From a virus, in IMG/VR virus record IMGVR_UViG_3300045919_000302, positions 1 to 64,000 of that record: a stretch of 64,000 nucleotides of DNA. One strand, given 5' to 3'. Position numbers and translations under genes: made by a program. The stretch's first letter is position 1. Each line of letters opens with the position of its first letter. The notes under the pieces are model-generated. The model worked only from the letters and a program-made list of their open reading frames with translations. It searched no databases and was not told the DNA's origin. Shown piece after piece: positions 1 through 64,000 of the stretch.

Positions 1-569
1 GTGACGTTTCCTGCTCCATCCATATCGATTTTGAATTTTTCGAGCTGAGCCCTGAACTGCTTACCCGCATCCCCTCCCAGTGCGTCCTGGATTTGTTTGA
101 CGAACTCCTTAGACCCGGCAGAAAGATATTTGAAGACCTCCTGGAGTGGCCTACCCTTGCCGGAGACTTTGTCGTCGTGGGGGGCTTCGGAGCGCGTCTT
201 TTGTGACTTTGCCCCGGCCGGACCACCGACTCCACGGACCATCTTTGCTGTATTAGTGGCGATCTCCTTTAAGAATCTGACTTTCGCACCCTCAAAGCGA
301 GACGGAGCCCTGGCGGTGCTCCGCGTTTCTTTATGACTACTGCCACGAACCGACCCGGTGGGGCGGGCTGGGCCGGCATAACGGGTGCCGCCTCTTGGTT
401 TTTTTATTTTACCGATCGAAGCGGACGCGACATCACCGGCCATGCCAATATCGACAAGTGACTCTCCTATTCCGCTCAGCGCGGACTTGATTCCAAGGAG
501 CTTCTTTTCCAAACCCTTGTCGTTCGCGGTAAATGAAAATCCAAGACCGAGGAATCGTTTGTTCGGCAT
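1..569 (-). CDS. Probable tape measure protein, N-terminal part (runs off window)
   Basis: Manual translation MPNKRFLGLGFSFTANDKGLEKKL... is open to position 1. ATG overlaps the upstream stop (TAATG). Position after the frameshifted chaperone pair is typical for a TMP. Confidence 0.65.
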   Translation of the reverse strand, partial: MPNKRFLGLGFSFTANDKGLEKKLLGIKSALSGIGESLVDIGMAGDVASASIGKIKKPRGGTRYAGPARPTGSVRGSSHKETRSTARAPSRFEGAKVRFLKEIATNTAKMVRGVGGPAGAKSQKTRSEAPHDDKVSGKGRPLQEVFKYLSAGSKEFVKQIQDALGGDAGKQFRAQLEKFKIDMDGAGNV

Positions 570-754
570 TATCTACTCCGTTTTGCTGCCCGCTCCTGCG
601 CGATCTGCTGCTCTCGCATTCGCTGCTCCTTCCACAGTATCAGCCTTTGTCTCCGAGAGTAAGGCATGTCGTATATGTCCTGATAGTTGAGTCGCATGGC
701 CTCTATCAGGAAGGCTATCTCCTCTTCCATGTTATGGAGATGGCCTATAGGGAG
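569..754 (-). CDS. -1 frameshift extension of tail chaperone (gpGT/E'-like; could also start at ATG 730)
   Basis: The -1 frame after T TTT TTC (760-754) reads LPIGHLHNMEEEIAFLIEAMRLNYQDIYDMPYSRRQRLILW...SR*. Not in the ORF track. Confidence 0.7.
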   Translation of the reverse strand, partial: LPIGHLHNMEEEIAFLIEAMRLNYQDIYDMPYSRRQRLILWKEQRMREQQIAQERAAKRSR

Positions 755-1461
755 AAAAAACTTCTGCCATCCAATCGCAGTTGAGCCTTGTATTCATGGC
801 TACATTTTGGGCATACCGCGTCGAATTCATCATCGAAGTCACCCTCTTTAGAATCAATTTCTTCACGGAACTTTATGCGATCCTTGAGGCTCATGTTCAG
901 AACGTCAGCAATGACCGCAGGTTTCTTGTCAACCTCCGTACAACGAGCAAACAAGGCGATCGTGGCCGCGTTCTTCGTGGTCGCAAGCTTCTCAATCTTC
1001 GCGTCCGTTTCTCCGTCAGCGATCTTCCAACGGACCGTCCGGCCAGACGGGAGGGTTGCCTCGCTGAAAAGCATCTTCGCATCTGGAGGGTTCTTTACCT
1101 GAATTTGGTTTAGATCATAGTTGACCTTGTCTTCAGATCCACAGGAAGGGCACGTGGACTCAAACCTATATGAAGACCCGAGAGAAAGGGCTCTGAGCTG
1201 AACAAGGTAGAGCCATCGATCGGTGACGACCATCTTGTCGATGAGCTTCCTGAGAGTTGGCCTATCCGATATCCCTGAGAACTCCATCGTGCAGTTCAAC
1301 ATGACTTCGGATAGCTTCTGACCGGCCGTCATATTCGAGGCCATGATGTCCTCCTCTGGGCCGGCCATCTCTCTAAACTTAATGGACTTTAAAACCTGAT
1401 CGTCCTTCAACACCCCGGTTGGGAGGTCGATCCCCGATACTGCTGCGCGTGCTCCATCCAT
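745..1461 (-). CDS. Tail assembly chaperone / T4 gp26-like baseplate hub protein
   Basis: Two CxxC motifs (CPSC, CPKC), C-terminal FF, lies upstream of the TMP; SD GAAGGAG. Confidence 0.7.
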   Translation of the reverse strand: MDGARAAVSGIDLPTGVLKDDQVLKSIKFREMAGPEEDIMASNMTAGQKLSEVMLNCTMEFSGISDRPTLRKLIDKMVVTDRWLYLVQLRALSLGSSYRFESTCPSCGSEDKVNYDLNQIQVKNPPDAKMLFSEATLPSGRTVRWKIADGETDAKIEKLATTKNAATIALFARCTEVDKKPAVIADVLNMSLKDRIKFREEIDSKEGDFDDEFDAVCPKCSHEYKAQLRLDGRSFFSL

Positions 1462-1478
1462 CTCAACTCCTTCAAGTG

Positions 1479-1506
1479 TACGCGGGCCAGAAGCCTGGCG
1501 GGCGTA
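1479..1506. repeat. 28-bp spaced palindrome, copy 1
   Basis: TACG CGG GCC AGAAGCCT GGC GGG CGTA, intergenic. Confidence 0.85.
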
Positions 1507-1508
1507 GG

Positions 1509-1832
1509 TTACGATTTGTTTTCTGCCTGATCGAGGATCTTGTCGATCGTGGCTCTGGCTGGGATTCGGATCGTCTCTCCGGGGAGGAAGTCTGTCGGGA
1601 GATCCTTGTCGTTGGCAAGCAAGATCACCCAGAACAGCTCCGCATCCCCGTACTTGTCGTGGGCCACGAGGTCGATTCGCTTGGACTGACTGGAGTCGAG
1701 CGTAATGAACTCGTCATCCTGATGGTCGGGAATTTCCGGGTACTCGGTCTGATCCCAAAAGATCTTCCCCTGGAACTCCAGGAGGCGCGTCATGTTCAAC
1801 CAAGATCCCGCAGCGATGCGAACGTTACCCAT
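1509..1832 (-). CDS. Baseplate wedge gp53-like / tail X (LysM-like) protein
   Basis: RIDLVAHDKYGDAELFWVILLAND...GETIRIP motif. Confidence 0.75.
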   Translation of the reverse strand: MGNVRIAAGSWLNMTRLLEFQGKIFWDQTEYPEIPDHQDDEFITLDSSQSKRIDLVAHDKYGDAELFWVILLANDKDLPTDFLPGETIRIPARATIDKILDQAENKS

Positions 1833-1998
1833 CGGTCCTCTCCTTCTGGACGCGATCCTGGTGTTGCTCCATGTAGTCCCGCATGGCCTCTCGGACGACG
1901 TCGCTCATCGATCGGCCATCAATCGAAGAGAGCGTCTCCATGAAAGCGTACATGGGCTTTGAGATCCAGAGATTGATCCTGACCTTGTCTTGATCCAT
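1825..1998 (-). CDS. Ribbon-helix-helix (CopG/Arc-like) DNA-binding protein, 57 aa
   Basis: Manual translation MDQDKVRINLWISKPMYAFMETLSSIDGRSMSDVVREAMRDYMEQ...; beta-strand, helix, G-x-S-x-S, helix pattern. Confidence 0.7.
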   Translation of the reverse strand: MDQDKVRINLWISKPMYAFMETLSSIDGRSMSDVVREAMRDYMEQHQDRVQKERTDG

Positions 1999-2051
1999 GT
2001 TGCAGATGTTCTACGTAAGATAGACGTAGGTCAACACGTCAGTACGAAACG

Positions 2052-2711
2052 TCACTTGAGCTTGGCGAGGATGGCCTTAACCGCCTCGACTTGCTCCTTC
2101 AAGAGGCTGACGTCCGTTCCGTCCGCGATGTCGTACTTGTTGTCGTACTTTCGAATGTAGCCGTAAGCGTTCTGAAGGTCGCTTCCAATCAATCCGTGGA
2201 GGGCGTCCCCAAGATCTTGCAGCGTTTCACAGCGAGCCATTTCCTGGATCAGCTGGTCGGCATTGATGTAAGAGAGGTCGATAAAGCTGTGTGCGGCCGT
2301 TCCGGACTCTTTGATTTTCTTCCGGCGCTTACGCGGACCGATCGGAACGGGGTACCGGGCTACGTTTGCCGTCGAGGTGAACGAGGTGCCGGGGCCGGTG
2401 GACGCGCCCACGGCCGGCGGGGCGTCTTCAGCCAGATCTGGGTTCTCTTCCTTGGCCTTTGGCGACAGGAGCGTGACGATGTCTTTGTTGAGCGCCTTGT
2501 TATTCCAGAGCCTGGCGAGCTTCACGAGTTCGTCTGAATTCATGCCGAGAGAATTTTTCTTCAAGAACTGGTCAGAGAGCGCCGAAAAGAGTTCCTGGGT
2601 AGTGACCTCGGTCTTTGGGGCCTTCAACAGGGCCGAGATTCGTTTTAGATCCCAGTTCACGTACTTCATGTATTTGACGATGTGTTGGAGCTGGCTGAGG
2701 TTAAGGCGCAT
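2052..2711 (-). CDS. Hypothetical protein, possibly head-associated
   Basis: 219-aa ORF with LAE|D and IKE|S sites; promoter-like TCGAAA-17-TACGAT 6 nt before ATG. Confidence 0.55.
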   Translation of the reverse strand: MRLNLSQLQHIVKYMKYVNWDLKRISALLKAPKTEVTTQELFSALSDQFLKKNSLGMNSDELVKLARLWNNKALNKDIVTLLSPKAKEENPDLAEDAPPAVGASTGPGTSFTSTANVARYPVPIGPRKRRKKIKESGTAAHSFIDLSYINADQLIQEMARCETLQDLGDALHGLIGSDLQNAYGYIRKYDNKYDIADGTDVSLLKEQVEAVKAILAKLK

Positions 2712-2795
2712 GTCCAGATCGTATCTGAAGCCTGGGTCTTTTTCGACACATTTTCAATTGGGCCTTAATTGTTTACGATTGAATACGGAGGCCCT

Positions 2796-3119
2796 ATGAA
2801 AGTCATCTGGAAGCCCATCCTCGCAATCTGCATCCTCGACGCCGACGAGATCCCCCGGCCCACTCAGCCGGAGTCTTTCGATGGCGACGGCAGCCTCCTG
2901 GAGAAGATCCAGGCCATGCCTCAGGGCAGGCCGATCAACCTTCAGGCCGCATTCCTGCTGGCCCAGGATGAATTCTTCAACGCCATGGAGCGCGAAGACT
3001 TCGCCGCCGTCGATCAACTCATCGACGAACACTGGACCGAGAGTGTTTCGCGGCAGGGTTACAGGATCATCCTGAATGGATCTGAGTACGAAGTTTTCCA
3101 GAGCGAAGCGAGTCAGTAG
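2796..3119 (+). CDS. Hypothetical protein
   Basis: GGAGG SD before ATG 2796 (MKVIWKP). Confidence 0.55.
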   Translation: MKVIWKPILAICILDADEIPRPTQPESFDGDGSLLEKIQAMPQGRPINLQAAFLLAQDEFFNAMEREDFAAVDQLIDEHWTESVSRQGYRIILNGSEYEVFQSEASQ

Positions 3120-3145
3120 TTCCAGGCTGACGTACCCAACGCCGG

Positions 3146-3610
3146 TCAAGTTTTAATAAACTTGTACGCTTTATCTTGTTTAGACATTTTGAATGCCTGG
3201 GCAACTGCTTCCGGTGCGGCGCGGTAGATGTGCTTGCACAAGAATGGAATCTCTCGTGGGTTCGTGATCACGGGACGCTTGCCGTTGGAATACTCGATGC
3301 GGCTGGAGCCATGCTTTGCTAGGGCGTACTCCGCCACGAACAAAAAATTTGGACACGAGCACGAGACCCAGCAAGGGTTGTCCATCGAGATCCGCTCGAA
3401 GACGTTTTCGTGAATCTCTCCGGGGTACAGTTCAATCTCAATATCGTAATACTGGCTTTCCGTGACGGCCTTGCACCGAACAGTGAAGACAACCGTATCC
3501 AGATCCTTCCGCCTGGATCTGCTAACCTTCATGACCATCGCCGTGGTCTTTCTAGACCTGGCGACCACATCGGACGGAGTGTTTTGCATGAGTCTTCTAA
3601 GAGTCAGCAT
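3146..3610 (-). CDS. SWIM zinc-finger protein
   Basis: CSCPNF...CKHI motif. Confidence 0.7.
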   Translation of the reverse strand: MLTLRRLMQNTPSDVVARSRKTTAMVMKVSRSRRKDLDTVVFTVRCKAVTESQYYDIEIELYPGEIHENVFERISMDNPCWVSCSCPNFLFVAEYALAKHGSSRIEYSNGKRPVITNPREIPFLCKHIYRAAPEAVAQAFKMSKQDKAYKFIKT

Positions 3611-4188
3611 CAGAGCCCCAATGAGATCTCATCGACCTGATTCGGCCGAAGGGTGAGTTCCGCAATCGAGATATCGCCCCCAAGTGCGTCGAAGTCCGTC
3701 CCGGCCTTGTATCGGACCGGGATGCATTCCCGAAGGACCCAGGCCCGCGCCGGTACCCGGGTAACCAGATCGTTGAGCGGAAGCACAGCGTTCACGAGCG
3801 AGCCGATTCCATTACTTGGGATCGGAGATCCGAAGGGCGACACGTCGGAGAACTGAATCAAAAGCAGGTTCCTCCGCATGTTGACCTTGCCTCGAATACT
3901 TGCAGATATCCAGTCATAGAAGTCAGAACTAAAGAACTGGACACCCTGGTGCAGCTCGATGTCTGACACCGATGCACTCTTCGTGACGTGCTTTGGGTAC
4001 TCGTAGGTGCCCTCCTTCACGTCTCTCGTTTCCACATTAATCTCGGGCGCGGTGATGGATCTGAATCCGGCGGAGAGATTGAAGACGACCGGTGTGGCCA
4101 GGCTCACGTCCAGCAGGTGGAAACGGATGTTCGTCAGGTAGTCTGACATCCGCTGGCTGCGCGTAATTAGCGAAACTGGGCTCGCCAT
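3610..4188 (-). CDS. Tail tube protein (gp19 family) paralog 3
   Basis: GFRSITAPE..EG..ITL..G..DFDA..ISIAEL pattern shared with the two adjacent tube genes. Confidence 0.8.
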   Translation of the reverse strand: MASPVSLITRSQRMSDYLTNIRFHLLDVSLATPVVFNLSAGFRSITAPEINVETRDVKEGTYEYPKHVTKSASVSDIELHQGVQFFSSDFYDWISASIRGKVNMRRNLLLIQFSDVSPFGSPIPSNGIGSLVNAVLPLNDLVTRVPARAWVLRECIPVRYKAGTDFDALGGDISIAELTLRPNQVDEISLGL

Positions 4189-4733
4189 TAGGTCACCTGG
4201 ACGGTTGTGCCGGGATCACCTTGAAATACCTTAAAAGACTCGGGCTGGAATTCGATTTCCGCGATCGAGATGTCCGATGCCGTGGCGTCAAAATCGTGCC
4301 CAGGGCGGAACCGGAGCGGCGTGCAGTTCTTCAAAACAATCAGGCGCGACTGCTTGGCGACCGTGGGATTGAACTCGGGGGTCATTCCCGAGATGTCGGC
4401 TCGATGGAAGTGAACGATCGTGATGTCCGTGCGGTAATTTTTCCCCTCAGCAGCGGCCAAGATCCAGTTCGCGAACCGCGTGTCGCCAGCTACCACTCCT
4501 CTAGAAAGGGTAACAGAGGAGAACGTGGAACGGCCCGGAAACACCCGCTCGTAGGTCCACGTCCCCTCGGAATAGTGAATGGGCTCAACGTTGTGCTCTG
4601 GAAGCGTGCAATTACTGAAGCCGGCCGTAGGCTGGGATTGGATGAAATCCCCAGTGTCCATGACCATAAAGCGGAACGACTGGTAGAAGTCCGACCTCTG
4701 GTCATACCTGCCCTGCGGAGAGGCGACAGCCAT
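4188..4733 (-). CDS. Tail tube protein (gp19 family) paralog 2
   Basis: AGFSNCTLPE, YSEG, FPGRSTFSSVTLSRGV, DFDATASDISIAEIE. Confidence 0.85.
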   Translation of the reverse strand: MAVASPQGRYDQRSDFYQSFRFMVMDTGDFIQSQPTAGFSNCTLPEHNVEPIHYSEGTWTYERVFPGRSTFSSVTLSRGVVAGDTRFANWILAAAEGKNYRTDITIVHFHRADISGMTPEFNPTVAKQSRLIVLKNCTPLRFRPGHDFDATASDISIAEIEFQPESFKVFQGDPGTTVQVT

Positions 4734-4743
4734 TTACAGCTCC

Positions 4744-5265
4744 TTACGCCGCCGAAACTTCGACGCCGTTCACGAAGAGTCGGAAATATTCGTACTCGAT
4801 GTCCAAGTCCTCGATCGAGATCTCAGCAGACATGGAGTCGAAATCAGATGCCATCTTCACGCGATTCGAGAAGGCGTTGAAAAGACGGTATTCCCGGTAC
4901 GGGGTGGCGGTGCGGTACTCAACCATACCCGTCACATCGTCGCGATGGAAGTGCTTGATGATGAGGTTCGTGCGATAGGATTTGTTTTCCGCAGAGGCCC
5001 GGACCCATTTATAGAAGCTCGTGTCGTTCTTCACAACGCCCTTGGTGAGCGTGATCGGAGCGAAGGTCACTTCTCCCGGAAACTTGCGGCGATACAGTTG
5101 GGTGCCCTCCTGATACTCGACGGTTCCAACCGTCATCTCAGGGGCCACCAGCGTGTTGAAACCAGCCGCCGGAGTCGCGAGGTTCAGAAACCCCTCAGTG
5201 TCCGTGACATGGAACCGATGCATCGAAAACGGATCAGTAGATTGACTTCTTGCCGTACCGGACAT
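4744..5265 (-). CDS. Tail tube protein (gp19 family) paralog 1
   Basis: DPFSMHRF, YQEG, KFPGEVTFAPITLTKGV; directly follows the sheath gene. Confidence 0.9.
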   Translation of the reverse strand: MSGTARSQSTDPFSMHRFHVTDTEGFLNLATPAAGFNTLVAPEMTVGTVEYQEGTQLYRRKFPGEVTFAPITLTKGVVKNDTSFYKWVRASAENKSYRTNLIIKHFHRDDVTGMVEYRTATPYREYRLFNAFSNRVKMASDFDSMSAEISIEDLDIEYEYFRLFVNGVEVSAA

Positions 5266-5275
5266 AGCTCACTCC

Positions 5276-7081
5276 TTAGACCTGGGTTGCATCGAACACG
5301 CGCTGAAGACGCAGGTGGATGAATTCGGCTGCGATGTTTGGCTTGACGAATTCGTCGATAACGATTCGCTTGGCCTGCTGAACCGGAGCCGGATTGTTGG
5401 TCAGATCGCAGATGATCTTGTACGCCTGGGCCTTATCCGGAACTCCGCTTCCGATCACCTGACCGAGGAACTGGTTTTCCAAGAACGCATCCAGTCGAGC
5501 CGTGATCAGACCAAAGGTCACCGGCCCGACGTCTTCGAATACGATGTCGATGAGTCCAGCGGTCTGCGCCTTCTCCAGGAAGATGAAGAGCCTGCGGACG
5601 TTGACATCTGTGAAGTCTCCCACGACCTGAAGCGTCTTGTTGCCCCAAATTGCGTTTCCGACCTGATCGTCCGAGCGGAGAGGGTTGATCTGCGCCGGAT
5701 AGACGAGATCGCGTTCCGCCTTCGAGACCGTGCGTTCCAGGCTGGTGAAGAACGAGAGCTGGCCGCGAATGACGCCTGCCGCAGCCTTACCAACGTTCTC
5801 CTTTGAGTCCGTGTAAGCGAGACGTCCGGCGACATGGCCGCAGGGCGGGATAAGCTTGGGCCGGTTGCGGTTGAGGGGATCCGGAACGTTGATCCAGGGC
5901 CAGTACATCGCCGCGTAGCTGGAGGTTGACTTCAGCACGTTGCGCTTGTAGTTGACAGCGGCCTGGGCCGAGCATCCGGCCGGGGGCTGGATCAAAACCA
6001 GGACGTCACCACGAGCGGCGGCGTAACCGATCATCGCGAGATCAGTTACCGGATCTCCGGCGTAATCAGGAAGCGCAAGCGACAGCTGAATGTCCATGTC
6101 GTCGAGTGCGTAGATTCCGCGCTTCGAGGAGGCAAGTCCGACGCTCACAAGGTCAGAAGCAATCACCGCCCCACCGTCGGATCCGCCAGCAAGAGTCACC
6201 GTTACGCTTGCGGCGGGCTTGCGGATCATGTCGATCGTCAGCGCAGCGAGATTGGCCGGAGCCGGCGTGATCGTCACCGAAAGAGCGCCCGTAGCGTAAT
6301 CCACGGTGCCAGCGATGGCAGGACCACTCGGAACAGCAACGAGATTTCCTTGGCCATCGTCCACGGCAACCGTGGTTCCAGCGACCTTGACCTTGACGGT
6401 CGCTTCGGCAACCGGAAGGAAGGAGAGGGTTGTGCTGAAGGTGGCGATCGATCCATTTCCAGTGCCGAGAGAGATCGCGTTGTGCGTGGCCGGCTGGAGC
6501 GCGGCAGGAACTCCGCCCGCGTTGGCCGTCATGACAACGTCTTCGGACTCAGCGCTTACAACGTTGGGGAGATAGTCAGGATCCCCGGCATCAGTCAGTT
6601 CAAGACTTTCGAACTTCTCGCTGGTCACCAAAAGCCCGGTATCCGGATCGACCAACTCAATGGTCAGATCGAACTTCGAGTAGGTGGCCGTGGCCTGATC
6701 GTAGAAGCTCGGGTGGCCGCTGATCGTGACTTCAGCCCCATTCGCCCAGACGCCTCGACCGGAAGCCTTGGCGTCCCAGGTTCCAGCAAAGCTTCCTGTC
6801 GCTGCGGTTGCGTCGGAGTGTAACTCGCGAACGAAAACCAAGTCAGATCCGCCGTTCAAAAAGAACGCGGCAGCAGTATGGGCGTTTTTCGACTTCGACG
6901 TAAAACCGCCGAAACGATCGACGAACTCTTTCAAAGAGCCGTTGTGGTAAGCCTTCCCTTCGGGACCACGAGGGGAAAAACCTGCAATCGCAAAGGTCGA
7001 TGTCGAGGGAATCGGGACTTGCCCGTTTTTACCCTGGACCTCTTCCGTGGTGACGCCTGCTGAAAGAAATTCTGGTGCCAA
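5276..7081 (-). CDS. Contractile tail sheath protein (gp18-like)
   Basis: SAGVTTEE N-terminus, YAAMYWPW, PPCGHVAG, INPLR, WGNKT, VNVRRL, AEFI; probable TTG start at 7081 after GGAGG. Confidence 0.95.
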   Translation of the reverse strand: MAPEFLSAGVTTEEVQGKNGQVPIPSTSTFAIAGFSPRGPEGKAYHNGSLKEFVDRFGGFTSKSKNAHTAAAFFLNGGSDLVFVRELHSDATAATGSFAGTWDAKASGRGVWANGAEVTISGHPSFYDQATATYSKFDLTIELVDPDTGLLVTSEKFESLELTDAGDPDYLPNVVSAESEDVVMTANAGGVPAALQPATHNAISLGTGNGSIATFSTTLSFLPVAEATVKVKVAGTTVAVDDGQGNLVAVPSGPAIAGTVDYATGALSVTITPAPANLAALTIDMIRKPAASVTVTLAGGSDGGAVIASDLVSVGLASSKRGIYALDDMDIQLSLALPDYAGDPVTDLAMIGYAAARGDVLVLIQPPAGCSAQAAVNYKRNVLKSTSSYAAMYWPWINVPDPLNRNRPKLIPPCGHVAGRLAYTDSKENVGKAAAGVIRGQLSFFTSLERTVSKAERDLVYPAQINPLRSDDQVGNAIWGNKTLQVVGDFTDVNVRRLFIFLEKAQTAGLIDIVFEDVGPVTFGLITARLDAFLENQFLGQVIGSGVPDKAQAYKIICDLTNNPAPVQQAKRIVIDEFVKPNIAAEFIHLRLQRVFDATQV

Positions 7082-7144
7082 GTGCAATCCCTCCGTAGAG
7101 AAGATCTCTTTTGAGATCTTGCGGAAATTGCATCCATGCAACCC

Positions 7145-7810
7145 TTAAAGTCTGTGAAAGTATAAATCAAACCCAGTCGCCGAATCCACACTTACCGGAG
7201 AAGCCAAATCCAATTCGCCTTCTACTCGGACCGTTTGCGCATACCCTCTGGCTCTCGTGACTGGATCAATCACTTCTTGCAAACTTGTGATCGATCCCTC
7301 CCAGTAATACTCGTAGGAGCGCTGTAGATTCAAGCTATCGTACACCATGAGTCTACCGACTGGATAGAGGGCTTTCAACACATTTGAAAGAATCGCCTGT
7401 GCGGTGGTTTCGTATCGATCCCACGCAGAGATGGTGTACATTATGTCATGCGGAAAAGCCTGGGGCTTGGTCTCGTAAGCACCAAATCCTCGGCGTCCAT
7501 TGATCACGATCGGACTTCCAACGCCTACCTTGTACTCCAGCTGGCCCACGCCCATCCAGCGATGGTTCGCGATCTGGATGTCGTCACGGTTCACGCAGAT
7601 GAACGGGTAGATATTCTTTTTGAAGATCGGTTCCGGCTGTGAAAAATAGACGGGGACCTTCCTTGGTCCATCCTGAAATGGGACAGTGAGCGAGTAACAT
7701 GGGTCGGCAGGATTGCTGGGATTCGGGACCGCGCCCAATGTGGACAGGACGCCTTCGTCGAATGACCTTAAAAAAACCGTCCCCGTTTTAGAGTCGTGGA
7801 TCGGAATCAC
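7145..7810 (-). CDS. Tail terminator / completion protein (gp15-like)
   Basis: Position upstream of sheath; VPVYFSQPE, YPFICVNR, DIMYTI motifs. Confidence 0.55.
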   Translation of the reverse strand: MIPIHDSKTGTVFLRSFDEGVLSTLGAVPNPSNPADPCYSLTVPFQDGPRKVPVYFSQPEPIFKKNIYPFICVNRDDIQIANHRWMGVGQLEYKVGVGSPIVINGRRGFGAYETKPQAFPHDIMYTISAWDRYETTAQAILSNVLKALYPVGRLMVYDSLNLQRSYEYYWEGSITSLQEVIDPVTRARGYAQTVRVEGELDLASPVSVDSATGFDLYFHRL

Positions 7811-8093
7811 TCTGATCTCCCAGGAATCCGTCGTTCATAGCCTTCATCAGGGCTTCCTTCACAACGGGCAGGAAGCGTGAGAGCCATTCGGACTTCACAG
7901 TCTCTTCGTCCGTGAGATCCGGAATTTCCTCGATCTGCTCCTGCTCAACCAAAGAGTCGATGACCTCAAACACGATGTCGGAAGCGGCGTCGAAGTCTTC
8001 TTCGTCGCCATCATCCCCGATGAGTTCATCAATAATCTCAACGAGAGCTTCGTCGATCAAATCTTCTTTTGGGGCTTTGTCGAGATCCATCAT
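7788..8093 (-). CDS. Acidic hypothetical protein
   Basis: 101 aa, D/E-rich, overlaps both neighbours. Confidence 0.6.
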   Translation of the reverse strand: MMDLDKAPKEDLIDEALVEIIDELIGDDGDEEDFDAASDIVFEVIDSLVEQEQIEEIPDLTDEETVKSEWLSRFLPVVKEALMKAMNDGFLGDQSDSDPRL

Positions 8094-8911
8094 CTCACCT
8101 TGCTCTGGAAATCCTGAATCCTCTTCAGGTCTTTAACGCTCATTTTAGCACGGAAGTGTCTGAACAAGCGATATTTTGCAAATCTCGGATCCACCCAGAC
8201 TCGGATCAGATCCCGATCTTTTTCTAGAATCCTGATGCCTTCTCTTTTAATCCATCGAAGCGATGGCCGCCAGTGGGGCTTAGCTTTCTCCGTGAGTCCG
8301 AACTCCGCTCGAATAGCCTCCAGCTCCAGGTCGCGCACGACTCGAAGTCTCTCGTAGACGACATGCCGAGGAACAAAGGGCAGGCCATATTTGACCATCT
8401 TGCTCTTCGTCTGATCTCCGCGCTTGAAATTCTCATCGGCCACTCGGGACAGCTTGTCTTCGTCGATCTGCTTGACGATAACCTGGCCGGCCCTGGGGCT
8501 CGGAAGAAACGGGATTGTGTCCACCGTCCAGGGCCCGAGCGATTCCAGGATCTCAGAGACAGGATCGCCATCAATCCCAGGGAACCGACTCACGACACTG
8601 AGCAAACTAGTCTTCGGATCAATTTCTCCTGCCGCCAAAGACTTCGACGACGCGACGATCGCCCACCAGGATCTCTTTGCGCCATCACGAATCTCGGCGA
8701 TCATCAGTCGCTTCTTGTACTCGTCACTTCCAGGGATAGTCGAGATTGATTGAAGAAGGTGCTTGTAGAAAAGCTTCGTTCCGCGCTTTCCGAACTCAAA
8801 GAGGAACCATTGGTATCGATCGACGATATCCTTGCTCCCGTAGATCTTTGAGAAGTTTCCCCACTGACGTGAGGGCTCAATTTTTAGCAAGCTCGGTCGC
8901 CTGACTTCCAT
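8090..8911 (-). CDS. Hypothetical virion morphogenesis protein
   Basis: 273-aa ORF in the neck/tail operon; PHWRPS motif near C-terminus. Confidence 0.5.
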   Translation of the reverse strand: MEVRRPSLLKIEPSRQWGNFSKIYGSKDIVDRYQWFLFEFGKRGTKLFYKHLLQSISTIPGSDEYKKRLMIAEIRDGAKRSWWAIVASSKSLAAGEIDPKTSLLSVVSRFPGIDGDPVSEILESLGPWTVDTIPFLPSPRAGQVIVKQIDEDKLSRVADENFKRGDQTKSKMVKYGLPFVPRHVVYERLRVVRDLELEAIRAEFGLTEKAKPHWRPSLRWIKREGIRILEKDRDLIRVWVDPRFAKYRLFRHFRAKMSVKDLKRIQDFQSKVR

Positions 8912-9311
8912 CGCCGTAACCGAAAGCGACCTTCATGTAGTCGTTGAAAGCAAGGCCGTTGTCCATGGCCATCAACCCAAGAACCGCGAGCGACATGCGC
9001 TCAGGATCTCTCTTCTCCTTCGGAATCGGAACGAGGTCGCCGTAATCGATGAGCGCCTTGAACTTTTCGGAGCGGACCTTCTTGCCCTTGTCCCCGTGAC
9101 AGTAGTAGGTCCAGCCCTCGCGGGTGAATAGAAAGATAATGTAGTTCGTGCCACCCTTCACGGTCTTCGCCTCAAACACGTCCCCACGCTGGAAGACGCC
9201 AGCATTGGAATAGAGGATGGCGCTATTGCCGGTCTTCCGAGCGTTGTCCTCCATCTCCTTCATGGCCTTCTCGTACTGCTCCAGCATTTTCTGTTCTTGT
9301 TGGTTCAACAT
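8877..9311 (-). CDS. Hypothetical protein
   Basis: Probable start MLNQQ at 9311 with GGAG SD. Confidence 0.55.
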   Translation of the reverse strand: MLNQQEQKMLEQYEKAMKEMEDNARKTGNSAILYSNAGVFQRGDVFEAKTVKGGTNYIIFLFTREGWTYYCHGDKGKKVRSEKFKALIDYGDLVPIPKEKRDPERMSLAVLGLMAMDNGLAFNDYMKVAFGYGDGSQATELAKN

Positions 9312-9498
9312 CTTCAACTCCTTCAATCTTGATGAACTCACGCATGAGTTTTACCATCGTTTCACGAACATAAAGACCCCGCGACTGAACCGCGTGGATA
9401 AAACCACGGGCGACGCTCTCCTCTACCTTCACGGTGAAGGGGCGTCTGACCTCAGACGATTCCTCTGGAGCATCCCAGTCGATCCGATCCAGTTCCAT
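9223..9498 (-). CDS. Possible ribbon-helix-helix (ParG-like) protein
   Basis: RRPFTVKVEESVARGFIHAVQSRGLYVRETMVKLMREFI fits the RHH pattern. Confidence 0.5.
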   Translation of the reverse strand: MELDRIDWDAPEESSEVRRPFTVKVEESVARGFIHAVQSRGLYVRETMVKLMREFIKIEGVEDVEPTRTENAGAVREGHEGDGGQRSEDRQ

Positions 9499-9746
9499 TA
9501 CTCTCCCGACACGATCTGGTGAATAAGCTTACGACGCTGAAGCTCTCTGAGTAAAGGGTCGCGCACTTCGGGGCGAAGGTTCTGAATCCGGCTTGCCTCT
9601 TGAAGGCTTCGGATGTCTTTCACGAGCGCAACGGGATCGTACTTCTCTCTGAGTTCCTTCACTCGGCCGAAGATGCTTGTAAGCTCACGGTTCTCATTCG
9701 AAACATCGGTAGAAGGCAAATGGACAACATCAAGGTCTTTCAACAT
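9498..9746 (-). CDS. Hypothetical protein
   Basis: AAGGAG SD; immediately downstream of palindrome copy 2. Confidence 0.6.
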   Translation of the reverse strand: MLKDLDVVHLPSTDVSNENRELTSIFGRVKELREKYDPVALVKDIRSLQEASRIQNLRPEVRDPLLRELQRRKLIHQIVSGE

Positions 9747-9756
9747 GACAACTCCT

Positions 9757-9784
9757 TACGGATGCCACAACCCTGGCACCCGTA
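9757..9784. repeat. 28-bp spaced palindrome, copy 2
   Basis: TACG GAT GCC ACAACCCT GGC ACC CGTA. Confidence 0.85.
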
Positions 9785-9786
9785 GC

Positions 9787-10140
9787 TTATTTTACGACCG
9801 CCTTACTCAGGACGGTCTTTTGTTTGCGAAGAAACCTTTTTGCACCGAAGCGAGCAAACTTGCGAGACATTTTAGCTACGACCGACTTCTTCGTATAAAG
9901 GCGGCGCACAACGGCCAGGATTGCCTCCCGGGCCTGCTCGGGCGTCTCGATCTCAGGGATCTGCCCCTCCAGCTCAACCTCGCTTAGGACGGTCAAGAGG
10001 CCGTCCACAAAGCGCTCCAGAAGCTCCTGGGTGAGGCTGTTCTCGTACTCGCCCTCGACGTTCTCCTGGTCCTCAATCTGGGTCTGGATCAGGGGCTCAA
10101 TGCGTTCGTGCAGTGCGTCTAATTTCTTGAAGATGTCCAC
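9787..10140 (-). CDS. Hypothetical acidic/basic protein, prohead-core-like
   Basis: GTG start at 10140 with GGGAG SD; acidic core and basic C-terminus. Confidence 0.5.
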   Translation of the reverse strand: MDIFKKLDALHERIEPLIQTQIEDQENVEGEYENSLTQELLERFVDGLLTVLSEVELEGQIPEIETPEQAREAILAVVRRLYTKKSVVAKMSRKFARFGAKRFLRKQKTVLSKAVVK

Positions 10141-10150
10141 AAATTCTCCC

Positions 10151-10747
10151 TTAGACCAGTCCGTCGATCGCGGATGCGATGACCTGTTCGAGTGAGCCGT
10201 ACTCCAAGGCCGGGCTCTCGTAATGAAGCTTGAGCGTGCCTTTGAACTTCGCACGCTTGAAGTCGCCTGGTGCCGCAGGCTTGTCATTCAGTTCAATCTC
10301 TGCGGCCACATACGCGCCCTCGCGACGAACGGCATTCCAGATGGCGTCGTTCAGCTTGCTTTCGAATTCTGAGCCGAAAATGTTTTCAAGATAGTCCTCC
10401 AAGGTGCCCATCTCGTTTTTCGGATCCTCAAGCTTCGCCTCTTTCTCGGCGTGCGCTTCGAGCGCAGACAGGTCGCCGGCATCAATCTCGACGTCGAATT
10501 CGATCAGGCCCTGGTCCTCGTGCTCACGAACGGCCTTCACCTTGACACGTTCTTTGCCTTCGATCAGAGACTGAAACGAATCAAACCTTGACTCCAGTAA
10601 GTCCAGGCTGGCAGAAGCAGCGCGAATACGAACAGTTTCCGCTTTGGCGTGGTCTTCCAGGATGAGCCGATCCGCGCTCTTCGCAGGCTTCTTCTCTTCC
10701 ATGGTCAACGGGGATCCCCAGGAATCCACAACCGAATCGAGTTTCAT
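10151..10747 (-). CDS. Putative internal head protein with variant tag (SVVDSWGSP)
   Basis: Start at 10747 (ATGA overlap): MKLDSVVDSWGSPLTMEE. Confidence 0.55.
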   Translation of the reverse strand: MKLDSVVDSWGSPLTMEEKKPAKSADRLILEDHAKAETVRIRAASASLDLLESRFDSFQSLIEGKERVKVKAVREHEDQGLIEFDVEIDAGDLSALEAHAEKEAKLEDPKNEMGTLEDYLENIFGSEFESKLNDAIWNAVRREGAYVAAEIELNDKPAAPGDFKRAKFKGTLKLHYESPALEYGSLEQVIASAIDGLV

Positions 10748-11274
10748 TTGATGATCTTCTTTTCTGGAACGAAGTTTTCGTTTCTCACGCACTCAAGCGA
10801 GTACTGTGTCCACACATCGGAGTCATTTTCAAATCCGTCTCTTTCAACGTTGATGACTTCAAAGTACCAGCTGTGTTTGCTTTTTGACCAGACCTGAATG
10901 ATGTCACCGACCCCGATATGATTGCTGAGGTCATCGACAGGTATTTTGAGCTGCTCCAGATTACTTCTTGGGATGGTGATCCGGCTCTCGAATCGAGTCA
11001 CCAGGCCGTTGTCGCCCGCCTCTTCCGTGCGAGTGGGCTGCTCAAAGCTAACCAGAAGGGGCACAGTAGGCGTACCCTTATAGGATATGTAGTTCTTGCT
11101 GCCGGCTACCGGCTCCTCATAGAGACAGTCGCTGTTGGCAACTGTAGCCAGGGAGGCCGGCAGGCTCTTGTAGAATTTCCAGAGGACTGGGTCATCCGTC
11201 CCGGCAAGGCGAACGATCTCCTGATTCACTGAATCGAAGAACGCCCGCTCCTTGCCGTTCAGGAGTGAACCCAT
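10744..11274 (-). CDS. Neck / head-closure protein (gp14-like)
   Basis: D-x-LYEE, GDIIQV, YFEV motifs; position in the module. Confidence 0.6.
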   Translation of the reverse strand: MGSLLNGKERAFFDSVNQEIVRLAGTDDPVLWKFYKSLPASLATVANSDCLYEEPVAGSKNYISYKGTPTVPLLVSFEQPTRTEEAGDNGLVTRFESRITIPRSNLEQLKIPVDDLSNHIGVGDIIQVWSKSKHSWYFEVINVERDGFENDSDVWTQYSLECVRNENFVPEKKIIK

Positions 11275-11277
11275 GAC

Positions 11278-13569
11278 TTACTTCTTCTTTGCGACCTTGG
11301 CCGGAAGCTTTTTACTGAGAGCGGACATGGCGCTCTTCACGCCCTTCTTCGCCAGCTCCTTCTTCTGAGCTTCGGCGCTCTCCACCATCTTGCGGCGGCT
11401 TTCGATCCGCGCTTCGAAGGCGGCCTTACGAGCCTGGATCTGGCTTACAGACTTACGGGCCTTCTGGAGAGACTCCAGTTTAGCGCCCGATACCTTCGGT
11501 CCGAACTTACGCTCAGTGACGGGCTTTCCAGCTACGCGACGGGAATCTTGCATGTGCTTGCCGGAGTCGTCGCCGGGTTTGCCGAGCTTGATTTTAGCGG
11601 AAGGGAGGTCCTTCTCCTGCTTCTGGCTCTTGCCCTTGCCTTCAACGTGATCGCCATGATCGTCGCCGACGTCGCCGACCTTGATGTCGGATTCGGAGTG
11701 GTTCTTCTCACCGGACTTCACACCGAGCGGGGTTTCCTTGGCCTTGTCGCCGATATGCTCGCCGGCCTTGTTAGGTTCGGTTTCGCCGCCAAGTTCTTTC
11801 TTCTTGGAGGCTACCAACTTGTCCATGGCCTGGGGATTCTTGTGGACGAGAGGGGAGGTGGCCTTCTTCTGCTGCGGGGCCACGGCGACTTCTTCCATGA
11901 CCGGCATGCCGAAGAAATCGACCGATTCCTGCATCTGACCCGTTTTCTTTTCCGTGCTCTCACCCATGATTTTCTTCTCCGTCTTCACGACTTCTTCCCC
12001 GCTGTCGAGGATGTGTTGTGCCCACGAGTCTTCGACCAGGGGCTTGATTGATTTGATCTTGTCCACGATGGTGGCAGGCAAACTAACTTCCTTCTTCATA
12101 GATTCTCCCAGAAGGCTTCCCACGTGGCCTTCAATTGACTCTTCCTGTTCAGATCCGACCTGGACCGACTCTTCGGCTCCTTCCGCATCCTTGGCTTTAC
12201 CCTGATGCCTCTCGGCAGCCCCGGCGTGGATCTTGGCCACAGCGGTCATGATCTCTTTGAACTTATTCTTGGTCAGCTTGGCCGCAACCTTAGCTGCTTC
12301 CTTCTCGTTGTCCATCCGGCCTTCATCGACCGAATCCACAACGCATTGGGCGATGTCTTCGGCGGACATGTCGCTGAGTTGGACTTCAATCTCTTCCTTG
12401 AAGTAACTCTCTTCGAAATCTCCTTCTAGTCGGTCGGATACTTCCGGCTTCCGTTCTCCATAAACTTCGAAGTAGTCTCCCAGGCAGGACATGAGCCCAT
12501 TCTTGATCTCTTCGTCCGAAGCTTCGACGTAGGAGTCAATCTCTGGGGCGAACCGTCCGACGCCGTTCACGATGTCGTTGATCAGGTGCTCGGGATTCTT
12601 GATCACGATCGTGACTTCGTCCTTCGGGGCATCAACCTTGGCTGATACGATCGCAGCGGGGCACGAAACCATGCCGCCGTCGGTGCTCTGGTATTCGCCA
12701 ACGACGTCGATCTTTTCCAGGGCGTTTTCGATGCACCTGTAACGATCCTTCGTAATCGCAGCAGCGAGACCGGCGCGCTCCGCGCTTTCCATCGCAGTGG
12801 CAACGGCGATCGGGAAAATCTTCTCGACATCGTCCATGCCATTTGGCGTGTTGATGTTCTGCACGTCCTTCGCGCTGTAGCCGCCGTGATAAACGTCTCC
12901 GTCACGATCGGCGTCGAGGTAGTCGTTCTCAACTTTCCAGGCTCCTCTGCCGCTGAGGTAACCGAGGGCCTCGGCCGCTTCCTTGAGCGTAAGCTTGACG
13001 GTGACTTCATGCTCGACGGGCTTGGCCACGTTGTCTTCGGCGAGCTTCTTCACTTCCTTCGATTCAGTCTTCACTTTGACTTCCTTGCTGGCTTCGCGGG
13101 CCTTCGTGATCACATCGAGTTCTTCCGGGGCTACCGAGCGCTCCGGCACCGCGCCCTTGCCCATTTCGCGGTCGAGATTCTCATCATCGAGAAACCACTT
13201 CAGGGTGACGTCCTTGTCACCGGTCTGAAGCTGTTGCTGGTCCGAGTCCTTGTTCCAGCGGCGTCCGAATTCGACGCTCATCTTGACGCGAGGATCCTTC
13301 TTGGAAACGATCACCAGGCCGGTGGCCTTGTAGCCGCCTTCGTCGCCACCCTGGGCCTTCAGAACTTCATCGTACTCGCCCATGGCTTCGAGCTGCTTGA
13401 TGCAGTCGGTGAGGGCGGACATATCCACCGCCGCCTGGTCGAGAGCTGGCTGCGCAACCGTGAGGGCCTGCTTGAAGACGTACCCAGTCTTCTTGTCCGA
13501 GATCTGCCCGTAGAGCGCCTTGGCGACTGCGATCTCTTTACCCACGATCTTGTTCTGGTCAGCTTCCAT
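11278..13569 (-). CDS. Large acidic multidomain protein, putative internal head polyprotein
   Basis: 763 aa; many xxE|S sites; internal MQESVDFFGMPVMEE; Lys-rich C-terminus. Confidence 0.6.
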   Translation of the reverse strand: MEADQNKIVGKEIAVAKALYGQISDKKTGYVFKQALTVAQPALDQAAVDMSALTDCIKQLEAMGEYDEVLKAQGGDEGGYKATGLVIVSKKDPRVKMSVEFGRRWNKDSDQQQLQTGDKDVTLKWFLDDENLDREMGKGAVPERSVAPEELDVITKAREASKEVKVKTESKEVKKLAEDNVAKPVEHEVTVKLTLKEAAEALGYLSGRGAWKVENDYLDADRDGDVYHGGYSAKDVQNINTPNGMDDVEKIFPIAVATAMESAERAGLAAAITKDRYRCIENALEKIDVVGEYQSTDGGMVSCPAAIVSAKVDAPKDEVTIVIKNPEHLINDIVNGVGRFAPEIDSYVEASDEEIKNGLMSCLGDYFEVYGERKPEVSDRLEGDFEESYFKEEIEVQLSDMSAEDIAQCVVDSVDEGRMDNEKEAAKVAAKLTKNKFKEIMTAVAKIHAGAAERHQGKAKDAEGAEESVQVGSEQEESIEGHVGSLLGESMKKEVSLPATIVDKIKSIKPLVEDSWAQHILDSGEEVVKTEKKIMGESTEKKTGQMQESVDFFGMPVMEEVAVAPQQKKATSPLVHKNPQAMDKLVASKKKELGGETEPNKAGEHIGDKAKETPLGVKSGEKNHSESDIKVGDVGDDHGDHVEGKGKSQKQEKDLPSAKIKLGKPGDDSGKHMQDSRRVAGKPVTERKFGPKVSGAKLESLQKARKSVSQIQARKAAFEARIESRRKMVESAEAQKKELAKKGVKSAMSALSKKLPAKVAKKK

Positions 13570-14989
13570 TTTGTTTCTCCAGCCAGTGCTTGAATCTGAT
13601 TTTTGCTACGGCCTTCAGTGCGTGGAAATCATCGAGTCCGCCGATTGCCACCACTTGTTTCATGTTCTGTTCGTCTTTCGACCACAGAACCGCACTCATG
13701 TACTCCGACTCGTAGGCCAGGAAGGTCTTGATCACGCAGGGCTCGCCATTGATCGAGATGGAGTACCGAAGGAAAATACCGTCCGCGCTGCGGTCTTCCT
13801 TGAGATGATACTTCAACTTGTGGGCTTTCAAAACCCCTTCAACGATCTCCTTGACCTTTTTCTCCATGTCTTTATGCTTGTGCTCGGGTTGGACCACGGG
13901 GATCAGGGAGTGCAGAAAGCTTTTCAGGCCAGTGGCCTCAGACAGAATGTCATGGGATTCTCGCTGCCACTTTCTAGAGGCGGACTTGTAATCGATATTT
14001 GGACGGTGCTCCACTCTGAGCAGAGTGAATGCGATCTGGCCACTCAGGAGTTGGACAGCCTCGGCAAAGCCACGGTATTCGGAGTCAAGCTTGAGGCGCA
14101 CAAACCAGACCGAGACTGACCCCACGATTTTCGGCTCGGATACGATCTGCTCGATGTCTCGAAGCGACGGCTGTTGCAGCCAAGCTTGGAATGCGCTCTT
14201 GTCGGCCTCAGGAAGATGATCGAGAGGCGGCAATTGCCCGTTCACCACGAGCGACCCGACCAAGCTCATCTTTGATTCTCCGAGCTTCAACTGGGTCCTT
14301 GGAAAAGGCTTCGTCCGGGAACGTAAGAAGGAATTTCGCTCGCGCAATGCAGCGCTCGGGCGTTCCAGCTTCGTCGATAAGTTTCTGCTCCCAGGATTCC
14401 GGCTTTTCCATACACTCTCTACCTTATCACGTTTCGTGCCGTGTTTTTCGGTTGATTTCTCTGAGTCTTTTTCGACACTTGTGTCATCGTCTTGGTCGCT
14501 TGTCGAATCTTCAGTCACCTGCTCCAGGGCCTTATAAACGCCCTCGAACCGCTTCGGATCCATGTCGATGCCCAATTCTTCGGTCGTCGGCGCTTCCACG
14601 TCTGCGTTCGCCAAGAAGTCCTTTACCCGGGGATCGTCACCCAAAGAGACGTCGTGGCCCACCGCCTGGAGCGCGAGCGTGCCGATGGTCTCCTTGTCGA
14701 ACCGGACCAGATCCGCAACCGTGATCTTGCCGGCCCAGAGTTCGTCCACGTTCTTCACCATGACGTGAGCGGGCCTCCGATCCACGAAGGGCATGGGGTC
14801 AATGTCCTGGTCCTTGAAGAAGTTCCAGACGCCCTCCACGAGATCGTGATTGGGCTGGGAGACCTTCTCGGCGATGGCTGGATATTCCTTCTTCGTGACG
14901 TCCAAGAATGCGTCCACGAAGAGCACCAGGGCCGCGTAGTCCTTGTAGTCGAAGCCGCCAATTTTTGGAGCGTGTGATTTCTTTTTCAT
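13559..14989 (-). CDS. Hypothetical protein (possibly fused or overlapping genes)
   Basis: Start MKKKSH at 14989 with AAGGA SD; second SD+ATG at 14269. Confidence 0.5.
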   Translation of the reverse strand: MKKKSHAPKIGGFDYKDYAALVLFVDAFLDVTKKEYPAIAEKVSQPNHDLVEGVWNFFKDQDIDPMPFVDRRPAHVMVKNVDELWAGKITVADLVRFDKETIGTLALQAVGHDVSLGDDPRVKDFLANADVEAPTTEELGIDMDPKRFEGVYKALEQVTEDSTSDQDDDTSVEKDSEKSTEKHGTKRDKVESVWKSRNPGSRNLSTKLERPSAALRERNSFLRSRTKPFPRTQLKLGESKMSLVGSLVVNGQLPPLDHLPEADKSAFQAWLQQPSLRDIEQIVSEPKIVGSVSVWFVRLKLDSEYRGFAEAVQLLSGQIAFTLLRVEHRPNIDYKSASRKWQRESHDILSEATGLKSFLHSLIPVVQPEHKHKDMEKKVKEIVEGVLKAHKLKYHLKEDRSADGIFLRYSISINGEPCVIKTFLAYESEYMSAVLWSKDEQNMKQVVAIGGLDDFHALKAVAKIRFKHWLEKQNGS

Positions 14990-14993
14990 ATCC

Positions 14994-15021
14994 TTCGGGT
15001 GCCGCGATCCTGGCGGCCGTA
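14994..15021. repeat. 28-bp spaced palindrome, copy 3 (one mismatch)
   Basis: TTCG GGT GCC GCGATCCT GGC GGC CGTA; 15000-15022 is identical to 55842-55864. Confidence 0.8.
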
Positions 15022-15023
15022 GA

Positions 15024-15749
15024 CTACCCTGCCAGAATTCCGTCAGGCCCTTGGCTTGCGAAAATCTCGATGTCGAGCTTCTCCATCTCTTCCTTGGCTT
15101 CAGCGACCAGATCCTTACCGTCGAGGCCGACAGGCCCGCCGGCACCCGGGAGCTGGTCGTACTTTGAGCGGATCTTTCCGATCACATCCTTGGCCTTGGC
15201 TTTGACGTACCGAGTGAACAAGTAGTCGTCCTTATCGCTGAGGTCTTCCGGCTTAAAGTCGTTCGTCTTGAGTTGAATGAGCATCACTCCTGATGGAGTC
15301 CCGCCGCGAGCGGTGATGTGCAGGAGCCGCGTCTGCTGATCGTAAGACCAGTCAGGGTCAACCGAGAAGACACGCTTGCGCTGTTCGGTGAACGAGAGGA
15401 GTTGCGCGAATCCAGAATAGTCCGTCAGCCCGGATCCGGTGGACATCAGTGTGTTTGGACCGTACGGAATGATGTCGAAGAATCCAAGGGTAAAGAATGC
15501 GGCTACGTCGGTCGGAACCTGGAACACCACGTCCACAACCTGTTGAACGTCATCCTTCATGGGGTATTCAAGCTGTCCGTCCACGATCTGAACTGGGCGG
15601 TAAATAAGGAAACCCTTTTTCGCCATAAACCAACGCTTAGCGATCGTGAGGATATTGGCGAAGGCCCCGTCGGAAAGCTCTACCGTGACGTAGTCGCCTC
15701 CCATTTCTGAGATCACTTCGGCCTTAAGCTTTGCAGGAGTCGTCCCCAT
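15024..15749 (-). CDS. Neck / head-tail adaptor (gp13-like)
   Basis: MGGDYVTVELS; YVKAKAKDVIGKIRSKY..LPGAGGPVGLDGKDLVAEAKEE. Confidence 0.85.
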   Translation of the reverse strand: MGTTPAKLKAEVISEMGGDYVTVELSDGAFANILTIAKRWFMAKKGFLIYRPVQIVDGQLEYPMKDDVQQVVDVVFQVPTDVAAFFTLGFFDIIPYGPNTLMSTGSGLTDYSGFAQLLSFTEQRKRVFSVDPDWSYDQQTRLLHITARGGTPSGVMLIQLKTNDFKPEDLSDKDDYLFTRYVKAKAKDVIGKIRSKYDQLPGAGGPVGLDGKDLVAEAKEEMEKLDIEIFASQGPDGILAG

Positions 15750-16216
15750 TACTTCTCTTCTTCCTCTTCGGACTCGGGCTCTTCTTCCGACTCTTCGTCT
15801 TCAGGCTCTTTTTCGGACTCCTTGTCTTTGGAGTCGTCATCAGACTCTTCATCATCCTCAGCTTCGCCTTCGGATTCTTCCTCATCGTCCTTCCCATCGG
15901 CGGAGAGATTAAACAAATCCGCGATGCTCGCCATGCACTTCTTGGTTTGCTCCAGAAGCTCCTTGGCTCCCTCTCCGAAAAGAGTGTCGAGCTTGTCCTG
16001 GTGGCCACGCTTGAGCAGCTGGTCGATTGCCTCAACGGCCGTGAGAGCGGAGTTCTGAGCCATGGACATCAGCGACTCGACTTCCTCGAATCGATCTTCA
16101 ACCGTTCCAACTTCCCCGGTGTCTTGATCAATCTCCGGATCTCCGGTCTTGTCTTCATCTTCCAGGAACCGCTCTTCGAGTTTCTTCACATTGCTGATAA
16201 CGGATTCAACGGACAT
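15749..16216 (-). CDS. Highly acidic protein, prohead core-like
   Basis: CAGGAG SD, MSVESV start, E/D/S-rich tail. Confidence 0.6.
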   Translation of the reverse strand: MSVESVISNVKKLEERFLEDEDKTGDPEIDQDTGEVGTVEDRFEEVESLMSMAQNSALTAVEAIDQLLKRGHQDKLDTLFGEGAKELLEQTKKCMASIADLFNLSADGKDDEEESEGEAEDDEESDDDSKDKESEKEPEDEESEEEPESEEEEEK

Positions 16217-16289
16217 GGCACTCTCCTGTTTTCTCAACTTTATCTTGAATCCAGAAAACAAGAAAGAACAGAGAGCGCATTACAAATTG

Positions 16290-17921
16290 TCAATCGACCT
16301 GTTTACGTCTCCATTCCGAGGCGTAATGCTTCTTGCATTTCCGATGGGTGCCGACCGCAGGTAATCCACAGTGGCAATTCCCATAAGAGCCCTTCGGCCT
16401 TCCGGTAATCCTCCCCGGAGGAATGCCGCTTTTCTCTTTCCAGTGGATGGTGCAAAGTCCGCCCCTTTTTGCAGCCATGGATTGACAGCCAAATATTACG
16501 CAATGCTTTGCCGCTTTTTTCGGCTTGATATAGCCCTCTTTTTCTCTGGCCTCAGCGTAATGACGCGAGCAAAGATTCCTGGAGAAAATATCCCTAGCGC
16601 ATCCCTCAGTGAGGCATGACGTCGCACCGAACGCGACTCTCTCGATGTATTTCTTATATCCAACGTTTCCGGCCCTTCTCTTCTCAACCAGAGAGCAGTT
16701 CTTGCAGAAATCAGAAACGCCAGATGCTTGTCGGCCGCAATTCTTACAGTACCTGTCGAACCTGTTTTGAACTACTGGGGTCACAGGAAGTTGTTCAGCT
16801 TCACACCTACCTGGCAAGTCGTAAGAACTGATGGGATGGTTTGTTATCGCTGCCGACCCATACCTCTTAACGGCTGCTAAATCGTAAACCTTCTTTGCCT
16901 CTTCTTCGGAAGCGTACCTGCCGAGGTATTCGTTCTTGTGATTGAAGGTGATTGATACCTCGAACTTACCCTTGCGGTATCTGACGCCTATGGGTCCACC
17001 TTTTTTCCTGGTCCTATTGTGGTTATTTTGAGCGATCGTAATAACCCGCAGCTTGCATCTCCTGTTGTCCAGGCGATTCCTTTCAATGTGATCCACAACC
17101 ATTCCCGGCGGTGCGGTCATCACCTCCCTGTGAAACGGAATCACATGGCCCCCGTCTCTCCGGCAAAGGTAGCCACCAGCCGAGAAATACCAATTATGGC
17201 TCCCTATTTTCTCTAGGTCATCCCGATCACAGAAGATGTACTTGCCCTCTAAAAGTAGAGCTGCGTGCTGATCCGTGAATTCAGAGGGTTTGTCAAATCC
17301 CTCAGTGACCTCTACCGGCCTTCTCTGGCCGGTGAACTGATGCGCGTACTTTGGCTTTACCCTGAACTCATATTCAAAAATAATCTTTGGGTCTTCCTGA
17401 ATCCTGACGTACCCCATCTGCTTGGCGTACTCATCAACGCTGCAACCCATGACCCTCGCTTTTTTCCACGGGGAGTATTTGTGAATGAAGTTTCCGTCTT
17501 TATCCTCGTAGTGAAATGACTTCTCTGTTTTTCCTACTCGCTTAAAGTTGGTGGCCAAATAGATGACGCCGCTATGACCCTCAGATGGTGAGGCATATGA
17601 CTTCACCCCAACCCATTTCCTCTCTCGCTCTAGCATTCGAAGACATCTGCCAAGAAAAAAGCTTTCTGTATTTTTTGGCGTGTCATCGACGACGAAGAAT
17701 CTGCTGAGATTCAGCCAACCAGAATAAGACTCTTCGCTTTGTTTTCTTGAGAACTTCCCAAACACTGCCATCCCAAGCAAGGTGTTCGCCGTCCTAAGCA
17801 GGAAAACGACCTGGGATTTCGGGGGAAACGTCCCCGTGTAGTGCCTCGACGCCAGCCAATCCCTTAGAGACTTGTTAATTTCTGAAGCCTTCTCTACGTA
17901 AAAATCACCGATCGCACCCAT
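16290..17921 (-). CDS. Mom-like (GNAT-fold) DNA-modification domain fused to HNH endonuclease, AP2 and Cys/His repeats
   Basis: HY..G.AVFG..LSRF..PKNTESFFLG..SYA..GHSGVIYLATNF; VVDHIERNRLDNRRCKLR; YLGRY..EEEA..YD.AA..YG; C-x4-C..LC..H repeats; more AT-rich than flanks. Confidence 0.75.
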   Translation of the reverse strand: MGAIGDFYVEKASEINKSLRDWLASRHYTGTFPPKSQVVFLLRTANTLLGMAVFGKFSRKQSEESYSGWLNLSRFFVVDDTPKNTESFFLGRCLRMLERERKWVGVKSYASPSEGHSGVIYLATNFKRVGKTEKSFHYEDKDGNFIHKYSPWKKARVMGCSVDEYAKQMGYVRIQEDPKIIFEYEFRVKPKYAHQFTGQRRPVEVTEGFDKPSEFTDQHAALLLEGKYIFCDRDDLEKIGSHNWYFSAGGYLCRRDGGHVIPFHREVMTAPPGMVVDHIERNRLDNRRCKLRVITIAQNNHNRTRKKGGPIGVRYRKGKFEVSITFNHKNEYLGRYASEEEAKKVYDLAAVKRYGSAAITNHPISSYDLPGRCEAEQLPVTPVVQNRFDRYCKNCGRQASGVSDFCKNCSLVEKRRAGNVGYKKYIERVAFGATSCLTEGCARDIFSRNLCSRHYAEAREKEGYIKPKKAAKHCVIFGCQSMAAKRGGLCTIHWKEKSGIPPGRITGRPKGSYGNCHCGLPAVGTHRKCKKHYASEWRRKQVD

Positions 17922-18050
17922 TACAAAACGATATCATTCGACCATCAGTGTGTCTAAACAATAGTTCCTATGCGGTTATCGTTAATAATAAATTTCTTTA
18001 GTATCGAATCATTTTATATTCTACAGACTAAAAGTGTCTGGCCATAAAGC

Positions 18051-18085
18051 AAAAAGACCCGGCAACCTATTAGATTGCCGGGTCT
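18051..18085 (-). terminator. Rho-independent terminator after the major capsid gene
   Basis: 11-bp stem AGACCCGGCAA/TTGCCGGGTCT plus T-tract. Confidence 0.85.
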
Positions 18086-18110
18086 CTGTTTTTCAGACCT
18101 GAGAACCCTA

Positions 18111-19610
18111 TTAGTACAGGGTGCTTCCAGCGCCAAAGCCAGACGGGCTGATCGTCGCCAGGTTCGACAGCGTGACGGTTCCGTAGAACTCGCTGCGAGC
18201 CAGGAGCTTCGCGTAACGGGTACGGATACCCTTACGGAAGCGGAAGTCATTCGGATCAAGGAACGTCGCCGACACCTGGAGCGGAACGTACGGGGCCCAG
18301 ACGTAGCCGGCATCCACGAACGAGGAGCCCTTGTAGCCCATGACGATCTTGTTCGAGGTGAGATACGGGTCCTTGTAGGCCATGAAGCGGGACATCACGG
18401 TCCCCATCTTCATGATGCCCCAGGTCTGCGGCTGCTCGACCTTGGCCATCGCTTCAGCATCGCCCGCGAAAACCGGCCGGAAGAAGCCGTCGGTGGACAG
18501 CTGTTCGATCTGAGCGGCGAAGTCATAGCTCATGACCATGAAGTTCGCCGGACCGCGCAGGGTGTTCTTGCCGATCTGGTTCGACAGGAGGGTCATCGGG
18601 GTGAGCGAACCACGGATATGGTCGAGTTCACGAACGCCCGAGGGAACCGTCATGTCGTAGGTCGCAGCGCCGCCGGTAGCACCGAGCTTGATGTCCTCGA
18701 TGATTTCGCGGTCGATTTCGAGCGCGAGTTCGGAGCCGACGCCGGCCACGAGTTCCTGCTCAGCATCGATGCCGTGGAGGGCCTTCAGGTCGTCGGAGGC
18801 TTCCGAAGACCAGAGAGCCTTGATCTTACGGCTCTTCGCGGTCACGGCCACAAGGGCGATGTCCACGTTGACCGTCGGGATCTTGCTCGAACCTTCCGAA
18901 ACGTACTCGTAAGAGGCAACGATCGGAGCGAGGTTGGCCGGAGCGGACGAGAACGTCACGGTGACAGCGCCGGACGTGTAGTTCACGGTGCCGGAGGCCA
19001 CGCCCGTGCCGGTGAGGTTACCAGCGCCGTCATCAACAGCGGTAACGCTGCCGACAACGATCTTGAGCTTGGTGGCGCGAGCCGGGATCCAGGCGAGGGT
19101 GTGCGAGAAGGCGACCGTGGTGCCGTCGCCGGTACCGAACGCTTCACCGTCGATGAACTCCGAAGAGTAAGCGCGGTTGAAGTCCTTCACGAGCTTGTTG
19201 CCAGCAGCAACAGCGCCCTTGTTGTCGCCGTACTTCAGTTCGAAGTAGAAGATCGCGCCGACCGGAGCGGACATCGGCTGGATCGAAACGATCTCAGGAG
19301 CGATGAGGCTCGGCCACACGCGGCGGAGGAGCGGGAATGTGTACTTGATGAACGGCGCGGTGTTCACCGTGGTGGTGTCTTCGCCGAGCACGTGCTTCTC
19401 TTTGAAGCTCTTCAGCTCATGGAGCTGATTTTCAAAAAGCTGCGCGAGACAGTACTTGCGGTAGGCATCCATCTGGATAGGCCGACCGGTGGAATCCTTC
19501 TGGGGGATCCATTTGTTCCAACGCTCGATGAGCGCCGCACGTTGCGGATTACGGGCAAAACCTTCGCCCGAGAGATCCGATTTCATTTCCTGAAGCTGCC
19601 GCTGTTCCAT
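18111..19610 (-). CDS. Major capsid protein, T4 gp23-like, with an inserted beta domain
   Basis: PLLRRVWPSLIA..SIQPMSAPVGAIFY; VTAKSRKIKALWS.EA..DL.A.HGIDAE; YAPYVPL-like; DPNDF..RKGIRTRY. Confidence 0.95.
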   Translation of the reverse strand: MEQRQLQEMKSDLSGEGFARNPQRAALIERWNKWIPQKDSTGRPIQMDAYRKYCLAQLFENQLHELKSFKEKHVLGEDTTTVNTAPFIKYTFPLLRRVWPSLIAPEIVSIQPMSAPVGAIFYFELKYGDNKGAVAAGNKLVKDFNRAYSSEFIDGEAFGTGDGTTVAFSHTLAWIPARATKLKIVVGSVTAVDDGAGNLTGTGVASGTVNYTSGAVTVTFSSAPANLAPIVASYEYVSEGSSKIPTVNVDIALVAVTAKSRKIKALWSSEASDDLKALHGIDAEQELVAGVGSELALEIDREIIEDIKLGATGGAATYDMTVPSGVRELDHIRGSLTPMTLLSNQIGKNTLRGPANFMVMSYDFAAQIEQLSTDGFFRPVFAGDAEAMAKVEQPQTWGIMKMGTVMSRFMAYKDPYLTSNKIVMGYKGSSFVDAGYVWAPYVPLQVSATFLDPNDFRFRKGIRTRYAKLLARSEFYGTVTLSNLATISPSGFGAGSTLY

Positions 19611-19652
19611 GGCTATTTTCTCTCTTTCATTTTTTCAAGGCGTCAGCCTTGT

Positions 19653-21284
19653 CTACATCAAAGCTTCGATCTGATCCTGGGTAGCTCCTGGAGTCAGATC
19701 TGCAATTTCCCCAATGACCCCTTCGACTCCGGTGGAGCGGCGCTTTTCTGTGCCGGTCTTCTTCACCTGATCTTCGACGAGGTTGGTCGTTTTGACCCTT
19801 TCAAACCTTCTTCTCATGAGATTGTAATCTTCGTTTACGACAGGAGCAACGGCAAAACGCTTTACGATCGAATCGATCTCATTACGTTCTGTTTTGCCTT
19901 CGCAGAGTTTACGAATCTTCGCGGCGTTCGGATTGTCGCGAATGCACTCCTCGACGTAGAGTCGCATGCCCAAGCTCTTACTTGTTTCGACAGATTCCCT
20001 AAGGGCCTGTTCGAGCTTGTGCGTACGATCTTCGGCCGCCTTGATACGAGACTCCATACGAGCTTCGATCCGCTTGCGATCCATCTCGGCCTGCTTCTTC
20101 TTGGCCTTTCCAGCGGCGACCTTCTTCTTGGCTTCGGTGAGAGCTGCTTCGACCTGATCGACATTCTCGAACTTCTTGGCAGAGACGTACGAAAGAACTT
20201 CTTCACGGTCTTCACCAAGCTTCGCGAGCGAACGCTCGTAATGAAGCGTGGCGGCCAAGCGGTTGGCGACCAATCCAATCTCGTCAATCTTGGAAACGAG
20301 GCCCTTGTTCTCTTCCTGGAGCTGGGCGATCTGCGTGTCTCGAACCTTGAGAGATTCGTCGAGTTCAGCCGGGCTCGCGGCGACGATGGGAATGAGGACC
20401 TTCTTGATGTCTTCGAGCGCGATGTGCGCGGCAGCGAAGGTCGGATCCGCAAGGAGTTCAGCCTTGATGGACTCGCGAAGCTTCTGCTTCTCTTCTTCGA
20501 GGTTCGCAGCGGCGGGAGCGGCTTCTTCCTTCACGTTGGCTTCCGCGTTGGCTTCTGCGGCCGGTGTCTCGGTGACAGCAGGAGCCTCTTCCTTCTTGGG
20601 CTCTTCGACAGCAGCTTCTGGGGCCTTCACTTCCTCGGGCTTCTGAATCTCGGGAACTTCGTTCGATTCAGATTTCAATTCAACTGCCTTCGCGGTCTTG
20701 TCTTCCATTTGAGCATCCTTTTCTTTTTTCTCGTTCTCTTTGAGAACGGATTCGGGCTCGATCCAGCGAACCTCGGTGGTGAACTTAGGGTACGACGTGA
20801 GCACGGCCGGATCCGCTACGAAGTCGTGAGTCATATAGGCGTAGTCTTCCTGGACCACTTCCATGCCGCCTTCGCCCATGGCCGTTGATCCCATGCCGCG
20901 AGAAGATACGCCGACAGCTCCGCCGGCCTCCAGGATCGAGCGCAGCTGGTTGCCGTGCTCATTCAGGAGGATCTTGGCTTCGCCCAGGATGACCCCGTCG
21001 TCCGTCATACGGAGACCGGTCATGAGGTGAGACACGCGCTTGAGTGACGTCTTCCCGTCCGCCGGATGGTCCAGCTCGCCCATGACCTTGCCTGCTGCCA
21101 GGGACTCATAAATCTTCTGGATCTCGCGCTCCCAGAGTTTACGAGGATACATACGACGATTCTGCGTCGGGATGTCCGCACGCCCGAACTCGCCGCGAGC
21201 AACCAAGAAACGCCCCTGAGGCTCGTTACTTTCAGTCAGCTGGAGACGGAGCGCACTGCCGAAATCAATCAGAAGCTTTGACAT
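19653..21284 (-). CDS. Prohead protease (gp21-like) fused to a scaffold-like coiled coil
   Basis: NRRMYP, GELDHP, VSH, GVSSRGMGS, DFVADPA; ~350-aa E/K/A-rich C-terminus. Confidence 0.9.
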   Translation of the reverse strand: MSKLLIDFGSALRLQLTESNEPQGRFLVARGEFGRADIPTQNRRMYPRKLWEREIQKIYESLAAGKVMGELDHPADGKTSLKRVSHLMTGLRMTDDGVILGEAKILLNEHGNQLRSILEAGGAVGVSSRGMGSTAMGEGGMEVVQEDYAYMTHDFVADPAVLTSYPKFTTEVRWIEPESVLKENEKKEKDAQMEDKTAKAVELKSESNEVPEIQKPEEVKAPEAAVEEPKKEEAPAVTETPAAEANAEANVKEEAAPAAANLEEEKQKLRESIKAELLADPTFAAAHIALEDIKKVLIPIVAASPAELDESLKVRDTQIAQLQEENKGLVSKIDEIGLVANRLAATLHYERSLAKLGEDREEVLSYVSAKKFENVDQVEAALTEAKKKVAAGKAKKKQAEMDRKRIEARMESRIKAAEDRTHKLEQALRESVETSKSLGMRLYVEECIRDNPNAAKIRKLCEGKTERNEIDSIVKRFAVAPVVNEDYNLMRRRFERVKTTNLVEDQVKKTGTEKRRSTGVEGVIGEIADLTPGATQDQIEALM

Positions 21285-21451
21285 TATTTCTTCCTAAACC
21301 AGTAAGAGAAGCCAGGGATCTTGGTCTTCTTTGGATCGACCAACCTGCTCTTTGGTTTTTTACCCTGCTTCCGATCGTACAGCCTTTTCTCTAAAGCCTC
21401 AAGCGAGTCGGCGAGCTGTTTCGGGTTCTTGCCTCTGTACAATTTGTCCAT
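21284..21451 (-). CDS. Small basic protein
   Basis: MDKLYRGK...; stop overlaps the protease ATG. Confidence 0.5.
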   Translation of the reverse strand: MDKLYRGKNPKQLADSLEALEKRLYDRKQGKKPKSRLVDPKKTKIPGFSYWFRKK

Positions 21452-21458
21452 TGATCGC

Positions 21459-24305
21459 TCAGTTGTGGAAGACCATGACTCCGTCGTCGGAGTCCACGAA
21501 GGAAACGGATCCATTCATCTCCGCATCGCGAGCATAGGCTTCGTAGTCGATCGAGAAGAGATTGAGCTTCATGATCTCTTCGATGCCGTAGCCCAGCTCA
21601 TCCATGAAATAACCGACTGCGTCCTTTTGGAGCTGCTCCTGAATATCACTGGAGTACCGATCCCTGAGTTCTTCGCGAGCATCGTCAATGACCTTTTGAA
21701 CCGAGTCGGCCCCATCCGTCAGAGTGAGCATCCGATCCTTAATCTCTTGAACCCTGCTTTTGTCTTCAGGGTCCTCTTCGTCGAGACCGTCCAGCTCATC
21801 TTGAAGTTGAGCCAGCTCCTCTTCAGCGGCTTCTGCCGCCTCAAGTTCTTCCTCCTTGTCGGCATCGGAGATGACCTCGCTATCTTTCATGTCTCCCACG
21901 CGACGATCAGCTTCTTCCGAGGCGATCAAACGCATGTCGGTTTCGGACATCGTCAGATAGTTCGCCGCATTGTCTTTGCTCAGTCCGCCCGTCTCTTCGA
22001 GGAAGTCAGCAGCCCAGTCTTCCTTGGACTTGGCCTGACCCATGTAAGCGTCTTTCGCCTGGTCGATCGTGGCTTTGCTGTCGTTCATCAGATCGATGTA
22101 GGCTTCAAGTATCTTGCGATCTTCCTCGTCAAGATTGAGCCAGTCCCAGACCTTCTCGTCGATGCTGGACTCGCTGTAGTACCGTTCCGGGAATCCCTCG
22201 TAGCCCTGGAACATCGGTTCCGGATCTTCTTCATCCTTGTGAAGCTCTTTGCAAGCTTCGAGGAACTCATCCTTGTCGGCGTAGTCTTCAAGATTGAGCC
22301 ACGCGCCCTTGATGCTGCCGTCGTTGTATTTGGCGTAGGTGCCGACGTAAACAGCCGGGCCAGAAGGGGCCTTGGCTTCGGTCTTCACCGACTCCTTGAC
22401 CGGCTCTTCGGTGCCTTTGCCACAATTCGGGCAGACGCCCACGTGCGGATCCGCGACGGTCGTTTCATCGTCCTTGATGCGGATCGGCTCGCCACAGTGG
22501 GGGCAGTTGTAACCGTCGGATGACTCAACCTTCTCCTCGCCATTCTTCAGCAAGGTCTTGCCCATGACCAACTCGTTGAAGCTGCCCAGGCCCATCTTGA
22601 CCTTGGTGTCTCCACCGCTCAATACCACTTCTCCGCCATCCATGTGGACGTGAAGCTTCTGGCCCACCTTCCACTCGGGCTGATCCGGCACCGGAGCGAG
22701 AACCGAATACACGGCCACATCGCGGGCCTCAGGGAGGGTGTAGCCGTACTTCTTCCCGTTGAACTCGACGGAAAGGGACTCGCCCACATCTCTGCGAACG
22801 TCGCCCTCCTTGTTGTAAGTCTTCAGGCACATCGAGTCGTCGCAAACGTGATCATCGCCCGACTTGTGAGAGGTGCTCTTTCCGCAGACGACGCACTCCC
22901 CGGTGACAAGCTCATTCTCTGCCATTCCCTTTACGGCGATCTCTGCCTTCTCGGAATGAGAGTCGTTGTATTTCTTAACGGCATCGGCAAGAGATGCAGT
23001 CTTAGGCATCTCAAGAGCCTTCATGAATTCAGCACCACCCATGCGCTGAGTTACTTTCCCATCCTTGTCTTTAACAACAACGCAAACAGGATCCTTAGCT
23101 TCAACCACCGACTCTTTGCCTTCGTCCGCAAGTTTGTCGTTCAGCGCGTCCACGAGTTCATCGCGATCCACGACGAACATCCAGGTATCATAGGAGGCAT
23201 TGCCGTAGGCGTAGTTGGACTTGCCATCCCAGTAAGCTTCGTTGAGGTCCTTCGTAACTTTCGCCTTGTCCTCTTCGGAGAGGCCAGCGACAAGTGCCTT
23301 GAAGATATCTTCCACTTCCTCGCCGTTCACGATCCCGGAATTGCCGTCGAGCTGAGTCTCAACCTCTCCGATCTGACCAGATCCACCGACCGCGTTCATC
23401 GGATAGAACACCCCAGACGCCTCGGGTTTCGCCAGACTGCTCAGGATCGCAGTGATGTCGTCCTTCGAGAGCCCGGCCTTGAGAGCGTCCTCTACCGGAC
23501 CCCATAGCTCGTTGTTGGTCATGTTGATCGCGAGGAGCGCATCCGTCGTGATGGTTTGACCGAGAGCGTCCAGGTAGTCCTGGCCGGAGTCCTCGTGCTC
23601 GGTTTCATATTCAGTATTGGACTTCACATTCTCATCAATCCAGGCCGCCAGCGCTTTCATCTGACTTTCCTTATCAGAGAAGCTGATCTCGCCCTGGGAC
23701 TCCTTGATGGGCTTGCTGCGCTTCTTGACGGATTCGTCTTTCGATCCTTCGCCGCCCTTCACGTATACAGCGACATGATAATAGTGTTCAGAGTCGTTCA
23801 TCGAGTGACCCGCGTCTTCGATTTCCTTCTTCACGACTTCGCTGACCTGGAGACCGTCTTCTCCAATTGCCTGTAGGATTTCATTCGCAAGGTCTTCAGT
23901 GTTGCCGCCACAAGCGGAGTAGGTCACTTCTTCTTCGATGGCGTCTTCAGAGACTGAGTCGCGCTTGACGGCTCCGCCAACAATCGAAGAAGGCAAAAGA
24001 TCGGCTTCGCCGTCCACCTTGGCACTCAGAACCTCTTTGCCGGTGACAACCAGCGTAACGTCCAGAGAGGTGACAACCTGATGATCGTTGTCGGCCTTGT
24101 CGGCGTCAGCTTCCAGTTCAGTCGAGATCTCATAGCCCTGTTGGGCGAGCATCTCGATCGCGTCATCCACAGCTTCTTTCTGGGTCATGCCGATGCCCAC
24201 GGAAACGTCGTCCCACTTCGAGTGAGAGGTCCCGCGACCCTGGAAGTACTGGGAGTGTTCCATGCCGATGTCTTCGATTTCAAATTCAACGATCTTTTTG
24301 CTCAT
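21459..24305 (-). CDS. Multidomain acidic protein with C-terminal ArdA antirestriction domain
   Basis: VYVGTYAKYNDGSIKGAWLNL...EDPE.MFQ.YEGFP...IDYEAYARD; zinc ribbons; xxE|S/A linkers. Confidence 0.8.
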   Translation of the reverse strand: MSKKIVEFEIEDIGMEHSQYFQGRGTSHSKWDDVSVGIGMTQKEAVDDAIEMLAQQGYEISTELEADADKADNDHQVVTSLDVTLVVTGKEVLSAKVDGEADLLPSSIVGGAVKRDSVSEDAIEEEVTYSACGGNTEDLANEILQAIGEDGLQVSEVVKKEIEDAGHSMNDSEHYYHVAVYVKGGEGSKDESVKKRSKPIKESQGEISFSDKESQMKALAAWIDENVKSNTEYETEHEDSGQDYLDALGQTITTDALLAINMTNNELWGPVEDALKAGLSKDDITAILSSLAKPEASGVFYPMNAVGGSGQIGEVETQLDGNSGIVNGEEVEDIFKALVAGLSEEDKAKVTKDLNEAYWDGKSNYAYGNASYDTWMFVVDRDELVDALNDKLADEGKESVVEAKDPVCVVVKDKDGKVTQRMGGAEFMKALEMPKTASLADAVKKYNDSHSEKAEIAVKGMAENELVTGECVVCGKSTSHKSGDDHVCDDSMCLKTYNKEGDVRRDVGESLSVEFNGKKYGYTLPEARDVAVYSVLAPVPDQPEWKVGQKLHVHMDGGEVVLSGGDTKVKMGLGSFNELVMGKTLLKNGEEKVESSDGYNCPHCGEPIRIKDDETTVADPHVGVCPNCGKGTEEPVKESVKTEAKAPSGPAVYVGTYAKYNDGSIKGAWLNLEDYADKDEFLEACKELHKDEEDPEPMFQGYEGFPERYYSESSIDEKVWDWLNLDEEDRKILEAYIDLMNDSKATIDQAKDAYMGQAKSKEDWAADFLEETGGLSKDNAANYLTMSETDMRLIASEEADRRVGDMKDSEVISDADKEEELEAAEAAEEELAQLQDELDGLDEEDPEDKSRVQEIKDRMLTLTDGADSVQKVIDDAREELRDRYSSDIQEQLQKDAVGYFMDELGYGIEEIMKLNLFSIDYEAYARDAEMNGSVSFVDSDDGVMVFHN

Positions 24306-24316
24306 GGCCCTGCTCC

Positions 24317-27300
24317 TTATTCCTGTTCCGGTTGGTCGTCGAGAATGGCGTCAACGGCCTTCTTCACTTCAGTTGCAAAATCCGACTCGTCGAGCGTAGC
24401 GACCAGCTGGTCGAACGTGTTGCCGGCCTGGTCGTAGGCGTAGTCCTCGACGAAGTCGTCACTCTTGAACGGAGAGACGTCGTCCAGCAACCAGAAGGCC
24501 CAGTTCCAGCTTGATCCGGCTTCCTGGATGCCGTCATAGATGTTCCGGTCATAGAGAGCGGCCGGCTCAAGGTCTCTCGACACTCCGCCGCTTTCGATAT
24601 GGATGTAAGCGGCCATCGCCTCGGATCCGGTGTAGGAATCTAATCCGCTGATGTCCGCTTCCACTGTAAAATGGTCAGACAGCTTTCCAGCCTTGGCTCC
24701 TTCCTGGTCGATCACTTCTTTCACGAAAGAAACGATTCCAGCCCTCGCGCTTTCCATGTTCTTGTCGGCGTACTCACGCGAAGCGAACAACTGGATGGTA
24801 TTACGCAGGTCTTTAATCACCTCTGGCTTGAGGCGGAACGCCTTCTGGACACCGAGTTCGGAATCAGCCTCTTCAGGGCTTACCATTTCGATATCACCCG
24901 AGTAGCCGTACTTCTTAAGGGCCGCTTCGAGTTTAGGGGTCAGCTCGTGCATATCTCCCAGATCATCTCCGGAGGACTCAGTGGTCTGCTTTAAAATCTT
25001 CTTGGCAGAATCGGTGTCGCCTGAGCGGACGAACTTACCGGAAAGGCTCTTGCCCATCGCGGCTTTCTTCTCCTTGGTCATGGACTTACCAGGGTGCGCC
25101 TGAGCAGGAGCCTGGACAGACTCCTCACTTGGGAGAAGGGCTTTCAGTTTATCCACGGAGAGCGGCTCGTCATTCATGTCCCAAAGCTTGCCGTTCCAAC
25201 TGACTTTCCCGACCTGCTTATCCCCAGACATGATCTTGCTGAGAAAATTACCGCCGCCCAAATTATACTTCTGAGCGTACTTCTTGACCTCGTCTCCCAG
25301 CTTGCCCACGTTGCTGGACGTGATCTGAACGCTTTCAGAATCGGATCCAGGAAGGGGCTTATTCGGGTCCTGACCGAAGTCCGGATTGCCAACGTTGGTC
25401 ATCACTAAAACAAGGCTTCCGGAATTCTCTCCGGATTCACTCATGCCCGAGCCCATGAGCTTGATGCCCTTCTCGAAGTCCTTGGCGGTCTCTTTGCTTC
25501 CGGAGTCCTTGAGATCCGGAATCAGAACCTCTTTGAGATAGTTGATGAACTCTTCCCTAGAGAAGTCGTCAGCAGACGAAGCGCCCTCAATGAACTTCAC
25601 GAGGGTCTCAAAGTCCTTCGCCGTCTCAAACCGCTCCATCTCTTCCAGATCCGGGATGAGCGTGCCCTTGAGGTAGCTGACGAAAGATGCCTTGCCGTCT
25701 TTCTTCTTGGCCTCATGCATATCGTCGTGATCTTCACGGCCGGCGATCTGGCACTTCGCGCAGAGCTTGTCACCCGGCTCGGCAACGAGGCGTCCGCATT
25801 GAGAACAGTGCTCGCCATCGCCATCAGCGTCGCGCCCATCCAGATTGTCCTGGGCGAAATCCCGGGGATCCCCGCCGGAATAGACGGTACTCTCAATGAT
25901 GATCATTCCCGACTCATCGCCCATGTCGGCGACGTAAGGGTTGATCTCTTTGAACTCCTTGGAGACGTTCGTCAGGATGTCGCCAACTTCCTCTTCGTAG
26001 TCGCCGTCCCAGAAACCAGCCCCGTGACCGTTCCGGGTCAGCCAGAAGTCGTGGCCCAGCTGTTCAAGGTCAGCAATGCCACCTTCGCCACGGCGACACT
26101 CCAGGTTTCCGATGTCGTAGCCGGCCTTCTCAAGCGCGGCCTGGGCCTTGTCGTAGAACTCATCACAGTCCTTCTCGGCCTGAGTCACGGAGTCAGCCGA
26201 GATATCGGCGATGGAATAGTTCCAGTCCATGGGCTCGCCGCCTTCGGGTGTGGACTCGTCGGTAGACGACCAGAGCGCCGTTTCCAGGTACTGGGAGACC
26301 ATAGGCGAGAGCTTCTTCTGAGCTTCGGTCATGTCCAGATCCCGCTTAACGCCGTCCGCGTTGTCGCTGACCACGCTCACGAGCTGGTCGAGGGTGCCCT
26401 TGAAAGGCTTGCCGCCTTCCTTCTCCCAGGCCGCGAGGATCCGCTCTGCGACCTTCTTCACATCCAGGGTGGTCTTCACCTTGTGGAGCATGGCGTAGAG
26501 ATTTTCTTTGCCGACTGCAAAACTGAACAGATCGTCTGCGTCTGCCGTGTCCTTCATTCTGGCGTCTTCGAGTTTGGGCTTAACCCCGGAACTGGACCCG
26601 GAGGCGAAGATGTGATCGCGGATGCTCGCGGCATCGCCCTCTTTCGCGCCGGGGAAGTCGGCGAGCATCTCGTGGAATGCGTCCTTCCAGTTCTCAAAAA
26701 TCCCGTCCGCGTTGACGGCCCAGTCCACAAAGGCTTCCTTGAAGCGTTCGACTTCGGTGTATTCCTTGAGTCCAGTAATGGAGGCGATCGTGCCGGAGGA
26801 GAGGCTACGAATCTCCTGCTCCAGCTTGCCGCTCATGTCTGACTCGCCCATTGCCTGCTCGACGGCCTTGTCCAGGCTTTCGACCATGATGGAAAGAATC
26901 TGGTGGGCTTCTTCTTCCTCGACCTTACCCTCGCGAATCTGCTGAGCCATGTAGAGCGCGTCGTCCTTGACCTTGCGGTAGTCGGCGTACTCGGGCTCCT
27001 TCTGTTCTGCGACGGGCTTCTTGACGCCGAGGATCTCGGCGAAGTCCTCGTCGAGCGCGAGACTGGAAGACGAGAAATCGGGAAGCTCGGGGAGATCTTT
27101 GAACCCGCATTCGCTGACGGGCTTCTCGACCGGCACCTTCTTGCTTTCGGTGGTAACCTTTTTCTCACCCAGAATGGTGATCAAACTGTCCACCAGCTTG
27201 GCCGCGTTCTCAAAGCCCCGAATCAGATTCATCTTCTCGCCCATCTTACCCTCCGTCAGATTCGCCAGGTACCCAATCGAGGAAAGATGAATCCTTCTCC

Positions 27301-27544
27301 GACTGCCCGGCTTGATGTGCATCCGCTTGCGGATCTTCGCACGCCTCTTGGCCATTCGTTTGTACCGCGAGGTCTTCCTGCGGCGTTTCGCCATTCTCTT
27401 GAGTCTTGCCTTACGCTTACGATAGTACCGCTTCCGCTTCATGCGGACACGAGCCGGTGTACGCTTAGACCGCGTAACGCGAACTTCGTACAACCAACTC
27501 TCAATCAGCAGATTCAGAATAGATGGCTCGACCACTTTTTGCAC
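24317..27544 (-). CDS. Multidomain protein with gp68-like basic N-terminus, putative core-anchored polyprotein
   Basis: R/K-rich first ~90 aa, located after portal; later domains include ETALWSS...GHDFWLTRNGHGAGFWD and GNPDFGQ...LGGGN. Confidence 0.7.
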   Translation of the reverse strand: MQKVVEPSILNLLIESWLYEVRVTRSKRTPARVRMKRKRYYRKRKARLKRMAKRRRKTSRYKRMAKRRAKIRKRMHIKPGSRRRIHLSSIGYLANLTEGKMGEKMNLIRGFENAAKLVDSLITILGEKKVTTESKKVPVEKPVSECGFKDLPELPDFSSSSLALDEDFAEILGVKKPVAEQKEPEYADYRKVKDDALYMAQQIREGKVEEEEAHQILSIMVESLDKAVEQAMGESDMSGKLEQEIRSLSSGTIASITGLKEYTEVERFKEAFVDWAVNADGIFENWKDAFHEMLADFPGAKEGDAASIRDHIFASGSSSGVKPKLEDARMKDTADADDLFSFAVGKENLYAMLHKVKTTLDVKKVAERILAAWEKEGGKPFKGTLDQLVSVVSDNADGVKRDLDMTEAQKKLSPMVSQYLETALWSSTDESTPEGGEPMDWNYSIADISADSVTQAEKDCDEFYDKAQAALEKAGYDIGNLECRRGEGGIADLEQLGHDFWLTRNGHGAGFWDGDYEEEVGDILTNVSKEFKEINPYVADMGDESGMIIIESTVYSGGDPRDFAQDNLDGRDADGDGEHCSQCGRLVAEPGDKLCAKCQIAGREDHDDMHEAKKKDGKASFVSYLKGTLIPDLEEMERFETAKDFETLVKFIEGASSADDFSREEFINYLKEVLIPDLKDSGSKETAKDFEKGIKLMGSGMSESGENSGSLVLVMTNVGNPDFGQDPNKPLPGSDSESVQITSSNVGKLGDEVKKYAQKYNLGGGNFLSKIMSGDKQVGKVSWNGKLWDMNDEPLSVDKLKALLPSEESVQAPAQAHPGKSMTKEKKAAMGKSLSGKFVRSGDTDSAKKILKQTTESSGDDLGDMHELTPKLEAALKKYGYSGDIEMVSPEEADSELGVQKAFRLKPEVIKDLRNTIQLFASREYADKNMESARAGIVSFVKEVIDQEGAKAGKLSDHFTVEADISGLDSYTGSEAMAAYIHIESGGVSRDLEPAALYDRNIYDGIQEAGSSWNWAFWLLDDVSPFKSDDFVEDYAYDQAGNTFDQLVATLDESDFATEVKKAVDAILDDQPEQE
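25452..25684 (-). repeat. Intragenic tandem domain duplication
   Basis: FVSYLKGTLIPDLEEMERFETAKDFE versus FINYLKEVLIPDLKDSGSKETAKDFE. Confidence 0.8.
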
Positions 27545-27575
27545 CGACCTTTTCCAAAGAATATACTAGGAAAGT

Positions 27576-27603
27576 TACGGGTGCCAGGCTTTAGGCGGGC
27601 GTA
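27576..27603. repeat. 28-bp spaced palindrome, copy 4
   Basis: TACG GGT GCC AGGCTTTA GGC GGG CGTA. Confidence 0.85.
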
Positions 27604-27606
27604 CAT

Positions 27607-29388
27607 TTACTTTCGGTTGGTCGAGCGGTCTACCGAGTGCTGAAGTTCTTCCATCATGCGCTTGAGCTGCTCCCACTTTTTGCCAGACGTTTTGTCCTGC
27701 GCTTGGATCCGATCAGTGCGTTCAATCAGCGAGTCGGTGTTGCGCTTGATCTGACTGAGGATTGGGAGGCTCGTGTCTTTCGAAGCCGTGACGGGTTCTT
27801 CTTCTCCGCCGGACATCGGTTCACTGGCCTCAGGCTCACTCGGAGAACTCGGAGTGCCACGCTTGGCAAGGGCCTTCTCCAGATCCCCAGTGCCGCCAGA
27901 CGGAACTTCGGACTCATCCGAGTCACCCTTGAGATTCATTTCTCGGATCTGATCATCCGACCAGCCCAAGACATGCGTCTTGATCCAGTAGTCCGGGGCC
28001 CACGGTTTGTACTTGTCGGCCAGATCCAGCTCGGCTGCGCGGATCTCCAGCTGCGCCAGCTCGAAGATCGCCGACGGGACCGTCATCTCGACGTCAAACT
28101 CAACGGCGTCCGGGTTGACCCCCTTGGCCGCGAGATGCACCTTGCAGATGTGCTTGATGCCGTTTCGGAACTCACGCTGAACGCGAATGACCGTACGAGC
28201 GAAACGAGAGTCCTCGGCCGAGAGGTTAGTCTTGGCGGTGGACTCTTCGTAAGTGAGGAAGGGCTTCGGAACTTTGAGCGCCGCGAACAGTTTGTTCTCA
28301 AAGAACTTGATGTCTTCGATGTGATCGTAAATCGGCCCCTGGAGGGATTCAACCCGAGTGGACTCTTTGCCGTCGCGCATTGGCAAGAAGAAGTCTTCAT
28401 CAGCGGATAGGACGTCGAACTTCCTGTCCATTTTCCCGCTGTTCGGATTCACAAATTTCTGCTTCTTGAACGACTGCTTGACCCTCTGCAAGTAGCTCAT
28501 GGACTCATTGGGCGGGATCCCAGAAACGTCCACGTAGAATGCGTAGCGCGAGGGGGCTCGGCTCAAGCGATGCATGATGATCGAGTCTTCCAGGAGAAGG
28601 AGACGCTTGAAGACCCAGCGAGCCGGCTCACCGATCCCGTGGCCGTAGGGGCTGAGGGGGTTCTTTCCCATCAGCCTCATGTGAACCACTTCCCAGCTTT
28701 CGAAGATCGCGCAGTCTTTTACGGGTTGAGCGGGCTTTCTCCGACCAGTGGCTCGAAACTCCAGTTCCCCCAGGAACTGCTCAGAGGAAACCCTGAATGA
28801 TCCCCTTGGGTCATAAATGAATCCGAGCGTGTCGATTTCATGGTCCTCGCGACCATCTTCGAGTTTGCGGCCGATCTCCTTGGGGATCTCGATGCGCCTC
28901 ACGGTCGGGGGCGCGAGCATGTTCACAGCTACCACGCCGGCTTTAGCCTTCGCCACGATCTCTGCGTACAGGTTTCCGTACTTACAGAGCATGCGGACCC
29001 AGCTCCAGACCCTTTGTTCGATGTCGAGGCGTTTGTGCAAAAGATCATCCAGCTCTGCGCGGACGTCTTCATCTTCGGCTTTGATCCAGACGCTCTTTCC
29101 TGTTTGCGCATCTACCTGGGATGCGTCATCCGCATAAATATCGATTGCCGAAGAAATCAGCGGACTGTCGTCCTGATCTTCGTAATCCATGAAGCTGGCG
29201 ACGAGATCGGCGTCGATCCGTAAGTGGTCCGTAAGCCCAGGGATCGATCCGCTGTTGATTCCGAAGCTCTGATTTGATTGCGTACCGAGGCCCTGATATC
29301 CCGCGACCGGAACATAAGGAGGTCGGTGGTACTCGGTGTCCCGAAAGAATTGCCGGATAAATTTGATCGAATCAGAACCTACGCCCAT
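27607..29388 (-). CDS. Portal protein, T4 gp20-like
   Basis: ISSAIDIYADD, LLEDSIIMHRLSRAPSRYAFYVDV, EDFFLP.R, IEDIKFF..KLFAALKVP, EDSRFARTV. Confidence 0.95.
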   Translation of the reverse strand: MGVGSDSIKFIRQFFRDTEYHRPPYVPVAGYQGLGTQSNQSFGINSGSIPGLTDHLRIDADLVASFMDYEDQDDSPLISSAIDIYADDASQVDAQTGKSVWIKAEDEDVRAELDDLLHKRLDIEQRVWSWVRMLCKYGNLYAEIVAKAKAGVVAVNMLAPPTVRRIEIPKEIGRKLEDGREDHEIDTLGFIYDPRGSFRVSSEQFLGELEFRATGRRKPAQPVKDCAIFESWEVVHMRLMGKNPLSPYGHGIGEPARWVFKRLLLLEDSIIMHRLSRAPSRYAFYVDVSGIPPNESMSYLQRVKQSFKKQKFVNPNSGKMDRKFDVLSADEDFFLPMRDGKESTRVESLQGPIYDHIEDIKFFENKLFAALKVPKPFLTYEESTAKTNLSAEDSRFARTVIRVQREFRNGIKHICKVHLAAKGVNPDAVEFDVEMTVPSAIFELAQLEIRAAELDLADKYKPWAPDYWIKTHVLGWSDDQIREMNLKGDSDESEVPSGGTGDLEKALAKRGTPSSPSEPEASEPMSGGEEEPVTASKDTSLPILSQIKRNTDSLIERTDRIQAQDKTSGKKWEQLKRMMEELQHSVDRSTNRK

Positions 29389-29397
29389 ATCAACCCT

Positions 29398-32300
29398 CTA
29401 GCCCATCAGGAACGGCGGTGTGAAGTTGCTTTTCCAATCATGCCCTTGATTGGCCTCTTGTTCCAGGGCCTTCTCGGCATTGGCCCGCCACTCTTGTTTC
29501 ATTTCTTCAGAATTACTTTCTATCACGATGGTCGCAGCATCGTCGAGAACCCAAGTGTCTTCATCGGAATTCTGAAACATCTCACGCGAACTGATCGGCA
29601 CATCCAGAATGCCAGAGGCCGCCTCCGTAAGAGTCGTCGTAATCGCGGCCAGAGCATCTGCGATATCTTTGCTGCCGCGTTGCGTTGCCGGCGGGTGGTC
29701 TACTTTTCCCGTCTTCCAGTCCTTCTGGAGTTCGCGAAGCTCCTTGATGAGCGGCGGATAATTGTAGATCTGGATCCGGTTCTCGTAGAGCGCAGTCTTC
29801 ATGACTTCGTAAGGGCCGCCGGCAGGCTCCACCGAAACCACTCGGGTCTGGTAGCCTTGGCCCTTCACGGTCTGGAGAAGATTCGCAGACTGGAATTGAT
29901 CGGCGCTGACCTGCTTGATGAAGAAGCCGTGCTGAGTCAGCTCGTAAATAATCCGGCGGATCTCGGAATACGAGATCTCACCCCCTCGCGGAGCGCGTAC
30001 CTGGAGTACGAAGTCCACATGGATGATCGGGGCCATCTCCTGCTCAGCCTTGCCGAACCTCTGAATGGGCGCGTATCCGGCGACACACCCGACGGCGATA
30101 CCCGTACAGTCCTGGGTTTTTGATAAGTCGAGGTGCAGGTGCCTGGGGGCTTTCGGATGCGCCAGGGGCTCCCAGGAGCCGTCTGGGTGAAGTTTAGCGA
30201 GCTTCTGCCAGTCGAAGCGTCCTGGGATGTCCTGATCCCAGGTCTCCTGGCTGAATGGATGGGTGCGGTTCTTGTCTATGGCCTCGTAGATCTTCTCGCG
30301 TCGGGCGATGAACGGGGTGATGGCCACTGTAGATCTGCCGGCGTGGTCCCGGATCGCGGCGTCAATATCTTCGACGAACGCACCGTGGAACTCGACCGGC
30401 ACCTCGACTACTTCCATGCCTTCCGGGTCCGCCTCACCGGCAGTCATGATCCGGGACATCTTGGTCTCATTCCCGATGGCCACACGGAATTTCTTCCCGG
30501 AGAAACGTTCCTTTGGGACAGCCTCCCAGACCGCCCGCTCCCTGACGAACACAAGGGGATCGCCAACGTACTTCCGGATGAGCTTCTCCGTGAACGCATT
30601 GGGCGTGGTCTTCGAAGAGGCCACCAAGATAACGCCAGGGAGTCTGCCTCGATTCATGAATCGAGACTCCATTCGGCGCTTGATGGCTTCGAAGATCACC
30701 TCGATGTTTTCCTTTACTTCGCTCCGGCCGACTTGCTGGTCACGCTTGTGAAAGAAATTGCCTTCGTCAACGGCTGCACCAATCGCATTCGTACCGACCA
30801 CTTGTCCTGCGGTCGAGGCTCCGGGCGGGAACGTGAACCGGTTTGGAAAGATGATGCCGGCAGCGGCTGTGTTTCTAATCGGGGCGAAGTGCTTCCGGAA
30901 GAACTCGGACTCATCAACGATCGCCCGGATCTTCGATACGAGATTGCGCTCGGCCACGTCTTCTGTGACAGAGACGCAAGGGACTGATATGTAGTCGGTG
31001 CTAGAGATCTGGTAGGTCTCGTGCGGATCTCGCATGCAGTAAACGTCATACGCCATGCGAACACATCCAATGACTGACCCGGTGGAGTTGTGAGTCACCA
31101 GGAAGTTATCCGTCAGGTACAGCCCATTTGGATTGCTGACGGTAATGCAGCGCATCGGCACAACCTCGCCGAGACGTACGTTGCGAACCGTGTTGTAAAG
31201 TTGCGTCGTCTCGCCAAGCGCGTTGACCTTCTTTCGAGCCAGCCTGAATAAATTCTTATTATTTCTGCTGCGGATATAGACAGTGAACGAATCAGAACAC
31301 TCGTAGGTCTTGCTGCCGTCGCCGCTAGTGCGGTCGCGCCCAGCCCTCTTACTAAGGGAAGCATAACAACCCAAAGATCTCGCCAGCCATTGAACATCTC
31401 TTGCAAGTCGCTCGTTCGTGCTAAAGAATTTCACGCTTCCGCATTCTTTGTCTGCGCTGCCGTCGCTATCTAGGAGGCCCTGGAGTATCGCTAGTCTGGC
31501 AACCTTTGGAGCAAACTTATAACACTCTGGAACGAACTTAGATCCAGCATCGGCATTGAAGAGCCCAATCGTGCGCAACTGGAGCCTTAGCTTGTGGACT
31601 GAATCACCCTTGAAGCTGATATCGAAACAGTCCTTGCCGTACTTAGAGAAGTCGGTCACATAGTTGCTGCCAACGCGGTCAGCGATCTCACGATAGAAAT
31701 GAATATCTGCACCGTTGACGGTGATCTTAACCCTTCGATCATTCATCGTTCCATTTCCAAGCATATAGCCGAGCAGGTATGGGTCGATTGTCCTGCCGCC
31801 GATGTCCGTTAGATCTACAGCTTCGGTGATGGGTATTTTGAACAGCTTTTTGCTGCCCAGTTTTTTTGAAAATTCCCTGAGCGTGTGATCATAGACTTGC
31901 CTGGATGTCTTAATGCAATTTGAATTATTCCATGAAAGACATGGGTCGCTCTTATCTCTGCGCCAACCCCCATACCAAAGATGATCGCCGCAAGAGGAGA
32001 CCTCTTCTCCATCGCCCAGCTCGAAGATGTACTCCTGCTCCTGCGTGATCGCGTGTAATTCGCGAATGATGGCAATCGTTCCATCGGGATTGCAGATCTG
32101 GTCTCCCACCTTGAGATCGACGATCTGCCTGAAACCTGTTGGGGTCAGTACGTGGTCTTTGACGCGCTGCTTCTTGCCCCCGCCAAGTGAACCTCCCCAG
32201 ATCGCGGTGTTGTACCCGCCCTCAAAGATCTCGATCAGGTCTTTCTTGATCTCCGGAAAGAGAGTCTTGGTGATCGATCCTAAATAGAAAGGGTTCTCCA

Positions 32301-32517
32301 AGAACTCCTTCATCGATACCGGAGGAACCCGGTAGAGATCGCGCGAGGCGTACTCGATGATCGGGCTTGCCCCGTCACGCATGAAATCCTCCAGGACAGA
32401 GAGCGCTGCTTCGCGCTCGGGTCCTGAAAGTCCTTCCATCTCTCGCTGAAAGATCTCAGCGTACTCGGCGTCAGTCCGAATGGACTGAAACCTTCCGCCT
32501 TGATTTAGGATGCTCAC
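29398..32517 (-). CDS. terL: Terminase large subunit with intein
   Basis: Walker A GGSLGGGK|ST split by the intein; Walker B AAVDE; nuclease HLDLS..D, DQFQS, KVDHP..SKDIADA. Confidence 0.93.
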   Translation of the reverse strand: MSILNQGGRFQSIRTDAEYAEIFQREMEGLSGPEREAALSVLEDFMRDGASPIIEYASRDLYRVPPVSMKEFLENPFYLGSITKTLFPEIKKDLIEIFEGGYNTAIWGGSLGGGKKQRVKDHVLTPTGFRQIVDLKVGDQICNPDGTIAIIRELHAITQEQEYIFELGDGEEVSSCGDHLWYGGWRRDKSDPCLSWNNSNCIKTSRQVYDHTLREFSKKLGSKKLFKIPITEAVDLTDIGGRTIDPYLLGYMLGNGTMNDRRVKITVNGADIHFYREIADRVGSNYVTDFSKYGKDCFDISFKGDSVHKLRLQLRTIGLFNADAGSKFVPECYKFAPKVARLAILQGLLDSDGSADKECGSVKFFSTNERLARDVQWLARSLGCYASLSKRAGRDRTSGDGSKTYECSDSFTVYIRSRNNKNLFRLARKKVNALGETTQLYNTVRNVRLGEVVPMRCITVSNPNGLYLTDNFLVTHNSTGSVIGCVRMAYDVYCMRDPHETYQISSTDYISVPCVSVTEDVAERNLVSKIRAIVDESEFFRKHFAPIRNTAAAGIIFPNRFTFPPGASTAGQVVGTNAIGAAVDEGNFFHKRDQQVGRSEVKENIEVIFEAIKRRMESRFMNRGRLPGVILVASSKTTPNAFTEKLIRKYVGDPLVFVRERAVWEAVPKERFSGKKFRVAIGNETKMSRIMTAGEADPEGMEVVEVPVEFHGAFVEDIDAAIRDHAGRSTVAITPFIARREKIYEAIDKNRTHPFSQETWDQDIPGRFDWQKLAKLHPDGSWEPLAHPKAPRHLHLDLSKTQDCTGIAVGCVAGYAPIQRFGKAEQEMAPIIHVDFVLQVRAPRGGEISYSEIRRIIYELTQHGFFIKQVSADQFQSANLLQTVKGQGYQTRVVSVEPAGGPYEVMKTALYENRIQIYNYPPLIKELRELQKDWKTGKVDHPPATQRGSKDIADALAAITTTLTEAASGILDVPISSREMFQNSDEDTWVLDDAATIVIESNSEEMKQEWRANAEKALEQEANQGHDWKSNFTPPFLMG
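31087..32172 (-). mobile_element. Class 3-type intein with LAGLIDADG endonuclease (362 aa)
   Basis: KQRVKDHVLTPTG...DHLW...YLLGYMLGNG...ILQGLLDSDG...MRCITV...VTHN|S. Confidence 0.9.
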
Positions 32518-32538
32518 AACAACATCAACGAGCGGGGA

Positions 32539-32838
32539 TTAAACCTGATCCAGATCGCCGTTCATCTCAGCGCCCATTTCTGGCTCGGGAAGCTCTTCGG
32601 CTTCCGCGCCTTCGTCGCCGTCCTTCTCTTCCGCTTCAGGGTTGAGAGCTTCCTTGACTTCGGCGAGTTTTGCGTCGAGAGCAGCTTCGCCCTCGCCTTC
32701 TTCGCCTTCGTGCCGGCCTTCTACTGCCATGACGAGGTCACCGAGAAGCTTCTCGTGGTCGATCTTTTTCTTCTTCTTGCCTTCAGAAACTTCTTCCGGA
32801 AGACCAAAACCATTCACCGATTCACTGATCTGTTTCAT
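32539..32838 (-). CDS. Tagged acidic protein
   Basis: MKQISESVNGFGLPEEVSE. Confidence 0.7.
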   Translation of the reverse strand: MKQISESVNGFGLPEEVSEGKKKKKIDHEKLLGDLVMAVEGRHEGEEGEGEAALDAKLAEVKEALNPEAEEKDGDEGAEAEELPEPEMGAEMNGDLDQV

Positions 32839-32847
32839 ACTGTCTCC

Positions 32848-33957
32848 TTACGTGGTTAACTCGGGCGCAACCTCTGCGACCATGTCACTTCCCAAGATCT
32901 GAATAACCTTTTTTACGATCCCTTCATCATTGGTGTGCAGATTGACATGATCAGCTTCACCAGATGGTCCCACCTGGATAAACGCTTCCGGTTCAAGCTT
33001 TAAAACGGCGTCTCGCATCGCCTGCGTTATCTCACTATCTGGATTGAGGAAAATGGTATGCATCGGCTCGTCATCTACACGCTTCATCTTCAGTGCGTGG
33101 ATGTGCTCGGATGGGACGTCAGGAAGACTGAACGGGATGTCTCCAGTCTTTTTGTTCCCACGGCGGAAGCGATTCTCGTTCTCCCCATGTTCAGCATCGG
33201 TCGCGTCCCAGTAGGTGTAACTGTCGTCGTGACCATGTTGAAGCGCGATCTTGTAGAACGGGGAACTCGGCGAAAGACGCTTCGAAATGTAGAAGTAGAA
33301 GTCGTTGCTCTTCGAGTAATCCTCAAAGTAATCTTGCTCCGGCTCGGTGATGCACCACTTCGTCCCAGAGCCGTAGAGCATTGCGGCCTCTTTGGTAGTG
33401 ATGTGGTAAACCTTCCAGTACTTGTCCTCGGCGACGAGTTTGGCCCCCGATGCCTTCTTCTCTTTCTTCTCCTGGCTCTTCGACTTGCTGGCCTTCGTCT
33501 CATCGACGAAAGCCTTGAACTCGGCCCAGGTCTTCCACTTGTCGATGTCCTTCTTGGTGGCATCCTGGATCTTCGGCTTCAAAAGCTTGAAGTCGGTGAT
33601 GTAGTCGGTGATCTCGTCATCAGGAGCCCCTTGATCCTTGAAGCGCTTGATAGAGGTTTTGAAGTCCTCTTCGAGACTTTCATTCTTGGGCCATTGATGT
33701 GTTTTCTCGTATGCCCCAAAGATCGTGTTGCATCTGGTCTGAGCACGCTCTTCGGATTCAAGCGGGCCATCGCGATAAACCTGGCGCTCATCGTCGAATA
33801 TCTGGGCAATCCAGCCATTGGAATACAGACCGACCATGGCCGTGATGTAGTCCGTGAAATTCCGGTACGACCCACGGATGCACGAATCCCTCGCCTTCCA
33901 CCCATCGTCAGACTCGAATACCGGCAGGCCGAACCTATCTACGCCCTCGGTGAACAT
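32848..33957 (-). CDS. Tagged multidomain protein
   Basis: MFTEGVDRFGLPVFES; internal KNE|S; YGSGTKWCIT domain. Confidence 0.7.
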   Translation of the reverse strand: MFTEGVDRFGLPVFESDDGWKARDSCIRGSYRNFTDYITAMVGLYSNGWIAQIFDDERQVYRDGPLESEERAQTRCNTIFGAYEKTHQWPKNESLEEDFKTSIKRFKDQGAPDDEITDYITDFKLLKPKIQDATKKDIDKWKTWAEFKAFVDETKASKSKSQEKKEKKASGAKLVAEDKYWKVYHITTKEAAMLYGSGTKWCITEPEQDYFEDYSKSNDFYFYISKRLSPSSPFYKIALQHGHDDSYTYWDATDAEHGENENRFRRGNKKTGDIPFSLPDVPSEHIHALKMKRVDDEPMHTIFLNPDSEITQAMRDAVLKLEPEAFIQVGPSGEADHVNLHTNDEGIVKKVIQILGSDMVAEVAPELTT

Positions 33958-34973
33958 TAGTCGCGGTCCCGATGGAGGCTGATCGAAGCGCCGCCCCAGC
34001 CGCCACTCACGCTGTAGTTGAAGTAATTCCCATCAGCCGCCTTCACGAGGTAGATCGGCGAGTAGATGTGGTGAGCCTTGTCTTCGTGGAAGCCGGCGAG
34101 CCTGAACTCTTTGAAGTTCTTGATCACCTCGGCGTCCTGCACGTTGAACTGGGCATCGCGGACCATGCCGGTGTCGCGCAGCTCGCCCTTCGCGTTGATG
34201 ACGTTCTTTTTGAGCCAGGCGATCCCTTGTTGGGATTGCTCGGGCGATATGTCGATGAGCTTGCCTTCTTCGAACATCGCGAGGATCTCGTGAAGGATGT
34301 ATTTCATCTCCTCGTCCATGTCCTGCTTCCAACCCCGGGCCAGATCCGACAGGCGGTGAGCGACCCCGAGGATCTCCTGCTTCGTCCACATCGGCTTGGT
34401 CTTCAGGGCCTCGTACTTCTTGAGCGTAGCGCGGGCGGTGCCTTCCTGGATCTGCACGGACTCGTCCACCTCCCCGACTTCGGCATCGTAATGATTCTGA
34501 GCAGACGTCAGGGCCTTTTCGAAGGTCACCTGAGGGTCCTTATCGCACCAATGCATAAGGTCCGCGAGAAGGTCCACTACGGCCTCTTCACCCTCGCTCC
34601 CTGTGTGCGCAGAGAATGCCTTGAGGGCGACATCAGCGGCGGCAACGCTGTCTTCCTTGGATTCGACCACCGACTCCACTGCCTTCTTCTGACCGGAATG
34701 AGGATCCTTCGGGTCGAGGTAGCGAGCGTCTCGCGAGCCCTTGTCCGGAATGATCTCGTATTCCTGACGATCATTCTCGTACTGGTCGCCGAGCTTCTCA
34801 GCGAGAAACGCCTCAGCATCTTCAGCTGAATCGAACTTCTGGCCATCAAACATGATCGTGTTGGTCCAGTCAACGATGTGCCACTTCTCCTTGGCTTCGA
34901 TCTGGGTGCTCTCTGTCAGCTCGCGCTCGATCGGGAACCCAAACTTGTCTTCGACCATCATCTTCTTCGCCAT
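33957..34973 (-). CDS. Tagged multidomain protein
   Basis: MAKKMMVEDKFGFPIERELTES; linkers AVE|SVVE|S and VDE|S; DLLADLMHWCD domain. Confidence 0.7.
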   Translation of the reverse strand: MAKKMMVEDKFGFPIERELTESTQIEAKEKWHIVDWTNTIMFDGQKFDSAEDAEAFLAEKLGDQYENDRQEYEIIPDKGSRDARYLDPKDPHSGQKKAVESVVESKEDSVAAADVALKAFSAHTGSEGEEAVVDLLADLMHWCDKDPQVTFEKALTSAQNHYDAEVGEVDESVQIQEGTARATLKKYEALKTKPMWTKQEILGVAHRLSDLARGWKQDMDEEMKYILHEILAMFEEGKLIDISPEQSQQGIAWLKKNVINAKGELRDTGMVRDAQFNVQDAEVIKNFKEFRLAGFHEDKAHHIYSPIYLVKAADGNYFNYSVSGGWGGASISLHRDRD

Positions 34974-34983
34974 TTGATCTCCG

Positions 34984-36114
34984 TTATCCGATTGGGTACG
35001 CCGACCCTGATTTTGCTGCCATCTCTTGAAGCCGGGCCGTCGGTCGGCCCAGTCCGCTCAAGATCGTGAAGAGGTAGATTGTGCTTTGGGATCCAGCCTC
35101 ATAAACTCCGCGATGGAGCTTTGTCTCCGGGCCCTGGGCCATCAGTCGGTTAAGAGAGCCAAAAGCGCCCTCAAGAGCCTCCTGCGTAACCGAAGCAAGC
35201 CCCTCGCCGTTACTGACAAGAAGCCCTGCCCCCACTTTCGCTTTCGAGAGATCGAGTCCTTCAACGAGAAGCCCCTTCTTCACGTTCTCACGAACCGCGT
35301 CGGCGACATCCGTCGGCTTCTCGATTCGCTCAAGCTTTGTCCTTCCAAAGCTAAGAATGCCAGATTCGAGGACGGTCCGATAGTCTTTTGGATCGCAGAC
35401 CACGTGACACTCTTTGCTGTCGATCGCACACAATTCGTTGAAGCTGCTGAACAGGGCGGCGATGTTTTTATTTGCGGTCTTCCATACGTCCACCACGCTG
35501 GCGGTGCCGTAGAGCTGCATCACTCGGGCGTTGTCCACGATGACCAGGGGCGAGAGATGGCCCTTCTCGGCCATGCCCAGGAGGGGCAGAAGGGTCTCCA
35601 GGGCGTTCCGCTGCACAGCCGAGGATTCATCCTTGGTCGGGAGGGTGACGATCACGCCGACGCGCTTCTCGGGATTCTGGACGCCGATGGAAGCCATGTA
35701 CCCCTTGGCGATCTTCACGAGCGGAAGGGCCGCTCCGGATCCAGTGCCGCCGCCGGCACCGACACAGATCAAGATCTGCTCGACGTCTTTTTTGAAGGAG
35801 GACTGGATCAGACGATGAATCTCTTCGCTCTCGGCCTCGACCGCTGCACGGCCCACGGCCGGATCCTTGCCGGCCCCACCATCGCCCCTCAGGACATGAC
35901 GATTCGCCTCGGGTACGGAGAGCCGCTGCATGTCGCGGGTCGTGGTGTTCACGATGGCCACGCGCCGGTAGCCCAGACCGTAGAAGGTGTCCGCAAGATT
36001 ACCGCCGCCCTGGCCAGCGCCAAGGAAGGCCATCTTCACGGCAGTCTTCTTTTCTTCTGTGACGGATTCAACAGTGGCTAAAACTTCGTCATCAATCTGT
36101 GAAAGGTCAAGCAC
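34984..36114 (-). CDS. Tubulin/FtsZ-family GTPase (PhuZ/TubZ-like)
   Basis: GAGQGGGNLA, NT, GAGKDP..G, GAGGGTGSG, VDN, DPKD; GTG start at 36114 after AAGGAG. Confidence 0.9.
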   Translation of the reverse strand: MLDLSQIDDEVLATVESVTEEKKTAVKMAFLGAGQGGGNLADTFYGLGYRRVAIVNTTTRDMQRLSVPEANRHVLRGDGGAGKDPAVGRAAVEAESEEIHRLIQSSFKKDVEQILICVGAGGGTGSGAALPLVKIAKGYMASIGVQNPEKRVGVIVTLPTKDESSAVQRNALETLLPLLGMAEKGHLSPLVIVDNARVMQLYGTASVVDVWKTANKNIAALFSSFNELCAIDSKECHVVCDPKDYRTVLESGILSFGRTKLERIEKPTDVADAVRENVKKGLLVEGLDLSKAKVGAGLLVSNGEGLASVTQEALEGAFGSLNRLMAQGPETKLHRGVYEAGSQSTIYLFTILSGLGRPTARLQEMAAKSGSAYPIG

Positions 36115-36263
36115 AACGATCTCCTTTTTCCCTAACAAATTAAACTCATCTTCAGTCAGCAGAGTGTAAACCATAATTGCGGAAGCCACCATCCTGGCAT
36201 TCGCAAGCAACCCAAGCAACAACCCTTTGACTCTTTGTCATGACAAAAGGTATAAGTCAGGCT

Positions 36264-37100
36264 ATGCCAAAAGCATTGGATTTCACCGCAAAGCGATTCG
36301 GTCGCCTTACTGCCATACATTTCGTGGGCCGCAGTCCTTCTGGCCGAGTGTGGCTCCTCTTATGCGACTGCGGCGCAACGATAGAAAGGCCGGTATGGGC
36401 TTTCAAGAAACCAAGAGTCAAAAACGTTTCCTGTGGATGCAGGGGACTTCCATTCCCCACTAACGGTCAAAGATTTGGGAGGTTGATATCGACAGGCCCA
36501 GGATCGAATGGGAAATGGTCTTTTCGCTGCGATTGCGGAAAGGAAATCCAAAGGCCGCGCTATGCGGTTCAAAACGGCAAAACTAAAAGTTGCGGATGCT
36601 TGTGGACCGAGACAGCAAAGGAAAAACAAAAGAAATACTGCCATTCGCACGGCTACAGCAAGACCGCCATCTACAGCAGATGGAAAAACATGCTGTCCCG
36701 CTGTGAGGATCCAAACCACATCAATTTTAACGACTACGGCGGAAGAGGCATAAAAGTTTGCGAACGGTGGCATAACTTCGAGAATTTTCTGGCAGATATG
36801 GGAAACCCGTTCACCGACAACAAGAGTAAGGCTCTTCAAATCGATCGCATAAACAACAACGGAAACTACGAACCTGGAAATTGTCGATGGGTAACACCCA
36901 GAGAAAACTGCAACAATAGAAGAAACAACGTACTGATCACATGGAACAACAGAACCCTTACTCTTGTTCAGTGGTCCAGGGAGACCGGCATTCCCAGAGA
37001 CACACTAAGTCACAGAATAAAGAGCAGCCGTCTCAGCATCGAGGAGATTCTCACTGTTCCCGTAGGGGCGCACCCTTGGAGGAGGTCCCGTCACCCATAA
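36264..37100 (+). CDS. HNH homing endonuclease
   Basis: Two FGRL..W.x.CDCG..SCGC units; YGGRGIKVCERW; IDRINNNGNYEPGNCRW; opposite strand, AT-richer. Confidence 0.9.
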   Translation: MPKALDFTAKRFGRLTAIHFVGRSPSGRVWLLLCDCGATIERPVWAFKKPRVKNVSCGCRGLPFPTNGQRFGRLISTGPGSNGKWSFRCDCGKEIQRPRYAVQNGKTKSCGCLWTETAKEKQKKYCHSHGYSKTAIYSRWKNMLSRCEDPNHINFNDYGGRGIKVCERWHNFENFLADMGNPFTDNKSKALQIDRINNNGNYEPGNCRWVTPRENCNNRRNNVLITWNNRTLTLVQWSRETGIPRDTLSHRIKSSRLSIEEILTVPVGAHPWRRSRHP

Positions 37101-37116
37101 CGTCCTGCTGTGCCCC

Positions 37117-37144
37117 TACGGGGGCCATAATCCTGGCGGGCGTA
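37117..37144. repeat. 28-bp spaced palindrome, copy 5
   Basis: TACG GGG GCC ATAATCCT GGC GGG CGTA. Confidence 0.85.
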
Positions 37145-37156
37145 AGTTACGATAAC

Positions 37157-37196
37157 AAAAAAGCCCCACCCACCCGCTAAGGTGAGAGGGGCTTTT
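37157..37196. terminator. Bidirectional terminator
   Basis: AAAAAAGCCCC...GGGGCTTTT between convergent genes. Confidence 0.75.
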
Positions 37197-37217
37197 ATAT
37201 CCTCCTGGCGGGGATCT

Positions 37218-37364
37218 TCACCAGAAAGAAGGTGGTGGATTGCTCGATTGAGGCACTGGATCCTCGTCAGCGCATGGCCGGCACGGGATTAGGTACAGGC
37301 CCGTTGAGTCGCGCTTCTTCTTTGTGCCATTGCAGTCAGGACATTTTTCATCATTATTTTCCAT
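37218..37364 (-). CDS. Small zinc-finger protein
   Basis: MENNDEKCPDCNG...CRPC; GAGGGG SD. Confidence 0.5.
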   Translation of the reverse strand: MENNDEKCPDCNGTKKKRDSTGLYLIPCRPCADEDPVPQSSNPPPSFW

Positions 37365-37549
37365 TTTATCCCCCTCGTATTTTTGAGATGGCCACCCAGT
37401 ACCACGGCATAACAAGTTGTCAAGCGACGCGGATGCGCCTCCGTTGCAGAGGAAAGATATGCGATTAATGGTGGGAAATTTGAGGCGGGAAGGCTGGCAG
37501 ATCTTCAGACTGGCACGACAAACGCGCACTTGCAAGTTATCATGACTCC

Positions 37550-38074
37550 ATGAAGCTCTCTGGATCTGTCGATTGCTTTGGACTCCCGGCTGTCGAGAAA
37601 GAGGCGCAGGAGATCTCCGAGGCTGAACTGAAGAAGGCCAACTGCCCCGAGTGTGGCCCTTCCTATTTCAAGAAGACATACGCCTTCGACCCAGATATGC
37701 GCCTCATCTGGCAATGCCAGAACTGCGGCCACCAGAAGGAAGTGGGGAAGCGGGCCCCTTCACCGAAGGCTCAGCAAGCCGCGCTCGACAAGATCCGGAA
37801 GGCCATCGAGACCTCCGGAACTCCTGACCATCCGACCCGGATCGTTGAGTGGACCGTCGAGAACGACGAAGGCGGATTCATCAACTTGAAAGTCTGGGCG
37901 ATGCAGGGCGAAGACAGCAACATGCTGGGCCTCGTGTCCAAGCGCCTGCTCGGGATCCGCATCAGCCCGGTCGGGGGCGTCACCGTCTATTCAGACTCAC
38001 AGGCAAAGACGAAGTCCCAGCTGAAGGATGTCGAGAGACGCCTTCGAGATGGAACCAGGACTCACTGGTGGTGA
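37550..38074 (+). CDS. Tagged zinc-ribbon protein
   Basis: MKLSGSVDCFGLPAVE...ISE|A; CPECG/CQNCG. Confidence 0.7.
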   Translation: MKLSGSVDCFGLPAVEKEAQEISEAELKKANCPECGPSYFKKTYAFDPDMRLIWQCQNCGHQKEVGKRAPSPKAQQAALDKIRKAIETSGTPDHPTRIVEWTVENDEGGFINLKVWAMQGEDSNMLGLVSKRLLGIRISPVGGVTVYSDSQAKTKSQLKDVERRLRDGTRTHWW

Positions 38075-38458
38075 TCAGACCTTTTCGAGGGAAGTCTTCC
38101 AAGCGTCAGTCTCGTCTTGAAACCAAGTCCCGCCGTGATCCCAGAAATCCATCAAGCGAGCCTCGTTCTTGACGATCCACGATCTGATGTGAGCGAGATC
38201 TTTTGCGGATACCGACTTCGTGAATTGGCGATCCTTGTGGGCCTCCACGACCTCGGGACTCTTTGAGATCGTCATGGAGAAGAATTCACTCAACCCCGGG
38301 CGATCGGCGTAGACCTTGAGCGTGGGGATTTCTGAATGCGAAGTCCGGAGCGTCTCTTCCTTACTTCTGACGTGGAGCGAGTAGTGAAGGCCCGTTTCCT
38401 GACTGCGGAAATTAGCCATCTCAACAATCACTTCGGCGCTACGACTCAGATCGGTCAT
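38075..38458 (-). CDS. Hypothetical protein, DUF4160-like
   Basis: IVE|MANF..TGL..H..P.LKV..WI.KN..L..FW. Confidence 0.5.
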   Translation of the reverse strand: MTDLSRSAEVIVEMANFRSQETGLHYSLHVRSKEETLRTSHSEIPTLKVYADRPGLSEFFSMTISKSPEVVEAHKDRQFTKSVSAKDLAHIRSWIVKNEARLMDFWDHGGTWFQDETDAWKTSLEKV

Positions 38459-38464
38459 GACGTT

Positions 38465-38493
38465 ACTCTACCTTAAATGACGCGAACTGTCAA
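38465..38493 (-). promoter_or_regulatory. sigma70-type promoter, probably giving a leaderless transcript
   Basis: TTGACA-17-TAGAGT, 6 nt before ATG 38458, no SD. Confidence 0.7.
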
Positions 38494-38501
38494 ACCTGAA
38501 G

Positions 38502-41117
38502 TCAGGCTTCGTCGTCCAGGCTGCGCCACTTGACGCCCTCGGGATCCTTCTCAGACTTCACGATCTTCGCCCACTCAGGATTGCTTTCGACGTTCGACAG
38601 AATGGTATCGATGTCCGTCACCTGAGAAGGGAACCAATCCTTGTCCGTCTTGACGTAACTGATCGCGAGATCCGGGAAGCGCTCCAGCATGTCCTGGTAC
38701 ATTTCGGAGGCTGAGCTGCCTTCATAGAAGCCCTTTCTCGCCTTGGGTAGAACATCCCGCTCGAACATCTCCAGGGTCGGAGGGCAGACGATCCGCTGGA
38801 TGTTGCCGATCTTCTGGTTGCCACGGCCGTTCTTCTTCCAGGCGACGTAGATCTCGAAGCTCTTCTCTTTCTTTACCTCGGTGATCGGAGTTGCATAGCG
38901 CTCGCGAAGGACCGACTCGACCAAGCGACCACCCCTTGGGGCTGATTCAGCTTGGCGCTTGGGTGCGTACATGTCGAAGATCCGGACCCTGGTCGAATCA
39001 ATAGGACTACCTGGAGCGTTAACGAAGTCGAGGGCTTCATCATAAGTTGAAAAGGTCTTTGCGCGGTAGAGGTGCTCGCTCCAGCCGCTCTTCGTGTGCT
39101 CGGTGTAATACCTGGGCACCGCCCTGAATTTCGTCTTGATAGCCCAGCATTCCTTCGGGATCAAGGACTCGACCACTGCGTTTTCAAGCTTCTCCAGGAA
39201 GCGGTCCATGCCGTAGTGAAGCGGCGACGGGGCGTCGGAAAGTGTAGCCCAAGTGTAATCCTGGGTCTCGGAGTTCAACCTGGGCTTGAACTCATGATCC
39301 ACCGGAATCACGTAGAAGTGGAACTTGAATCCGCCCTCTTCGTACTCGTCCACGAGCCGTGGGTTCATGGGGCCTGTGTAGCCCGCCTCTTCCGCGACCT
39401 CGCGCTTCAGTGCTTCGAGCGGAGTCTCGCCTTCATCGATCTTTCCACCGAAGGTGCTCCAGGTATTCGGCTCCGGGCAGTCAGGCCCCCGGTGCGCAAA
39501 GAGATACCGACCGGTGTCCTTGGCGTAGAAGAGTCCGCCGGCCCCGGCGAGCCTCCAGGTGATTCCGTCCGGATCCGTGTAGGCGGCCTCCTTGAGGCCG
39601 ACCTTATTGAATTTGGAATCAAACTTCTCTTTTGAGATCCCGAACTCGCTGATCCAGTCCCCATCCACAAAGGCGCAGTCGGCGTTGACTCCGGATCGGA
39701 TCGCCCGGTTCAGGCGGTGCTGCCCATCCAGAACGTAGTTGGATCCGCCCACAACCAGAACGATGCTGGCCTCCAGATCTGCCTCAGGCTTGTCTTTGAG
39801 TTCCAGGCTCGACTCCTGCTGATGGATCTTTTGGAACGTCGCGGCCTCTTCGGGAGAGACCGACCGGAGCTTGGCATTCTTGACTGCGGCATCGAACTTT
39901 TTGGCAAAGTCTGGCCACTGATCGTCATCAATCATGGAGAAGAATTGGCCGATCGCTGACTCGTGGTCCTCGGGATGGATCTCAAGACGTTCGCCAAAGG
40001 GACGATTGGGTTGCGACCATAGGGCAGCTGCGTCGTCCGACTGTGCGTCACTTTTGCGGAGCTTCCTGTTCTTTAGTTTTTCCGCATATTGATACATCGC
40101 CGTAGCAAGACCTTTACGTCGATGTTCCGGATCCACAGAGATTCCCCTCGAATAGAATCCGTGGGCAGACTTTCTGTTTGCAATGTGGGCGTGGGCAACT
40201 TCTTCACCATCCTTGGTCACACTGATTCTCAGATCATCATCGCCAGTGTCGATAGCGCAATCCTTGCAACCAGCATCTGGCGCTTCCTGATGAGTTATCC
40301 TGTACCCTTTGTTTTCCAGATCCTCTAATCCCTCAGGGATCCACGCCTTCTGCTTCTTCAGCATGTCGAAAGCACCTTTTACACTGGTGTCGTATTTTTG
40401 ATCATCCGATTCGAAGAACTTACCCGCAGGGTAGCGTCCCGGCTTCTTGAAGACCTTGTCGATGATCTTCTTGAAGACCCCATTACATCGTCTGATGTCG
40501 AAGAGAAATTCTCCCTTTTCATCCCACACTCCGTACTTACCCCGAGCGGCGGTGATCGGAATCACTAAACTCACGTCATCAATATCAAATACGACCTGAT
40601 GTTTGTCACCATCGGAGATATGCTCAGCCTCTACAGCACGATCAACTTGGAGTAGGACGGCGTTTTTCCCGTAGTCGTCGTGCCCGCCAGGGCTGGCGTT
40701 ATCCAATGTAAAAGCGAACACCAGATTCCCTGGATTAGTTCGCTCATGAAACGTCAAACCAAGATTCTCTGGCGCTGCACCTTCAACGGTCCCACTCACA
40801 AACGCCTTTGCGAAAGCAATCGGATCCTTACTGGTATGACGAACAAGCCACGTGCCTCGCGGAAGCCATTTTGGCTTGCGAAAAAAAATAGTAGTGCTCG
40901 GCTCATTCCCTTCCGCTTCGCGGATAAAATCCGAAATCCAATCTTCGCGTTCATGTGGATCTCCGTCTTCAATCTCTTCAGGGACGGAGTCTTCGGCTTC
41001 TTTTCGGGTCTGCTCATACCACTGGTCATAAGATCCGGCCATGTCGTAGAACACATCCAGCTCATCCGACTCGACAAGTGGCATTCCAAAATGATCCAAG
41101 GACTCAGAGAGCATCAC
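38502..41117 (-). CDS. Tagged polyvalent protein: ART-like, GNAT, ParB-like, NUDIX and other domains
   Basis: MLSESLDHFGMPLVES; VDPEHRRKGLATAMY (GNAT); VLDGQHR (ParB-like); GGKIDEGETPLEALKREVAEEAG (Nudix box). Confidence 0.85.
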   Translation of the reverse strand: MMLSESLDHFGMPLVESDELDVFYDMAGSYDQWYEQTRKEAEDSVPEEIEDGDPHEREDWISDFIREAEGNEPSTTIFFRKPKWLPRGTWLVRHTSKDPIAFAKAFVSGTVEGAAPENLGLTFHERTNPGNLVFAFTLDNASPGGHDDYGKNAVLLQVDRAVEAEHISDGDKHQVVFDIDDVSLVIPITAARGKYGVWDEKGEFLFDIRRCNGVFKKIIDKVFKKPGRYPAGKFFESDDQKYDTSVKGAFDMLKKQKAWIPEGLEDLENKGYRITHQEAPDAGCKDCAIDTGDDDLRISVTKDGEEVAHAHIANRKSAHGFYSRGISVDPEHRRKGLATAMYQYAEKLKNRKLRKSDAQSDDAAALWSQPNRPFGERLEIHPEDHESAIGQFFSMIDDDQWPDFAKKFDAAVKNAKLRSVSPEEAATFQKIHQQESSLELKDKPEADLEASIVLVVGGSNYVLDGQHRLNRAIRSGVNADCAFVDGDWISEFGISKEKFDSKFNKVGLKEAAYTDPDGITWRLAGAGGLFYAKDTGRYLFAHRGPDCPEPNTWSTFGGKIDEGETPLEALKREVAEEAGYTGPMNPRLVDEYEEGGFKFHFYVIPVDHEFKPRLNSETQDYTWATLSDAPSPLHYGMDRFLEKLENAVVESLIPKECWAIKTKFRAVPRYYTEHTKSGWSEHLYRAKTFSTYDEALDFVNAPGSPIDSTRVRIFDMYAPKRQAESAPRGGRLVESVLRERYATPITEVKKEKSFEIYVAWKKNGRGNQKIGNIQRIVCPPTLEMFERDVLPKARKGFYEGSSASEMYQDMLERFPDLAISYVKTDKDWFPSQVTDIDTILSNVESNPEWAKIVKSEKDPEGVKWRSLDDEA

Positions 41118-41668
41118 TGGGCCACTCCATCGACCGAAAATGCAGCGGGACTTCCTCCATGCTCCATGTGCTCGGCAAAGGCCATGACCATCTCGCCGTT
41201 CTCCTGGTGGAAGTTTCGGGCCTCCTGATCGGAATAGATCTCTTTCAGATGCGGGGTCGCATACTTCTTCCAGAGGGCCATCCGGTCGTCGAGATTTGAG
41301 AGCTGGGCATCGAGCTTCTCGTTACCAAGCTCGAACCAGAAGAGGCCCTTGTACTCGTGTTTCTTGATGTCCTTGTGGCCGACGATCTTTAGCTCGTGCT
41401 GCTTGAAGAGCATGTTGGAATGCTGGATGCGCTCGTACTCGTCGAAGTTTCCGTGCTCATCGCAACCGACGTAGTGGAACCCGCCGCCGTGGACGCCGGA
41501 ATCAGGGATGTAGAGAATGTGGCCCGAGGTCTTCCCGTCCGTCACGAGGAGGATGTCACCTGGCTTCCCGGTGGACTCGATTTCGTCCTTCCAGCTCCAG
41601 GAGGTCTTTCCGTCCTTCTTGGTTTCAGGGATGGGCATGCCAAAGCGGTCAAGGGATTCAGAAAGCAT
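41114..41668 (-). CDS. Tagged protein
   Basis: MLSESLDRFGMPIPET. Confidence 0.7.
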   Translation of the reverse strand: MLSESLDRFGMPIPETKKDGKTSWSWKDEIESTGKPGDILLVTDGKTSGHILYIPDSGVHGGGFHYVGCDEHGNFDEYERIQHSNMLFKQHELKIVGHKDIKKHEYKGLFWFELGNEKLDAQLSNLDDRMALWKKYATPHLKEIYSDQEARNFHQENGEMVMAFAEHMEHGGSPAAFSVDGVAQ

Positions 41669-41713
41669 AGGGCACATGATACCCCGAGATCCGTCCGACC
41701 TGAAGCTGTTTTG

Positions 41714-41929
41714 TCAGCTGGCTCGGTACATCTCTTCCAGGCGATCGGTCCGGCGCTGGCCCAAGCTCTTCCGGAGGAAGATGACAATGTCTCCGACGTA
41801 GCTTTGGTCTGAGTACAGACCGTCCCGGATCATCATCTGGGCCACCTCGCGCAGGTCTGTGGACTCCACCTGCTCCCGATGGGCCTGGATCCAGTTTAGC
41901 TTGGCCTGCGTGGTTGCCTTCCTCACCAT
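41714..41929 (-). CDS. Small hypothetical protein
   Basis: MVRKATTQAKLNWIQ..., the C-terminal part of track ORF 41714..42256. Confidence 0.45.
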   Translation of the reverse strand: MVRKATTQAKLNWIQAHREQVESTDLREVAQMMIRDGLYSDQSYVGDIVIFLRKSLGQRRTDRLEEMYRAS

Positions 41930-41963
41930 ACCTGACAAAGGTAGCACGCTTATTAGGGAGGGC

Positions 41964-42009
41964 AAATAAAATGGCGAAGGACCAGGCTCCCCAGCGCAGT
42001 CCTTCGCCA
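41964..42009 (-). terminator. Rho-independent terminator
   Basis: 11-bp stem TGGCGAAGGAC/GTCCTTCGCCA followed by TTTTATTT on minus strand. Confidence 0.65.
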
Positions 42010-42577
42010 CCTTCTTCGGCCGGTTACAGGCCGGCCTAGAACCACTTACCCCCGAAGCCAATGAAGAACATGACCGCCAACCTGATGGGCGGTGAAGAGA
42101 GACCCAGCGACGACGAAAGCCCCTCCGGCCACCGTTCTGAACCCGTTCAGACGAAAGCACCAAAGCGCTCCGTAAATAACTCCAAGGATGGCGACACTCG
42201 CGGTCATCATCACGCACATTCCAAGGATAATTTGAAGAATAGAAATCATTGCCCACCTGTCTTTTCAGTCTGGATCGATTCGCCGATCCTCACGTCCCTG
42301 GGGCTCCTGTGTTCTGCACAGTACTTGTAACCCCAGGCATTTAAAAAATCAGCTCGCTGCGTGCAGCGTTCGTAACGTTTGCCTTGCGCCGTCTGGCATT
42401 CACACCGCATTTCGGATCTGCTTATTTCGGACGCTTCGGAAACAGTCTCGACAGAGTCCATTCGTATCGATGTTAGAACTCTTTCCATTGAGGATAGGCT
42501 TTCCACATTTGCACACGGTGGCGCGGTGGGCTTTGCAACGCCCCCATCGATTAACGGCACGTCTACAGTCTTGACAA

Positions 42578-43873
42578 TCATGGGGCTGAGATTCCATTGA
42601 CCGTCTCCTTGAAGAGATTCTTCCATACCTGGCTCTCTTCCTTCTTCTTGACCAAACAGTAATGCTTGATGGCCTCGTGCAATAACTCGTAGCGACACTG
42701 GAGCAAGTTGCAGTTCACGACGATGTTCCCTTTGTCTGATACTGAGCGCGTCGCGTCCAGGTTGAATTTGGCCACAGTCATCTTGAACTCGAACTTCGGA
42801 TCCACCTTCCACATGACTTCAAACATCCATGCCAGGTTGCCGTCGTCGATGGGGGTCAGGGCCTGAAAGAGAGCGTAGTCCAATTCCACCGTTCGCTTCA
42901 GATCCTCGATGGATCCAAGCTTCTCACGGATGATCCCGGTGTACGAAGAGCTGGAATAGACTGGCGCGTAGCCGTAGCCGCGAACCTGCTGGGCCTCGTG
43001 CTCAGATGTGACCGGGTAACTCTTGGCGGAATTCTCCCTGAAGAACTCCTCGACCACCTTCCCTTTGACGGTGTAGTCGGAAAACTTATCCATGTACTCA
43101 ACGTCTGCGATCCCGTCCTTGAGCATCTTGGTGGCGTCGTAGAGCTTGCCCTTCTCGTTGGCCGAGAGGTAGGCCCAGAGCTTGGACGTGTTCCACCTCA
43201 GGTCAAACGAGCTGACCATATCTCGATCCCGGTTCAAGGTGAGTACAGACGGCGGGAAGTCGTAGCCGTACTCCAGCTCCTTGTCTTCGCAAACGTAGAT
43301 CCCGCCGCAGTAGATCCGGCCCTTGTACTTCTTTTCCAGGAGGACGGTTCCATCAGGGGTCTTCCGGATCGATCCAGGCGGGGGCGTGTTGATCGTGAGG
43401 AACAAGTCCCCCATCTCGTGCCACTCCTCGGGAGAGATGTTACCCACCTCAAAGAGAAGTTTGTTGCCGGACTTGGGCGCGTTCTTCACTATTTTGAAAG
43501 TGAGAACCTCGGTCCCGAAGTCGGGGCTCTTCTTGATCAACGCTTCCCAGCGCTCGTGGGTATCCCCGTTGTAAACGGTCACGGACTTGTCAGCTCGAAC
43601 GAGGGCGAGCGATCCGATTTTTGCGCCCTCTCCATGCTTCCCTCTCTGACTAGGATCATCTGTCTTGGTTGTGGATCCGAGCAACAAGCTGGATCGCTCC
43701 AGATGTACACCCCGGTTGAAGATCAGCAACTGCCTCTTACTGCGGAGATAAGTGACTCCCATCGGAAAGCCCTTGTCCTGGGCGTCCATGGCATTTTGAA
43801 TCAACTCGCGAATACCCTGCTTCATGCCCCAGTTGTTAATGTAGTTTTTAGCAATAGTCGTATAGATCAACAT
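42578..43873 (-). CDS. GHKL (HATPase) ATPase
   Basis: IRELIQNAMDA; LLLGSTTK; GKHGEGAKIG. Confidence 0.8.
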   Translation of the reverse strand: MLIYTTIAKNYINNWGMKQGIRELIQNAMDAQDKGFPMGVTYLRSKRQLLIFNRGVHLERSSLLLGSTTKTDDPSQRGKHGEGAKIGSLALVRADKSVTVYNGDTHERWEALIKKSPDFGTEVLTFKIVKNAPKSGNKLLFEVGNISPEEWHEMGDLFLTINTPPPGSIRKTPDGTVLLEKKYKGRIYCGGIYVCEDKELEYGYDFPPSVLTLNRDRDMVSSFDLRWNTSKLWAYLSANEKGKLYDATKMLKDGIADVEYMDKFSDYTVKGKVVEEFFRENSAKSYPVTSEHEAQQVRGYGYAPVYSSSSYTGIIREKLGSIEDLKRTVELDYALFQALTPIDDGNLAWMFEVMWKVDPKFEFKMTVAKFNLDATRSVSDKGNIVVNCNLLQCRYELLHEAIKHYCLVKKKEESQVWKNLFKETVNGISAP

Positions 43874-44352
43874 TCTTGTCTCTCGGGTCTCGGGATGTGC
43901 TTCCAGGATTTCCCATTGATGATGTTCATGACCGTCTGCTGGCACACGCCAAACACTTTCCCTATTTTTAAAGAGGAGTGGCCATTAGCGTATAGCCTTA
44001 ATATTTCTGGAATCTGATCCTGTTTGAGGACGTTAGTGTTTCCACTTTCCCCACAAAAATGATTCCCTCTACCCTTTCTGACCTTGTCCTGCATATTGTC
44101 CTTAGCGGTGCCGATGAACAGATGCTCTGGGTTGACGCACATCCTGTTATCGCATTGATGCAAGACCTGGAGGGTAGAGCGAAGATCAAAACCAAGATAT
44201 TTTGAGGCAGAGTATCGACTCGCAGTGACCATCTTTCCGTCTACCTTGAGTCTCCCGTAACCGTCATTCCGTGGCTTCTTTTTCCAAACCCAACAGCCAG
44301 TAGCCTGGTCTGTCTCGTAGGATGCCTGAAACCTTACCCAGTCGGTCATCAA
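43867..44352 (-). CDS. HNH endonuclease with C-terminal HTH
   Basis: GCWVW..GYG..VLHQCDNRMCVNPEHL..GTAKDN. Confidence 0.9.
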   Translation of the reverse strand: MMTDWVRFQASYETDQATGCWVWKKKPRNDGYGRLKVDGKMVTASRYSASKYLGFDLRSTLQVLHQCDNRMCVNPEHLFIGTAKDNMQDKVRKGRGNHFCGESGNTNVLKQDQIPEILRLYANGHSSLKIGKVFGVCQQTVMNIINGKSWKHIPRPERQEC

Positions 44353-45044
44353 TAGCTCCGGTGAGGGTAGTAGGCCAGATCTTCAGATTCGCGCTTATCC
44401 ACCTCGACCTTGGTTCCCCAGACCATAATCTGGAAGAGAAGTGAATCGAATGCACCCATGTGCTGCTTGTCGGCGCGGATCGCCTTCATCTTGTTGTAGA
44501 TGTCCTTCTCGTGGGCCGAAGTCAGGAGGCCGTCCTTATCGACTACCAACCGAAGAGCGCACTGATGCTCCATCTTGTCGCCTTCCGAATCGATATAGAT
44601 GAAGAAAAGGTAGGAGCTGCTGTCATCGATATGGACTGACATCTTCTCAATGTCGTTTTCACGAGCGCTCTCTTCGTGCTGCTCGCGGTACAGCTTGACG
44701 ATCTCAGAGAGTTTGTATTTCTCCTTCGGCTTCTGGAACATCTCGTCGAGCATCGACTCCAGATGCTTCTTTGCTCCCTTGAGGTAGACGTCGTCCAGGC
44801 GGGCCTTGATCTCCTGGAGAATGATGCTGTTGTATTGCTCAAGAGAAAGCCTATCCAGCTTCGAGCAAAGGTCATCGTTGATCTTCTTCTGAAGTGCCTT
44901 CGAGAAGTCCCCGTAAGACCGCAGAGCATCGCTCAGCGTTTCTTTGATGAACTTGTCCACGTTCTGTTCGACCAGAGTCTGGATGGCCCCACTTTCGACT
45001 CGCTGAGTAAACGTCTGAACAATTGCATCCTGTAACTCTTTCAT
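44349..45044 (-). CDS. Hypothetical protein
   Basis: 231-aa helical ORF in operon. Confidence 0.6.
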   Translation of the reverse strand: MKELQDAIVQTFTQRVESGAIQTLVEQNVDKFIKETLSDALRSYGDFSKALQKKINDDLCSKLDRLSLEQYNSIILQEIKARLDDVYLKGAKKHLESMLDEMFQKPKEKYKLSEIVKLYREQHEESARENDIEKMSVHIDDSSSYLFFIYIDSEGDKMEHQCALRLVVDKDGLLTSAHEKDIYNKMKAIRADKQHMGAFDSLLFQIMVWGTKVEVDKRESEDLAYYPHRSY

Positions 45045-45228
45045 CTTCTCACTCCTCTGCTACGAATGAGTCTTGTAGGGACTCCATTTCTAAACTTTTA
45101 CAAAACTCTTCCTTCAGGACTTCCAGGGCGACTGGCGCATGGTCGTCATCAGCCTGCATCATCTCAACGATCTCAATAAGTCGAGTAACGGTGCCCTGGA
45201 GGATCTCTATTCGTCGCTGGTGGTCCAC

Positions 45229-45765
45229 TCAGTAATCCTCCTCAAACATGTCGTCTTCATGGATGATCCCCATGTTTGGAACTTCCTGAAATGTACCAAT
45301 GAACGGAGAGTCTGATTCCATGTTGCCCATGAAGTCTACGTGAAACCCGTCCTCGCGAAGATCCCTCTCGCGCTGGGTCTCTGGCCGCTTCTTGGGTGAT
45401 GGCAAACGATTCGTGTCCTCGATCAGCCGGGGCGACTTCACGATCTGTTCCAGGATCTCTCGATAGGGCTGAAGGTACCGCTGTGGCAAGTCTCCGCGTC
45501 TCTCGATCTCGCGTACAAACATTCCCACCGTGCTGGCCAGGGGTTTCGGATCTACGCGGATGTCGGCGAAGTATCCTTCGGTGGTGGAGTACCTCTTCGT
45601 AAACCAGATGGGTCGCGCACCGTAGATCTCAGCCAGATGGTTGAAGATCATCTTCATCGAGTTGAAGACGTGAGAGGTTTCCATGTCCGCGAGCTTGTAG
45701 ACTCGTCCGTCCATCGCTCGCCATCTGAACTGCTTCTCGACCCGAGTGGTCACGGACTCCCCCAT
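45229..45765 (-). CDS. Hypothetical protein
   Basis: W.AMDGR...DMETSHVFN motif; start uncertain. Confidence 0.5.
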   Translation of the reverse strand: MGESVTTRVEKQFRWRAMDGRVYKLADMETSHVFNSMKMIFNHLAEIYGARPIWFTKRYSTTEGYFADIRVDPKPLASTVGMFVREIERRGDLPQRYLQPYREILEQIVKSPRLIEDTNRLPSPKKRPETQRERDLREDGFHVDFMGNMESDSPFIGTFQEVPNMGIIHEDDMFEEDY

Positions 45766-45864
45766 TGGATGAATCAGTGGTGGACCCGCGCACGCAGGCG
45801 AATCCACCACCAACGGAGGAAGGGCGATTGGCGTGCCCTTCCAAGATTGTTCGATGGGTTTGTC

Positions 45865-46233
45865 CTACAATCTGTCCTGAACTTTGGGAAGAATGTTTTT
45901 CGTCGTCCAGCGGTTTTCTTGGACGCGCTTCCAATGAAGCAAGAGCGTAATGATATCCTTAACGTAGCGATCGATCCTTACGGGATCTGGATCCTTGGCC
46001 TTGCTGATTTCTCGACACGCCATGTCTAAGTCCACAAGTTTGCTCATGTCGCAGATCAGATAGCCGGGTCGATCCCAGGGTTGATTCAGCTCGTCGATCA
46101 ACTGGAAGATGTCGTGGCAGTGGAGGAAGAGTCTCATCGTCCCAACGCTCCGGCTCTGCTTGGCCAGCGCAAAAGACTGGGCTCGTAAATGAAAGACGAA
46201 CTTACGAACGTCAAAGAGTGAGTGGACACTCAT
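45865..46233 (-). CDS. Hypothetical protein
   Basis: 122-aa ORF. Confidence 0.5.
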   Translation of the reverse strand: MSVHSLFDVRKFVFHLRAQSFALAKQSRSVGTMRLFLHCHDIFQLIDELNQPWDRPGYLICDMSKLVDLDMACREISKAKDPDPVRIDRYVKDIITLLLHWKRVQENRWTTKNILPKVQDRL

Positions 46234-46333
46234 CGCTCAATTGTTACACTTAGACTATGGAGAGTCCAGATCCGTTCCTTTTCCTGGCTATCCTTATCGC
46301 AATCGCGGCTCTCTGTATCCCGGAGGGTGAAGA

Positions 46334-46603
46334 ATGATCGGGCCTCTGCTCGTTTTCATTCTTGTGCTTGCCGCGTGCAGTGGCGATCAACTCGACAACC
46401 ATCTAACTCCGCTGCCCGAGCCCGAAGAGTCCACAACAGCTTACGACCAGCCACAGGACATCTATCGCGACGTAGACATGGACGGAGCGCTTCACTTCGT
46501 CGGGCACTGGGAGAAAACAAGAAAGGGCTTTCACTTCGTCATGGATCGGAAGTGGCGTGAAGGTCAGGATCTACCGGAACAACCAGACACGGTCGCACAG
46601 TAG
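46334..46603 (+). CDS. Putative lipoprotein
   Basis: Hydrophobic signal and LAAC lipobox; GGAGG SD. Confidence 0.65.
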   Translation: MIGPLLVFILVLAACSGDQLDNHLTPLPEPEESTTAYDQPQDIYRDVDMDGALHFVGHWEKTRKGFHFVMDRKWREGQDLPEQPDTVAQ

Positions 46604-46913
46604 ATAGTCCGGTCCGGCATCTCTACATGACTTCCTGCCAACGAGATACTGAGGCGTGGCGCACGAACCCAGAACGACGAGACCGGCAAAGACTGCTGTG
46701 GCAATCGCAGCTCGAACTAGCCATGGCATCTTCACGACTCATCCTTGAGGACGTCAATCAAGGTTCTAATTTTGATACTACATGAAACCAGGAGATAGGC
46801 CGGCCAGAGAAACAATAAGCCGAGGAGAGGGCTGGCGTCCTCGTCCGCAGAGAGGTCTTTCCAGTGATACCCGATGACGATCAGTCCAATAAGAAAGTAA
46901 ACGCCGCCTAACA

Positions 46914-47204
46914 TCACACCCTCCTCAATCCCATTTGCTGGAGATCTTGATCGCTCAAAATTGCCACGTCCACTCCCTTACCAAGAAAAACCGAACCAGA
47001 AGCGCCCAACTCCTTCAGTCTCTGGCCGTACATATAGAGCTGCTCAACGGACAGACTTCCCGGATCGACGTAGATGAAGAGGGTCTTTCCCCTGAGATCC
47101 ACGCCATGGAACAGGGGATAGAGCTTGTCGGCCACTCCGCTGTGATCCGCGTCTGCGAGCTGCACGGCCGAGATGAATGCCCTGTCAAAGTCTGCCCGGT
47201 TCAT
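46914..47204 (-). CDS. Hypothetical protein
   Basis: ATGA-coupled to the kinase gene. Confidence 0.55.
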   Translation of the reverse strand: MNRADFDRAFISAVQLADADHSGVADKLYPLFHGVDLRGKTLFIYVDPGSLSVEQLYMYGQRLKELGASGSVFLGKGVDVAILSDQDLQQMGLRRV

Positions 47205-48070
47205 CCGGCACCCCTCACGACGTCTTGAGCATTCCTTACGGCTGCCGTGAGACTGGCACCCGTAGACAACGCCCAGGTGAGCGCGGCGCTAATGATGTCC
47301 CTGGCTCCGAGAGGACTGCCACCTTGAGTTGGGGACTCATAGATGACGGGTTCTCCGTCAACCCCATGTAACGTGAGTGTGCTGTCGCCGCACTCCAGAA
47401 TGTAACAGACACCATGCCTGGCTCTAAAACTCTCAACATCGTGGGCCCCGGTTCTGATACGCATGTCTTCCAGGTCCTCAGAGTTCAAACGTAAGATCCC
47501 CGCACCCCGGTAGAGGAGGGGATTCCTCCTGGAGCAGCCATCAACGACAACGGGGACGTTCTGATCCAGTCCGTACTGAATCAATGTCTGAGCCACGCGC
47601 TCACAGATGAGCCCCTTGTCGTAGTCAGAGACCAGGATCGCGTGAGGCTTCCATGACAGCTCGCGCATGAGCCCCTCAGTAAAGCTGATCGAGACCTGCG
47701 GCTCGTAGGGGGTCGTGTCTTCTTCGTCCACCCGGAACGCCAGCTTGCCGCGAACATAGTACCGGTTCTTGACCGTAGTTCTTTTGGATTGAGTCCCCAC
47801 CCAGCGATCCCCAACGCCGGCCGAATCGAGGGTGCTTCGAAGATCTATCCCGTCTTGGTCGTCCCCGATAATCGAGCAGAGCCTCGCCTCGGCCATAGAA
47901 AGCTTTCTGGCAGCGTTGGCGGCCATGCCTGGGCGGGTTTGCGTGGCCTGTGGAATGAATACTGGGACCGGGGCCTCTCCACAAAGACGTCGAGCTTCTC
48001 CATTGAAGTCACGATCCAGACATACATCTCCGACGACGAGAATTCTCTTAGGACTAGGTTGCCTAGCCAT
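47201..48070 (-). CDS. PfkB-family kinase resembling the HldE/RfaE heptose-7-phosphate kinase domain
   Basis: ILVVGDVCLD...RLCGEAPVPV...GMAANAA...RTTVKNR...SDYDKG; C-terminal GARD in place of GAGD. Confidence 0.8.
   Translation of the reverse strand: MARQPSPKRILVVGDVCLDRDFNGEARRLCGEAPVPVFIPQATQTRPGMAANAARKLSMAEARLCSIIGDDQDGIDLRSTLDSAGVGDRWVGTQSKRTTVKNRYYVRGKLAFRVDEEDTTPYEPQVSISFTEGLMRELSWKPHAILVSDYDKGLICERVAQTLIQYGLDQNVPVVVDGCSRRNPLLYRGAGILRLNSEDLEDMRIRTGAHDVESFRARHGVCYILECGDSTLTLHGVDGEPVIYESPTQGGSPLGARDIISAALTWALSTGASLTAAVRNAQDVVRGAG
47237..47264. repeat. 28-bp spaced palindrome, copy 6 (inside the kinase 3' end)
   Basis: TACG GCT GCC GTGAGACT GGC ACC CGTA. Confidence 0.8.
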
Positions 48071-48371
48071 TGAGCACCTTCTTGTCTTTCTTCAGTGCAA
48101 CCACAGCTTCGCGAAGCTCAATCAGGATTTTGTTCTGCACCTGGATGTAGCTCTCGACCACTTGAGTGTGAAGATGGTTGTGATCCCGAACCTTCTCGAA
48201 CTCTTTGCGGGTATTCTCGGCAAGCCTTGCCTGCTCCGCGATCCAGCGATCGATCTGCATCTGGATCTCCTGGACCTCTTTATTGAGGGAATCTTCCGCG
48301 ACCACCAGTCGCGCCCGAACTTCGGCCTCGACCATCTTCTTGATCATCTTTTCAATTCTGTTTTTAAACAT
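48063..48371 (-). CDS. Coiled-coil hypothetical protein
   Basis: Heptad-rich, 102 aa. Confidence 0.55.
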   Translation of the reverse strand: MFKNRIEKMIKKMVEAEVRARLVVAEDSLNKEVQEIQMQIDRWIAEQARLAENTRKEFEKVRDHNHLHTQVVESYIQVQNKILIELREAVVALKKDKKVLNG

Positions 48372-48590
48372 TGCCTTCCTCCACGTACCAGTAACTGGTG
48401 ATTTCTCTTTCTTCGGTCTCCATCAGCTCGTCATCGGTAAGCTGGAAGTCCTTCGCCGATCTGACCACCAGAGCCCCGTAGCGGATCCGGTCCACCTCGA
48501 ACAGGTGGCCTTTCAGCATCACCACGAGGCGGTGGCCGCTGGGCCTCTTCGCGAGAAGACCCTGGATGTAACTGATTGAAACCTCTTTGC

Positions 48591-48782
48591 TCATTTCTTA
48601 AGCCTGCGAATCTCAACTTCCTTTGGGGCCGAGATCCTGAGTCTTGCCGCACGCCCGATGCCGGGTCCGCCCACCTGAACAACAAGAACGACAGCGTCGC
48701 CCACTCGGAAGGACATCCCCTCCTTCAAGGTGATAACTACGTTTCCAATTTTTTCTTTAGACTCTTCTTGTTTCTCCATCAC
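48591..48782 (-). CDS. CsrA-like RNA-binding protein
   Basis: VVITLKEGMSFRVGD.VVLVVQV...RLRISAPKEVEIRR. Confidence 0.7.
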   Translation of the reverse strand: MMEKQEESKEKIGNVVITLKEGMSFRVGDAVVLVVQVGGPGIGRAARLRISAPKEVEIRRLKK

Positions 48783-48794
48783 TCTCTCCTTGAG

Positions 48795-49127
48795 CTACAG
48801 CTCATTCAAACCTAACTCTTCAACCACGAGCTTCATGAATTCTACCGGCGCAAGTCTCCGCTGATTGGTGATCGGATGCTCCGAAAGAATTCTGGCGACA
48901 GCCATCAGATCCGCTTCGGTTACTTCGATCTTCTTTGGCTGGGCCACCCAATCAGTGGCGATGATCTGCTCGGCGTAGAAGTGAATGTCGTCCGCAAGTT
49001 TGGTCCTAAGGTTGTTCACGATCTTGTGACCGCGCACCTGCTTGCCGCTGAGGAAGTAAATTAAGTGGGGCTCGCTCGTGCGCCAAAATTCTCGGCCCGT
49101 CCTTGCGACCTCGCTCAGTTGGCTCAC
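48795..49127 (-). CDS. Hypothetical protein
   Basis: IIATDW motif; coupled to upstream gene. Confidence 0.5.
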   Translation of the reverse strand: MSQLSEVARTGREFWRTSEPHLIYFLSGKQVRGHKIVNNLRTKLADDIHFYAEQIIATDWVAQPKKIEVTEADLMAVARILSEHPITNQRRLAPVEFMKLVVEELGLNEL

Positions 49128-49363
49128 GCGAACGCTACCGCCGGCTCGGCCACCAGCTTGTACCCGTTCGAGCGCTCGCGGAATCGGAGCAACTTAATAC
49201 GAAGATCCTTCCCAGTCTGACTTCTTACGACGGCGTAACCGTGGTCTTCTCTTACGAGAAGAACAGTGACTTTGCGACCCCCCGCTCGTTTGTCGCAGTC
49301 CTCCCAGATCTGTCCGGGTTTAACGCTGAACGGATTCGGGCCTTCCGGCTTCTTTCGCGGCAT
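49124..49363 (-). CDS. Small SH3-like hypothetical protein
   Basis: VKPGQIWEDCDKR..GR. Confidence 0.55.
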   Translation of the reverse strand: MPRKKPEGPNPFSVKPGQIWEDCDKRAGGRKVTVLLVREDHGYAVVRSQTGKDLRIKLLRFRERSNGYKLVAEPAVAFA

Positions 49364-49609
49364 CGATGACCTCCATAATGTCTACTTGGTTTTTCAGATC
49401 AGAGGCGTGCGTGAATTTGAACTTGGTCTGCTGCTCAGGACTGATGAGCTTGCGGAACTCTCGGTTTTCACGCCGAAGGAATTCCACTTCACCCGTCAGC
49501 TCTTGGATACGAGACTCAAGCCGTGCGATCTTACGACGAGACACATTCACCTCCATGGGATTGCATTTCGTACAGACTCTATCGAGACATTATGTTGGTC
49601 AAGGCAAAA

Positions 49610-49686
49610 TGGTGGGGAGCACCGATTTGAACGGCACATCTCCGGCGCAAAGCATCAGAGCGCTCTACCTGTTAAGCTAACTCCCC
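49610..49686 (-). tRNA. tRNA-like gene with aberrant 11-nt anticodon loop
   Basis: GGGGAGT TA GCTT AACAGGTA GAGC G CTCTG [ATGCTTTGCGC] CGGAG ATGT GCCG TTCAAAT CGGT GCTCCCC A CCA. Confidence 0.75.
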
Positions 49687-49854
49687 GGAGAAAAAGCTCC
49701 GCCCGAGTAGGTCCAGCCAATCTGTGGTTCCGGGTCCAGTGTATCAATTCGTACGAGATCGTCGTATCCGGCAAGAAAGAGAGGGGCGAGGGCCGGGTCG
49801 TCTAGGACGATTACATTTTCGACAACACCGCTGATGATCTGTGCGAATCTCATA

Positions 49855-50793
49855 CTATTCCATCCACTCGATCACGAGAATACCGTTCGATCCGGCCGCG
49901 CCAGAAGAAGCTCCTCCAGCGGTATTTACTCCGGCCGCAGTACCACCCGCGCCACCACCGCCGCCGCCGCCACCGCCGCCGCCGCGCCCCATGGTACCAG
50001 CCGTACCGGAAAGGCTTCCGGAGGCGGCTCCACCCAAAGAGTTCGCCGCATTACCGCCGCGACCACCACTGCCGCCGCTCGGGGCAGCAAGACCAAGAAA
50101 CGGGTAATCAGACCCGAGGCCACCGATACCACCTCCGCCGCCGCCTCCGCCGCCGCCGCGACCTGTGGACGGTGTCCCACCATTACCCAGAACTCCTGCC
50201 GTAGGTGCAGTGACTGGGGGGTGAAAAAATCCAGACGTGAGACCTGAACCGTTACCGCCGATAAGTCCTACCTGAGCGGGGTTGCCGCCATTACCGCCGT
50301 TCCCACCGTTTGTGCCGCCGGTCGATCCGCTGCCGTAAGACTTCGTCGATCCCACGCCTCCGGTAGTCGATCCGTTACCGTGAGTTGCTCCGGCTGCGCT
50401 TGCTCCGGACCCGCCCGCCGAACCACCAAAACCAGAGGTCACCGCCGCACGGAAAGATACGAGAGTATCGAACGATGTTGTCCCACCATTTCCGCCTGCG
50501 GCATCATGAATGCCGCCAGACCCACCCGCACCAATTGTAATCGTATAGGTCTGGCCGGGGACAACTTTCACTTTGGCGTGCATCATAGACGCACCACCAC
50601 CTCCACCGCCACCATGGCCACCGCCACCGCCGGCAGCATTGGTGGTGCCGTTGACGCCATTTCCGGCCGAGCCTCCGCCGCCACCGCCGCCTGCGCCCGG
50701 TCTGCCATAGATGGTGACATCCGTTGCCCCGGCTGGAGCAACCCAACTCCCGCTCGTGGTGAAGACGTTTCTAACGACACGAGACCTTGACAT
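49855..50793 (-). CDS. Glycine-rich domain protein (tail-fibre/surface type)
   Basis: FTTSGSWVAPAG..YGRPGAGGGG...GSNGILVIEW. Confidence 0.75.
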   Translation of the reverse strand: MSRSRVVRNVFTTSGSWVAPAGATDVTIYGRPGAGGGGGGGSAGNGVNGTTNAAGGGGGHGGGGGGGASMMHAKVKVVPGQTYTITIGAGGSGGIHDAAGGNGGTTSFDTLVSFRAAVTSGFGGSAGGSGASAAGATHGNGSTTGGVGSTKSYGSGSTGGTNGGNGGNGGNPAQVGLIGGNGSGLTSGFFHPPVTAPTAGVLGNGGTPSTGRGGGGGGGGGGIGGLGSDYPFLGLAAPSGGSGGRGGNAANSLGGAASGSLSGTAGTMGRGGGGGGGGGGGAGGTAAGVNTAGGASSGAAGSNGILVIEWME

Positions 50794-50795
50794 AC

Positions 50796-51734
50796 TTACT
50801 CAGTCCATTCGACGACGACCAGCCCGTCAGACCCAGGGGCTCCGGAACCACCGACTCCGCCGGCTCCACCTGCGCTAAGTCCAGATCCGCCACCGCCACC
50901 ACCGCCGCCGCCACCACCGCCGCGACCGCTTGTGCCAGCCGTGCCGCTCCCGCCGTCCGATCCGGTGACGCCAGTCCCAGAAGCAGAGCCAGCGCCGCCA
51001 CCACCGCCCGCACCGCCAGCTCCGCCCGAAGCGGCGCTCTGACCCATCACAGGATAGGTCTCAGCACTCAGACCCGAAGCCCCGCCTCCGCCCGTTCCGC
51101 CGCCACCGCTGCTTCCGTCGGAGGCCCCCGCGCTAACGCCAGCGATTCCACCGGAGGCCGATACGCCGAAAAAATTGTCCGTCATGGTCGCGCCGGCAGT
51201 CCCGACAGATCCGGCAGCCGACCCGCCCGCACCACCCGCTCCGCCCGCGACTCCGCTTGTAGCAACGCTCGTAACCAGGCCGTAGGACGTGCCGTTGGCC
51301 CCGCCAGCACCAGCCCCGCCGCCACCAGCACCCGTTCCGTCAGAGCCGGCTGCGCCCGTCGCCCCTCCGGTAGCACCTTGGCTGGAAGTCCGACCGAACT
51401 TAACGAGGGTTCCAAAAGAAGAGATCCCGCCTACCCCGCCAGATCCGCCGGGTGTCCCGCCAGAGCCTCCAGCGCCGACCACGATTGCGTAAGTCGTTCC
51501 AGGTGTAACCGCCACGCGAGCGCTGGAAATAGAAGCAGAAGCCCCGCCACCTCCTCCCCCGCCTGCCCCGCCGCCCACGCCGGGCGAGCCCGTAAACCCC
51601 GCGCCACCGGTACCGCCGCCTCCGCCGCCGCCAGCGCCGGGACGACCATAGACCGTAACCTCAACGATCCCGGCTGGGGCGACCCAGTTGTCATTCGCGG
51701 TAAAGACCTTTCGAACGATACGAGGAATCGACAT
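50796..51734 (-). CDS. Glycine-rich domain protein, paralog of 49855..50793
   Basis: FTANDNWVAPAG..YGRPGAGGGG...GSDGLVVVEW. Confidence 0.75.
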   Translation of the reverse strand: MSIPRIVRKVFTANDNWVAPAGIVEVTVYGRPGAGGGGGGGTGGAGFTGSPGVGGGAGGGGGGGASASISSARVAVTPGTTYAIVVGAGGSGGTPGGSGGVGGISSFGTLVKFGRTSSQGATGGATGAAGSDGTGAGGGGAGAGGANGTSYGLVTSVATSGVAGGAGGAGGSAAGSVGTAGATMTDNFFGVSASGGIAGVSAGASDGSSGGGGTGGGGASGLSAETYPVMGQSAASGGAGGAGGGGGAGSASGTGVTGSDGGSGTAGTSGRGGGGGGGGGGGGSGLSAGGAGGVGGSGAPGSDGLVVVEWTE

Positions 51735-52480
51735 CAGATTACCCACCAGTTGACGAGGTCAGAAACAACTTCCCAAGAACCAAAGTTCGATTGGAGAAGC
51801 TTATCTGCCGCAAGACCCTCAATGTTCTCGCTCGCGAACCGCTTGAGCGTGATGGGATTGGTTTGAGCAAGTCCGGAAATATCCTTGATCCGGAACATCC
51901 ACTTGCCGCTGGCTGGATTTGGAAGGTCCAATTCCTTGGATGTGGTTGTATTAACCAGAAGTAAAAAATGAGATCCGGTCACTGAAAACGGGGTGGAGGA
52001 AACAGTGTCAACGGCTTGGGCTGTGTTCCCAGTTGGGCCGGCAGGCCCGGTAGGACCCGTGGGGCCTTGTGCTCCAGTTGCGCCAGCCGCTCCAGCGGGT
52101 CCTTGCGCTCCAGTTGCGCCAGTCGCTCCGGAAGGCCCAGTGGAGCCTGTGGCTCCGGTCGCTCCGGTTGCCCCGGTAGGTCCACGCTCACCAACCGCAG
52201 AAGAGAACGTCTGCTTTCCGTGGGAATCCTCCCCTTCGATTCGAACGCTCGCAGCCTGAATGACCAGTTCATTTTCTTTGAACGGGTACAGTTCTCCCAC
52301 GATCGCGATCTTCCCGGAGAGAGCCATGCCATCGAGAAGCTTTCGTGTCCCGAGATACTCCTCATCAGCGATGTCTGCTGAAGCGAAACCAAGAATTTGA
52401 ATCGTCCGCACCGCAAGCGTAACGCTATGGGTGAGGCGAATGGTCAACGGATTAACCGTGATATTTCCAACCTTATGCAT
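51734..52480 (-). CDS. Collagen-like fibre protein
   Basis: About 19 Gly-X-Y triplets; C-terminal LDLP..IKDISG..TNPITL domain. Confidence 0.8.
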
Positions 52481-52488
52481 TCTCTACC

Positions 52489-53283
52489 TCAGACCAAAGC
52501 GGCGGTGAATACCTGATTCGTTCCCTGGACTTTCAGAGTGTACCCTTCGGCGACTCCGTTCGATGTCAGCGTAACCCACGAGCGACCACCAGCAATCGAA
52601 CTCAGAAGCGTCCCGCCCTGGCCCCCAGCGATGGTGATAATGTTTTGCGCATGGCTCAGGTTGGCCTGCGCCCAAGCATTGACCGCCGTGGCGAAGTCCG
52701 CGAGGGTCGCGGATCCGGAATAGCCGTAAGTCAGGCCATCGGTTTGATGATGAACACCTGCGGTTGCGTTGTCGGCAAATCCGACGGCATACCCGCTGAC
52801 CGCCGCAAAAGACAGAAGATCATTCGCGCTGAGCGTGATTGCGGAGACGGAGATCGCGCCAGCAGAACCGGTGAGCTGGGTCGCGGCTACCGCAGGGGTG
52901 CGAAGGATCCAAGCGTCATTAAGAGCCGGAGAGCCTGGATCCGAGGTCACAATGGGAAGCGCGGCAGGGCCGCCTTTCACTCCACCAGCATCGAGACTCA
53001 CTGGGGAGGTTTGCGCTCCGTGGGTGTCGGTCGAAAGAATGCGAATGCCGGCGGCCTCGATGATCTGCTGATTTTCCATCAGGGGATACAGAGTTCCAGT
53101 GACAGAGAGCTGGCCTGCTTGGGCCATGCCGTCGATCAGCCTGTGCGTGCCGATGTACTCCTCGTCAGCGATGTCCACGCTGGCATATTGGCCGATATGA
53201 ACCACGCGGGTCGAGAGCGTCACGCTGTGGCGAAGAGTGATGGAAACGACCGGACCCGCTACGATATTCTCCAAACGAATCAT
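52489..53283 (-). CDS. Fibre/decoration protein sharing its N-terminal domain with the collagen protein
   Basis: HSVTL...DIADEEY.GT..L.DGMA..G...LYP..EN...D.HG.QT occurs in both. Confidence 0.7.
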   Translation of the reverse strand: MIRLENIVAGPVVSITLRHSVTLSTRVVHIGQYASVDIADEEYIGTHRLIDGMAQAGQLSVTGTLYPLMENQQIIEAAGIRILSTDTHGAQTSPVSLDAGGVKGGPAALPIVTSDPGSPALNDAWILRTPAVAATQLTGSAGAISVSAITLSANDLLSFAAVSGYAVGFADNATAGVHHQTDGLTYGYSGSATLADFATAVNAWAQANLSHAQNIITIAGGQGGTLLSSIAGGRSWVTLTSNGVAEGYTLKVQGTNQVFTAALV

Positions 53284-53386
53284 GAATCCCCCAGAAAGAT
53301 TGCGCGACGACGCAAAGGTTCAAAGCCTGTTTCTTTGACAGTAAGGGGAGGTGTCGAGCGCCGCAATGAAATTGACATTTTGTAAT

Positions 53387-53463
53387 TGGAGGGGAGGAAG
53401 GGAGTTGAACCCTCCTGAAGGGGATTTAGAATCACCCCGCCTAAACCGCTCGGCCACCTCCCC
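53387..53463 (-). tRNA. tRNA with CUA anticodon (amber suppressor), U73 discriminator
   Basis: GGGGAGG TG GCCG AGCGGTTT AGGC GGGGTGA TT-CTA-AA TCCCC TTCAG GAGGG TTCAACT CCCTT CCTCCCC T CCA. Confidence 0.85.
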
Positions 53464-53470
53464 GCCAAAC

Positions 53471-53770
53471 TTACATCAGGGGAAGATCAGACAAAATCTG
53501 ATCGACCTTTTTGTTCGCAAGGACCGCAAAGGCTGTCAAGGATCCTCCGAGATCCGGTTCGCAAAACCGGGCCGATATCTCCCAGAGGACTTTCTTACTG
53601 TATTCCTCAAGGACTTGGATATTCGGGACCTTCAATAAAACGATCGTCTCGTTATACCAAAGCCGGTGCCAGTCCTCGTCCTTCGCCCACTCCGCTACCG
53701 CATGACATGCCTGCGCTGCCATTGACGACCTCTTCAAGTCCGACCTGACCACCACGTAAAGCTTGCTCAT
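53471..53770 (-). CDS. Peptidyl-tRNA hydrolase, Pth2-like
   Basis: KLYVVVRSDL...AAQACHA...IVLLKV...F.EPD....TA. Confidence 0.8.
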   Translation of the reverse strand: MSKLYVVVRSDLKRSSMAAQACHAVAEWAKDEDWHRLWYNETIVLLKVPNIQVLEEYSKKVLWEISARFCEPDLGGSLTAFAVLANKKVDQILSDLPLM

Positions 53771-54050
53771 GTTTTTCCTTCAAGAGATCAATCGTTGCCT
53801 GGACCGCGCTCGCGTCGTGTTCGTTGCCGGGTCGAGGTCTCTCGATCTGATCAATCGTCCGGCCGCGCAACGTGCTTCGGGCGATGTGCTTGTGACGGAA
53901 CTCCCAGCAGTCCCTGGAGAGCTTCGCAACGAGCTTCCATGTGTCTCCGCCCTTACCGCGCTGGGCGTCTTTGAATTGTTTTCTGGTTTCTCGGATCTCG
54001 TGTGCCAGACGTTTGAGATCCTGCTTGAGTTCGTAGATGACTGATTTCAT
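53652..54050 (-). CDS. Basic helical hypothetical protein
   Basis: AGGAG SD; EFRHKHIARSTLRGRTIDQIE. Confidence 0.65.
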   Translation of the reverse strand: MKSVIYELKQDLKRLAHEIRETRKQFKDAQRGKGGDTWKLVAKLSRDCWEFRHKHIARSTLRGRTIDQIERPRPGNEHDASAVQATIDLLKEKHEQALRGGQVGLEEVVNGSAGMSCGSGVGEGRGLAPALV

Positions 54051-54058
54051 TAATTGCT

Positions 54059-54154
54059 CCTAAGCGATTCGCAGTTTGCGAATTGAAATGTGTTTCATGT
54101 TTACGCCGTTCACTTTTCAGTGAACGTTTACCGGATCTGAAACACACGCTTAGG
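54059..54154 (-). ncRNA. Candidate structured 5' leader containing a 12-codon amber-terminated uORF
   Basis: Four perfect stems: CCTAAGCG/CGCTTAGG, TGTGTTTCA/TGAAACACA, CGTTCACT-GAAA-AGTGAACG, ATTCGCA/TGCGAAT. Confidence 0.7.
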
Positions 54155-54182
54155 GCGGCTTAAAAACCTACATAACTTTACC

Positions 54183-54494
54183 CTACCCGTTCGTATCAGC
54201 GGGGCCAACCGGAATCGAAGTCGTGTCAACCGCATTGGCCAACTGACTATCCAGGTCGAACATTGCCAGGAAGGCGATGGCACGACCATTGGCGGCCTCA
54301 GCCGGAGCCACGCCGGTCAGCGCTCCCCGTCCGCCCTGGTTGTCGTCGAGGCTACAGAGGGCGTGCGTAAGCGCCATCAGTATTTTCGATTCCAGGAATG
54401 CGAGCCACTGGTCGTCATCTTTGAAGTGACCCCTGGCTTCATACAGGATCCCGATTGCCGACTTCCCTTTAAAATTCAAACTCGCATTGGTCAT
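54183..54494 (-). CDS. Hypothetical protein, paralog of 54537..54767
   Basis: FKGKSAIGILYEARGHFKDDDQWLAFLE. Confidence 0.6.
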   Translation of the reverse strand: MTNASLNFKGKSAIGILYEARGHFKDDDQWLAFLESKILMALTHALCSLDDNQGGRGALTGVAPAEAANGRAIAFLAMFDLDSQLANAVDTTSIPVGPADTNG

Positions 54495-54536
54495 GGTAAT
54501 CCCCTTACCTCAAAGATGACGACAGATCAGGCCATG

Positions 54537-54767
54537 TCAATCTGGAAGCGGGGCGAGCGAGTCCGGATCCATACTGAGCAGCTCGAATCCAGCCAGAAAA
54601 GCGAAGGAGGTATGATTTTCGCGATCAAACCAAGCCGTAGTCAGGGCAACCACCATCATTTCCTCCAGAAAAAGCAACCACTGATCACCATTAAGCCTGG
54701 CCTTGGCTTCTTTAAATATCTGAACCGGGGTTTTGCCTTCAAAGCTTACTACATGATTAGTTTCCAT
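54537..54767 (-). CDS. Hypothetical protein, paralog of 54183..54494
   Basis: FEGKTPVQIFKEAKARLNGDQWLLFLE; AAGGAG SD. Confidence 0.6.
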   Translation of the reverse strand: METNHVVSFEGKTPVQIFKEAKARLNGDQWLLFLEEMMVVALTTAWFDRENHTSFAFLAGFELLSMDPDSLAPLPD

Positions 54768-54784
54768 ATTATCTCCTTTTACTG

Positions 54785-55105
54785 TCAACCAAAGCGATAC
54801 AGCTTTCTTTTCCGCCAAAGAGTGGAGAGATTAATCCCCAAAATTTCGGCAGCCTCTTCCATGGTTCCTGTTTGATTCAAGATGCTCTTGATGTGGTCGC
54901 GCTCGATCTCAGCTAGGGTTCGCAAGTCGCCCTTAGACAGAATGGACGATCCGGCCTCAGCCTGATTGACGATAGTCATGGCCACACGCTCACATGCGTA
55001 TGCAACTATAAGATCATCAGTGTTACTCAGCTTCTTGGTGCGCCTGGACCAATCCACCAGCCAACGAGCGTCATTAACCAATAGTTCTTCCGCAAAGTCT
55101 TTCAT
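54785..55105 (-). CDS. Fis-type (HTH_8) DNA-binding protein
   Basis: TLAEIERDHIKSIL...EAAEILGINLSTLWRK. Confidence 0.85.
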   Translation of the reverse strand: MKDFAEELLVNDARWLVDWSRRTKKLSNTDDLIVAYACERVAMTIVNQAEAGSSILSKGDLRTLAEIERDHIKSILNQTGTMEEAAEILGINLSTLWRKRKLYRFG

Positions 55106-55425
55106 TCCGGCACTGCATCAATCCGACGGTCAGTCCGAAGCACCTTTCGCTCGATGGCCTCGTCTACGGCCTTCGCTCCGTAATAGAGGCGCATCTGCCG
55201 GAGCATGATCGTGGCGTCTGCAATCTCCTCGACCGTGACGTCGAAGCTCCCGCTGTTCTTAGGATTGTAATTCTCAACGGCATCCTTGGCGAGTCGGGCT
55301 GTGCATTCGCTCAACTCCTCGATAGCTTTGATCCGCTGAGTTATCGCACCGAAGTGCTGCATGAACTTGCCTGCGTAGGCATCCAGAGCAAACGTGCTCG
55401 ACGCCATTCCGCATGAAGTTTCCAT
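55102..55425 (-). CDS. MazG-like NTP pyrophosphohydrolase
   Basis: IEELSE...EEIAD..IM..Q. Confidence 0.7.
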   Translation of the reverse strand: METSCGMASSTFALDAYAGKFMQHFGAITQRIKAIEELSECTARLAKDAVENYNPKNSGSFDVTVEEIADATIMLRQMRLYYGAKAVDEAIERKVLRTDRRIDAVPE

Positions 55426-55584
55426 TACCGCCTCCTTCTGAAGAAGAACTCAATCTCAGAACAGATCCAGAGACCAATGATAACCAGGGCAATTAAAAAC
55501 ACCAGTTCTGCGAAGAACGTCAGCTTATCCAGGTTGCTCACTTCCATCTGGCTCTTCGTCAGCCATCCAAACCATTGCATGACG

Positions 55585-55818
55585 TCACCCCTGGTTCATA
55601 GATTCGTCGAGGAAGCGCGGCTTGTCCTGGCGGTGAGTCGGGACGTGTACGCGCATCTGTTCAAGGAATATTTTTACAATCTGGTCCTTGGCCATGAATG
55701 GGCTCGGGATCTCCTCTCCGTCCTCATCGTACTTCGGGTTCGACTTCGGGCTGAAGTAGAGGGCCTTTAGCTCTTCGTACCGCTTCACGAACGCATCATA
55801 GTCAACTTGCTGGGCCAT
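55585..55818 (-). CDS. Hypothetical protein
   Basis: AAGGAG SD; follows palindrome copy 7. Confidence 0.6.
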   Translation of the reverse strand: MAQQVDYDAFVKRYEELKALYFSPKSNPKYDEDGEEIPSPFMAKDQIVKIFLEQMRVHVPTHRQDKPRFLDESMNQG

Positions 55819-55835
55819 GGGGTCTCCTTACGTTG

Positions 55836-55863
55836 TACGGCTGCCGCGATCCTGGCGGCCGTA
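55836..55863. repeat. 28-bp spaced palindrome, copy 7
   Basis: TACG GCT GCC GCGATCCT GGC GGC CGTA. Confidence 0.85.
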
Positions 55864-56178
55864 GGTTATCCAACTTTCTGCTCATCCATCAGGTGAACGA
55901 TTGCCTGGATCGGTTCAGCCAGCTCAGGAATGTTATGTGATGTCACTGCCAGAAACTCTGCAACCTCATCGGCCAGCTCGAATTTTCCATGAACTCGACC
56001 CATGCAAAATGAAACGATCATCCCCAGAACAAAAATAAATACGCTCATAGAATCCTCAAGGTGCAGCTCGTGATGAGCAGACAGACACAGATCGTAATCG
56101 TCGCATCGATCGGATCTCTGATGAACCACTTCCAAGTGGAGTCCATGATCTCTGCAATCACTTCGAAAAAAGTTTCCA

Positions 56179-56658
56179 CTACTTTCCCATCCTAAACCCC
56201 CAGGGAAATCCGCCGGCCAAAATATTCTCCAAGTGTTGCTTGTGACCGTCATCCATGAAGGATCCCTTTTCGAGCATCTCCCTCGCCTGGGCGGTCAGCC
56301 AGTCGGCCACGTCTTTTGGAATCTCCATCACCATCGGTTCGTTCGCCGGGTGCAGAAGGCCGGCCCAGGACCAGAGCTTGGCTGGGCCCTCCATCTTTGC
56401 CCACTTCCGGATGAAGAGCGTTAAGACTTTCTGGGCCTGCGCTGAGGTCAGGCCGCCTTCAGGATATCGATTCATCACCGAGATCGTAGCGAGCGCCCCG
56501 GCCGTCACCGCATGGGCCACCGTGTTCATATCGTGGGAGTAGTCGAGCATCAGGTGGTGGATCAGGCCCATCAGCCCTTCTGGCGTCTGCATCTTCTGCG
56601 CGGCCAGGTACCACTCATCCTGCACGTTCATCTCTTCTGAGATGTATTTCTTTTCCAT
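56179..56658 (-). CDS. Hypothetical protein
   Basis: Start MEKKYIS after GAGGA. Confidence 0.55.
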   Translation of the reverse strand: MEKKYISEEMNVQDEWYLAAQKMQTPEGLMGLIHHLMLDYSHDMNTVAHAVTAGALATISVMNRYPEGGLTSAQAQKVLTLFIRKWAKMEGPAKLWSWAGLLHPANEPMVMEIPKDVADWLTAQAREMLEKGSFMDDGHKQHLENILAGGFPWGFRMGK

Positions 56659-56710
56659 GCAATCCTCAGTTGTTTTTTGCAACGCTACTTCTCGTAAGAC
56701 GTTTTGTAAA

Positions 56711-56917
56711 CTACTTCTTGAAACTTCCGGATCCACGGGGCCGGGTCGAGGCTCCATTGCCGCCGCTGATGAAGTAGCCCGCGTGCGCAGAGATCGACTT
56801 CTTCACTTCCGCTCCGCACTCGGGGCAGGACTCAAGGGGCTTGTCCAGATCCGCGAGCTTCACGTCCCGCTCGAACTGGTGGTTGTTGCTGCATTCATAA
56901 TCGTATCGGGGGCACAT
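56711..56917 (-). CDS. FmdB-family zinc-ribbon protein
   Basis: PRYDYEC..NH.FE...CPECG. Confidence 0.75.
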   Translation of the reverse strand: MCPRYDYECSNNHQFERDVKLADLDKPLESCPECGAEVKKSISAHAGYFISGGNGASTRPRGSGSFKK

Positions 56918-56993
56918 TCAGTTCTCTCCTAGAAACAAAACCAATATCCACAATTCTCGTCAGGACACCTCTCCCCGCCGCCGGGCGGGTAGA

Positions 56994-57398
56994 TTAATTT
57001 TTTTCCGCACTTTGGACATCCATCCATGCTCGTACCTTTCTTTTCGTATCGTTGATCGAAAGCGGGGAGATGTCCTTGTGATCTAACTCGTGAATCCCCC
57101 CAGCGAAGATCTGATAAACTTTCCCACCATTCTCGATCATGGTGTCGATCTCTTTCCAGACGCCCATACCCCAGGTTCCGTCCGGGAACGGAGCGGCCAC
57201 CAGGGCTTCGCACTCGCAGACCAGTTCCTCGAAGTACGACATCCCCTGGAGCGCATAGGCTTCCTTGTGGTCCTCACCGTTGGGGTTGACGACATGCGAA
57301 CCAGGGAATGCCTTGTGGATCAGACTTACGAACTCACCTTCACGTTCGGTGTCGTAATCGCTGACGGGGTGGGCAAAGTAGATCCTGTTGATCTTCAT
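56994..57398 (-). CDS. Nucleoside 2-deoxyribosyltransferase-like fold protein
   Basis: IYFAHP...VVNPN...G.WGMGV..E. Confidence 0.5.
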   Translation of the reverse strand: MKINRIYFAHPVSDYDTEREGEFVSLIHKAFPGSHVVNPNGEDHKEAYALQGMSYFEELVCECEALVAAPFPDGTWGMGVWKEIDTMIENGGKVYQIFAGGIHELDHKDISPLSINDTKRKVRAWMDVQSAEKN

Positions 57399-57770
57399 GG
57401 TGACCTCATAAGGTGGAGAAGGGGCGAGCTATGGGAGTCAGCCACCGCAGCCATCTCGGCAACGCCTTATGGTAAAGGCAATCGTTATCCTTATTCAGCT
57501 CCGACGGATGACCGAAGACTTTCCGGGGACTAGCGCTGAGGATGAACCTCAGATGCGACAACAGAAATTGACACCCGGCCTCATCCCGTTCCATCTGTGG
57601 GAACACGGCAGTATTGAACCGCGCGACACTATCTCGGACCGGATAGTTGTTTGCTTTTTGAAAGTCGGTCAACTCGTCTGGAGCTAGACCCGGATTCGGG
57701 ACGTTGCATTGATCAGCTCCCGTGATGTACCAGCGGAGACAGTCGCGACAGTGTTTCTTTTCTTGGCAGC

Positions 57771-58421
57771 TCATTCTCCACCTCCGCCGCCAGAATCACC
57801 GCCAGAGTCTCCGCCGCTCGACCCGGAGTCGCTCGAAGACGAACTCGTATCCATGGAGCCGCCTGTATCCACGCTCGCTGCCTCAGCGGCCGGCGCTTCG
57901 GGCTCAGGGCCTTCATTGCGAGCGTCGGCCGGCACATCCCCGGGGTTCCGCTCGGCCTCTGACGCCGCACCCTCCTGGGCTTCGGCCATCCGGGCTTCCT
58001 CTTCGATCTGCTCTTGGGTGAGGGGGATGCCATTGTCCATGCTCTCGGGGATATCCACACGAGCTTCATCCTGAACTCGGTCCTGTGACGGGGCCAAGCT
58101 GCTCTTGGTCCAGCTTCCTCCGGGCGGGAGAGAGGATCCATAGCTGGTGTAATAATTCGTGGTGGCCGGGTTCATTTGTCCAGGACTGAAAAGCCAATAG
58201 TAATACCACCAGTCTCCTGTCGTATCGCGATAGGCGTAGCCCCCCTTGCATTGATCTCCGCCACACTCGGGGCGAAGCTTCTTCACCTGAAGCGACTGGG
58301 TGACTACCTGATGCTTGCGGCTCGGTTTATGGATGACTCCAAGTCCAAAGAGGACGACGATACCCAGAAGCACCAGCATGAACCCAACCAGGAACTCTGC
58401 CTGACCCTTATTATTACGCAT
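57771..58421 (-). CDS. Membrane-anchored protein with acidic Ser/Gly tail
   Basis: N-terminal TM helix; WWYYYW; DSGG repeats. Confidence 0.6.
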   Translation of the reverse strand: MRNNKGQAEFLVGFMLVLLGIVVLFGLGVIHKPSRKHQVVTQSLQVKKLRPECGGDQCKGGYAYRDTTGDWWYYYWLFSPGQMNPATTNYYTSYGSSLPPGGSWTKSSLAPSQDRVQDEARVDIPESMDNGIPLTQEQIEEEARMAEAQEGAASEAERNPGDVPADARNEGPEPEAPAAEAASVDTGGSMDTSSSSSDSGSSGGDSGGDSGGGGGE

Positions 58422-58660
58422 GTGTTTTCTCCTTGTGCGTATGCGACGGATGAGTGATCCGCCAAATGAGCGCCATGGCCAGGGTCGATCCCAGGCACAT
58501 CGCGTGAATCGCCACCCGTCTGTGCGTACCTCATGACTTCTTCTCCCTCTTGCGCTTGGCGTGCTCGATCAGCTCTTTCGTCCACTCCTTGCCGACCTTC
58601 TTCAGTTCGCGCTCGGAGTACTTCGAAACGCAGAAGCCCTCGCGCTCGTTGAACAGAAAG

Positions 58661-61432
58661 TTAGGAAGGCTCGGCAACCGGACTGAGCTGCGCTCGTCCA
58701 GTCTGATCATTTTGTGATGCATGTTCTTGAACCGTATTCGCGTCAGTACGAACCGTCAAGGACTTATCGAGGTAACGCTGCGCGAGAAGTTTGATTCGAG
58801 ACTCGTCTGAATGCTGAGCTTGAAGCGGGGAGTTGGGATCCACAATCCCCTGCGCCTGGGACGCCTTGAGCCCGAGCAAATCAATCATGGGCGGATCCGA
58901 TCCGCTGTCGCTCACGCAGTAGATCGCGGTGACTTGATTCTTCTGGCCGTCGCGTCGGAGTCTCCCGATCAGCTGCTCATGCACGGCCGGACTCCAATCC
59001 AGTTCGCCGATCACAACCAGAGATCCCCGCTCCTGAAGGCCGTCAAGCCCCACTCCGGATCTGAGTGAGATAATAAACAGGTTCGTCTTGCCACTGACAA
59101 ACGCTTCCTTCGCTTCGTTCTTCTGGGTCGGAGACTCGGTGCCCGTGTACATGACGGGCCTGTAGGCGGCCAATTCCTTGAGCCAGATCTCGTAGCAATT
59201 GTGAACGATGGTGAAGTCATCCAAAAGAAACAGGTGGTCGCCATCAGTCTCGAACCCGTAAAAGTGATCAACCCCTACCGATTCAATTTCGAAGCCGACC
59301 CGCAAGACGTTCTTGTTGATCCTCCTGGCGTCAGGACGCTTCCTGGAGATGACAGGGATCTTGGATAGATCACCGGAGATGCTCACGCGGTAAGCAAGAC
59401 TGACTGACCCATCCTTCTTTCCATACCCGCTGTGAACTTCAAACGGCCCACTCAGATATGCGGCCAAGCCTAGAGATCTGCACAACCATTCCACATCCTC
59501 GGCAAGCCTCTTGTTTGTATTTGAAAATTCGGCACCGCATCCATTTCTGTACACGTGCCCATCCGAATCTAGCAGTCCCGCCAGTAATTCGCGCCTCTCT
59601 TGAATGGATGCAGTCTTGTATTTCACGGGGATGTGCTTGTTTCTCTTGAGACCCAGATCCCTGAACTCAGAGAGCACCCTGTTGAAGCCATTCCCTTTGC
59701 CGCACGAGAGCCTCAGGTGGAAAGCCTCACTGGCTCCAGTCCTACCCGGTGCTAGGTACTTTCTGACAAGTAAGTCATGCCGGTCTGCGATGGTCTGGAA
59801 TTTATCTTCCACCTCAGCGTCCATGGTGGCGATGCCGAGCATGGCAAGCCTTGAGTCGCCGTTTCCGAGCCAGTACCCTAGAAGCCATGGCTCGAACACC
59901 GTCCCTGAGCTTGGGAAAGTAATCTGATCCGACCGCATTAAAGTATAATTGCGCCGCGCCCTGTCGCTCTTCTTTGCAAACTCAGAGGCCGTGATATCAA
60001 CGATCTTGAACTTCCTCTTGTTGTTGTATGACAAGGTGAGAATGTGACCCTCGCTGCAAACGAAAGGCTTGCCCTTCTTTGGGGTAACCTTCAGCATTTT
60101 ACCGCTGCCGCGAACAAGGGAGAGAACCCTGCGAGGACCAGAGTCCGGACCCATCACTAGGTCGCCGACCGCCACTTCCTCCACTGGAACTGAAGTGCCG
60201 TCGTACCTCATCACTCTCGTGCCCCGCGCAAAGCAGTCCCGGTGCCACCCGGCCAGCACCACGGGCTCTCCGGCCTCCAGGAGGACCTTCACGTACTCGG
60301 CGACGTACTTAGCCTTGGAGACCCCGGTAACCTGCCTGACCATGATGTCCAGCTCGCGGGCAGCCTGGCCTCGCTCGACGAAAGATCCGGTCGTGGCCTT
60401 GAGAGCCAGCTTCTTGGCCAGCTCCTCGATGTTCTTCACGGCTTCTTCGTCGTGGCCTACGGGCTCGATGATCACGTTCGTGGGCGGAAGCTCGCGGCCG
60501 ACCTCCTCGCGGGTCCGGCGGATGAACAGGAACTGCTCGCGGAGGTGGGTGCCCAGGGCCTTCGGATCCTTGACCGTGTCACCCCAGCCTGCCCACTCCC
60601 GCATGAAGTCGTCGGACCTGCCCAGGCATCCCTCCTTCATCAGGTTCAGGATGTTGTAGATCTCGGCCCCCTTGTTGTAGATCGGGGTGGCCGACAGGCC
60701 GAGCACATGGCTCACCGTCTTGCTTAGGTTCTTCGCGGCCAGGTACTTCTGGGAGTCAGATTTACGAAGCTCCTGGATCTCGTCGAACACCACCGACTTG
60801 AACGGGCGCATCCCGTAGATGTCGGACCACCCGGCAAGGCACGAATACTTCATGATATAGACGTCGGCCGGCGGGAGCGAGTAGGGCTTCGTGCCTTTCA
60901 CGAGATGGACCGAGCAGTCGGTGAACTTCGCAATCTGGTCTCGCCACTGGGTGGGCAGGTGGGTCTGGACGACGACCACTGCCGGCAGCAACTCGGGCTG
61001 AGTGAACGACCCGACTGCCAGGGGAGTTTTGCCCACTCCAACTGGGTCTCCGACCAGCAGTGCTCCGTTCTTGAGGTAGATCTCCAAGCCCTGGGCCTGG
61101 TAGTCACGGAGAGGGAGCTTCAGCTTGAACTCCTTGGGCTTGTAGTCCGGCCTGGCAATTCGCTCCAGATCATCCAGGCGGGTGATATGGGCATCCCTCT
61201 GGGCGTGGAGATGGGCCAGATCCAGAGACGAGATCGCGAGCGGGAAGCGATCGATGAACCAGGAGATCTCTCGGCAGAACTCGGGCGTATCCTGAAAGGT
61301 GAACGGGGCCACCTGGGTCTTCCGGATCCCTTGGTAGATCGACTTCAGCTTGATGACGACGTGGGGCTCGATCTCCGGGATGACCCACAGGCCCACATCC
61401 CGATGGAGAACGAGCTTGCCGTAGGACCTCAC
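58661..61432 (-). CDS. SNF2-family helicase with intein
   Basis: LRDYQ, GVGKT, DEIQ, LSATP, GVGLD, Q.IGRL.RDGQ; GTG start at 61432. Confidence 0.9.
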   Translation of the reverse strand: MRSYGKLVLHRDVGLWVIPEIEPHVVIKLKSIYQGIRKTQVAPFTFQDTPEFCREISWFIDRFPLAISSLDLAHLHAQRDAHITRLDDLERIARPDYKPKEFKLKLPLRDYQAQGLEIYLKNGALLVGDPVGVGKTPLAVGSFTQPELLPAVVVVQTHLPTQWRDQIAKFTDCSVHLVKGTKPYSLPPADVYIMKYSCLAGWSDIYGMRPFKSVVFDEIQELRKSDSQKYLAAKNLSKTVSHVLGLSATPIYNKGAEIYNILNLMKEGCLGRSDDFMREWAGWGDTVKDPKALGTHLREQFLFIRRTREEVGRELPPTNVIIEPVGHDEEAVKNIEELAKKLALKATTGSFVERGQAARELDIMVRQVTGVSKAKYVAEYVKVLLEAGEPVVLAGWHRDCFARGTRVMRYDGTSVPVEEVAVGDLVMGPDSGPRRVLSLVRGSGKMLKVTPKKGKPFVCSEGHILTLSYNNKRKFKIVDITASEFAKKSDRARRNYTLMRSDQITFPSSGTVFEPWLLGYWLGNGDSRLAMLGIATMDAEVEDKFQTIADRHDLLVRKYLAPGRTGASEAFHLRLSCGKGNGFNRVLSEFRDLGLKRNKHIPVKYKTASIQERRELLAGLLDSDGHVYRNGCGAEFSNTNKRLAEDVEWLCRSLGLAAYLSGPFEVHSGYGKKDGSVSLAYRVSISGDLSKIPVISRKRPDARRINKNVLRVGFEIESVGVDHFYGFETDGDHLFLLDDFTIVHNCYEIWLKELAAYRPVMYTGTESPTQKNEAKEAFVSGKTNLFIISLRSGVGLDGLQERGSLVVIGELDWSPAVHEQLIGRLRRDGQKNQVTAIYCVSDSGSDPPMIDLLGLKASQAQGIVDPNSPLQAQHSDESRIKLLAQRYLDKSLTVRTDANTVQEHASQNDQTGRAQLSPVAEPS
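59198..60235 (-). mobile_element. Canonical intein with LAGLIDADG endonuclease (346 aa)
   Basis: D|CFARGT...WLLGYWLGNG...LAGLLDSDG...IVHN|C. Confidence 0.92.
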
Positions 61433-61767
61433 AGCCAGCCCCTGCCAATATTGACAACGTAGCAAGGTTTGCCCAGGATCTGATCGGGGAAGCCCATCGA
61501 GCGATTGGTGATTAAGATAAAAGTTTTTACCTTATCTGACTCGCAGTACCTAAGGCACTGTTTGTAGATCGCTTTCGGCGAGCCTTTAATCTTCACTTCG
61601 ATGGCGATCCCGTCTTCACGGAAGAAGTCGGGTCGGCTCTTCTCGTCGAGCCGGTACTCCGGGATGAAGCCCGGGAGCAGTGGGGCCATCTCAGTCTTGA
61701 GTACGGCCTCAGTGGACAATGAGAAACGGTGGCGCTTCAGTTGCGCCAGGATCTGTTCGAGTTCCAT
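61429..61767 (-). CDS. PD-(D/E)xK nuclease
   Basis: RPDFF...IAIEVK; coupled to the helicase gene. Confidence 0.7.
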   Translation of the reverse strand: MELEQILAQLKRHRFSLSTEAVLKTEMAPLLPGFIPEYRLDEKSRPDFFREDGIAIEVKIKGSPKAIYKQCLRYCESDKVKTFILITNRSMGFPDQILGKPCYVVNIGRGWL

Positions 61768-62308
61768 CGGTGAGCGAGAGGCTATTCGAACACGATAAGG
61801 CCGTCAAGAGGAGTGTGGCTCCACAACTTCATGATCTTCCCCTCTTCAGTCCGTGGACAGGGCAATACGGATCTGTGTGGAATCCGCGACAGGAGCAGGA
61901 AAAGACTTCGCGGAGAATACCCTTGGCAGCCTTCTCATACGCTTCGATCCGCTCTTCGTAAGCCCGGAAGGCGGCAGTCAGACGGCGCTTCAGATCCTGC
62001 ATCTCGACCGCGCTGAACTTGGGTTGCATGCTGTCCACCCAGTCGTTCAGGGTTCGCATGGCCTCACGCTCCGCCCTGGATGAGGCGTCACTGTTTTCCA
62101 TTGATCATCTCCTTGAACGGACCCAGGGCGTGATGCATCATGGCGTCTGCTGTATCCATGTTTCCGGCCTCTGCCCTCGCGGTCATGCGTCGGTCACACC
62201 CCGGTCTGGCGCAGGCCCCATGGTAGTCAGAGACCCCGTAGATGATGAACTCAGTCCGCCACTGCCAGTCGTGCAGACCGATGGCGCAGAGGATCTTCCC
62301 CAGGATCT

Positions 62309-62710
62309 TCATCCGGGCCCAGGGCCTCTCGACATCTCCATCGCCATCTTCCCAGCGTCATGCATGGCCATCATCCCGTTTTTACAGCCGCACAAGTAGG
62401 GCTTCGCGCCTAAGATCACTGCCAACTTCTTCTGAGCATCGGTCATCGGGACCGCATCAAACAGTCTGGCCATGACCTCCCGTGACTGCTTGATCTCAAC
62501 GGACTCGTCCATATTTTCTTCCTTCTTTTCTTCGATCGATATTTTGAATCTTCGGTCGCCAACGTAGAACGATCCGACCATGTCAAACGTCCCCAGGGAG
62601 ACTAATTGGTTCAGAAACTTCTGGGTCAGATCCATCGGCTCGGCCAGCAAGTCATCCAGCTTCGGCATCCGCTCCAGGCGCTTTTCTTCTAGGTTGATAA
62701 TGTCAGACAT
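62309..62710 (-). CDS. Hypothetical protein
   Basis: MSDIINLEEKR; coupled operon. Confidence 0.5.
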   Translation of the reverse strand: MSDIINLEEKRLERMPKLDDLLAEPMDLTQKFLNQLVSLGTFDMVGSFYVGDRRFKISIEEKKEENMDESVEIKQSREVMARLFDAVPMTDAQKKLAVILGAKPYLCGCKNGMMAMHDAGKMAMEMSRGPGPG

Positions 62711-63259
62711 CAGTCCGTAATCCTCCCTGCTTGGATCTCCTCAAGCTTGTACCCGTCATGAACGAGCACGATGCGCTTGGGCTTCCCGTTGGGGTGGGCC
62801 TCGCCGACCAGCTCCTGAGTGCATGCCCCGACCACCACGTCGTCGGCCAATGGTGTCCACTGGCATGGGTTACTTTTCTTGCAGATCCTGGCCTCATGCT
62901 GATTCTGACGCCGGTCAACGCATTCGATCATCGACACCATCGACGCGGTGTTGATGCCGCTGACCGCATAAATCAACTGAAGCGTTGCTAGGGTGATCAT
63001 TGGTTTTCCCTTCGAGGTAACTCTGAACATGCCTTCAAAGGAGTGCCGTACTCATTGGTTCCGCGAGCATCGGCATACTGCTTGCGAGCGTACTCAATTC
63101 CTCCAAAGTAGGTTTCACTAAGTAGGTAGGACCAGATGACATCTAAATCTTTCCAGCCAGAAAACCATCGATGACACCGAATAACAGCCCCACGGACAGC
63201 GTGGGAACTTTTATACTCGGCTAACTCGGACTTTCTAATTAGTGTCCACCCAAACAGCG

Positions 63260-63679
63260 TCATGACTCTTTCCTCTCGCCGCGAGTCGGCTCAAGCAGTT
63301 TGGATGCTGGCACCGGACAACGGCTGCTGTAGCCGTGGTACTTGAGCATTTCCTCGCCCTTCGGCATGGCCTCGCCGCATATCTGGCACCTTCCAGCGGG
63401 AACCGGGGGTTTCTCTTCCACTCGGTCATAGGTCGCCGCAAAGATATCGGGCTTGCACGGATACAGCTCGCCCTTGACCCCTTTGATGATCCAGTCGCCC
63501 TTCTCGACCTTCATCATGCCTTCAAGGGTCTTGACCCAAAGGGTTTCGGTAGTTGGAGTGAAGCTGAGAACCGTGAACGGGTTCACGTCGGATAGCGTCG
63601 CTTCCCACGCGAAGGCGGCCTCCTGAAAACCGTCGTATTGCCACGCCTCAATCTCTACTGGACGTTTACGGAACTTCAT
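63260..63679 (-). CDS. Conserved phage protein (PGDYG/ASCH-like)
   Basis: KFRKRPVEIEA.Q...TLEG....GDWIIKGVKGELYPCKPDIF..TY. Confidence 0.75.
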   Translation of the reverse strand: MKFRKRPVEIEAWQYDGFQEAAFAWEATLSDVNPFTVLSFTPTTETLWVKTLEGMMKVEKGDWIIKGVKGELYPCKPDIFAATYDRVEEKPPVPAGRCQICGEAMPKGEEMLKYHGYSSRCPVPASKLLEPTRGERKES

Positions 63680-64000
63680 TCTGTTTCCCTTTCTTTGCCG
63701 TGCTGCCTCATCGGCATGTCATTTCGAGCAGCCGCCATGGGCCAGTTTCGCCGCGTACTCCAGCAACCAGACCTTCGGGGCAATGCTCGCCTTGAGCGCC
63801 GTCTGCGCAGAGCAAACCCCGCCGCCCAGGGCTATGGCCGCGAGAGCGACCACCCAAATGTAATGCATTTCTTGCATGTCATACGCACCGGCGTTCTTAA
63901 CGCGCTCAAGCGCCCACTTGTGGCCCCGCCAAGCGACGTACCCGATAACCGCGAAAACAAGCGTGTCGAAAATGTTCTCGGCCACGGCATATTTAACCGC

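What the first reader, a model, noticed from the sequence alone, without database searches (positions are those of the whole stretch)
53387..54154. Amber-sensing translation module: structured leader and TAG uORF upstream of ORF, Pth2 and tRNA(CUA)
Seen: a 96-nt leader folds into four perfect stems. The outer stem (CCTAAGCG/CGCTTAGG) sequesters part of the AGGAG SD of 53652..54050. Inside it, uORF 54098-54060 (MKHISIRKLRIA) ends in TAG and continues in frame (GAG CAA TTA ATG) into that gene. The operon then encodes a Pth2-like hydrolase and an amber-anticodon tRNA. The arm GGTAAAC-stem-GAAA-stem-GGCGTAAA resembles the P2 arm of c-di-GMP-I riboswitches, but the rest does not match. Inference: a switch that responds to amber readthrough, release-factor status or a ligand and controls ribosome-rescue functions. 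The uORF has no obvious SD, which is a caveat.
Basis: partly seen in the sequence, partly recalled or inferred. Interest (0 to 1): 0.75.

Follow-up and report, generated by a model that had tools for sequence, protein, structure and literature searches.

The report
Phage leader that senses stop-codon readthrough
A large uncultured phage places a tiny leader gene, in which a UAG stop must be read through before the ribosome reaches a Pro-Pro stalling site, in front of two genes and its only tRNA (a UAG reader); the design recurs in dozens of related phages and most likely acts as a natural, unpublished sensor of stop-codon readthrough.

Summary
A 96-nt leader forms four perfect stems (-42.6 kcal/mol, z -6.0). 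Its outer stem pairs with the Shine-Dalgarno (SD) of ORF A (54050..53652). A Pth2-fold gene follows, then the genome's only tRNA (anticodon CUA).

The uORF he chose (54098-54060) lies in a lineage-specific insertion and is probably incidental. The conserved element is just upstream, at 54173..54150: Met-UAG-Val-Phe-Lys-Pro-Pro-UAA. Its Pro-Pro-stop sits on the 5' arm of the SD-hiding stem.

- In 64 of 66 distinct related loci, a UAG followed 3-9 codons later by Pro-Pro lies 45-130 nt before the homologous gene (1% of control windows).
- The peptide is conserved through synonymous changes.
- In 61 of 64 leaders the SD region pairs with sequence beside Pro-Pro.

Best reading (0.7): only ribosomes that read through UAG reach the stall site, melt the stem and switch on ORF A and the Pth2-like gene.

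Nothing was tested at the bench. The phage otherwise uses the standard code. I found no paper describing this. This scan has already reported the same design on DNA of at least 35 other genomes, so this is a further member, of the Lys-Pro-Pro-stop class.

The parts
54183..54494 (-). Upstream ORF (103 aa, no family). Its stop is TAG (54185..54183), in frame with the leader ORF 9 nt downstream.
   Evidence: no Pfam or PHROG hit. One search shows the frame reads through two TAGs into Val-Phe-Lys-Pro-Pro-stop.
54150..54173 (-). Conserved leader ORF: ATG (54173-54171), gating TAG (54170-54168), Val-Phe-Lys (54167-54159), Pro-Pro (54158-54153), TAA (54152-54150).
   Evidence: Sequence and translation. 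The same design occurs in 64 of 66 distinct related loci against 1% of control windows. It is the only meaningful instance in the 149-kb genome.
54147..54154 (-). 5' arm of the outer stem P1 (anti-SD). It overlaps the last two bases of the second Pro codon, the TAA and the next 3 nt.
   Evidence: inverted repeat I4, 8/8 complementary.
54059..54066 (-). 3' arm of the outer stem P1. It contains AGG of the SD AGGAG (54061..54057) of ORF A.
54067..54146 (-). Lineage-specific insertion inside P1. It holds three further perfect stems: 54138-54146/54089-54097, 54119-54126/54107-54114 and 54077-54083/54067-54073. It presumably stabilises the closed state.
   Evidence: Most related leaders have one simple hairpin. 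The inner hairpin stem sequence recurs only in L029.
54060..54098 (-). Judged incidental.
   Evidence: No SD, and the ATG is paired in stem P2. It lies in the insertion that other leaders lack.
53652..54050 (-). ORF A (132 aa): conserved ~95-aa core with an invariant Phe-Arg-His-Lys-His-Ile motif, modelled as a helical hairpin plus a third helix, function unknown. The last ~40 residues overlap the next gene and are not conserved.
   Evidence: alignments; model, pLDDT ~95 over residues 1-100; 1,691 representative clusters at E <= 1e-3; no Pfam family.
53471..53770 (-). Pth2-like protein (99 aa).
   Evidence: Pfam PF01981 E 3.5e-7. A profile of the phage family hits solved Pth2 chains at E 4e-5 and 7e-5. 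The model has pLDDT 96.5, and every Foldseek hit at E <= 1e-5 is a Pth2-type structure, TM 0.72-0.83.
53387..53463 (-). tRNA with anticodon CUA (amber suppressor), the only tRNA in the 149-kb genome. It has one bulged U in the anticodon stem, discriminator U and an encoded CCA. The amino acid it carries is undetermined.
53300..53315 (-). Terminator-like hairpin with a T-rich tail after the tRNA; possible end of the transcription unit.
   Evidence: Consensus scan only.

Best explanation
This is a translational attenuator whose input is amber (UAG) readthrough.

Proposed mechanism:
1. A ribosome starts the leader at ATG 54173, or arrives by reading through the in-frame TAG that ends the upstream gene. 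It meets UAG at once.
2. If release factor 1 wins, the ribosome terminates 9 nt or more before the Pro-Pro codons. The outer stem stays closed and the SD of ORF A stays paired (OFF).
3. If the phage's tRNA(CUA) decodes UAG, the ribosome translates Val-Phe-Lys-Pro-Pro and pauses with Pro-Pro in the exit tunnel and UAA in the A site. This is a context known to hinder termination.
4. The paused ribosome sits exactly on the 5' arm of the stem. It frees the SD, so ORF A and the overlapping Pth2-like gene are translated (ON).

Shown here: the sequence anatomy, its conservation, the pairing and the gene linkage. Inferred: readthrough, stalling, the direction of regulation and the physiological purpose.

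Most likely purpose: to make the ORF A/Pth2-like pair only when, and in proportion as, suppression is active. That pair is a single functional unit that is fused in some phages.
For: 1. Conservation of the sensor. Of 78 related loci with enough upstream DNA, 76 (64 of 66 distinct) carry TAG, then 2-9 codons (3-9 in the 58 distinct leaders), then two Pro codons, 45-130 nt before the ORF A start. Only 1.0% of 2,729 control windows from the same loci do.
2. Independent check. Two loci found later by a different route (L090, L091) show the same design.
3. Peptide-level selection. Val-Phe-Lys-Pro-Pro-stop is identical in 10 distinct loci with synonymous codon differences. A second class carries Arg-Gly/Ala-Pro-Pro.
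4. Start of the leader. An ATG lies 0-7 sense codons before the first TAG in 47 distinct leaders, with 1 TAG (22 leaders) or 2 TAGs (24) before the last Pro-Pro. An SD was seen by eye in the first eight loci.
5. Readthrough-friendly context. The base after TAG is a purine in 54 of 58 leaders.
6. SD sequestration:
   - In 61 of 64 distinct leaders, at least 5 of 13 SD-region bases pair with the first 35 nt after the Pro-Pro start (mean 9.1 against 4.2 for shuffled heads).
   - The mean z of the fold is -4.1, and stem sequences differ between loci.
   - Compared with other SD-bearing genes in the same loci, p is 5e-6 for SD pairing and 8e-12 for z.
7. Geometry in the window. P1's 5' arm (54154-54147) overlaps the second Pro codon and the TAA. 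The TAG lies 9 nt before the Pro-Pro codons.
8. Linkage:
   - A Pth2-like gene follows in 66 of 67 loci with enough downstream DNA.
   - A tRNA(CUA) lies in 33 of 46 distinct loci with at least 1.2 kb downstream. No other suppressor anticodon occurs in those 46 loci.
9. Literature:
   - A C-terminal Pro-Pro motif interferes with termination and arrests ribosomes in all contexts tested (PMC3834316).
   - RAPP and RGPP are robust arrest cores (PMC12992588, PMC10951233).
Against: - There is no experiment of any kind. Readthrough, stalling and induction are all inferred.
- The SD of the window's leader ORF is weak (AGGG, 7 nt before the ATG), and the ORF is a bare start-stop if not read through.
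- Pro-Pro codons (CCUCC in many loci) double as the anti-SD, so part of their conservation could be RNA-level. This does not explain CCA/CCG/CCC variants, the in-frame TAG or the conserved Val-Phe-Lys.
- Shuffled controls pair the SD fairly often (49% reach the threshold).
- This genome shows no need for suppression. TAG ends 32 of 210 crude gene calls, there is no excess of long readthrough extensions, and no in-frame TAG was found in tested genes. The purpose is therefore unclear.
- The amino acid carried by the tRNA and its host synthetase are unknown.
- The catalytic Lys of archaeal Pth2 aligns to Gln/Ser in the phage family, so hydrolase activity is not assured.
Confidence: 0.7

Rival explanations
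1. The hardware is the same, but the sensed variable is release factor 1 activity rather than supply of the suppressor tRNA. Examples are host RF1 depletion, or inhibition by a phage factor. The leader would then report termination efficiency at UAG, as the in-frame UGA of prfB reports RF2.
For: Readthrough is by nature a competition between RF1 and tRNA(CUA), so the anatomy fits equally well. The final stop of the leader is TAA or TGA in 33 of 36 stop-terminated leaders, so release there does not depend on RF1 alone.
Against: A tRNA(CUA) is linked to the module in most loci, which points to the tRNA as the variable the phage itself controls. No release-factor gene or known RF1 inhibitor was seen in the window.
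Confidence: 0.12
2. There is no sensing. The mini-ORF simply terminates at TAG and serves translational coupling or reinitiation. The Pro-Pro codons are conserved only as the anti-SD strand, and the hairpin sets a low constitutive translation level.
For: CCUCC is a perfect anti-SD and is the commonest Pro-Pro spelling. Shuffled heads pair the SD in 49% of trials. The window's leader ORF is a bare start-stop.
Against: This reading does not explain several findings:
- The stop is always TAG, and never TAA or TGA, in 76 of 78 loci.
- The frame from TAG to Pro-Pro is kept open.
- Val-Phe-Lys and Arg-Gly are conserved as amino acids through synonymous changes.
- CCA/CCG/CCC spellings that are poor anti-SDs persist.
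- An in-frame stop follows Pro-Pro directly in 36 of 58 leaders.
Confidence: 0.08
3. One reading: either the inner uORF (54098-54060) is the amber-sensing ORF or gives an N-terminally extended ORF A by readthrough, or the four-stem RNA is a ligand-binding riboswitch.
For: The uORF is in frame with ORF A through a TAG, and the RNA is unusually stable.
Against: - The uORF has no SD, and its ATG is paired in a 9-bp stem.
- The insertion that carries it is absent from most related leaders.
- Its TAG is dictated by complementarity to the Pro-stop bases.
- No Rfam family matches at E <= 10.
- All 32 base pairs are Watson-Crick with no conserved loops across relatives.
Confidence: 0.03
4. The element acts on transcription or DNA. 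It would be either a leader-peptide-controlled terminator or Rho site that governs read-on into the tRNA gene, or nested DNA palindromes bound by a protein.
For: All stems are perfect Watson-Crick, as DNA palindromes would be. The tRNA lies downstream in the same orientation, so translation of ORF A could protect the transcript from Rho; engineered UAG leaders work this way (PMC6412442).
Against: No U-tract follows any sense-strand hairpin; the 3' arm runs straight into the SD and ATG. The feature conserved across relatives is SD pairing, not a palindrome sequence. The element is unique in the genome.
Confidence: 0.05

Closest known systems
[quoted passage not shown]
   Same: Two prolines sit immediately before a stop codon, exactly as in the window's leader and in 36 of 58 distinct related leaders. 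The motif is known to hinder release-factor action and hold the ribosome with peptidyl-prolyl-tRNA in the P site.
   Different: In E. coli it is an accidental or engineered feature that triggers tmRNA tagging. Here it is placed on the 5' arm of an SD-hiding stem and can be reached only after UAG readthrough.
RAPP/RGPP-type regulatory arrest peptides (ApdA, ApdP, ApcA, Streptomyces uORFs; SecM has RAG-P) - PMC7897499, PMC10951233, PMC12992588
   Same: A short upstream ORF ends in x-x-Pro-Pro and regulates the next gene by ribosome arrest. About 20 related phage leaders carry Arg-Gly-Pro-Pro or Arg-Ala-Pro-Pro itself.
   Different: The window's core is Lys-Pro-Pro-stop, not Arg-Ala/Gly-Pro-Pro. 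Known members monitor protein export or insertion through a long N-terminal part. These leaders are 7-20 codons long and are gated by an in-frame stop codon.
Leader-peptide translational attenuators that open an SD-sequestering hairpin (ermC/ermB, cat/cmlA, secM-secA, mifM-yidC2); established knowledge, PMC5118997 for erm
   Same: A stalled ribosome on a short leader melts a hairpin that hides the SD of the downstream gene.
   Different: In those systems the trigger is a drug or the export status. Here the trigger is decoding of a stop codon by a suppressor tRNA.
prfB (RF2) autoregulation through an in-frame UGA, and amino-acid operon leaders (trp, his, pheL) that sense charged tRNA (own knowledge; PMC3082878 for pheL)
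   Same: The fate of a ribosome at one or a few diagnostic codons reports the activity of a translation factor or the supply of a tRNA.
   Different: prfB uses a +1 frameshift, and no frameshift site is present here. The trp-type leaders stall when the tRNA is lacking and act on transcription. Here, lack of the tRNA gives termination and the output is translational.
Engineered switches with a TAG inserted in a leader peptide (review PMC6412442, section 6)
   Same: Expression of the downstream gene requires translation of a leader beyond an inserted UAG by a suppressor tRNA.
   Different: Those switches are synthetic, built on the tna/trp leaders, and act through Rho-dependent transcription termination. 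This one is natural, phage-borne and acts on an SD hairpin.

Membership tests
Leader-peptide translational attenuator (erm/cat/SecM type) | Short ORF with its own start upstream of the regulated gene | tested here: met
   ATG 54173 lies 7 nt after AGGG. In 47 distinct relatives an ATG lies 0-7 sense codons before the first TAG.
Leader-peptide translational attenuator (erm/cat/SecM type) | Hairpin whose 3' arm hides the SD of the downstream gene and whose 5' arm lies under the stalled ribosome | tested here: met
   P1 arms are 54154-54147 and 54066-54059. 61 of 64 distinct leaders show the same relation.
Leader-peptide translational attenuator (erm/cat/SecM type) | Conditional ribosome stalling that induces the downstream gene | not testable with these tools
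   Needs toeprinting or reporter assays.
C-terminal Pro-Pro termination-stall motif | Two Pro codons directly followed by a stop codon | tested here: met
   CCG CCC TAA at 54158-54150. 36 of 58 distinct relatives have the same.
RAPP/RGPP arrest peptides | Arg-Ala/Gly-Pro-Pro core | tested here: not met
   The window has Phe-Lys-Pro-Pro. The core is present in about 20 related loci, so the wider phage family straddles both motif types.
Pth2 peptidyl-tRNA hydrolase (PF01981) | Sequence match above the curated threshold | tested here: met
   30.9 bits against a 23-bit cut-off, covering profile positions 2-72 of 115. The family profile hits solved Pth2 chains at E 4e-5.
Pth2 peptidyl-tRNA hydrolase (PF01981) | Pth2 fold | tested here: met
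   The model has pLDDT 96.5. Foldseek hits: 2zv3 (E 8e-8, TM 0.77), 3erj (TM 0.83), 1q7s (TM 0.80) and 1xty (TM 0.81).
Pth2 peptidyl-tRNA hydrolase (PF01981) | Catalytic Lys of the Gly-Lys motif (recalled from work on Sulfolobus Pth2) | tested here: inconclusive
   In HMMER alignments to solved Pth2 chains the Gly-Lys position falls opposite Ser in the window (1rzw, 1wn2) and opposite Gln in the phage family consensus (2zv3). These are short, gapped alignments. The downstream acidic Glu-Pro-Asp and Thr are invariant or nearly so.
tRNA (Rfam RF00005), amber suppressor | Cloverleaf above the gathering score, with anticodon CUA | tested here: met
   41.6 bits against 29. ARAGORN reads anticodon cta. 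Aminoacylation and identity are not testable here.
c-di-GMP-I riboswitch (RF01051) or any Rfam cis-regulator | Covariance-model match in the leader | tested here: not met
   No match at the gathering score or at E <= 10 over 53350-54250.
TAG-recoded (code 15) phage | Many genes with in-frame TAG; TAG not used as a stop | tested here: not met
   The standard code gives 94% coding. TAG ends 32 of 210 crude gene calls. Long extensions after TAG are no commoner than after TGA or TAA. The candidate junction at 29400 separates terminase from portal.
prfB-type autoregulatory recoding | Programmed frameshift site at the in-frame stop | tested here: not met
   The leader stays in one frame from ATG through TAG to Pro-Pro-TAA.

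The most novel reading that the evidence does not exclude
The module is a self-contained feedback circuit for partial genetic-code change. The leader measures suppression at UAG. Its output is the ORF A/Pth2-like enzyme, whose helical arm may grip a tRNA. That enzyme then acts back on the suppressor tRNA or on the peptidyl-tRNAs and stalled ribosomes that readthrough creates. In this way the phage could hold readthrough at a set point, or commit the infected cell to a readthrough state by protecting the downstream tRNA transcript. It would be the first natural regulator known to monitor the meaning of a codon.
Probability: 0.25. Interest if true: 0.92.

Novelty: new variant of a known kind. 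Interest (0 to 1): 0.8.

Why it matters
Leader peptides are known to sense drugs, amino-acid supply and protein export. None is known in nature to sense whether a stop codon is being read as sense.

If the model holds, it would matter in four ways:
- Large phages that carry a suppressor tRNA would be shown to monitor its activity and tie a conserved two-protein unit to it. That unit belongs to an unannotated family of at least 1,691 sequence clusters, paired with a Pth2-fold protein.
- It bears on how phages move from the standard code to stop-codon recoding. This genome is a standard-code phage with a lone suppressor, the proposed intermediate stage (bioRxiv 10.1101/2021.08.26.457843).
- It gives a compact natural part for genetic-code-expansion circuits.
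- It makes the question directly testable with simple reporters.

Tried and rejected
- Rfam search of the whole window and a sensitive search of the leader found nothing but the tRNA.
- DNA similarity search of the locus against GenBank phages found no match. tblastn of three ORF A family members against the same 50,697 records also found none, so no cultured phage with the module is at hand.
- Copies of the leader or its pieces elsewhere in the genome: none.
- The only other genome match to the leader-ORF pattern (139596, + strand) is antisense inside a large gene and fits the roughly 0.6 expected by chance.
- Genome-wide TAG recoding was rejected.
- Function of ORF A from structure gave no assignment:
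  - Foldseek found no hit at E <= 0.001.
  - VIA-align gave only generic helical hairpins (best Z 9.5, below the level that means anything for helical proteins).
  - The tRNA-binding arms of seryl- and valyl-tRNA synthetases are among the hits. This is a lead only.
- Identity of the suppressor tRNA: the 46 distinct tRNA(CUA) genes have diverse acceptor stems and discriminators. In-frame TAGs in relatives' Pth2-like genes align to varied residues, though to Gln in the window at one site. No assignment was made.
- A complex prediction for ORF A with the Pth2-like protein could not be run. The service was unreachable in all attempts, so there is no verdict.
- P0002's contig could not be read.
- A programmed frameshift joining ORF A to the Pth2-like gene in the window was considered, because the two frames differ by one base at a run of five A. 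No evidence for it was found.
Full report
**Setting.** The window is the first 64 kb of a complete 149,291-bp virus record with direct terminal repeats. The record has 55% G+C and most genes lie on the minus strand. All features below are on the minus strand.

**The observation.**
- The RNA from 54160 to 54045 folds at -42.6 kcal/mol, against -23.0 +/- 3.3 for shuffles (z -6.0).
- It contains four perfect inverted repeats of 8, 9, 8 and 7 bp.
- The outer stem pairs 54154-54147 with 54066-54059, which includes AGG of the AGGAG SD of ORF A (54050..53652).
- The next gene (53770..53471) matches Pfam PTH2 above threshold. A profile of its phage family hits solved Pth2 chains.
- Its model (pLDDT 96.5) has Pth2-type structures as all of its Foldseek hits at E <= 1e-5, with TM 0.72-0.83.
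- The tRNA at 53463..53387 has anticodon CUA and scores 41.6 bits on Rfam tRNA.
- It is the only tRNA in the whole genome.
- No Rfam family, c-di-GMP-I included, matches the leader even at E <= 10.

**What relatives show.**
- ORF A has no Pfam or PHROG family.
- It belongs to a large unannotated family: 1,691 representative clusters at E <= 1e-3 and 962 at E <= 1e-10.
- The family has an invariant Phe-Arg-His-Lys-His-Ile motif.
- I fetched 7 viral loci and 80 metagenomic loci that encode relatives.
  - a short ORF with its own SD and ATG;
  - a TAG after 0-7 sense codons;
  - then 3-9 codons ending in Pro-Pro;
  - usually a TAA or TGA straight after;
  - all of this abutting a hairpin whose 3' arm holds the SD of ORF A.
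- In the window this ORF is ATG-TAG-GTT-TTT-AAG-CCG-CCC-TAA at 54173..54150.

**Statistics on the leader ORF.**
- TAG, 2-9 open codons (3-9 in the 58 distinct leaders) and two Pro codons lie 45-130 nt before the ORF A start in 76 of 78 loci with enough upstream DNA.
- That is 64 of 66 distinct loci, against 1.0% of 2,729 control windows from the same loci.
- The two exceptions still have a TAG-containing leader of a variant form.
- The 58 distinct leaders fall into two classes:
  - Lys/Arg-Pro-Pro followed directly by a stop (36 leaders). Val-Phe-Lys-Pro-Pro-stop is identical in the window and nine other loci, but spelled with different synonymous codons.
  - Arg-Gly/Ala/Ser-Pro-Pro followed by Tyr or other codons.
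- The base after TAG is a purine in 54 of 58.
- Leaders carry one TAG (22) or two TAGs (24) before the last Pro-Pro. Some have a third TAG after it.

**Statistics on the hairpin.**
- In 61 of 64 distinct leaders the MFE fold pairs at least 5 of the 13 SD-region bases with the first 35 nt after the Pro-Pro start.
- The mean is 9.1 bases, against 4.2 for shuffled heads. The mean z of the fold is -4.1.
- Other SD-bearing genes of the same loci are much less structured (SD pairing p 5e-6, z-score p 8e-12).
- The stem sequences differ between loci while the pairing is kept.

**An independent check.** Two loci found later by a different route are natural ORF A-Pth2 fusions, L090 and L091. Both have the same leader and SD hairpin, and L090 has a tRNA(CUA) directly after the gene.

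**Linkage.**
- A Pth2-like gene follows ORF A in 66 of 67 loci with at least 700 nt downstream.
- A tRNA(CUA) lies on the same strand in 33 of 46 distinct loci with at least 1.2 kb downstream. No other suppressor anticodon occurs in those 46 loci.
- ORF A and the Pth2-like protein form one functional unit, because in other phages they are physically joined:
  - They are fused in one table-11 reading frame in L090 and L091 (hhalign probability 99.5% and 99.2%).
  - They are joined in frame by a TAG, with no separate start for the Pth2 part, in L045 and L072.
- In about ten loci the Pth2-like gene itself contains an in-frame TAG. Its synthesis there needs suppression directly.

**Mechanism.** The anatomy is that of a simple leader-peptide translational attenuator.
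- With TAG in the A site, the leading edge of the ribosome reaches only about the Pro-Pro codons, because the spacer is never shorter than three codons. The stem therefore stays shut.
- With the second Pro codon in the P site and the stop in the A site, the ribosome covers the whole 5' arm of P1 (54154-54147) and the start of the next stem.
- A C-terminal Pro-Pro motif is documented to interfere with termination and to arrest ribosomes in all contexts tested, leaving peptidyl-prolyl-tRNA in the P site (PMC3834316).
- RAPP and RGPP are robust, EF-P-refractory arrest cores used by regulatory uORFs (PMC12992588, PMC10951233, PMC7897499).
- I therefore read the element as follows: translation of ORF A and the Pth2-like gene is unlocked only when UAG is decoded.
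- Two or three UAGs in series would sharpen the response.
- In the window the upstream gene (54494..54183) also ends in TAG, in frame with the leader. The leader can thus be entered either at its own ATG (one UAG to pass) or by readthrough from upstream (two UAGs).
- Readthrough, stalling and induction are all inferred, not shown.

- Most related leaders measure 57-80 nt from Pro-Pro to start and hold a single hairpin. The window's measures 108 nt because three extra stems are inserted inside P1.
- The uORF lies in that insertion. Its ATG is paired and it lacks an SD.
- Its TAG follows from complementarity of the SD arm to the Pro-stop bases.
- It is best regarded as incidental, and the insertion probably just stabilises the OFF state.
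- One inner stem sequence recurs in L029 only.

**What the switch is for.**
- This genome fits the standard code:
  - 94% coding by a crude gene call.
  - TAG ends 32 of 210 genes.
  - There is no excess of long extensions after TAG.
  - The in-frame junction at 29400 separates terminase from portal.
- The phage is thus of the kind proposed as an intermediate on the way to recoding: standard code plus an acquired suppressor (bioRxiv 10.1101/2021.08.26.457843). That paper mentions neither a leader nor a hydrolase.
- The ORF A model is confident (pLDDT about 95 over residues 1-100). It is a basic helical hairpin with only generic structural neighbours, among them the tRNA-binding arms of seryl- and valyl-tRNA synthetases. 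That is a lead, not a finding.
- In short, gapped alignments, the catalytic Lys recalled for archaeal Pth2 falls opposite Gln or Ser in the phage family. Other positions, namely Gln, His, Glu-Pro-Asp and Thr, are invariant or nearly so.
- The most economical purpose is that the pair deals with the products of readthrough, namely peptidyl-tRNA and stalled ribosomes. Alternatively it could act on the suppressor tRNA itself, which would give feedback. This is speculation.
- Relatives place the module among tRNA genes, a tmRNA gene, RtcB and RNA ligase.

**Novelty.**
- I found no description of a natural stop-codon-gated leader.
- The nearest published thing is the engineered insertion of TAG into tna/trp leaders (PMC6412442).
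- No ORF A relative occurs in 50,697 GenBank phage records, which may explain the silence.
- This scan has already reported the same design on DNA of at least 35 other genomes. Those notes agree with my reading, which I reached before looking them up, but they are not independent evidence.
- This locus adds several things:
  - a member of the Lys-Pro-Pro-stop (termination-stall) class;
  - a bare start-stop entry;
  - an in-frame TAG-terminated upstream gene;
  - an enlarged stem;
  - a genome in which the suppressor is the only tRNA.

Noticed in passing
window 53387-53463 (-): The amber suppressor is the only tRNA gene in the 149-kb genome. It has a bulged U in the anticodon stem, a 3-bp D stem like those I recall from Ser/Leu/Tyr tRNAs but a short variable loop, discriminator U and an encoded CCA. 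The amino acid it carries is unknown.
   Followed up: partly
window 53652-53770 (-): ORF A runs 119 nt into the Pth2-like gene in another frame. The conserved core of ORF A ends just where the Pth2-like ATG lies. The two frames differ by one base next to a run of five A. In other phages the two proteins are fused or joined by a TAG. No evidence of frameshifting was sought beyond inspection.
   Followed up: partly
L090:1501-2103, L091:1128-1727; L045 and L072 (ORF A stop TAG followed in frame by the Pth2 domain): Natural single-chain fusions of ORF A with the Pth2-like domain occur, as do TAG-joined versions in which the Pth2 part has no start codon of its own.
   Followed up: yes
L002, L008/L076, L018, L020, L021, L033, L044, L048, L060, L069, L079 (Pth2-like genes): In-frame TAG codons lie inside the Pth2-like coding sequence of relatives. 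At one such site the window has Gln. These relatives may be partly or fully TAG-recoded phages.
   Followed up: partly
L005:807-1133, L006:1108-1439: ARAGORN predicts phage-borne tmRNA genes, and several tRNA genes, 1.5-2 kb upstream of the module. RtcB with an intein lies directly upstream in L003. An RNA ligase with an HNH domain lies directly downstream in L090.
   Followed up: partly
L010/L011:1381-1410: The closest relatives have a sigma-70-like promoter (TTGACA, 17 nt, CATAAT) immediately before the leader ORF. No such promoter was found before the window's leader, which seems to be co-transcribed with upstream genes.
   Followed up: no
window 54107-54126 (-) and L029:1389-1412: The inner hairpin stem of the window's leader (7-bp stem GTTCAC.../...GTGAAC type) recurs in only one other leader (L029). 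This may be chance or a shared insertion.
   Followed up: partly
window 51734-53283 (-): Two adjacent paralogous tail-fibre-like genes lie in the same frame, separated by a TAG and one codon. They share an N-terminal domain, and the second has collagen repeats. Each has its own start, so this was not taken as readthrough.
   Followed up: partly
window 54785-55425 (-): Upstream of the module lie a small Fis-type HTH protein (PF02954, E 1e-10) and a MazG-like NTP pyrophosphohydrolase (phrog_2245).
   Followed up: no
window 49855-51746: A 64% G+C stretch encodes glycine-rich repetitive ORFs, with long open frames on both strands. It has the lowest folding energies in the genome.
   Followed up: no
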